From positions 576,523 to 608,522 of the forward strand of contig NZ_FRFC01000003.1 in NCBI RefSeq assembly GCF_900143675.1: DNA of 32,000 nt, read 5' to 3'. The notes beneath the pieces are model-generated. The model saw only the letters and a list, made by a program, of their open reading frames with translations, did not search any database and was not told where the DNA came from. The position numbers and the translations under genes were made by a program. Position 1 is the stretch's first letter; every line of letters begins with the position of its first letter. Shown in pieces: positions 1 through 32,000 of this stretch. Source of the DNA: Nitrosotalea sinensis. GTDB lineage: Archaea; Thermoproteota; Nitrososphaeria; Nitrososphaerales; Nitrosopumilaceae.

Positions 1-645
1 TTTGTGGATAAACTCCTGGACTCCTGTGAGATATTCTTTTGTTGCAGGTATGCACCCTGCACCTCCCAGGACTGGCTCTATTATTACACCTGCAAGATCA
101 TCTTTGACTGATTCCAGGATTGATAATGATTTTTCCAAGTTATTGTACGGGATTGAAACTATGTGTGCTTCATCTGTGAGGCCTGCACTCTCTGTTTGAT
201 CAAATGGATAGTTGACTGACTTGAGAAGGTCAGTTGTATAACCATGCCAGCCTCCGTCAATTTTTGCAATTATTTTTCTTCCTGTCTTTGCTCTTGCAAT
301 TCTTGTTGCATACATTGTTGCCTCTGTACCTGTTGAGACGTATCGAATCTTTTCTGCAACAGGGACTGCCTTTTGTATGACTTCTGAAAATTCTATGGTA
401 TTTGCATTTACAGTTCCATGCATCCAACAATTGTTTATCTGTTTTTTGACTTCGCCTGTAATCTTTGGTGCGACATGTCCCAATATGAGACTCCAGTGAC
501 CCATCCAATAATCTGTATACTTGTTACCGTCTACATCGATTAGATACTTGCCTTTTGCAGACTTTGTAACAAACGGATATGGTTCAAAGAATCGAATGTT
601 ATGTGAGACTCCGCTTATGTGGTATTTTTTTGATCTCTCAAACAT
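1..645 (-). CDS. Class-III (PLP-dependent) aminotransferase, glutamate-1-semialdehyde 2,1-aminomutase (HemL)-like; C-terminal part runs off the window start
   Basis: Absent from the ORF track because it has no stop codon in the window. The reverse-strand translation reads [57 protein letters not shown]...[35 protein letters not shown]. This matches HemL/class-III hallmarks (DVDGNxYxDY, SxGTEA, GxxHG). ATG at 645; an in-frame TTG at 696 is an alternative start. Confidence 0.75.
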
Positions 646-759
646 CTTTGCGGATTTTTTAGTATGCTTCTTGTAGATATCTAAGGAAGACTGCAAGTAG
701 CAATTCTTGGTACTTTGTTTAATATTAGTGATCGGAAAAAAATCGGGTTTTGTGTATGG

Positions 760-767
760 TTTATATT
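760..767 (+). promoter_or_regulatory. Candidate TATA box of the rRNA operon promoter
   Basis: TTTATATT lies in the AT-rich leader about 150 nt upstream of the 16S processing stem. It is the only strong TATA-like element between the aminotransferase start and the 16S gene. Confidence 0.35.
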
Positions 768-908
768 ATTTCCTTTTGATCCCCACTTTGCATACGTAAC
801 AGCAAGGCGGCGCTTGTGATGATGTTTGGTAGTGTACCAGTTTGTGATTCACAGGCCTCCAGTTACGCATACAACATGTGGGTTTGATCAAAAGATCTTA
901 TCCGAAGT

Positions 909-937
909 TTGAAGAAAGTGTGTGCAATCCACCAATT
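909..937 (+). other. 5' arm of the 16S rRNA processing stem (pairs with 2474-2509)
   Basis: ttgaagaaagtgtgtgcaatccaccaatt is near-perfectly complementary to aattgggttgtgtggattgacacacactttcttcaa downstream of the 16S gene. Small bulges fit an archaeal bulge-helix-bulge processing helix. Confidence 0.8.
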
Positions 938-996
938 TCCAATAAATATTACGTCTTACTTCGACGCGTACTGAAATATGTACGAACAAAAACAGA

Positions 997-2465
<1,469 letters not shown>

Positions 2466-2473
2466 TAAAACAT

Positions 2474-2509
2474 AATTGGGTTGTGTGGATTGACACACAC
2501 TTTCTTCAA
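2474..2509 (+). other. 3' arm of the 16S rRNA processing stem
   Basis: Complementary to 909-937 (see that feature). Confidence 0.8.
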
Positions 2510-2582
2510 CAAAAAAAGATGCAACTAGGCAAGAAATTGCTTAGTGAAGGACGTAGCTGGTACCTCTAACCAGGGGCTAGCA

Positions 2583-2630
2583 ATGATCGTCGTGTATAGT
2601 CGTGTAATATTATGACTGAATATGCTGATG
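2583..2630 (+). other. 5' arm of the 23S rRNA processing stem (pairs with 5611-5655)
   Basis: The blocks atgat / tatagtc / ttatgactga / ctgatg are complementary, in reverse order, to catcag / tcagtcataa / gactata / atcat at 5611-5655. The helix is long and imperfect, with bulges. Confidence 0.75.
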
Positions 2631-5610
<2,980 letters not shown>

Positions 5611-5655
5611 CATCAGTCAGTCATAATACATAGAGACTATACGCGACACAATCAT
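5611..5655 (+). other. 3' arm of the 23S rRNA processing stem
   Basis: Complementary to 2583-2630. Confidence 0.75.
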
Positions 5656-5665
5656 ACGTCATTTC

Positions 5666-5671
5666 TTTTTT
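5666..5671 (+). terminator. Oligo-T tract, candidate rRNA operon terminator
   Basis: T6 (in cTTTTTTaaatttt) lies immediately after the 23S processing stem. Archaeal RNA polymerase terminates at oligo-T. Confidence 0.3.
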
Positions 5672-5761
5672 AAATTTTATACACTTTATTTGTAAATCAT
5701 GTTTCTAGTGTAAACTATAGAGCGATCATTTTTATGTCAGATCTGTGTGGTATACTAAGAA

Positions 5762-5911
5762 TTGAGTAGCGTAGAACGAGTTCAGATTCACTGCGATTGT
5801 GGAATCTGTGGACATTTTACAGAAAAAGAATGTGTCCAAAAAGAATGTAAATGCTGCCTTAACTTTCATGTAAGGTCAGGGCCAAAATCAAATCAGCACG
5901 GAAAGAAATAG
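5762..5911 (+). CDS. Possible small Cys-rich protein (49 aa, TTG start)
   Basis: Hand translation: (M)SSVERVQIHCDCGICGHFTEKECVQKECKCCLNFHVRSGPKSNQHGKK, with 8 Cys in 49 residues. An in-frame TAA lies 2 codons upstream, so TTG is the only available start. Below the ORF-track size cut-off. Confidence 0.25.
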   Translation: MSSVERVQIHCDCGICGHFTEKECVQKECKCCLNFHVRSGPKSNQHGKK

Positions 5912-6346
5912 TTTTTTCTTTCTATATTTTGTTTGATATAATTTCTACGAAAGATATTTTATCTTTAAAGTACTTTTTTGCTTGTTGGATGTATCAGACT
6001 CGGGCTGGACATACTATGGAAGACAAAAACATCTTACTACAAAGAGTCATTTTATGCAGCCAAATACGCTGCATACATTGTGTGGGTTGCACAAGTTTAC
6101 TGTACATGACATGAGAAAGATCCAAATAACTACTATACACCATTTGTTCAAAAGTCAATTGTGTAGACGCTGCCTTGATCTACTAAGCCGAATGCCTTCT
6201 AATCTTCAAAAAGCAAACGTGTAATTAATTTTTCATGTCCGGTCTAACCCGTACAATGTATTTTTCTATTTGTTTTATGTATGGATATGGATGATACTGG
6301 GAAATTATACGCAATCTTAATCTATCAATATTTTTTGTTATGACTC

Positions 6347-6541
6347 ATGTCTGCATTTGCAAAAGGAGAACGGGTACGCATTGTGGAATCAAGGAAACGC
6401 AAGTCTGATGTCTATGTTATCAAAGGCATCAAAAAATACAGCAGGGGAGGAACTTTGTATCTTCTCAAACTATTGAGTGTTGATCCTGTTTTGCGCATAT
6501 ATCATGAGACCGACAAGTCTCTCCTTGAAAGAATCTGTTAA
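6347..6541 (+). CDS. Small hypothetical protein (64 aa)
   Basis: ATG ORF with K/R/E/V-rich composition typical of real genes in this genome (MSAFAKGERVRIVESRKRKSDVYVIKGIKKY...). Convergent with the regulator gene. Confidence 0.45.
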   Translation: MSAFAKGERVRIVESRKRKSDVYVIKGIKKYSRGGTLYLLKLLSVDPVLRIYHETDKSLLERIC

Positions 6542-6551
6542 ATTCCGTAGT

Positions 6552-7355
6552 TTAATAGAACTTGGTCTTGCCCTTTACTATTGGTTTTGCAATATTCCAC
6601 AAGTAATTAAAATAATCAAGGCACCACTCGTAGAATTCTTCGTCTTTTCCTACAAATAGTGTGTTCATGTCTGCTTCTCCTTTTTGGTTTGGAAACATAA
6701 TTGCTGCTTGCTTGTCTGCAATGTATAGTGAAATGTTAGAGTCATCATCAAGTATTTTTTGCTCTAAAATTCCTTTTTGAATAAAATTTGTTAATTTCTT
6801 TTGTATGTTCTCTGCAATCTCGTCTGGCATGACTGCGTCAAATTTGAATATTGTAGATATCTTGGTTCCATTTTTTGCCCTGTCAAGCAAAACCTTGCCT
6901 TCATCTTCCCATGCTTGAGAAACTACAAGCTTGATGTGCTCTTTTGCCTCTGATTCCATCTTTTTTAATCTCTGTTGAACATTTGTGACTTTAGATACAA
7001 GATCACAGTTATCAAAGACTCCTAGCCTTTGTTTGAACTTGTTAGGTAAATCACATCTGTGGTCTTCAAAGAACTTGTGATATCTGTTTAGAAATTGATA
7101 GTATCTTATCTGCTCAACAACCAGTTTTCCATACTCTGTAAGGGAAAACAACCCTTCAGAGTCTTTTGCTATGATGCCTGCATCTACAAGTCTTGATGTG
7201 TTTCTGTGCGTCTCTTGTACTGAAAGCCCTAGTGCTTGTGAAATCTTGTTTGTGCGTGTAGGCTTGTCTTTTAGTATCAAAAGTATCTGGCAGCGAGTCT
7301 TACTTGCAAGCTCCAGGAAGAGCTCATCTGGTAAATCAGAATCAGATTTGCCCAT
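6552..7355 (-). CDS. Winged-helix (ArsR-type) transcriptional regulator with a long C-terminal domain (DUF1724/FilR1-like, from memory)
   Basis: The N-terminus LASKTRCQILLILKDKPTRTNKISQALGLSVQETHRNTSRLVDAGIIAKDSEGLFSLTEYG is a classic ArsR-like wHTH. It is followed by about 170 aa, as in archaeal FilR1-type regulators. Confidence 0.85.
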   Translation of the reverse strand: MGKSDSDLPDELFLELASKTRCQILLILKDKPTRTNKISQALGLSVQETHRNTSRLVDAGIIAKDSEGLFSLTEYGKLVVEQIRYYQFLNRYHKFFEDHRCDLPNKFKQRLGVFDNCDLVSKVTNVQQRLKKMESEAKEHIKLVVSQAWEDEGKVLLDRAKNGTKISTIFKFDAVMPDEIAENIQKKLTNFIQKGILEQKILDDDSNISLYIADKQAAIMFPNQKGEADMNTLFVGKDEEFYEWCLDYFNYLWNIAKPIVKGKTKFY

Positions 7356-7430
7356 AGATTCTAGAAAAATATTCTATACTAAAAAGTTCTCGAATCTAAA
7401 TTATTAGACTGTAATAAAACAGGCATATTG

Positions 7431-7446
7431 TAAACAATCTTGTTTA
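7431..7446. promoter_or_regulatory. 16-bp perfect palindrome TAAACAA-TC-TTGTTTA in a divergent promoter region
   Basis: 7-bp arms with a 2-bp spacer, about 50 bp upstream of the pirin start and 75 bp upstream of the regulator start. Candidate operator. Confidence 0.3.
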
Positions 7447-7492
7447 ATATTAAATAATCAAGTTTACGACATGTTAAGTAACTTTTTGGATA

Positions 7493-8245
7493 TTGTATAT
7501 CATGATAAAAATCACAAAAGAAAACCAACATTACAAGGGAGAAAGTGAATGGCTTGAAACGTACCACCACTTTTCCTTTGCTGAATATTTCGATCCAAGT
7601 AAAGTCAACTTTGGACCGTTACGCGTCTTCAATGATGATGTCATTAAACCTGGAACGGGATTTGATTTTCATCAACACCAAGACATGGAGATTGTAACAT
7701 ATGTGATAGATGGAACCCTTGAACATAAGGACAGTCTTGGAAATCATGGGCTGATTCAGCCAGGTGAGATACAGAGAATGTCTGCTGGAACTGGAGTTTT
7801 TCATTCAGAGTTTAATCATTCTGATACCAAACCGCTCAGGCTCTTGCAGATGTGGGTCTTCTCAGATACTAAGGGATTAAAGCCATCATGGGAACAAAAA
7901 CAATACTCAAAAGATGATAGAACAAACAATCTCTTGCAAGTGATTGGACAAAAAGATGCATCTAAACAAGACAGTCTTGGAATACATCAAGATGCTTCAT
8001 TTTATGTATCAAATCTCAGGACTGGTTCTGAGATACAGCACAATATCATAAAGGGAAGAATTGCATACTTGTTTGTAATTGAGGGAAAAGTTTCAGTCAA
8101 TGGAAAAACACTTGATACAAGAGATGCAGCAAAGATTCAAGATGAATCCAAAATCTCAATACAAGGACAGAAAGAAAGTGAAATCATATTGATTGATCTT
8201 CCAGTGCAATTCAAGAAGAACTCCATGCCTGCGGAGGCTGCATGA
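7493..8245 (+). CDS. Pirin-family bicupin (YhhW/quercetinase-like)
   Basis: FHQHQDMEIVTYVIDGTLEHKDSLGNHGLIQPGEIQRMSAGTGVFHSE matches the pirin N-terminal metal-site signature (HxHxxxE...H). TTG start at 7493; ATG alternative at 7502. Confidence 0.9.
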   Translation: MYIMIKITKENQHYKGESEWLETYHHFSFAEYFDPSKVNFGPLRVFNDDVIKPGTGFDFHQHQDMEIVTYVIDGTLEHKDSLGNHGLIQPGEIQRMSAGTGVFHSEFNHSDTKPLRLLQMWVFSDTKGLKPSWEQKQYSKDDRTNNLLQVIGQKDASKQDSLGIHQDASFYVSNLRTGSEIQHNIIKGRIAYLFVIEGKVSVNGKTLDTRDAAKIQDESKISIQGQKESEIILIDLPVQFKKNSMPAEAA

Positions 8246-8874
8246 AGATGACAAAAACATTGATTGTAAAGTACACTCCAAGAAATGAACGCTCAAGCAC
8301 CAAAAAAATGCTTGACGCATTTGTCTCTGGGATAAAAAATTCTGAGATTGAAGAAATTGATCTTACAAAAGATGTTCCAGATTTATTTCTAGAGAAAAAT
8401 CTTGCAGCATACATACATCGAAACTATCTTGGAGAAGAACTTGACGATGAACAAAAGAAAATTCTAAGCAAAATGGATAGGATGACTAAACAACTAAAAT
8501 CTGCGGATGTTGTTGTAGTGGCATATCCTATGAATAATTTTTCAATGCCTGCTCCTGTCAAGGCCTGGTTTGATTCGGTAATGCTCAAAGGGGAGACATG
8601 GGCTGTCAAGGATGGAAAATATCTCGGATTGATGGGGGGAAAAAAGGCTCTTGCACTTGTATCTGCTGGCGGAATGTATGATCAGGGCCCAATGACATCA
8701 TGGGAGCATGCATTGTCTTTGACAAAAGTAGAGTTCCAGTTTATGGGATATTCTGACATTCGTGGAATTTTAGCAGGTGGAATGAATGCAGGGGAAGACA
8801 CAAAAAATACAAACCTGAAACAGTCTATCTCACAGGTAAGACAAATTGCGCAGCAGTGGTACTCTGAAGCATGA
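8242..8874 (+). CDS. Flavodoxin-like-fold NAD(P)H:quinone/azo reductase (AzoR/ACP-phosphodiesterase family)
   Basis: The sequence KTLIVKYTPRNERSSTKKMLDAF...ADVVVVAYPMNNFSMPAPVKAWFDSV...GKKALALVSAGG fits the AzoR family layout. The start overlaps the pirin stop (ATGA at 8242-8245), which implies co-translation. Confidence 0.85.
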   Translation: MKMTKTLIVKYTPRNERSSTKKMLDAFVSGIKNSEIEEIDLTKDVPDLFLEKNLAAYIHRNYLGEELDDEQKKILSKMDRMTKQLKSADVVVVAYPMNNFSMPAPVKAWFDSVMLKGETWAVKDGKYLGLMGGKKALALVSAGGMYDQGPMTSWEHALSLTKVEFQFMGYSDIRGILAGGMNAGEDTKNTNLKQSISQVRQIAQQWYSEA

Positions 8875-8900
8875 TTTGCGCAAACTGGTTACCTAGAACA

Positions 8901-10625
8901 CTAGGTATTGAGTTCAAAATAAAATGTGGAACCACTAGTACCATCACTTTCCACCCAAATTTTGCCACCCATTTTTTCTATGATGCCTTTTGATATGGCA
9001 AGACCCAAGCCTGTACCTCCTGCTTTGCGTCTCTCTGTAGTGTCTATTTGATAGAATTTCTTGAATAATTCCTTTTGATGCTCTTTGGGTATGCCCATTC
9101 CATTGTCTTTAACATAAAAAATGATTTTACTATCTTCTTTTTTGAATCCGACTTCTATTTTTCCATCTTTTTCTCCTGTGAATTTTATGGCATTTGAAAT
9201 CAAATTATCAAATACTTGACGCAATCTAGATTTGTCAGTTTCAATTACAAGTCCACTTGTTGGTACGTTTGTAACAAATTGTTTCCCGTTTTGCTGTAAT
9301 GATTCGGCATAATCTGAATTCATGTTGTTAAATAATTCATCCAATGTTACTTCCTCCGGATAAAATTTCATTTTGTCAAGATCAAGTTTTCTTGCATCCA
9401 TGATGTCACTAATCAAAGTTTCAAGTCTCTTGGTGTTTTTTTCAATTGTCTCTATTGCTTCCATTTGTTCCTTGTTCATGCTTCCCAACAATTGTTTTTT
9501 CAACATCTTACAGTAAACTGCTATTGGAACAAGTGGAGTTTTTAGCTCATGTGTTATCATTGCGGAAAATTCTTCTTTTGCCTTGTCTTTTTCTTGCAGT
9601 TTCTTTGACTTGTCTTCAAGCTCTTGGTTTAACGTTTCAAGATTTCTTCGAAGTACCTTGTCTTTATGTGAGGAGCGGTATATCATGATGCCTGATATGA
9701 CTGAAATTATTATGATTATTGTAAGTATTATTTTCGATGTATACACAACCACATCTGCTTGTTTGTATGCATCATCGTATGGTTGAACCGATACCACTGC
9801 CCAGTTATGATCATACAATGGTATGCTGGAATATGCAACAACATATGATACTCCGTCAACTGATTTTGTAGAAAGACTATTTTTTCCTGCTATTGCTTGG
9901 TTGATCTCATCTGCATATGCTGATTGGAATTTGCCAAAATCACTTGGATCATTTGATGCTATTATGGTTCCATGTTGATCAAATATTGCAATTTTTTCAT
10001 TTCCACCTAAATTTGTCTCATCAAGCTGATGTGATATTATGTTCAAATTCAATACTCCAACCCACATACCTACAAGTGTTCCATTTTCTTTTTGATATAT
10101 TGGCGAGGATATTGCTATTACATTGTGTTTTGTGGTGGCAGATACATATACTTCGCTTACATACACGTCATGATTTTTAATTGAACCCTTGTACCAATCT
10201 CGAAATGCAAAATTCAGTTGTGAATTATTTACTTGGATGGTATACGGTTCTGTTATGTACAAGTCTCCATTTGGCATTGCATAAAAAACATACTCAAAAC
10301 CTTTGAACACGTCCATTACATTTGTTGCAATTATTCTCTTTGGCATGTCCATGTCAGAAGGTATTCCTTTTAGATCTGATGAAATAAAACTTGAATATGG
10401 AGTGCTCTGCATTATTGGGTTTCTGCTTGTGATATTTATTGCACTAATTGCATTACTTAATCTTAAATTAATTCTGTCAGATAATAGTTTGAGCTGATTC
10501 TGTTTTTCTATGCCCTGTTCTCTTGTTACTTCCATTACATGTTGCTGGATAATGAGAGCAAGTGCGACTGATATTACAAGGGTAGAAGAGATTAGAACAA
10601 TTGGAACAAGAGAGGGTTTGTTCAA
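8901..10625 (-). CDS. Sensor histidine kinase: TM, extracellular Cache-like domain, TM, coiled coil, HisKA, HATPase_c
   Basis: The N-terminal TM (PSLVPIVLISSTLVISVALALII) is followed by an outside domain of about 270 aa with the Cache-type motif FAFRDWYKG, then a second TM. H-box: FSAMITHELKTPL. N-box: DNLISNAIKF. G-boxes: VKDNGMGIP and GGTGLGLAISKGIIEKMGG. TTG start preceded by AGGAGA. Confidence 0.92.
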   Translation of the reverse strand: MNKPSLVPIVLISSTLVISVALALIIQQHVMEVTREQGIEKQNQLKLLSDRINLRLSNAISAINITSRNPIMQSTPYSSFISSDLKGIPSDMDMPKRIIATNVMDVFKGFEYVFYAMPNGDLYITEPYTIQVNNSQLNFAFRDWYKGSIKNHDVYVSEVYVSATTKHNVIAISSPIYQKENGTLVGMWVGVLNLNIISHQLDETNLGGNEKIAIFDQHGTIIASNDPSDFGKFQSAYADEINQAIAGKNSLSTKSVDGVSYVVAYSSIPLYDHNWAVVSVQPYDDAYKQADVVVYTSKIILTIIIIISVISGIMIYRSSHKDKVLRRNLETLNQELEDKSKKLQEKDKAKEEFSAMITHELKTPLVPIAVYCKMLKKQLLGSMNKEQMEAIETIEKNTKRLETLISDIMDARKLDLDKMKFYPEEVTLDELFNNMNSDYAESLQQNGKQFVTNVPTSGLVIETDKSRLRQVFDNLISNAIKFTGEKDGKIEVGFKKEDSKIIFYVKDNGMGIPKEHQKELFKKFYQIDTTERRKAGGTGLGLAISKGIIEKMGGKIWVESDGTSGSTFYFELNT

Positions 10626-10653
10626 CTATATCTCCTGATTGTGTAACAGTAAC

Positions 10654-12033
10654 TCATTTCTTACACACCACCTTGCTATCTTTGTCTCCATCGTATAGGC
10701 CCTTTATTGCGTCAATGTCGCAACCTGAAATGTATGGATAATCAGGAAGCATTGGACTCATCAGATCTTCTGTTGCAGTAGAATGTGCAAGACCCAAGGC
10801 ATGTCCAAATTCATGTCTCATTATAGCTTCAAGTCTTTCTGGAGTAAGTTTGTCTGCTTTGTAAATTATTATCTTTGATTTTAAAATCTCATTTCCATCT
10901 GCAAGTGATTTTGTATATCCTGAATATCCGTCAGGACTTACATCATTTGTAAGTATAACTTCGATATCGCCTAGGCTATCTGGAGAACCACTGACATCAA
11001 ACTTTTGGGGAACGTATCTCTGAGTGGGTGGCTTGTATGCATCTTCTGTAGCTCCTTCCCAGCCTACATAATATGTAGAGGCAGTACCTTTTGGACCTTC
11101 ACCTGTTAGCGAATCGTCTATTGAAACAGTTTTTGTAGATAGTATTGCATCTTTTATGGCATCAATCATATTTTGTGGAAGGTTTGCGGTATTTGTGACG
11201 TGCACATGGATGATCCTGCCGTTTTCTATGTTCCATGCTACCCATGTGTTGACAGTGTCTCCTTGCAGGTTTTGAATTACATAGTTTGATGGTGTATTGT
11301 CTTGGTTGGGGACTCTGTATTGCTGACCCATTAGTTCTTCTACATACATGGAATATGTGACAAATCCTATGCTTGCAACAACTGCTGATATGGCTATTAT
11401 AGAGATATTTTTCTTGCCAAGATGAGAGATTTTTTTCTCTTCTGTTATTATCATTCTGTTTAGTATCTTTTTTTCTTGTTCTGCTTCTGTTTTTTGATGA
11501 TCTAGATTTGTCAAGTTGTCTTTGAGCTTGGTTATCTCTGAATTTTCTTCATCAATTTTTTTATTTAGTAAATCATTGATCTTTTCCAGTATCTTTTTTT
11601 CTTGTTGCCATTCTCTTGTCTTGTGATCTGTTTCCGGGTTGTTCGTATTGATTTGATATGATCTTCTGTCAAGCAATGATTCGATTTTTTGTTGCAATTG
11701 TTTTATGCTTGAAACCATCAATTTCATCCTCTCTTCTTGTTCTGAATTTAGAGTACCAAAATGTCCGTCTAGTAACATCTCGCCATAAGCAAGTATTGGT
11801 ACAATTGGTGTTCGTAATTCATGATTTAGTATTGTCATTACTTCTTCTGTTATCTTGACCTTTCCAGATGAAATACCGTCTACAAATTTTGTGGCAAACC
11901 CTTCTATTGCTTCAATATTTTCTATCATGTCAAGAGGGTTGTTACTTTTGGGAGGATTGGTAGATACCTTGTTTAGTATCTTTTGAATCTCTGATATTTT
12001 CAGTAATTCGTCAGCAAGATTATCATCATCCAT
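10654..12033 (-). CDS. Fusion protein: N-terminal HisKA/DHp domain (no ATPase domain), coiled coil, single TM, C-terminal matrixin-type (M10/metzincin) zinc protease domain
   Basis: H-box MTILNHELRTPIVPILAYGEML (His71). Coiled coil at residues 130-205. TM at about residues 209-231 (ISIIAISAVVASIGFVTYSMYV). HEFGHALGLAHSTATEDLMSPM (residues 407-428, nt 10815-10750) is a complete HExxHxxGxxH motif plus Met-turn. No N/G1/G2 ATP-binding boxes anywhere. Confidence 0.85.
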   Translation of the reverse strand: MDDDNLADELLKISEIQKILNKVSTNPPKSNNPLDMIENIEAIEGFATKFVDGISSGKVKITEEVMTILNHELRTPIVPILAYGEMLLDGHFGTLNSEQEERMKLMVSSIKQLQQKIESLLDRRSYQINTNNPETDHKTREWQQEKKILEKINDLLNKKIDEENSEITKLKDNLTNLDHQKTEAEQEKKILNRMIITEEKKISHLGKKNISIIAISAVVASIGFVTYSMYVEELMGQQYRVPNQDNTPSNYVIQNLQGDTVNTWVAWNIENGRIIHVHVTNTANLPQNMIDAIKDAILSTKTVSIDDSLTGEGPKGTASTYYVGWEGATEDAYKPPTQRYVPQKFDVSGSPDSLGDIEVILTNDVSPDGYSGYTKSLADGNEILKSKIIIYKADKLTPERLEAIMRHEFGHALGLAHSTATEDLMSPMLPDYPYISGCDIDAIKGLYDGDKDSKVVCKK

Positions 12034-12041
12034 GTTTACAA

Positions 12042-12404
12042 TTATGGTTTGATATTTCCAAGGTATGTGATGAGCTCGTCAGGATCTATTGGTTTTCTAA
12101 GTACTGAATGAACTCCTTTTTTCTTTAATTCGTTTTTATCGTCGTCAGATACTGAAGATGCTGTTAGTACCACTATGGTGTGCAAATAGATCTTGTTATT
12201 TTTGTGAAGATGATCAATAATATCGCGCCCTGAAAAATCAGGCATCGCAATATCTAGCAAAATGACATCATTTTTGTCACTTTCAATCATTTGTAATCCG
12301 TTTTGGCCATTATTTGCTGTTGATACTTCATGGCCACACAATTTGAAATATTTTGAGAATGCGGTTGTGATATCCTGGTTGTCATCTATTATCAGAATCT
12401 TCAT
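12042..12404 (-). CDS. Stand-alone response regulator receiver (CheY-like REC only)
   Basis: MKILIIDDNQD...VILLDIAMPDFSG...VVLTASS...KKG gives the acidic pocket DD, the phospho-acceptor Asp in LLDIAMP, and conserved T and K. 120 aa with no output domain. The stop lies 8 nt before the next gene. Confidence 0.92.
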   Translation of the reverse strand: MKILIIDDNQDITTAFSKYFKLCGHEVSTANNGQNGLQMIESDKNDVILLDIAMPDFSGRDIIDHLHKNNKIYLHTIVVLTASSVSDDDKNELKKKGVHSVLRKPIDPDELITYLGNIKP

Positions 12405-12537
12405 AGAATATGCAGGATTTTTTTCCTTTTAAGGAGATCGGTCATTCTCAATTTTCCATATTTTATAAGTATTTACAATTTGTTGGAAATTTGGAATGAT
12501 TTTCTAATGTTTGTGAAATTTTTGATACAATGGATCT

Positions 12538-12548
12538 GGGGGGGGGGG
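12538..12548 (+). repeat. G11 homopolymer inside a GC-rich island flanked by TGGATCTG direct repeats
   Basis: The sequence reads tggatctG(11)taaggggagtggatctg. It sits in the divergent intergenic region between the signalling operon and the cupin gene. Confidence 0.9.
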
Positions 12549-12654
12549 TAAGGGGAGTGGATCTGTTTTAGATTTTCACATAGCATAAAGTCTGACAATT
12601 TGTATGCAAATCCGTTTATCTATTTTTATACTTGCTGTGATGAATTGGTAATCT

Positions 12655-13089
12655 GTGAAAAATGAAACATGTAACTTTCATGGTACAAGGATGACCATTC
12701 ATGTTATAACTGATGAAACTGATGGAATGTATTCTGTGATGTGTTTTGAACATCCTCCAAATGTTGGACCTGCACTGCACATGCATCCAAGAGGGTCTGA
12801 AAGTTTTCATATACTAGATGGACAATATCAATTTCTAATTGGAGATAAAACAATTGATGCAAAAAAAGGAGATACAATAACAGTGCCAAAAGGTGTGTCT
12901 CACAAATTCAATTCTGGTAAAGATGGTGGACAGTTTCTAGTAATCAGTCCTCCCGGGCTTGAAAATTATTTCTATGAACTAAGTCAATTACTCTCCAACG
13001 GGATTGTGGAATGGAATGTAGAATCTGAAATTGCAGGAAAATATGGACAAATTTTCTTGGAATCTTCAAATCATTGGACTAGTGCCTGA
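12655..13089 (+). CDS. Cupin-domain protein (cupin_2)
   Basis: GPALHMHPRGSESFHILDGQYQFLIGDKTIDAKKGDTITVPKGVSHKF matches cupin motifs 1 and 2 (HxH...E...H). GTG start. Confidence 0.8.
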   Translation: MKNETCNFHGTRMTIHVITDETDGMYSVMCFEHPPNVGPALHMHPRGSESFHILDGQYQFLIGDKTIDAKKGDTITVPKGVSHKFNSGKDGGQFLVISPPGLENYFYELSQLLSNGIVEWNVESEIAGKYGQIFLESSNHWTSA

Positions 13090-13160
13090 ACATAGAGTAT
13101 TGTACAGGACCGTATTTTCTTTATGTCTATTTTATATATGATACAAGATATGGTAAAACC

Positions 13161-13631
13161 ATGACAAAACCAATTCCTGATGGATATCATAGCATTACTC
13201 CGACTCTGACAATTAGGGATACATCTAGTGCTATAGAATTTTACAAAAAGGCGTTTGGTGCAACCGAAGTTTCCAGGTTCTTGGGACCTGATGGTAAGAC
13301 CATAATACACGCTGAAATCAAGATAGGTGATTCATTTGTAATGCTAGGTGAAGAAAATCCACAGATGGGCATGTTATCACCAAAATCAACAGGTAGTACA
13401 AGCAGTGGAATCTTTCTGTATGTAGATGACGTGGATGCGGTGTTTAACAAGGCTATTTCTGCTGGTGCCAAAGCCAAGATGCCAGTTACAGACATGTTCT
13501 GGGGAGATAGATTTGCATCTGTTGAAGATCCATATGGACACGCATGGGCTATTGCGACTCATAAAAAGGACATGACACATGAAGAGATAAAAAAAGCCGG
13601 AGAAGCATTCTTCAAAAACATGTGTAAATGA
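13161..13631 (+). CDS. VOC-superfamily protein (glyoxalase/bleomycin-resistance, PhnB-like)
   Basis: ITPTLTIRDTSSAIEFYKKAFGATEV...IIHAEIKIGDSFVML...MFWGDRFASVEDPYGHAWAIATH is the typical PhnB-like VOC pattern. Confidence 0.88.
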   Translation: MTKPIPDGYHSITPTLTIRDTSSAIEFYKKAFGATEVSRFLGPDGKTIIHAEIKIGDSFVMLGEENPQMGMLSPKSTGSTSSGIFLYVDDVDAVFNKAISAGAKAKMPVTDMFWGDRFASVEDPYGHAWAIATHKKDMTHEEIKKAGEAFFKNMCK

Positions 13632-13716
13632 TCTTTTGAAGATTATATGTCTTGTTAGATGTTAATTAAAAAAATAAAGTAAGAACATCTAGAACAAATA
13701 TTGGCATATTTTTCTC

Positions 13717-13956
13717 TTGTACATGGGAATTAGGACTCTGTCTGACTATGTCAAGTTCTATGTGGGGCTGAACATGCAAAGCAGCATTAGTCTGTCAAGT
13801 TTTGTATATAATGAAAAACTTGTACTAAAGAACAAACTAGACCAAGGCAAGGCAAAGCGAGAACATCTTGTAGAGGGACTCAAGATATTAGATGAACTCT
13901 TGCTTGAAATAAAAACAACCGGAGAAAAAGCAGTTTTAGAAAAATATTCAAAATAA
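13717..13956 (+). CDS. Hypothetical small protein (79 aa; may start at an internal Met)
   Basis: ORF with a helical K/E/L-rich C-terminal half (KAKREHLVEGLKILDELLLEIKTTGEKAVLEKYSK). No recognisable family. Confidence 0.35.
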   Translation: MYMGIRTLSDYVKFYVGLNMQSSISLSSFVYNEKLVLKNKLDQGKAKREHLVEGLKILDELLLEIKTTGEKAVLEKYSK

Positions 13957-14040
13957 ATCTGACACAATCATGACGCCAAAAACCACAAGTACTAAAATAT
14001 TTTCGTCTAGTCTTATATCTTTGAAACGCCATATTATATC

Positions 14041-14172
14041 ATGAAACAACAATTTTGCCATATATGTAAAGAAGGTGGTAGGCAATGTGTTGAAGCTGAC
14101 ACAAAACAACAAGTGTACATGGAAATGTTTCATGTAGTTTGCGCCAAATGTGGGCGACCACTTGTGGCATAA
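14041..14172 (+). CDS. Small zinc-ribbon protein (43 aa)
   Basis: Hand translation: MKQQFCHICKEGGRQCVEADTKQQVYMEMFHVVCAKCGRPLVA. The CxxC...CxxC knuckle pair is typical of a zinc ribbon. Below the ORF-track cut-off. Confidence 0.45.
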   Translation: MKQQFCHICKEGGRQCVEADTKQQVYMEMFHVVCAKCGRPLVA

Positions 14173-14346
14173 TCTTTCTCTTCCTTTTTGTCTGTGGTGT
14201 ATCTTGGATAATTCTACAAGAAAACATTGTTCTCATATATTCAGTAAATACATCCCATACTTGACAAACATCATAATTTTGTGCCTAAATGGTACATATT
14301 CTAATTGTGAAGAAAATCGTGCCTGCAAATAGTTGAAAAAAGATGT

Positions 14347-14379
14347 CTCTATGCCTATTTGAAATTGATAAGCATAGAG
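14347..14379 (-). terminator. Hairpin plus T6 (on the minus strand), terminator-like end of the transcript coming from the 14583-15074 gene
   Basis: ctctatgc / gcatagag forms an 8-bp stem with a 17-nt loop. On the minus strand it is followed 5 nt later by TTTTTT (14341-14336). Confidence 0.3.
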
Positions 14380-14582
14380 TGAGCGATAATATTGTTTAGC
14401 CGATTAAGTTGGGCTAGGGCCTGTAATCGCTCGGAAGTAAACTCTGACACTTGGTTTTCGTGTACGTTACAGTCTGTTTTAAAGATTAAATCCAATTTTT
14501 TCTAGCGTTTGATCAACTATAGTTTAACAACACATGATGATTATACCACTATGATTCCAACATAGATCTAGCGTGCATACGA

Positions 14583-15074
14583 TTAGATCTTTGATCTCTT
14601 GGAGATTGTAATCATCGCTACTATTGATATTACAATAATTAATCCTGCAAGTGGACCAAACTCTGGAATTGGTACATTTGCATCAAAGTCTGGCGCAATC
14701 TGTGCAAATTTTACAGGATCTTGTTGTTTTGCCACGTATAATCCCTGCAATACTTCTGGTTGTATCTTGGCAACTGAATCTGGATCTATGTTGATACTCT
14801 TAAGACACTGGTATGATATTCCTAAATTAGTCAACATCGGACTGGGATAAGTTGATTTTAAAAGAGTTGCAGCAATGTCTTCTGGTCTTTCCCCTGACCA
14901 GTACTTGTTTACTTGGTATACGAAATATGAATAATCTGATCTTGATGCTTGAATATCTGAACCATTGCAAGAATACTCTTTGGTTGTTGTATTGTATTGT
15001 GCAAATGCCTTTTCAGCAAGTATTGCAGGAGATAAAATCAAGACAGAAATTATCAGAATTGTTGCTAGTTTCAT
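14583..15074 (-). CDS. Secreted surface protein with PEFG-CTERM sorting signal
   Basis: Signal peptide MKLATILIISVLILSPAILAEKAFA. C-terminus PIPEFGPLAGLIIVISIVAMITISKRSKI: a PEFG motif, a hydrophobic helix and a basic tail. Confidence 0.8.
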   Translation of the reverse strand: MKLATILIISVLILSPAILAEKAFAQYNTTTKEYSCNGSDIQASRSDYSYFVYQVNKYWSGERPEDIAATLLKSTYPSPMLTNLGISYQCLKSINIDPDSVAKIQPEVLQGLYVAKQQDPVKFAQIAPDFDANVPIPEFGPLAGLIIVISIVAMITISKRSKI

Positions 15075-15118
15075 AAAATTTCACCCTTGTTTATGGATTA
15101 ATCTCTCTTTGGAATGCC

Positions 15119-15718
15119 TCATCTGCTTGACCCTAGCGCGTCAAGGCTAAATGCAGGCTTGCCGTCTGTGACAAAAATGATGTTAAGTGTGTCTCCTTGA
15201 ACAAGGGCTGTCTTTGATGTGTTGAAAACAGTCTTGTAGAGTGTGGTGTTTGAATCCCATTGTGGGCTAATCCACGCCTTGATTATCTTGACATCTGGGT
15301 TTAGCTGTGTTAGTGCGATATAGTTTGCATTTGCAAATCCCGTATCTGTTATGGTAACAAATGTAGTGTATTTTCCATCATTCATTGCAAATGTGCTAAC
15401 TTTGGTAATCTTTCCATTTGAGGTACCGTCAATCAGACTGCTGGTATCATATGAGGCACTCTTGATGTACTTGTCTTGTGCGGTATTTCCAAATGAATTT
15501 GTAAATTTCTGAATCTGGCTGAAAAACATGTTACTTACCCACTTGTTCCACTCTCCTAGCTTGCAAACATGATCACCACATACTTTGGTTCCTCCAAGAA
15601 AACTGTATGTACTGATGTTATCTCCAAAATCTGATCTTGGTGTTAGTGCATATGCAACTGGAGCCAACACTGCAAGTGATAGTATGCTTGTAATTGTTGC
15701 AACCATTATTGCTTTCAT
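15119..15718 (-). CDS. Secreted hypothetical protein (signal peptide, no C-terminal anchor)
   Basis: MKAIMVATITSILSLAVLAPVAYA signal peptide, followed by a T/S/N-rich, beta-rich mature region. Confidence 0.75.
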   Translation of the reverse strand: MKAIMVATITSILSLAVLAPVAYALTPRSDFGDNISTYSFLGGTKVCGDHVCKLGEWNKWVSNMFFSQIQKFTNSFGNTAQDKYIKSASYDTSSLIDGTSNGKITKVSTFAMNDGKYTTFVTITDTGFANANYIALTQLNPDVKIIKAWISPQWDSNTTLYKTVFNTSKTALVQGDTLNIIFVTDGKPAFSLDALGSSR

Positions 15719-15885
15719 TTGATGGCAGATTGCACGTTGATATCTAAATCAATTACTGAGGAAAAAGGCGCAAGTGTTTTATCTTGGAATATTTTCAGCA
15801 TGTAAAAATAATTTTTTATTCAAAAATTTGGGACTAGTAGAAATTATGAGAAACTCTAAAATAAAAAAAATGCTCAAACGGTATA

Positions 15886-17472
15886 TTGGGATATTCTAGA
15901 TACTATCTTGTTGCAATTTGTCTAGTCTCAGCCGTGACATTTTCTTTATCATTTGCAGAAATTCCTGTTGTCATTCCACTTGGTGCCGCAAATCAAAACA
16001 ATCCGTTTTCCTTGTCCCCTTCTACACTTGAAGTTCAAGTAAATGATACAGTCACATGGAAAAACCAGGACACTGCAGCACATACTGTAACTACCGGCAA
16101 GCCAGGACTTGGATTTGATGGAAGAATTGATAGTGGAATTATACCACCAGGCGGTACATTTTCGTACACTTTTACCAAGACTGGCCTGTACCAATACTAT
16201 TGTCTGTTTCATCCATGGATGACTGGATTTGTAAATGTCGGAACAAGCACTCCTGACATGCCAATTGGAATACTGGTGTCAACTGACAAGTCTGTGTATT
16301 CAAAGGGTGATGCCATACATGTATCAGGTCAGGTGTCGCAATTTATTGCAAACAAGCAGGTTACAGTCTGGGTCACAGACTCTAAAGGCACTGGAGTATC
16401 AATAGTTCATACAGAAACCAGGACTGGAAGGGACTTTGGAGTTGACATACCTGTAACTGCAGCCACCTGGATTCCTGGCAATAACTATACAATATACGCA
16501 CAATATGGTCCTGCAAGCTCTGTTGCAACAGCACTGGTCCAATACGAGCCAAGTTCTAACAACAATACTGTTCAAGATACGACAAGTGATGTCACACCTT
16601 CCAAGGACACATACATGTCATCATACAAAAAAGCAATTCCTGACTCTAATGGATATGTGACAGTTCAGACAGGGCGTCATGTATACACTTCGGATTCTCC
16701 TGTTATTGTATACGGCTCTATCTGGGATGGTGTGTTTGCCCAAGTTGGTGGAGGTGCATACCTGGCAACAGTTCCAATAAGTGATACCACAGGAAACACT
16801 GTGGCAGAGCTTGTTGATGTCACTATGACAGACATGAATGGAAATACGGTATCATCAAAACAAGTTCAAGTCTCAAGTGATGGAAGCTATGTCGCCCAAA
16901 TGAAAATTCCAATAGACTCTGATGGATTGTATCATGTACAAGCACAACTCAAGACAAAAGATGGATTGGTGCAAACTCTGGGTGGTGATGTCATATCAAA
17001 ACTTGGCTCTTCTACAAACTTTCTAGTTATCACACCTGATGCATTTCCGGTATCGACAAACTTGGGCAAGTATGATGTTGAGATATCAAGCAACTCTACT
17101 GTAACTGGTTTTACAGCAGATCTTGCACAGAAAAAGATCTCATTTAATGTCCAGGGAGAAAGCGGCACTCGTGGAACAACTGATGTTATAGTACCAAAAT
17201 ATGTTCTTGGTGGACAGATTCAAGTTTTAATTGACGGGATTGCACAGCCGTTTAATTCTGATGGTGTGATTGTTACATCTGATACTGCATCTGAGACTGG
17301 ATTTGAGATAAACTATCATCATAGTGTGCATACCATTGAGTTGGTGGGCTCTGATGCTGCAGAACCTCCTGTACAAGTCCAGGCAGTGCCAGAGTTTGGG
17401 CTTGCACCTGTAATTTTGGCATTATCTGTAGCAGGAATTATTGCAGTATCGTACAGGACTAAATTAGTATAA
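15886..17472 (+). CDS. Blue (type-1) copper protein: N-terminal plastocyanin-like cupredoxin domain, long beta-rich stalk, PEFG-CTERM anchor
   Basis: Signal peptide, then VQVNDTVTWKNQDTAAHTVTT...GLYQYYCLFHPWMTG (His...Cys-x2-His-x2-Met ligand set). C-terminus AVPEFGLAPVILALSVAGIIAVSYRTKLV. TTG is the only start available after the upstream stop. Confidence 0.88.
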   Translation: MGYSRYYLVAICLVSAVTFSLSFAEIPVVIPLGAANQNNPFSLSPSTLEVQVNDTVTWKNQDTAAHTVTTGKPGLGFDGRIDSGIIPPGGTFSYTFTKTGLYQYYCLFHPWMTGFVNVGTSTPDMPIGILVSTDKSVYSKGDAIHVSGQVSQFIANKQVTVWVTDSKGTGVSIVHTETRTGRDFGVDIPVTAATWIPGNNYTIYAQYGPASSVATALVQYEPSSNNNTVQDTTSDVTPSKDTYMSSYKKAIPDSNGYVTVQTGRHVYTSDSPVIVYGSIWDGVFAQVGGGAYLATVPISDTTGNTVAELVDVTMTDMNGNTVSSKQVQVSSDGSYVAQMKIPIDSDGLYHVQAQLKTKDGLVQTLGGDVISKLGSSTNFLVITPDAFPVSTNLGKYDVEISSNSTVTGFTADLAQKKISFNVQGESGTRGTTDVIVPKYVLGGQIQVLIDGIAQPFNSDGVIVTSDTASETGFEINYHHSVHTIELVGSDAAEPPVQVQAVPEFGLAPVILALSVAGIIAVSYRTKLV

Positions 17473-17515
17473 TTTGTGGAATCATCAATAATACGGACGA
17501 TGACGTAGTAATATC

Positions 17516-17653
17516 ATGCAAAAAATGCATATGTTCTGCAAAGGAACATGCTGGTTCTGCCAAACATCATGCAATCCATTCAAGTATACGCATGATGATT
17601 GTATCAGGGATTATTTTGCAAGGCCAAAACATTCGCGCATGATGAAAATCTAA
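17516..17653 (+). CDS. Possible small Cys-rich protein (45 aa)
   Basis: Hand translation: MQKMHMFCKGTCWFCQTSCNPFKYTHDDCIRDYFARPKHSRMMKI (C-x3-C-x2-C-x3-C plus a fifth Cys). Lies in the gap between two + strand genes. Coordinates +/- 1. Confidence 0.35.
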   Translation: MQKMHMFCKGTCWFCQTSCNPFKYTHDDCIRDYFARPKHSRMMKI

Positions 17654-17696
17654 CACTCTGGTACAAGTTCAAATATTTCAAAGTGCATTATATTGT

Positions 17697-18290
17697 ATGT
17701 TGCCAATATCTCGGCACGAGATGTATGGTAAGGCCAAAGCAGGCTCTGTAGCAGGAATTGCAGGCGGGATTGCATTACTTGCATCCTTTTTTGGAATAGA
17801 TTCTAGTCTGAATCTGCCGTCTGGAAGTTTTTACATGATGATAGGACTAGCAGTAGGACTACATGGAATTCCTGCAATTGTTTTTGGAAGCATTGTACAC
17901 ATGGGAACCGCTGCTCTCATAGGGGCAGTATTTTGCATGTGCTCTGCACTACATCCTGCACTGTATCTGCGCAACATCTGGAAGGGAGTATTTGCAGGAG
18001 GAATCACTGGGCTTGAGGTGTATGCAATATTTTTCATGCCTATCGCCTTGTATCTTATGATTCCTACACTTGGCGTCGCAACAGGCTCTACTGCATCGTC
18101 ACAGGAACTACTTGCAGTCTCCACACTCAAAGCGCATCTTGGTGTGATAATTTGGGGTGCTCTGGTACTGCATGTAATCTATGGTGTAGTAATGGGGTTT
18201 TTCTCTGGAATGATACTCCAAGAAGACTACAAGGGAGCAAGAAAGAAGAGCTTGTATGAACTCGAATCAGAATCTATGCCTGCAACATAG
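17697..18290 (+). CDS. Integral membrane protein, about 5 TM, Gly/Ala-rich helices, unknown function
   Basis: Repeated hydrophobic stretches (GIAGGIALLASFFGI, MMIGLAVGLHGIPAIVFGSIV, AALIGAVFCMCSAL, GLEVYAIFFMPIALYLMIPTL, VIIWGALVLHVIYGVVMGFF) and an acidic cytoplasmic tail. Confidence 0.75.
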   Translation: MLPISRHEMYGKAKAGSVAGIAGGIALLASFFGIDSSLNLPSGSFYMMIGLAVGLHGIPAIVFGSIVHMGTAALIGAVFCMCSALHPALYLRNIWKGVFAGGITGLEVYAIFFMPIALYLMIPTLGVATGSTASSQELLAVSTLKAHLGVIIWGALVLHVIYGVVMGFFSGMILQEDYKGARKKSLYELESESMPAT

Positions 18291-18315
18291 GTTCTCTTAA
18301 TTTTTTGTTGTGGTA

Positions 18316-18489
18316 TCATTCATCATATATCACAAGTGCTGGAAATACGCCTACATTGTCATGTCCTACAAAATATGTAAATTTTATGTCAATGACTTTT
18401 TTGTCAGATATTGATTTGTTGATGCAATCTTCAAGTAAGGTTTCATTTGATATTAATTCAATTCTCAATATGATATAATTTACTTTCAT
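18316..18489 (-). CDS. Small hypothetical protein (57 aa)
   Basis: Hand translation: MKVNYIILRIELISNETLLEDCINKSISDKKVIDIKFTYFVGHDNVGVFPALVIYDE. ATG start with protein-like composition. Below the ORF-track cut-off. Confidence 0.4.
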   Translation of the reverse strand: MKVNYIILRIELISNETLLEDCINKSISDKKVIDIKFTYFVGHDNVGVFPALVIYDE

Positions 18490-18548
18490 GATCGAAAAAG
18501 TTTCTTTGATGGTATGATGAACATTTTACAGAAAATTGTATTTTTGTT

Positions 18549-18851
18549 TTGTACCTGATGTCTGGATTTGTAAATATCCGTAAATATTATGATGCTGTAT
18601 ATGGTGCTATGGTTAGCTTGAGCAAGGCAGAACTGGCTGGCATCGTGGTGACAAGTGTCATGATTGCCATGATATGTACAAACTCGGCTTTTGCACAACA
18701 ACAACCCTGTGGGGAGCAGCCCTATGTGTACAACGTTGGATGTCTTCCACTAAATTCTGCGCAAATGTATGCTGCAGTCATAGTGGGAGGAATAATTGCG
18801 TTGGCTGTGGGATGCGGAGCATCAGGGATACGATATAGCACAATACCATAA
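18549..18851 (+). CDS. Small bitopic membrane/secreted protein; the likely real start is Met at 18609 (80 aa)
   Basis: From 18609: MVSLSKAELAGIVVTSVMIAMICTNSAFA/QQQPCGEQPYVYNVGCLP... (signal peptide), with a C-terminal TM MYAAVIVGGIIALAVGCGASGI. Confidence 0.5.
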   Translation: MYLMSGFVNIRKYYDAVYGAMVSLSKAELAGIVVTSVMIAMICTNSAFAQQQPCGEQPYVYNVGCLPLNSAQMYAAVIVGGIIALAVGCGASGIRYSTIP

Positions 18852-18920
18852 CTCCAGGCAAGTTCGGAGCATTTGAGGTATAGATCTCTAGTGGAAATCA
18901 TGATTGTTGTTTTTCTAAAA

Positions 18921-18980
18921 CTATGAAATGCCTCTCATTATTTACACACTACCTCTCATAGTTTACCCAATGCCTCTCAT
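18921..18980. repeat. Three direct repeats with exact 21-bp phasing, core CCTCTCAT (11-mer ATGCCTCTCAT in units 1 and 3)
   Basis: Cores lie at 18931-18938, 18952-18959 and 18973-18980. ATGCCTCTCAT lies at 18928-18938 and 18970-18980. Confidence 0.85.
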
Positions 18981-19118
18981 GATCATCTTTTTATTTCGTG
19001 GATGTGTATTATAGCCCGGATAGCAATCAATGGGAGATACATTGACGCGCCTATGCCGGATCAGTGGAAATGGTAGTCTGAGGATTACTTGGTACTCCCG
19101 TTCTGTTGCTATCTTTGT

Positions 19119-19472
19119 TTATTCCATTCTTTTGTAAATTGCCTTGAAATCTTCTGCAATAAGATATGCAGTATTTTCCATGTGCGTCATCTCTGTCATG
19201 TTTGATTTTCCTCTTGCAATCTGTCGTATCAAAGTCATGCATTTGTGAATCTGGTTGTGCTCAAGAGGGTCCTGGCCTGACATGGAATCAAAACAATCTA
19301 CAAAATCAAGGCAGAAATTCAGTACGATTACCTCCCAGTTTTCTGTGTTTACTGGATATCCTATGCCGTGTGCAAACAGTCTAAATTCATTGCTTCTGTC
19401 AATTAGGAGCATCTTGAGTGCTTGGTGGGCTTTTCGTAAATCATACTTGTTTAATGCACTAGAACCTTGCAT
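19119..19472 (-). CDS. Helical hypothetical protein, paralog of 26835-27176 (the ORF extends to 19511; Met at 19472 is favoured by alignment)
   Basis: ALKMLLIDRSNEFRLFAHGIGYPVNTENWEVIVLNFCLDFVDCF...HNQIHKCMTLIRQIARGKSNMTEMTHMENTAYLIAEDF aligns along its full length with the 113-aa protein at 26835-27176. Confidence 0.75.
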   Translation of the reverse strand: MQGSSALNKYDLRKAHQALKMLLIDRSNEFRLFAHGIGYPVNTENWEVIVLNFCLDFVDCFDSMSGQDPLEHNQIHKCMTLIRQIARGKSNMTEMTHMENTAYLIAEDFKAIYKRME

Positions 19473-19607
19473 GGGGATAGATACGTCAAAATTGTATTTT
19501 AAGTAGATCAAAGCCCCAGATTTTCTTCTTGTATTGTACTGTTGTACGAAAATATCTTTTGAAGTTTTGATCGTATCATTGAATATGTCTTGATAAAAAA
19601 TGGATTA

Positions 19608-19931
19608 CTAGATTGACTTGTTGCACTTGGGCAGCCTTCCATGTTCGTACTGGAATGCTGTGAGCTGTTTTTCTTCTTCTGCTTCTGGGAATAGTGTTTC
19701 ATGGTAACAAAATGATACTGCCCCCTTGATGCAAGAATCGTTTGTGTTCAAGTGCTCTTCTAGTATTTTTTTTATATTGTTTGCAGCACCAATGTATGTG
19801 GTCTCATGCTCAGAACCTAGAAAGTAAACTCCTGCCTTTTCTGGTGCCTTTGATATGGTGTCCTTGTTAAATGGAGCCCAGTCAGAGTATGACATGGCAT
19901 TGTTGTGTGATTCTGATGATTTAACAGCCAT
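19608..19931 (-). CDS. Small stand-alone GIY-YIG-like domain protein (the ORF extends to 19982)
   Basis: GVYFLGSEHETTYIGAANNIKKILEEHL gives GIY and YIG elements 10 residues apart. The downstream sequence EAEEEKQLTAFQYEHGRLPKCN fits the family's conserved Glu and Asn. The usual Arg after YIG is Lys here. Confidence 0.6.
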   Translation of the reverse strand: MAVKSSESHNNAMSYSDWAPFNKDTISKAPEKAGVYFLGSEHETTYIGAANNIKKILEEHLNTNDSCIKGAVSFCYHETLFPEAEEEKQLTAFQYEHGRLPKCNKSI

Positions 19932-20014
19932 GGTCAACGGTTTGCAACCATTGGTTTGTGGAAAAGATATCTGCCATACCATGTTATGTCAGTTTTATTA
20001 GTCACCGAGTGTAA

Positions 20015-20227
20015 TTGTATGGTATGAACATCTACGACAAAAAGTCTGTTCACTGTTCTAGATGTGACAGGTTCATAGGGGAGATTGATTGCGATGCAGT
20101 TGTGTTTTTGCCACAATGTGGCAAGTGCGCAAATCCAATGCCTGAAGGCGATGACAAGGTGCAATATATTGTGGGCAAGTTCAACAAAAATCCAAAAAAT
20201 CTTGTGCCCATCGATACCTTTGCCTAG
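20015..20227 (+). CDS. Small zinc-ribbon protein (70 aa)
   Basis: HCSRCDRFIGEIDCDAVVFLPQCGKCANPMPEG carries CxxC ... CxxC knuckles. Confidence 0.55.
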   Translation: MYGMNIYDKKSVHCSRCDRFIGEIDCDAVVFLPQCGKCANPMPEGDDKVQYIVGKFNKNPKNLVPIDTFA

Positions 20228-20298
20228 CCTTTTTTTGTTGTTTTTGTACCACCAAAATGTTACGATTTATTTCTCAGGTGAATTGACGTATGTATGAG

Positions 20299-20421
20299 AT
20301 GCCAATCTATTATTGCCTTGATTGTAAGAAGATAATAATCAACAAGACTGGAGATTATGGACCGTATTGTCCTTCTTGCAAAAAGAAAAGAAAGTCAGGT
20401 ACTCAACCGGCAGATCTATAA
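20299..20421 (+). CDS. Small zinc-ribbon protein (40 aa)
   Basis: Hand translation: MPIYYCLDCKKIIINKTGDYGPYCPSCKKKRKSGTQPADL (CxxC-x14-CxxC with a basic tail). The frame was verified against neighbouring ORF-track anchors. Confidence 0.45.
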   Translation: MPIYYCLDCKKIIINKTGDYGPYCPSCKKKRKSGTQPADL

Positions 20422-20618
20422 GGTATGATGTTCATTACTTGGCAAGTTGGATCCATGGTGGAAAGGCTTTGAGAAATTGGAATCTGATATTGAAGAAATT
20501 TCCATCCCTGAAGACAAACCCATTCTTGTTGAGAATTAGTTTTCTATTGTTTGTCTTTGGATTATTTTGAATGTGCCTGAAAATACGGTTAATTATTACA
20601 TTCTAGTGAAACTATGTC

Positions 20619-20720
20619 ATGGAATGTCCAAGATGTGGTTCACCAATGGACTCGTCAAAGACAGATTCCAAGACTGTGTACACTTGTTTTTGCTGTAATT
20701 TCAGGATGGAGTCTAGTTAA
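20619..20720 (+). CDS. Small zinc-ribbon protein (33 aa)
   Basis: Hand translation: MECPRCGSPMDSSKTDSKTVYTCFCCNFRMESS (CxxC-x16-CxxC). Confidence 0.4.
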   Translation: MECPRCGSPMDSSKTDSKTVYTCFCCNFRMESS

Positions 20721-20731
20721 ATTCTAGTTCT

Positions 20732-21046
20732 GTGTCTTGCTATGTAATGAAATTTGATGACTTTTGGGGAATGATATCGTCTGATCTTGTAACTCCAAAG
20801 CAATTTTCAACCCAAACCAAACCATTTTCTGCCAAATATTCTGGTGGTAGGATAATGGTCACTGCAGGTGAAATGCTGTGGCCAATTGAACGATCAGATA
20901 TGAGAGTAATATGGAACAAGGCAATATCAATGCATGAAAAGATGAGGTTTATCCACACTAGCTATTCTCATGAAAACATCCGTACATCTTCATACATAAT
21001 ATCTCTAATGAAACACTATGTTGTAGATGAATCCAAGATTGAATGA
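20732..21046 (+). CDS. Hypothetical protein (104 aa from GTG; 99 aa from ATG at 20747)
   Basis: MKFDDFWGMISSDLVTPKQFSTQTKPFSAKYSGGRIMVTAGEMLWPIERSDMRVIWNKA... has globular-looking composition. No family recognised. Confidence 0.6.
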   Translation: MSCYVMKFDDFWGMISSDLVTPKQFSTQTKPFSAKYSGGRIMVTAGEMLWPIERSDMRVIWNKAISMHEKMRFIHTSYSHENIRTSSYIISLMKHYVVDESKIE

Positions 21047-21212
21047 TGTAATTTAGATTTTTTCACTCTTCAAACAAATCACATTATCACGATATTGAAA
21101 TCTCAACCTGTACTACATATGATCAAAAACAACTCAAATCTTAGACATTCTATGCTTATTAGGACTCTGGTATGTACATGTACATCTTTTGATGATTATA
21201 AAACAAGATACA

Positions 21213-21230
21213 AATTCCAAAATTGGAATT
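21213..21230. promoter_or_regulatory. Palindromic operator candidate AATTCC-N6-GGAATT (copy 1)
   Basis: aattcc aaaatt ggaatt lies 81 bp upstream of the 21311 gene start. The same architecture recurs at 22283-22300. Confidence 0.45.
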
Positions 21231-21310
21231 CATCAAAAATATGTAATGCAATTTTCAAATAAATTATTTTATAAAACATGTATAGTTATATCAAGTGAGA
21301 TAATCAGTAA

Positions 21311-21589
21311 ATGCTACAAAATGAATTTCATTTTTTCAATGCAATTGCAGTTTTTGTGGCATCTATTGTTCCACTATATCTAACATTCAAATTAAAAAAT
21401 CCAAAATTAAAAAAACTCACACTTGTACTTGGCATATTTATAATAATTCATGGAATATATCACTCTGTAGGTTCGTTAGGTAATATTTTTCTAGCCAAGG
21501 GAATCCTTGATCCTCTCTCTGCTATGGTTTTACTTGGATTTGGATTAATGTATCTAAGATTTCAAACAAAAAAGGAGACTAGAACATGA
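21311..21589 (+). CDS. Small membrane protein, 3 TM (92 aa)
   Basis: FFNAIAVFVASIVPLYLTF, LTLVLGIFIIIHGIYHSVG and LDPLSAMVLLGFGLMYL form the three helices. There is an HGIYH motif in TM2. Confidence 0.7.
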   Translation: MLQNEFHFFNAIAVFVASIVPLYLTFKLKNPKLKKLTLVLGIFIIIHGIYHSVGSLGNIFLAKGILDPLSAMVLLGFGLMYLRFQTKKETRT

Positions 21590-21912
21590 TGCCAACTGAT
21601 GCAGATAATTTAGTGTATTCTATGAATGATGTAACACTTGGACTCTTGCTTGGTTCTTTAATCATATTTGGCTGGTTAGCATATCGCTCTAAAAACATAA
21701 AAAAATTCCAATTCCAGATATCTGTATTTATCATAGTGTGGATAGTAGGAGAAGTAATACAAAATAAAAGAATAGCAAGCCTGATTCCTTTGCCTGAAAT
21801 TGGGCTCTTGATTCATGCATCATCAATGGCATTTCTTACAGTAATGTTGTGGCTAAGATTGTACTATTCAAAAAGAAAGGGAAAGACCATGATAGAAGAC
21901 ACAGAGGGATAA
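21586..21912 (+). CDS. Small membrane protein, 3 TM (108 aa)
   Basis: The start overlaps the preceding stop (ATGA at 21586-21589). Helices: VTLGLLLGSLIIFGWLAY, ISVFIIVWIVGEVI and GLLIHASSMAFLTVMLWL. Confidence 0.7.
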   Translation: MMPTDADNLVYSMNDVTLGLLLGSLIIFGWLAYRSKNIKKFQFQISVFIIVWIVGEVIQNKRIASLIPLPEIGLLIHASSMAFLTVMLWLRLYYSKRKGKTMIEDTEG

Positions 21913-21930
21913 CAAAGGAACACAAATAAC

Positions 21931-22284
21931 ATGATAGTAAAAAATCAAGCAGCAAAAAGATCTATCCGTAATGCCCTTGCAGATGAAGAAATGATGAAGA
22001 TCTTGGATTGTGCCTTGTTTCATTTAAAATCAGTAAATGACATTATAAAAGAATGTGACATTCCTCATACCACCGCATATCGGAAAATAAAGTGGCTTCT
22101 TAGTGAGAATCTCCTGGTAGTAGACAAGATTGAGATAACACCTGACGGCAAAAAATCCAGTCTGTTCCGAAGTGTCTTCAAATCTATTTCTGTAAAATAT
22201 GACATGGGAAATATCATAATTGAAGCAGAAGAAAGTTTTGACATGGTTGAGAAGATAGCGGAAACTTTTTTTTCTCTAGATTAA
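21931..22284 (+). CDS. Winged-helix transcriptional regulator (ArsR/TrmB-like small wHTH), paralogous to 30364-30729
   Basis: MKILDCALFHLKSVNDIIKECDIPHTTAYRKIKWLLSENLLVVDKIEITPDGKKSSLF gives an HTH plus a wing. It shares the ...IP.ST.YR....L......L........DGKK... layout with the 121-aa protein at 30364. Confidence 0.8.
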   Translation: MIVKNQAAKRSIRNALADEEMMKILDCALFHLKSVNDIIKECDIPHTTAYRKIKWLLSENLLVVDKIEITPDGKKSSLFRSVFKSISVKYDMGNIIIEAEESFDMVEKIAETFFSLD

Positions 22285-22300
22285 TTCCACATCTGGAATT
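22283..22300. promoter_or_regulatory. Palindromic operator candidate AATTCC-N6-GGAATT (copy 2), plus an extra GGAATTC half-site at 22308-22314
   Basis: aattcc acatct ggaatt overlaps the regulator stop codon and lies 105 bp upstream of the cupredoxin gene start. Confidence 0.45.
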
Positions 22301-22404
22301 CAGAAAAGGAATTCGTATTTTCTCTTATAATGAGATTGTCAACATTTCTTTTCAATCATGATTCAAACCGCCAAACACCATGAAATCAGCTATGGAGGAA
22401 CGAC

Positions 22405-23748
22405 ATGAAAAAGCAGTGGAAACTTGTAACGCTTTTTGCAATTGTGCCAGTGGTATTAGCTATTGTGTTGTTTCAGATGTTTTCTGGGCAAGGGTCTGTT
22501 CCAGGAATGTCAACACATGAATCCATGACTGAAACTGGACATGAATTCATGATTGGAGACGAACAAGAAAACAAGCCCATATCTGTGACTTCTGATGGCA
22601 TAGACTTGAAATTTGCAGCACAACCAATGATTCATCAATATGAATTGGCTACTGTAAAAATGAACATCACTGATGCCAACTCAAATGCACGACTAAGCCA
22701 TGTTGACTGGGCAATTGTAGTAAAAGACCCACAAGGAAATGTCTTTTACAAAACTACTACAGCTCACTCGCATGTTGGCATGATGGACTTTAAAGTTGCC
22801 TTCCCAGTAGCCGGAAACAATACTGTTTCTGTTACAACATCATCTATTGGAACTGCCATGATGGGACTAGAACCCACTCCTAAAGGAAGAACACATACTA
22901 TGATCTCAGGCTCGCTTCAAGGATTCAAAACAGATCCATTAAATAATTTTGGAGCAAGAACATTTGAATTTCCTGTATACGTTGAGACACAAAATAACAT
23001 GTCGCCTCTTGAAAATACCTCTGGAAATCAAAATGTGCAGACATCTACAATAGATAGTGTACACACCATTGCTGGTGAAAATAACGGAACTTCAGTAAAC
23101 GTGCAGGTGCAATCACAATCAAACATAGTGGCAGGAAAACCATCCACCTTTATCATTACACTGACCAAAAGCAGTGATAATTCCATGATTACACATCCTG
23201 ATCTACAACTCACTGCACAGATGTCCAATTACACAATATCCCAGTCAGCTGCACTACAAGGAAACCCCACAATCAATGGAGCAATACATGGACATACCGG
23301 CGTGATGACATGGAGTCCCACATTTCCAACTGGAGGAAAATACACTATATCGATAGACCTGACTCCAAGCACACTTTCAAACTATGATTGGGGGTATGCA
23401 ACTACCAAGTTTGATGTATTTGTATCACAATCAAATGATGCATCTGCAGAGACAACGCAAGAACAACCTGTCAATACCGTTAGTATCTTAGGTCTAGAGT
23501 CACCATTTTTTACTCCCAATGTGCTTAATGTAAAGACCGGTACAACAGTCACATTTGTCAACACTGATGCCACAGGTCACACAGTCACATCCGTAAAACC
23601 TGGAACCACCGATCCTGATGGAATCTTTGATAGCGGGTTGCTCACTGCCAAGAAAAACACGTTTTCCTTCAAATTTGACAAGCCAGGAACTTACGAATAC
23701 ATTTGTAGTGTTCACACACACATGCATGGAACCATAATTGTATCGTAA
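22405..23748 (+). CDS. Membrane-anchored multidomain copper protein: N-terminal TM, two repeated His/Met-motif beta domains, C-terminal plastocyanin-like cupredoxin
   Basis: GGAGGA lies 7 nt upstream of the ATG. The C-terminus LNVKTGTTVTFVNTDATGHTVTS...GTYEYICSVHTHMHG supplies type-1 Cu ligands. There is an internal duplication (SHVDWAIVV...AHSHVGMMDFKVAFPVAGNNTVSV versus THPDLQLTA...IHGHTGVMTWSPTFPTGGKYTISI). Confidence 0.88.
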   Translation: MKKQWKLVTLFAIVPVVLAIVLFQMFSGQGSVPGMSTHESMTETGHEFMIGDEQENKPISVTSDGIDLKFAAQPMIHQYELATVKMNITDANSNARLSHVDWAIVVKDPQGNVFYKTTTAHSHVGMMDFKVAFPVAGNNTVSVTTSSIGTAMMGLEPTPKGRTHTMISGSLQGFKTDPLNNFGARTFEFPVYVETQNNMSPLENTSGNQNVQTSTIDSVHTIAGENNGTSVNVQVQSQSNIVAGKPSTFIITLTKSSDNSMITHPDLQLTAQMSNYTISQSAALQGNPTINGAIHGHTGVMTWSPTFPTGGKYTISIDLTPSTLSNYDWGYATTKFDVFVSQSNDASAETTQEQPVNTVSILGLESPFFTPNVLNVKTGTTVTFVNTDATGHTVTSVKPGTTDPDGIFDSGLLTAKKNTFSFKFDKPGTYEYICSVHTHMHGTIIVS

Positions 23749-23926
23749 ATTCTTATTTTTTATACGTCATATTGGGCTCGTCAATGATTGGAATCTTCTA
23801 CATCTTATGAACATAATATATTATTTAAAATATGAAATTCCTGATATTTGTCAAAACTCTAAGGTTTTATCGGCACATTCTAACCAAGACATCTTTACAT
23901 ATGATTGAAAACCACATCATCATATT

Positions 23927-24067
23927 ATGGAAGAAAAAAAGAGAATGAAATCCAACACTGAAGATGAATACAACAAGGCCCTTGCATCTGAAGACCCGAC
24001 TTCAATATCTGAGGAAGAAAAGGAGAGACTGACAAGGGAAGCTATCAAGAAATTCAAGTCACTGTGA
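23927..24067 (+). CDS. Possible small acidic protein (46 aa)
   Basis: Hand translation: MEEKKRMKSNTEDEYNKALASEDPTSISEEEKERLTREAIKKFKSL. It sits in an otherwise empty 480-bp intergenic region. Confidence 0.3.
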   Translation: MEEKKRMKSNTEDEYNKALASEDPTSISEEEKERLTREAIKKFKSL

Positions 24068-24227
24068 TTTCAAAAATAATTTTATTGATTATTTAATCAT
24101 AAAAATGAGAAGAAGAGTCAGGATACTGACATAGTGCACTTCTTGTTGGACATACTACATGGATATGTGTGATGGAAAAAATGATTTTCAACAAAATCTA
24201 AATACAAAGATCAAATCACGCTAGACA

Positions 24228-24509
24228 TTGAGCCAAGACAAAATGTACAAGGAAATGGTAACAGTGATCATAGAAAAAACACTTCTTGACATCAGCCTGC
24301 CTGTCTACGAGTCCGTAGTCTCATCTCTGAAATCAAAGTACTATTGTACCATATCTGATTGTTATGAAAACCCGCAATATCTCAAAAAAGTCCTAACCGA
24401 ATACTTTGGCAATTCCTCTAATATAGTAATTGACAATATAACCAATGAACTGCAAAAAACAATCAAAAACCAATCCATCACAAAATTTCTCACAGTTTTA
24501 AATCACTAA
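24228..24509 (+). CDS. Hypothetical small protein (93 aa from TTG; Met alternatives at 24243 and 24255)
   Basis: MYKEMVTVIIEKTLLDISLPVYESVVSSLKSKYYCTISDCYENPQYLKKVLTEYFG... has coding-like composition. No family recognised. Confidence 0.55.
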   Translation: MSQDKMYKEMVTVIIEKTLLDISLPVYESVVSSLKSKYYCTISDCYENPQYLKKVLTEYFGNSSNIVIDNITNELQKTIKNQSITKFLTVLNH

Positions 24510-24599
24510 GATCTAATTGCCCCTGTACTGTATGTTTTACTCTGGGTCTAGTATGAAAGATTCTAACAGCTTATTACTATACTGCCAAGACATGATATC

Positions 24600-26039
24600 G
24601 TGACCCAAACTGACGAAAACAGTAACACTGTACAAAAATCAGCCTGGCTTGCATTGGCAATAATCAGCAGCCTTGCACTTGTTACAATGTATGGTGAAAC
24701 AATGGTCTTGCCTGCAATTCCTGATTTTATCAAAGATTTTCAAATATCATATAACGTCTCATCCTGGATTTTATCCTCGTATCTTATTGCAGGCGCAGTA
24801 ATGACCCCTATTGCAGGCAAGCTCTCAGATATCTATGGCAAGAAAAAGGTCCTACTTGTAGTCATGATAGTATACTGTACGGGAATACTGGGGGGAGGAT
24901 TTGCAGACTCCTTTGGAACCATGATACTTGCAAGAATAGCACAAGGGGTTGGAATATCCATGTTTCCAATCGCATTTGGAATTGTACGTGATATCTTTCC
25001 AATGCAAAAACTTGCAATTGCCCAAGGCATATTTACTTCAACATTTTTCGGAGGCTCTGTAGTAGGCCTGGTAGTTGGGGCAAGAATCATATCCTCATTT
25101 GGCTGGCATGCAACATTTTTCTCGGTATTTCCAATTGCAATACTATTAGCAGCTGTGATGGCAAAACTAATCACAGTCCCCAAGATACAAAACAACAATT
25201 CTAAACACTATCTTGATGTTAAAGGCGCAATCATACTTTCTGCAACCATTATTTTATTTCTAACAGGGGTGTCATATTTGCAAGAAATTAACACTGGAAA
25301 TTATAACTCTGTATTTTATTTTATATCTGCTGCTGTTCTAGTTGTGATATTTTCCATGGAAGAAAAAAAGGCAAAACACCCACTTGTCGACCTTGTCATT
25401 CTAAAAGACAAGATATTCTTGTCCACTAATGTCATTGTCATGATAGTAGGAGTTTCAACCTTTATGGTGTACCAGACAATTCCAATTCTGATACAGAGCC
25501 CGAAACCACTTGGATTTGGAGGCGATGCAATAACTACAGCAAATGTCCAATTGCCATTTATGATAGTCTCACTGGTTGTATCAGCAGCATCAGGATTTAT
25601 TGTATCAAAGGTGGGAAACTTCAGACTCACTGCAATTGGTACGATAGTATGTACAATAGGCTTTTTCACATTGTTATTGTTTCATGGAACTGAACTTGAG
25701 ATTGCATCAGCGCTTGGAGTATTATCTGTAGGATTGTCATTTGCATTTGTTGGCGGATTTAATATCATACTGGTATCATCACCACAAAAAGCAGAAGGAA
25801 TAGCACTTGGAATGGCAGTACTGCTCATGCTTGTAGGGCAATCACTAGGGCCATCAGTTGCTGGCATGTTCCAGCAGATGTATGGCCAATCAATTCCTGG
25901 CATCCCAGGCGAGTTCCCGTCAGCCCAATCCTACATCCAGATATTCACTACAGCGGGAATCTTGGCGCTAGTATCAGTTACACTTGTGGTATTGCTACGA
26001 AAAAAGATCAAACCCATGACTGAATATACATCACACTGA
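24600..26039 (+). CDS. MFS transporter, 14-TM DHA2 (EmrB/QacA)-like drug:H+ antiporter type
   Basis: 479 aa with about 14 hydrophobic helices. MFS motif A: GKLSDIYGKKKV. GTG start. Confidence 0.92.
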   Translation: MTQTDENSNTVQKSAWLALAIISSLALVTMYGETMVLPAIPDFIKDFQISYNVSSWILSSYLIAGAVMTPIAGKLSDIYGKKKVLLVVMIVYCTGILGGGFADSFGTMILARIAQGVGISMFPIAFGIVRDIFPMQKLAIAQGIFTSTFFGGSVVGLVVGARIISSFGWHATFFSVFPIAILLAAVMAKLITVPKIQNNNSKHYLDVKGAIILSATIILFLTGVSYLQEINTGNYNSVFYFISAAVLVVIFSMEEKKAKHPLVDLVILKDKIFLSTNVIVMIVGVSTFMVYQTIPILIQSPKPLGFGGDAITTANVQLPFMIVSLVVSAASGFIVSKVGNFRLTAIGTIVCTIGFFTLLLFHGTELEIASALGVLSVGLSFAFVGGFNIILVSSPQKAEGIALGMAVLLMLVGQSLGPSVAGMFQQMYGQSIPGIPGEFPSAQSYIQIFTTAGILALVSVTLVVLLRKKIKPMTEYTSH

Positions 26040-26046
26040 TGGTACA

Positions 26047-26832
26047 ATGAATATCAAAATAGGCTGCACCGGATGGAGTTACCAAGGCTGGATTGGACCA
26101 TTTTACCCAAAATCCATGGATGACACCAACTATCTAAAACACTATTCAAGTGCATTTGATATCACCGAAGTAAATTCTACATTTTACAAAATTCCAACTA
26201 GAATGACAACTCAAAAATGGTTCACAGATACGCCTGATGATTTTACATTTACTGCCAAATTGCCTCAGGTCATAACTCATGAAAACAGACTAAGGCCTGG
26301 ACCATACCTGGACCAATTCCTTGATTCTGTAACTCCGTTACAATCCAAAATGAAAGTTCTTGTAATCCAGCTTCCTCCCTCGTTATCCTTTGATGAATCT
26401 AAAACAAATCTAGAAAAGATGGTAAATCATCTTCCAAAAAATTATAGATACGCCGTAGAGGGAAGACATCCTTCCTGGTTCTCTGATCCGTCTATACAAT
26501 TTCTCTCACGGTATAATCTCTGCCTTGTTTGGAATGATGTATCAAGTGTTCCATTACATGATATCATCACAACTGATCTTGTCTACATTAGATTAATTGG
26601 CGACAGGACCATACCTGAGAACCAGTTTGGAAAAATCCACAAAGACAGGACGAGTCAAATAAAATCCTGGGTTGAAAAATTAACAAAAATCAAGGATAGT
26701 ATCTCATTTGCAGCAATTCTTGCAAACAATCACTATGAGGGATTCTCACCACAGACTGCAAACAAGTTACGACTGGAACTTGACATGAAACCTGTAACGT
26801 GGTCTGATAAAACCCAGACCACACTTGTCTGA
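26047..26832 (+). CDS. DUF72 (UPF0759, YecE-like) family protein
   Basis: IKIGCTGWSYQGWIGPFYP...YLKHYSSAFDITEVNSTFY...FTFTAKLPQVITH is the characteristic DUF72 N-terminal signature. Confidence 0.9.
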   Translation: MNIKIGCTGWSYQGWIGPFYPKSMDDTNYLKHYSSAFDITEVNSTFYKIPTRMTTQKWFTDTPDDFTFTAKLPQVITHENRLRPGPYLDQFLDSVTPLQSKMKVLVIQLPPSLSFDESKTNLEKMVNHLPKNYRYAVEGRHPSWFSDPSIQFLSRYNLCLVWNDVSSVPLHDIITTDLVYIRLIGDRTIPENQFGKIHKDRTSQIKSWVEKLTKIKDSISFAAILANNHYEGFSPQTANKLRLELDMKPVTWSDKTQTTLV

Positions 26833-26834
26833 TA

Positions 26835-27176
26835 TCACAGCCTCTGGCATATCACACCATAGTCTTTGGCAATCCTGTATGCCATGTTCTGGAGTTTTGT
26901 CATCTGCTCTATGCTTGATTTTCCATGGCCTATCTGACTCATGATGGTCATACACTTGTGGATCTTGTTGTGGTCCCCATCTTCTTGCTTTTCTGACCAC
27001 ATGCTAAAACAGTCTTCAAACTCTAGACAGAATCTGAGTATAAACTCCTCCCAGTTATCAAACTTGGTCGAGTACCCAATTGCACTTGCCAATTCCCGGA
27101 ACTCGTTGCTTCTGTCAATTAGGAGCATATCTAATGCTCTTTTTGCTTTTGGCTCTACTTGTAATATGGATGCCAT
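26835..27176 (-). CDS. Helical hypothetical protein, paralog of 19119-19472
   Basis: ALDMLLIDRSNEFRELASAIGYSTKFDNWEEFILRFCLEFEDCF...HNKIHKCMTIMSQIGHGKSSIEQMTKLQNMAYRIAKDY. It shares an exact 23-nt stretch with its paralog (27106-27128 = 19390-19412). Confidence 0.75.
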   Translation of the reverse strand: MASILQVEPKAKRALDMLLIDRSNEFRELASAIGYSTKFDNWEEFILRFCLEFEDCFSMWSEKQEDGDHNKIHKCMTIMSQIGHGKSSIEQMTKLQNMAYRIAKDYGVICQRL

Positions 27177-27248
27177 GAAAGAAACATTGTTTTAGAAAAT
27201 ATTAAACAGCAGGTATGCTCTGCAAACAAGTGCAATACAATGTAATGT

Positions 27249-27785
27249 TTACCAGCCACGCTGGGTGAGTATCTGTAATACATCAGGCTTGACACATGCT
27301 GGTGAACCATCATCCAGCTTGATTATCAAAGAAAATCCTTGCTTGCACTGGACATCTTTTGGACTAGTTCCTGCCTTGACTTGTTCCAGTGGTGGCATGA
27401 TGGTAGCTGCAGTTGGATGTGATACAGTTGTTGTATTCTGTGGTGTTGGTATTACAGTCTGTGTCATGTTGTTTGATGTGTCATTAGTATCGTTTGCAAG
27501 TGGGTTGTCACTTGGAGCAAGTGCACTGTCCGGGTTTGAACTAAGATCCGTATTGTCTTGCGTTGACATGTCTCCAGTATCAGGACCTGTACTAGTTGTA
27601 TTGTCTTCTGATATTGGACCTGTACTGTTGTCCGTGTAATTTCCTTCAGGTATAGGACCTGCATTGGGGTCTGTGCTTGGATCACTGACTTGGGCAAATA
27701 CAGATTCAGTACTAAGTAAATTAAAAGACCAAACTAGGGTTGCTGCTATGCCTAGCATTACTGTTGCAGACAAGACTTTGTTCAA
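27249..27785 (-). CDS. Secreted protein: signal peptide, acidic D/T/S/N/P low-complexity stalk with many N-x-S/T sequons, small C-terminal two-Cys domain
   Basis: Signal peptide MNKVLSATVMLGIAATLVWSFNLLSTESVFA. The stalk carries the sequons NYT, NST, NTT, NDT and NTT. C-terminus: CKQGFSLIIKLDDGSPACVKPDVLQILTQRGW. Confidence 0.8.
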   Translation of the reverse strand: MNKVLSATVMLGIAATLVWSFNLLSTESVFAQVSDPSTDPNAGPIPEGNYTDNSTGPISEDNTTSTGPDTGDMSTQDNTDLSSNPDSALAPSDNPLANDTNDTSNNMTQTVIPTPQNTTTVSHPTAATIMPPLEQVKAGTSPKDVQCKQGFSLIIKLDDGSPACVKPDVLQILTQRGW

Positions 27786-27963
27786 TTATCCTTTGGCCCA
27801 TCTGCCAAATACTTAAGACTTGCTTATCATTGATACTGGAGATTGCACCCCGTAAATGCATCATCAAACTATTAATCATTTCTCAGGACTGTTACTGATC
27901 ATTGTGAGTTTACAAAGTTCCGCAATTGCTTATATCCACTGTATCGTAGACTTGGCAAGAATC

Positions 27964-28959
27964 ATGACTACACAAGAACTCAAATCACTTCTTACAAAAA
28001 AGGCAACTGCACTTGCAGTAATTACTGTATTGGCAGTTTCCGTTTTTGGAGGAAATTTGATGACTGTGGCAATGGCAGACCCAGGCAATAGCACTAGTGA
28101 TAATGCTAGTACAAATGCCAAGTCTGCAAATCAAGCAGCAAGACAGACTTTGCGACAGACCTTGCAGCAGGACCAAGTAACATACAAGCAAGCAACTCAA
28201 TCTGCTGATCTTGCATACAAGCAAGCAACCCAATCTGCTAACTTGGCATACAATCAAGCAGTCCAGGATGCAAATGTTGCATACAACAAAGCAGTCCAGG
28301 ATGCACAAGCAGCATACAAGACTGCAGTTAGTGCAGCCAAAGGCAACGCTGCCGCAATTGGCACTGCATTGGCGACAAGAGACACCGCAATATCTACTGC
28401 TCAAACTGGAAAAACCAACGCAATTGTAGCAGCCCAAGTCATCCGTGACAAGGCATTAAACGATGCATGGTCAACACACGAGACCAGTGTCTACGGTGCA
28501 CTTGCTACAAAAGATGGTGCAGATGGAACAGCACAATCAACATTCTACACTGCAATTGGTAATGCAACACTCGCAACAAGATCTCAGACAATAGGTCAGG
28601 CTCATGTTGACGAAGATAATGCAATACTCAAGGCAAGAACCACAAGAATTGCTACAGTAGAGACTGCTGATGTCACAAAAGACCAAGCAATTGGTACTGC
28701 TCAAACTGCATATATTAGTGCAGAAAGCACTGCCAGGACAGCACTTGACAATGCATACACCAAGGATGCCAAAGCATGGAATACTGCATTACAATCATAC
28801 TGGAATGCTGTAGCTCCACTTGTACAAACAGAAGATAGTGCAATTGCTACTGCAAACGCAAACCATGTATCTGCAGTTGGAACAGCTGATGCCACAAGAG
28901 ATCAAGCAATAGATCAAGCACATGCAACAATGTATGGCGCAATCTCGGCAGCCTATTAG
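27964..28959 (+). CDS. N-terminally anchored/secreted Ala/Thr/Gln-rich fibrous repeat protein with 11-residue (hendecad) repeats (the ORF extends to 27856)
   Basis: Starts MTTQELKSLLTKKATALAVITVLAVSVFGGNLMTVAMA. Five consecutive 11-mers follow: YKQATQSADLA, YKQATQSANLA, YNQAVQDANVA, YNKAVQDAQAA, YKTAVSAAKGN. After that come recurring [TA]x[DS]xAIxxA[QH] units up to the C-terminus. Confidence 0.8.
   Translation: MTTQELKSLLTKKATALAVITVLAVSVFGGNLMTVAMADPGNSTSDNASTNAKSANQAARQTLRQTLQQDQVTYKQATQSADLAYKQATQSANLAYNQAVQDANVAYNKAVQDAQAAYKTAVSAAKGNAAAIGTALATRDTAISTAQTGKTNAIVAAQVIRDKALNDAWSTHETSVYGALATKDGADGTAQSTFYTAIGNATLATRSQTIGQAHVDEDNAILKARTTRIATVETADVTKDQAIGTAQTAYISAESTARTALDNAYTKDAKAWNTALQSYWNAVAPLVQTEDSAIATANANHVSAVGTADATRDQAIDQAHATMYGAISAAY
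28181..28345 (+). repeat. Five tandem 33-bp repeats (in-frame, inside the CDS)
   Basis: Units start with CATACAA at 28181, 28214, 28247, 28280 and 28313, an exact 33-bp period. Confidence 0.9.
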
Positions 28960-29000
28960 GGCTGTTCTCTCTTCTCTTTTTATTTAATTTAGATACAAAA

Positions 29001-30233
29001 TTATTTTGTTTCTTCAGGCACTGACTTGTTTTTTCTTGCGATAAATATAGAACCTACAGTTGTTACAATGTTTGTAAGTATTATCACGTATACTGCAAGG
29101 CTCACAAATGTATTTGCTAGCGGAATTCCGTCATTTAGAGCTGATATGGACAAAGTTGCAGGAACAACTCCTTGAGCACAAATCAAAATTATGGCAAGCT
29201 GGTCTTTTTTTAATTCAGACTTCTGAGTTGATGCCTTGGTTGCAATGTATCTGACCAACAACAATATTCCAAGTATGACAAGCCCTAATACGACATTTGT
29301 CAATATGGCATCAGGAACTATAACAAAAACAAGACCCAAAAATACAAAAAAGAATGTCTCCATGATAAAAGAGACTTCTCCCTGGAACTTGTAAAACTGG
29401 TCATTCATCTCTACAAGATCAAACTTTTGTCTTAGACGCGACAATACAACTTTTGAGCTACCTAAAAATAGTCCAAAGATGAGAACTGCAACAAGACCAC
29501 TGCCGTGTAAAAGTTCTGTTACCGTATATGTGGTAAACAAAAGTCCTAATGTCAGAACATATGTGTACTTGAAGTTTCTTGCAAATTTCAGTACGAACAT
29601 CCATGATATAGAAAGTACAATTCCAACCAGAATTCCTATTGAAAAGCTAGTCCCAATTGTGATGATTGGAACTGCCCAGTTGTTTGTGCCTGTCTTGTAC
29701 AAACTCACAAATGCTTCATAAAATACAATCGAGTAAATTGAATTCAAAATCGATTCTAGTGTGAGAAATGTTATGGTGTTGTGGCCCAAATTAAGTGACC
29801 TTGATAACGGTATAACCACTACTGATGCTGTTTCACCACCTACTATTGCACCAAAGATGAGAGATTGAATCAAATCCCAATTTAGAATAAAGTGTAATGC
29901 AATTCCTATCAAAAATATGCTTGATACTACATAGATTGTAACTTGGACCATGGTTCTTGGGCTTCCTTTAATTACCTCACGAATCTTCATGTCCATGCCG
30001 CTGTAAAACAAAATCATAATCAGCGTAAAACTAGCAAATATCCCTAATACTGGAATTAATGGCTCTCGTGGAAATACATCAAAAATTGGTCCCAGTATGA
30101 CCCCTATCATTATCAAAAAAAGATAGTAAGAAATTCCAGTCTTTTTGAAAAATATCTCACCTACAAACCCTAGAAAAATTATTCCGGCAACAACTGAAAA
30201 AACTAGTAATTCATTAATCATGAAAAAACTCAA
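29001..30233 (-). CDS. Cation/proton antiporter (Na+/H+ exchanger family, CPA1/CPA2-like)
   Basis: 410 aa with about 11-12 TM. The N-terminal GFVGEIFFKKTGISYYLFLIMIGVILGP pattern is typical of Na_H_Exchanger family proteins. Confidence 0.88.
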   Translation of the reverse strand: MSFFMINELLVFSVVAGIIFLGFVGEIFFKKTGISYYLFLIMIGVILGPIFDVFPREPLIPVLGIFASFTLIMILFYSGMDMKIREVIKGSPRTMVQVTIYVVSSIFLIGIALHFILNWDLIQSLIFGAIVGGETASVVVIPLSRSLNLGHNTITFLTLESILNSIYSIVFYEAFVSLYKTGTNNWAVPIITIGTSFSIGILVGIVLSISWMFVLKFARNFKYTYVLTLGLLFTTYTVTELLHGSGLVAVLIFGLFLGSSKVVLSRLRQKFDLVEMNDQFYKFQGEVSFIMETFFFVFLGLVFVIVPDAILTNVVLGLVILGILLLVRYIATKASTQKSELKKDQLAIILICAQGVVPATLSISALNDGIPLANTFVSLAVYVIILTNIVTTVGSIFIARKNKSVPEETK

Positions 30234-30363
30234 AAATTAATATGATAAAATCCTGTCGAATAAGTTAGCTGTATATCAAAAAATGAAAATTAGAGATTAT
30301 CTTTTATCTTCATCTGTTGTATTGCATGATGAAATAACCTCCTAAATTGATCTGTGTTACAGT

Positions 30364-30729
30364 GTGTACTATCTGATTTTAATACAATATGTAACTAGAA
30401 AACTTGTGCAAGTCATACCTCCGTCACAAATCTTTGAAACAAAAGAAGAGTTGATCCTGCATACCTTGCTTGATAGACATTCTCGCACAATATTGAGTGT
30501 AACAAAAGATGAAGCACTGACAGCACTTAAGATAAGTGAGAACTGTAATATTCCTCTAAGTACGGTATATAGACGATTGCAACTATTACGTAAGCTGCAT
30601 TTTCTTCACGTATCCTGTACCATAAGACAAGATGGGAAAAAATTACTCTCATTTCAAAACAAAATATCAGGCATAGACATATCTTGGGATCAAGGCCAAC
30701 TTCAAATTAACACACGAATGACACAATAG
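30364..30729 (+). CDS. Winged-helix transcriptional regulator, paralog of 21931-22284 (start uncertain; GTG at 30364)
   Basis: LLDRHSRTILSVTKDEALTALKISENCNIPLSTVYRRLQLLRKLHFLHVSCTIRQDGKKLLSF gives an HTH plus a wing. Confidence 0.7.
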   Translation: MYYLILIQYVTRKLVQVIPPSQIFETKEELILHTLLDRHSRTILSVTKDEALTALKISENCNIPLSTVYRRLQLLRKLHFLHVSCTIRQDGKKLLSFQNKISGIDISWDQGQLQINTRMTQ

Positions 30730-30744
30730 AAATTTCCTGAAAAA

Positions 30745-31755
30745 TTAAAGCCCAATACTGTTGATGGCATTTCCGGAATTTGCATCAATTATGAGAATTA
30801 TCTTCTTGCCCTTGTGATCGTACTGTGCAAACCAAATTGGTACATGTAATAGTTCCCCTGATGATACTTCCAAGTCTGTCTGCATCTGTCGTATCATGTG
30901 ATATTTGGAATGAATCATTTGAGATTGAATCTGGTCTACAATATTTTTTGCCAAACTCTTTGCAGCGTCATCATTAATGTCTCCATTTAGAATCTTGACA
31001 CCTTTTGGAACCTTTTTTGGATCAAAGTCGACTTTGACATCAAGTGAAAACTCGTATCCATGGGGTTGAAATGCGGTAAGTGACTTGACAGCAACGACGG
31101 GGCAGTCATAGGACTCATCAACTGTGTATGCTTTTGTTGCATTTGCACCGCCCATCATGCCTCCTCCACCCATCATGGTTCCAAACAACATACCGTCCAT
31201 CATTCCTCCTCCAAATCCGCCCCCTCCTCTTCTAGAACCTCCGCTCATTGCACCGCCCATCAATCCTGCCATTGCAGCAGTAGCAGCAATTCCGCCCACT
31301 TCAGCTGCAATGTCGGTTGCAACAAGATTTGTTCTTGCACTGACAGGAATTATCCAGTATGGGACCATTGTCAAATCAATCTCTTCAAGCTTGGAGTTTT
31401 CTTGCAAGTGTCTGTGTAACAGTCCTTTGTCCATCATGTGATGCAAAGTTTCAGTAATTTGATCTCTGTCTGATATCTTGAGCGGTAACATGGAGTGCTT
31501 GGCAACATTTTGCCATCCCTTGTTCTCAAGGCTCACACTGCTTCCACAATATTCGCATGTCACAACCATCTCGCCAAACTTGGGAACAATCGGTGCACCA
31601 CAACTTGGACATTTGACCTCTTTTGTCTCTGTAGTTGTCTGTACATTTTGTGTATTTTGTGGAGAAGGCTGGGATGCTTGAGATTGCTTTGTACCACATT
31701 TGACGCAAAAGACTGCATCATCTGGAAGTTGGATTCCGCATTTTGAACAAAACAT
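30745..31755 (-). CDS. Double zinc-ribbon protein with a globular domain interrupted by a Gly/Met-rich glycine-zipper-like low-complexity insert
   Basis: MFCSKCGIQLPDDAVFCVKCG and KCPSCGAPIVPKFGEMVVTCEYCG form two zinc ribbons. Insert: AAEVGGIAATAAMAGLMGGAMSGGSRRGGGGFGGGMMDGMLFGTMMGGGGMMGGA. Confidence 0.85.
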   Translation of the reverse strand: MFCSKCGIQLPDDAVFCVKCGTKQSQASQPSPQNTQNVQTTTETKEVKCPSCGAPIVPKFGEMVVTCEYCGSSVSLENKGWQNVAKHSMLPLKISDRDQITETLHHMMDKGLLHRHLQENSKLEEIDLTMVPYWIIPVSARTNLVATDIAAEVGGIAATAAMAGLMGGAMSGGSRRGGGGFGGGMMDGMLFGTMMGGGGMMGGANATKAYTVDESYDCPVVAVKSLTAFQPHGYEFSLDVKVDFDPKKVPKGVKILNGDINDDAAKSLAKNIVDQIQSQMIHSKYHMIRQMQTDLEVSSGELLHVPIWFAQYDHKGKKIILIIDANSGNAINSIGL

Positions 31756-31762
31756 ATCTAAT

Positions 31763-31987
31763 CTAACCTGATTTTATCTCGCTGCCACAATGGGAACAGA
31801 ACTTGGACCCAACAGCTACAGTGCTGTTGCATTTGGGGCATGTAATCCCTTGAGGTTTTTGTTGTACCTGTTGTTGACTCTCTCCGCAGCTAGGACAAAA
31901 GTTGTTTGATACTGGCATCATCATTCCACATTTCTGACATTGCTTCATTGGTGGCTGGTACATTCCCTGGCCCATCTGTCCTGCCAT
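31763..31987 (-). CDS. Small double zinc-ribbon protein with a Met/Gly/Gln-rich N-terminus (may extend beyond the window)
   Basis: MAGQMGQGMYQPPMKQCQKCGMMMPVSNNFCPSCG...ITCPKCNSTVAVGSKFCSHCG carries four CxxC knuckles. The stop lies 7 nt upstream of the next gene's start. There is no in-frame stop between 31987 and the window end. Confidence 0.75.
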   Translation of the reverse strand: MAGQMGQGMYQPPMKQCQKCGMMMPVSNNFCPSCGESQQQVQQKPQGITCPKCNSTVAVGSKFCSHCGSEIKSG

Positions 31988-32000
31988 TGCATACCCTATG

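Follow-up and report, generated by a model that had tools for sequence, protein, structure and literature searches.

A histidine-phosphotransfer domain joined across the membrane to a predicted matrixin in Nitrosotalea sinensis: a candidate module for inside-out control of extracellular proteolysis

Proteolysis outside the cytoplasm can be governed from within the cell. In Pseudomonas fluorescens, the LapD/LapG system controls periplasmic proteolysis from the inside out by way of c-di-GMP (PMC3032553). Within two-component signalling, the HisKA protein RedE cannot autophosphorylate; it receives a phosphoryl group from a response regulator and dephosphorylates a single-domain receiver (REC) (PMC2755868). 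In HisKA domains in general, Thr or Asn four residues after the phospho-accepting His (H+4) is needed for phosphatase and not for kinase activity, and in true kinases the Glu at H+1 is needed for autokinase chemistry (PMC3510030). Some three in four thaumarchaeal response regulators consist of a receiver domain alone, and an archaeal census stated that the functions of such receivers "could not be inferred" and found no conserved neighbourhoods for them (PMC5847659). As for matrixins, a 2025 phylogeny of the MMPs notes those of "Nitrospumilales" in passing only, and arCOG04994 matrixins appear in a sponge-symbiont study as proteases with a possible role in nutrition.

Here we describe a locus in which these elements meet. 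The window that we analysed is a stretch of 32,000 nucleotides from Nitrosotalea sinensis. On its minus strand, an open reading frame at 10654..12033 encodes a protein of 459 amino acids, 100% identical to a Nitrosotalea sinensis protein, with Pfam matches to HisKA and Peptidase_M10 and without HATPase_c. The protein consists of a HisKA/DHp domain, a flexible linker, a coiled coil, one transmembrane (TM) segment and an ectodomain of the MMP fold. An earlier note, which was based on the letters of the DNA, had proposed this reversed order, that is, a cytoplasmic DHp followed by a TM and an outside protease. The general anatomy that it gave is correct, and the open reading frame and all four of its sequence claims about the fusion protein were confirmed. 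Residue conservation is given below for 71 full-length homologues (42–59% identity).

The HisKA/DHp helical hairpin occupies residues 60–127 (11653..11856, minus strand) and carries the H-box H71-E72-L-R-T75-P76, with the codon of His71 at 11821-11823 on the same strand. The H-box that the note had assigned around this His is borne out by Pfam HisKA (PF00512; 39 bits over residues 64–122, cut-off 26.9), by the match of the family profile to the DHp of solved histidine kinases over residues 61–132 (E=2e-10 for 9m08 and E=8.5e-7 for HK853, 3dge) and by the invariance of His71. E72, T75, P76 and P79 are at least 90% conserved. The profile alignment to solved-kinase DHp domains spans both helices (E=2e-10 to 1e-6), which lie at residues 63–88 and 97–127 in the AF2 model. 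A fold search of the DHp region gave no confirmation of a DHp fold. In divergent lineages the His is replaced by Asp or Glu, yet Ser or Asn is kept at H+4.

No HATPase_c domain, with its N, G1 and G2 boxes, was detected in the fusion protein at E<=1 and no such box was found by pattern, in agreement with the earlier reading. Additionally, the DHp is followed by the linker, coiled coil and TM only, which leaves no room for a CA/HATPase_c domain. Judging by its sequence, the fusion protein is not a kinase. The conservation of E72 without a resident ATPase domain could point to trans-phosphorylation by the neighbouring kinase, whose DHp is 34–37% identical to that of the fusion and has HEL[RK]TP[LI]VPI in common with it. 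That kinase has an H-E-L-K-T phosphatase motif of its own, so a second phosphatase in the form of the fusion DHp looks redundant. We found no cognate-specific covariation between the two DHp domains (0.342 vs 0.345 identity, permutation p=0.74), in an underpowered comparison (n=9).

The DHp is preceded by a two-helix region (residues 1–58; 11860..12033, minus strand; AF2 helices 3–25 and 33–55), in which E9, Q12, I13 and L15 are at least 90% conserved. Residues 5–26 form a weak third copy of the coiled-coil motif described below (hhalign probability 71%). We rejected the idea that residues 1–58 represent a second, degenerate DHp that pairs with the first within the molecule as a pseudo-dimer (hhalign probability 3%).

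The linker between the DHp and the coiled coil (residues 128–136; 11626..11652, minus strand) is not conserved and is predicted to be disordered. It has no consensus residues, pLDDT falls below 50 at residues 126–135, and residues 128–136 are non-helical in the AF2 model. The cytoplasmic coiled coil (residues 137–207; 11413..11625, minus strand) lies in a single continuous AF2 helix, 137–238, which also runs through the TM. It contains two copies of H-x-x-x-E-L-E-Q-E-K-x-x-L-x-K-I-N, at 137–153 and 179–195, that stand 42 residues (6 heptads) apart and match each other with an hhalign probability of 94% (E=1e-7). Q186, L205 and K208 are invariant, and E141, Q144, L149, L156 and E183 are at least 90% conserved. 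The coiled coil that the note had described is therefore present, with a length of about 70 rather than 80 residues and with the unconserved, low-confidence linker between it and the DHp. The ELEQEK motif goes with an upstream REC gene (OR 28, p=5e-7), an association that is confounded by clade: the motif tracks the REC-linked clade and is not phylogenetically independent evidence. We also considered it as a juxtamembrane element of the whole family and rejected this, because it is present in just 24 of 139 representatives.

The TM segment, KNISIIAISAVVASIGFVTYSMYV (residues 208–231; 11341..11412, minus strand), is the sole hydrophobic peak of the protein, in keeping with the single TM claimed earlier. 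Among 120 homologues, the 15 residues flanking it contain 4.2 K/R on the inside vs 0.76 on the outside, an N-terminal signal sequence is absent, and exactly two cysteines follow the TM in 118. Given this positive-inside bias, the lack of a signal sequence and the two post-TM cysteines, we assign the fusion as a single-pass membrane protein in the N-in/C-out orientation.

The ectodomain (residues 232–459; 10657..11340, minus strand) was recognised as a matrixin fold by Foldseek, Pfam M10 and the family profile. Foldseek aligned the whole of it with MMP-3, -7, -1, -12, -13, -11 and -8 at probability 1.0 over ~200 columns, with TM scores against the MMP catalytic domains of 0.53–0.65 when normalised to the target, and the profile matched MMP-20 at E=1e-9. 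The Pfam Peptidase_M10 hit (33.6 bits, cut-off 24) covers positions 107–158 of the 159 in the profile, which is its last third. In the AF2 model, pLDDT of the ectodomain is mostly 72–94.

The zinc site HEFGHALGLAH and the Met-turn M425 can be read directly in the sequence at 10759-10815 (minus strand) as HEFGHALGLAHSTATEDLM, at MMP spacing and with H407, E408, H411, H417 and M425 intact. These five residues as well as G414, S418 and L424 are invariant in the homologues. The metzincin signature with an x7-M Met-turn, as previously claimed, is thus intact and invariant in the family; the seven residues between H417 and M425 are those of the MMPs in number and include the Ser of "AHS", directly after the third His. 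C438 and C457 form a conserved, invariant pair. They are the sole cysteines and both lie C-terminal to the active site, and a cysteine-switch propeptide is absent, so latency would need another control. On the evidence of the model and profiles, the ectodomain is a matrixin fold with a complete catalytic zinc site, and a predicted protease.

The fusion gene stands between two further genes on the minus strand. First in the operon is a stand-alone REC gene (12042..12404; 120 aa; Pfam Response_reg 78.5 bits), which ends 8 nt before the protease gene. Its residues D7, D8, D51 and T81 are conserved in 52–55 of 55 related RECs, and K104 was read directly in the sequence. The last gene, 28 nt downstream of the fusion, encodes a dCache_1-TM-HisKA-HATPase_c sensor histidine kinase (8901..10625; 574 aa; dCache_1 87.9, HisKA 55.5 and HATPase_c 104.7 bits); its TTG start codon is preceded by AGGAGA, which resembles a Shine-Dalgarno sequence. 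Only one REC adjoins the fusion gene of the window. Two REC genes are found at loci L023, L024 and L033.

At 12 distinct loci that carry the long form, a REC gene lies immediately upstream (gap -23 to +13 nt), and the RECs in this position, that of the window included, form one clade. A kinase adjoins the long form at 10 loci, namely those with enough flanking sequence, and it is a dCache kinase at 7 of these 10. The genes of the window run REC-fusion-HK and those of Nitrosotenuis, Nitrosarchaeum and Nitrosopumilus run HK-REC-fusion; the trio is conserved across genera of the Nitrosopumilaceae despite this change. A REC gene also directly precedes 23 paralogues without the DHp, and an HK gene follows many of them. 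These short forms pair with CHASE3 kinases as well as with dCache kinases.

A loop in which the protease makes amino acids and the dCache kinase senses them was also considered, and the dCache residues do not support it. The dCache of the window kinase keeps R-x-W-Y; at the positions of two Asp in Mlp37, Tlp3 and PctC, residues taken to bind the amino group of the ligand, it carries Ser and Val.

The ectodomain family is small, with 342 representatives among 1.84 billion proteins, and it is wired in several ways. Some members have a fused DHp and a separate REC, as in the window, some have the coiled coil only and a separate REC, some are fused directly to a REC (REC-TM-M10), and others are fused to a dCache, with both domains outside. 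Uninterrupted REC-TM-M10 reading frames are those of P0177/L085, P0137/L087 and P0232/L086 (Pfam REC 64–67 bits). The P0177 type is a recurrent, conserved clade of five clusters (65–100% identity; JGI, Logan, NCBI and ENA), and P0177, P0270, P0271, P0272 and P0274 keep the phospho-Asp, Thr and Lys together with an intact zinc site. P0137 has Glu in place of the phospho-Asp and an intact zinc site. The REC-TM-M10 fusions are orphans with no kinase adjacent, and their N-terminal REC has no other effector. Thus, in relatives and not in the window protein itself, the M10 domain is covalently fused C-terminal to a canonical REC. The merged REC and M10 reading frame of P0046 (477 aa) was discarded as a gene-calling artefact, since a stop codon ends its REC frame (L005 574-576).

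Twelve of 150 representatives are built as TM-dCache-TM-loop-TM-M10; the loop is cytoplasmic and rich in K/R, and no domain lies in the cytoplasm. The dCache of these proteins is a close relative of that of the window kinase (phmmer 1e-32 to 1e-44). The zinc site is intact in 141 of the 150 and degenerate in 9, REC fusion P0232 among them, so catalysis is not always the output. A bacterial reach of the architecture by way of L082, a contig labelled Proteobacteria, was not counted because the contig is probably chimeric or mis-binned (GC 0.50–0.54 over typical bacterial genes, 0.42 over the kinase/DHp region).

We propose that the genes at 8901-12404 (minus strand) form one signalling module under inside-out control, with proteolysis outside the cell as its output; we rate the chances of this as even. 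The dCache kinase would sense an external ligand and phosphorylate the REC. REC~P would then dock on the cytoplasmic part of the fusion, either on the DHp, a natural REC-binding surface, or on the ELEQEK coiled coil, or on both. Docking would alter how the coiled-coil/TM dimer associates and so turn the ecto-protease on or off. Finally, the DHp, through its H-E-x-x-T motif, would dephosphorylate REC~P or take the phosphoryl group onto His71, so that the switch is reset at the site. Related proteins appear to follow the same input-output logic with fewer parts, as REC-TM-M10 or dCache-TM-TM-M10.

The earlier note had left two readings side by side: either the phosphorylation state of the DHp controls the ecto-protease, or the protease fold acts as a sensor or substrate trap for phosphotransfer to the receiver. 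We favour inside-out control because the REC-TM-M10 and dCache-TM-TM-M10 fusions exist. A REC is a receiver that controls whatever is attached to it, and in the dCache fusions, which have no cytoplasmic domain, the protease is the only possible output. The other half of that first reading, with DHp phosphorylation as the driver, found no support in that form, given the flexible linker, the absence of the DHp from closely related paralogues that keep the operon and the replacement of its His by Asp or Glu in divergent lineages; the disordered linker makes it less likely that the DHp itself transmits a signal through a rigid helix. It is more likely that the co-encoded REC is the controlling element and that the DHp is a docking site that also serves for dephosphorylation or as phospho-acceptor. 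The broader proposal, that the Nitrosopumilaceae hold a family in which an ecto-matrixin is a two-component output, both as REC-TM-M10 and with a DHp tethering a free REC, is tentative, and we place it slightly below an even chance.

Signalling from the outside in is improbable by comparison. Here the matrixin would be the sensor or substrate trap and would act through the TM and coiled coil on the DHp, which sets the phosphorylation of the REC as the output. In its favour, a DHp is the usual recipient of transmembrane signals, the fusion conserves both its His and the Thr at H+4, the degenerate zinc sites of some members fit a binding rather than a catalytic role, and stand-alone RECs can themselves be outputs in the manner of CheY (PMC5847659). 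However, a signal would find no cytoplasmic domain to receive it in the dCache-TM-TM-M10 proteins, and the receiver of the REC-TM-M10 fusions has no effector other than the protease. Moreover, the zinc site, intact in nearly all representatives, is invariant in the DHp clade, the disordered linker parts the DHp from the TM-proximal helix, and sister paralogues keep the operon without a DHp.

We consider it just as unlikely that the fusion is an accessory of the dCache kinase, modulating it through a DHp-DHp heterodimer, through contact between ectodomains or through cleavage or production of its ligand. The heterodimer would amount to a dominant-negative or trans-phosphorylated "half kinase". 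The resemblance of the two DHp domains and the retention of E72 speak for such a role, and the occurrence of dCache and M10 on one polypeptide is a Rosetta-stone link between the two ectodomains. Against it, the DHp domains showed no cognate-specific covariation in the small set compared, the short forms do not keep to dCache kinases, the REC-TM-M10 fusions have no adjacent kinase, and the Ser and Val of the window dCache (Asp in chemoreceptors) argue against an amino-acid loop.

Still less probable is a Spo0B-like relay, from the HK to the REC, on to His71 and then to a second, unlinked receiver, with the protease as an anchor or unrelated. The fusion DHp, which keeps its His but has no kinase domain, has the make-up required of a histidine phosphotransferase; for archaeal proteins with HisKA and no HATPase, Galperin et al. 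suggested that they accept phosphoryl groups or act as phosphatases (PMC5847659); and three loci do have two REC genes. The fusion of the window is adjoined by one, though, several lineages have Asp or Glu for the His, the DHp was lost repeatedly while the link between REC and protease was kept, and the REC-M10 and dCache-M10 fusions would be left unexplained. That the DHp is a functionless relic, a fragment of the neighbouring kinase gene taken up by a membrane-anchored protease, would suit its likeness to the DHp of that kinase and its absence from close paralogues, but this is very improbable and close to refuted by conservation across 71 sequences from at least four genera, with His71 invariant, the H-box at least 90% conserved, the N-terminal helices likewise conserved and REC adjacency strictly kept.

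Searches of the literature (HisKA with Peptidase_M10, matrixin with Nitrosopumilus, archaeal two-component systems with metalloprotease, membrane-bound response regulators) returned no description of this architecture; as the earlier note had supposed, no characterised example was found. At this locus, a bare receiver does have a conserved neighbourhood, and the REC-M10 and dCache-M10 fusions point to a candidate target for it that can be tested. If inside-out control holds, it would be the first phospho-relay-driven case for extracellular proteolysis and the first target assigned to the abundant stand-alone receivers of ammonia-oxidising archaea. REC-TM-M10 proteins would be response regulators with their effector across the membrane, and two-component signalling would gain an output outside the cell, a design that, to our knowledge, is not known from bacteria. 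It would also follow that ammonia-oxidising archaea, which have a large share in the global nitrogen cycle, answer external ligands by regulating proteolysis at the cell surface or outside the cell, conceivably to remodel the S-layer or matrix, to release nutrients or to interact with other cells. The components of the module are small and soluble enough to be studied directly in vitro.

Among known systems, LapD/LapG comes nearest in function to the mechanism proposed here, in that a cytoplasmic state is relayed across the membrane to an outside protease (PMC3032553). The comparison is functional only; HAMP and GGDEF/EAL domains gave no Pfam hits in the fusion protein. The input of LapD is c-di-GMP on degenerate GGDEF/EAL, passed on via HAMP, whereas here it would be His-Asp phosphotransfer. 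LapG is a separate, sequestered cysteine protease, whereas the zinc protease of the window is covalently fused to its transducer; additionally, LapD/LapG is bacterial and the window system archaeal.

The cytoplasmic part recalls Myxococcus RedE (PMC2755868) and the archaeal "HisKA, no HATPase" proteins (PMC5847659), which likewise have a conserved His and no autokinase activity. Such kinase-less proteins have been proposed or shown to accept the phosphoryl group of a REC, to dephosphorylate a single-domain REC, or both (PMC2755868, PMC5847659). The described archaeal examples, from Archaeoglobi and Methanomicrobia, are cytoplasmic, with N-terminal PAS/GAF and C-terminal HisKA (PMC5847659). The window fusion departs from the proteins of Galperin et al. 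2018 in having its HisKA in the N-terminal part, ahead of the coiled coil, the TM and an extracellular enzyme; a protease fusion is not mentioned in that census or its supplements (PMC5847659).

With canonical sensor kinases (HK853, the neighbouring dCache kinase) the fusion has in common the H-box, the alignment of both DHp helices and a REC encoded alongside. It differs in lacking CA/HATPase_c and in its inverted order, with the TM and an outside domain at the position of the CA. The ectodomain has the catalytic fold of the MMPs (MEROPS M10A), with HExxHxxGxxH-x7-M and a Ser after the third His, but only 15–20% identity to them outside the active-site helix, and it lacks both the PRCGxPD cysteine-switch propeptide and the hemopexin domain. 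MT-MMPs are comparable to the window protein in being membrane-anchored with a cytoplasmic tail; their anchor is C-terminal, whereas here it is N-terminal (type II) and what lies in the cytoplasm is a two-component domain of prokaryotic type. Finally, in BlaR1/MecR1, too, one polypeptide spans the membrane and links a zinc protease domain to an extracellular domain for signalling. BlaR1, which has no two-component domains, is the mirror image of the window fusion, with its sensor outside and its M56 protease inside.

The DHp-TM-matrixin fusion gene is a minus-strand open reading frame (10654-12033) for a protein of 459 aa. A protein of Nitrosotalea sinensis with 100% identity to it is annotated at its source only as "Peptidase M10A and M12B matrixin and adamalysin". 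Pfam recognised HisKA at residues 64-122 (39 bits against a cut-off of 26.9) and Peptidase_M10 at residues 400-447 (33.6 bits, cut-off 24). HATPase_c gave no Pfam match in this protein, even at E<=1, and a search for N, G1 and G2 boxes found none.

A profile built from 71 full-length homologues, 42-59% identical to the window protein, matched the DHp of solved histidine kinases over both helices (9m08, E=2e-10; HK853, E=8.5e-7), and also MMP catalytic domains (MMP-20, E=1e-9). Among these homologues His71 is invariant and E72, T75, P76 and P79 are at least 90% conserved; the ectodomain invariants are H407, E408, H411, G414, H417, S418, L424, M425, C438 and C457.

The only hydrophobic segment spans residues 208-231. 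In 120 homologues, the 15 residues flanking the TM hold on average 4.2 K/R before it versus 0.76 after it, and 118 of the 120 have exactly two cysteines C-terminal to the TM. Because of this charge bias, the post-TM cysteine pair and the lack of an N-terminal signal sequence, the protein is predicted to sit with its N-terminus inside and its protease domain outside. Together with the Pfam results, this confirmed the observation of the earlier note: HisKA without HATPase_c, joined to an external M10 domain.

The full-length AlphaFold2 model (pLDDT 70.9) has four N-terminal helices, including a DHp hairpin (63-88 and 97-127), an unconserved, low-confidence linker (126-136) and a single helix spanning residues 137-238, TM included, ahead of an alpha/beta ectodomain. 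In Foldseek, the latter aligned over about 200 columns with the catalytic domains of MMP-3, -7, -1, -12 and -13 (probability 1.0; TM score 0.53-0.65, normalised to target). Residues 1-132 were also modelled on their own (pLDDT 77.6), and a fold search with that model gave no significant match; the basis of the DHp assignment is therefore the profile matches together with the predicted secondary structure. The coiled-coil motif H-x-x-x-E-L-E-Q-E-K-x-x-L-x-K-I-N occurs twice, with a spacing of exactly six heptads (hhalign probability 94%), and has a weak third copy at residues 5-26. The outer juxtamembrane segment, residues 232-262 (window 11248-11340; YVIQNLQGDTVNTW), is among the family's most conserved, with Y251, L256, G258, D259, T263 and W267 invariant in or near it. 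Despite this conservation, its pLDDT in the model is <50; its possible contacts are a partner, a metal or the active site.

An exhaustive phmmer search of 1.84 billion representative proteins with the ectodomain returned only 342 relatives, 157 of them at E<=1e-30. Among the best 150 of the 342, the M10 domain is C-terminal in nearly all and the zinc motif is kept in 141; 100 are N-anchored by a single TM, 10 carry the DHp, 12 read TM-dCache_1-TM-loop-TM-M10, and in 12 the N-terminal domain is polytopic. The M10 paralogues with a polytopic N-terminus (about 600-640 aa; L061 4909-6786, P0183, P0192, P0204, P0217-P0219 and others) have 8-10 predicted TM helices in a module matching nothing in Pfam, possibly another sensor; in several the zinc site is degenerate. 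Some other paralogues (L042 5107-6702, L072 5389-6792, P0139) bear long cytoplasmic AENLK-x-TA-type repeats before the TM, and P0139 (730 aa) extends C-terminally beyond M10 with two copies of W-x(6)-W-x(2)-G-x-I-x-D-x-[DE]-[FY]-x-x-G-[IV]-Q-Y-L-I.

The fusions bear on what the matrixin domain does. In the dCache-M10 proteins, the TM2-TM3 loop (15-60 aa) is K/R-rich, with 101 such residues in ten loops versus 23 in the 20 residues past TM3; thus both domains are predicted to lie outside, leaving no cytoplasmic signalling domain. Their dCache is close to that of the window kinase (phmmer 1e-32 to 1e-44; NFAFRDWY motif in both). Three further proteins carry REC (64-67 bits) in uninterrupted reading frames (table 11): the REC-TM-M10 fusions P0177 (L085 185-1429) and P0232 (L086 5001-6326, GCA_028867785.1), and the REC-coiled coil-TM-M10 fusion P0137 (L087 557-1984, plus strand). 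The P0177 type is represented by five clusters (65-100% identity), which come from four data sources and each keep the acidic pair, phospho-Asp, Thr and Lys of REC and an intact zinc site. In P0232 the REC is canonical and the zinc site degenerate (HEFGRALGLGNS), so its M10 output is predicted to be a pseudo-protease. On the other strand, 0.7 kb downstream, is a gene with a guanylate-cyclase domain (PF00211). P0137, tail-to-tail with a second M10 paralogue (L087 1989-3119, minus strand), has Glu for the phospho-acceptor Asp and DG for the acidic pair, so its REC may be a constitutive pseudo-receiver. P0046, another candidate REC-M10 fusion, was rejected as a gene-calling artefact. REC domains are receivers that control whatever is attached to them, and a lone dCache acts only on its fused domain; on domain architecture, both fusion types would therefore identify the matrixin domain as an output.

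The window operon looks like the same logic assembled from separate parts. A stand-alone 120-aa REC (12042-12404, minus strand; 78.5 bits; D7, D8, D51, T81, K104) lies 8 nt upstream of the fusion gene, and a dCache_1-HisKA-HATPase_c kinase (8901-10625, minus strand), preceded by AGGAGA, 28 nt downstream. We surveyed 84 related loci, 79 of them found by scanning species-representative genomes and the others by contig look-ups; 83 are Nitrosopumilaceae or otherwise thaumarchaeal. The exception (L082 5086-7691, JADFOC010000103.1, labelled Proteobacteria) was rejected as a bacterial occurrence: the fall in GC along the contig from 0.50-0.54 to 0.42 points to chimeric assembly or to mis-binning. 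Its homologue, truncated by the contig end and downstream of a polytopic kinase, is the most divergent with a DHp (29% identity).

At 12 distinct DHp-bearing loci a REC gene lies directly upstream (gap -23 to +13 nt), and these RECs, the window's included, form one clade. A kinase adjoins at the 10 of these 12 loci with enough flanking sequence. Nitrosotenuis, Nitrosarchaeum and Nitrosopumilus have the order HK-REC-fusion, the window REC-fusion-HK; therefore, the trio survives rearrangement. In 23 DHp-less paralogues, which begin at the coiled coil, REC is directly upstream and a CHASE3 or dCache kinase often downstream. Short and long forms interleave in the ectodomain tree, and the window protein branches among short forms from Nitrosotalea. 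The DHp is thus an add-on: it has been lost or shuffled, whereas REC and protease stay linked. In divergent DHp-bearing lineages Asp or Glu stands in place of the phospho-acceptor His, and the H+4 Ser/Asn and following TPI helix stay.

The comparative evidence favours the inside-out protease control proposed in the earlier note, with one change: the likely controller is REC and not the phosphorylation state of the DHp. The dCache kinase would be the sensor, REC would carry its signal and the protease protein would receive it. The surface that REC canonically binds is the DHp. Within HisKA domains, only the kinase activity depends on the H+1 acid and only the phosphatase activity on the H+4 Thr/Asn (Willett and Kirby 2012, PMC3510030). 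Myxococcus RedE, which is HK-like and cannot autophosphorylate, accepts the phosphoryl group of a response regulator and also removes phosphate from a single-domain REC (PMC2755868). On these grounds we propose that the DHp would dock REC~P at the protease and reset it, as a phosphatase or by phosphoryl transfer onto His71; the switch proper would lie in the coiled-coil/TM dimer, which would change in response to REC~P. A trans-phosphorylation or kinase-accessory role for the DHp is kept alive, since the conserved E72, the flexible linker before the coiled coil and a phosphatase duplicating the kinase's own motif all speak against the details of docking and resetting. The fusion and operon kinase DHps are 34-37% identical, and no cognate-specific covariation was found between them (p=0.74, n=9 only).

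Elsewhere in the window, upstream of the locus, a complete archaeal 16S rRNA (996-2465, plus strand, 1464.6 bits) and a 23S rRNA (2622-5619, plus strand, 2700.1 bits) account for the high GC between 1 and 6 kb; the search gave no 5S rRNA at the gathering threshold. FilR1 is a response regulator of a Methanosaeta two-component system. A REC-less relative (6552-7355, minus strand; 267 aa, winged HTH, FilR1_middle/DUF1724) is encoded on the kinase's strand, 1.5 kb downstream of it, and stand-alone RECs could use it as a DNA-binding partner; TrmB-type regulators lie close to orthologous loci L002 and L086. Two predicted surface proteins, one at 14583-15074 (minus strand) and a larger one with a plastocyanin-like copper domain at 15886-17472 (plus strand), end in PEFG, a hydrophobic stretch and a basic tail (PEFGPLAGLIIVISIVAMITISKRSKI; PEFGLAPVILALSVAGIIAVSYRTKLV). 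These ends resemble a thaumarchaeal C-terminal sorting signal and, speculatively, their bearers may be substrates or neighbours of a surface protease.

We found no published description of the DHp-TM-matrixin architecture. A census of archaeal systems describes kinase-less HisKA proteins as cytoplasmic PAS/GAF-HisKA forms in Archaeoglobi and Methanomicrobia, with no mention of a protease fusion, and dCache domains as nearly restricted to Methanomicrobia (PMC5847659). It also reports that thaumarchaeal REC-only regulators mostly have no conserved neighbourhood, so that their functions "could not be inferred" (PMC5847659). The window system, as read from its sequence, would be a two-component pathway whose output is an enzyme outside the cell and whose DHp is inverted and kinase-less. 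Its nearest functional analogue is LapD/LapG, in which cytoplasmic c-di-GMP controls periplasmic proteolysis (PMC3032553): both signal inside-out to proteolysis beyond the cytoplasm, but LapD/LapG uses other domains and its protease is a separate protein.
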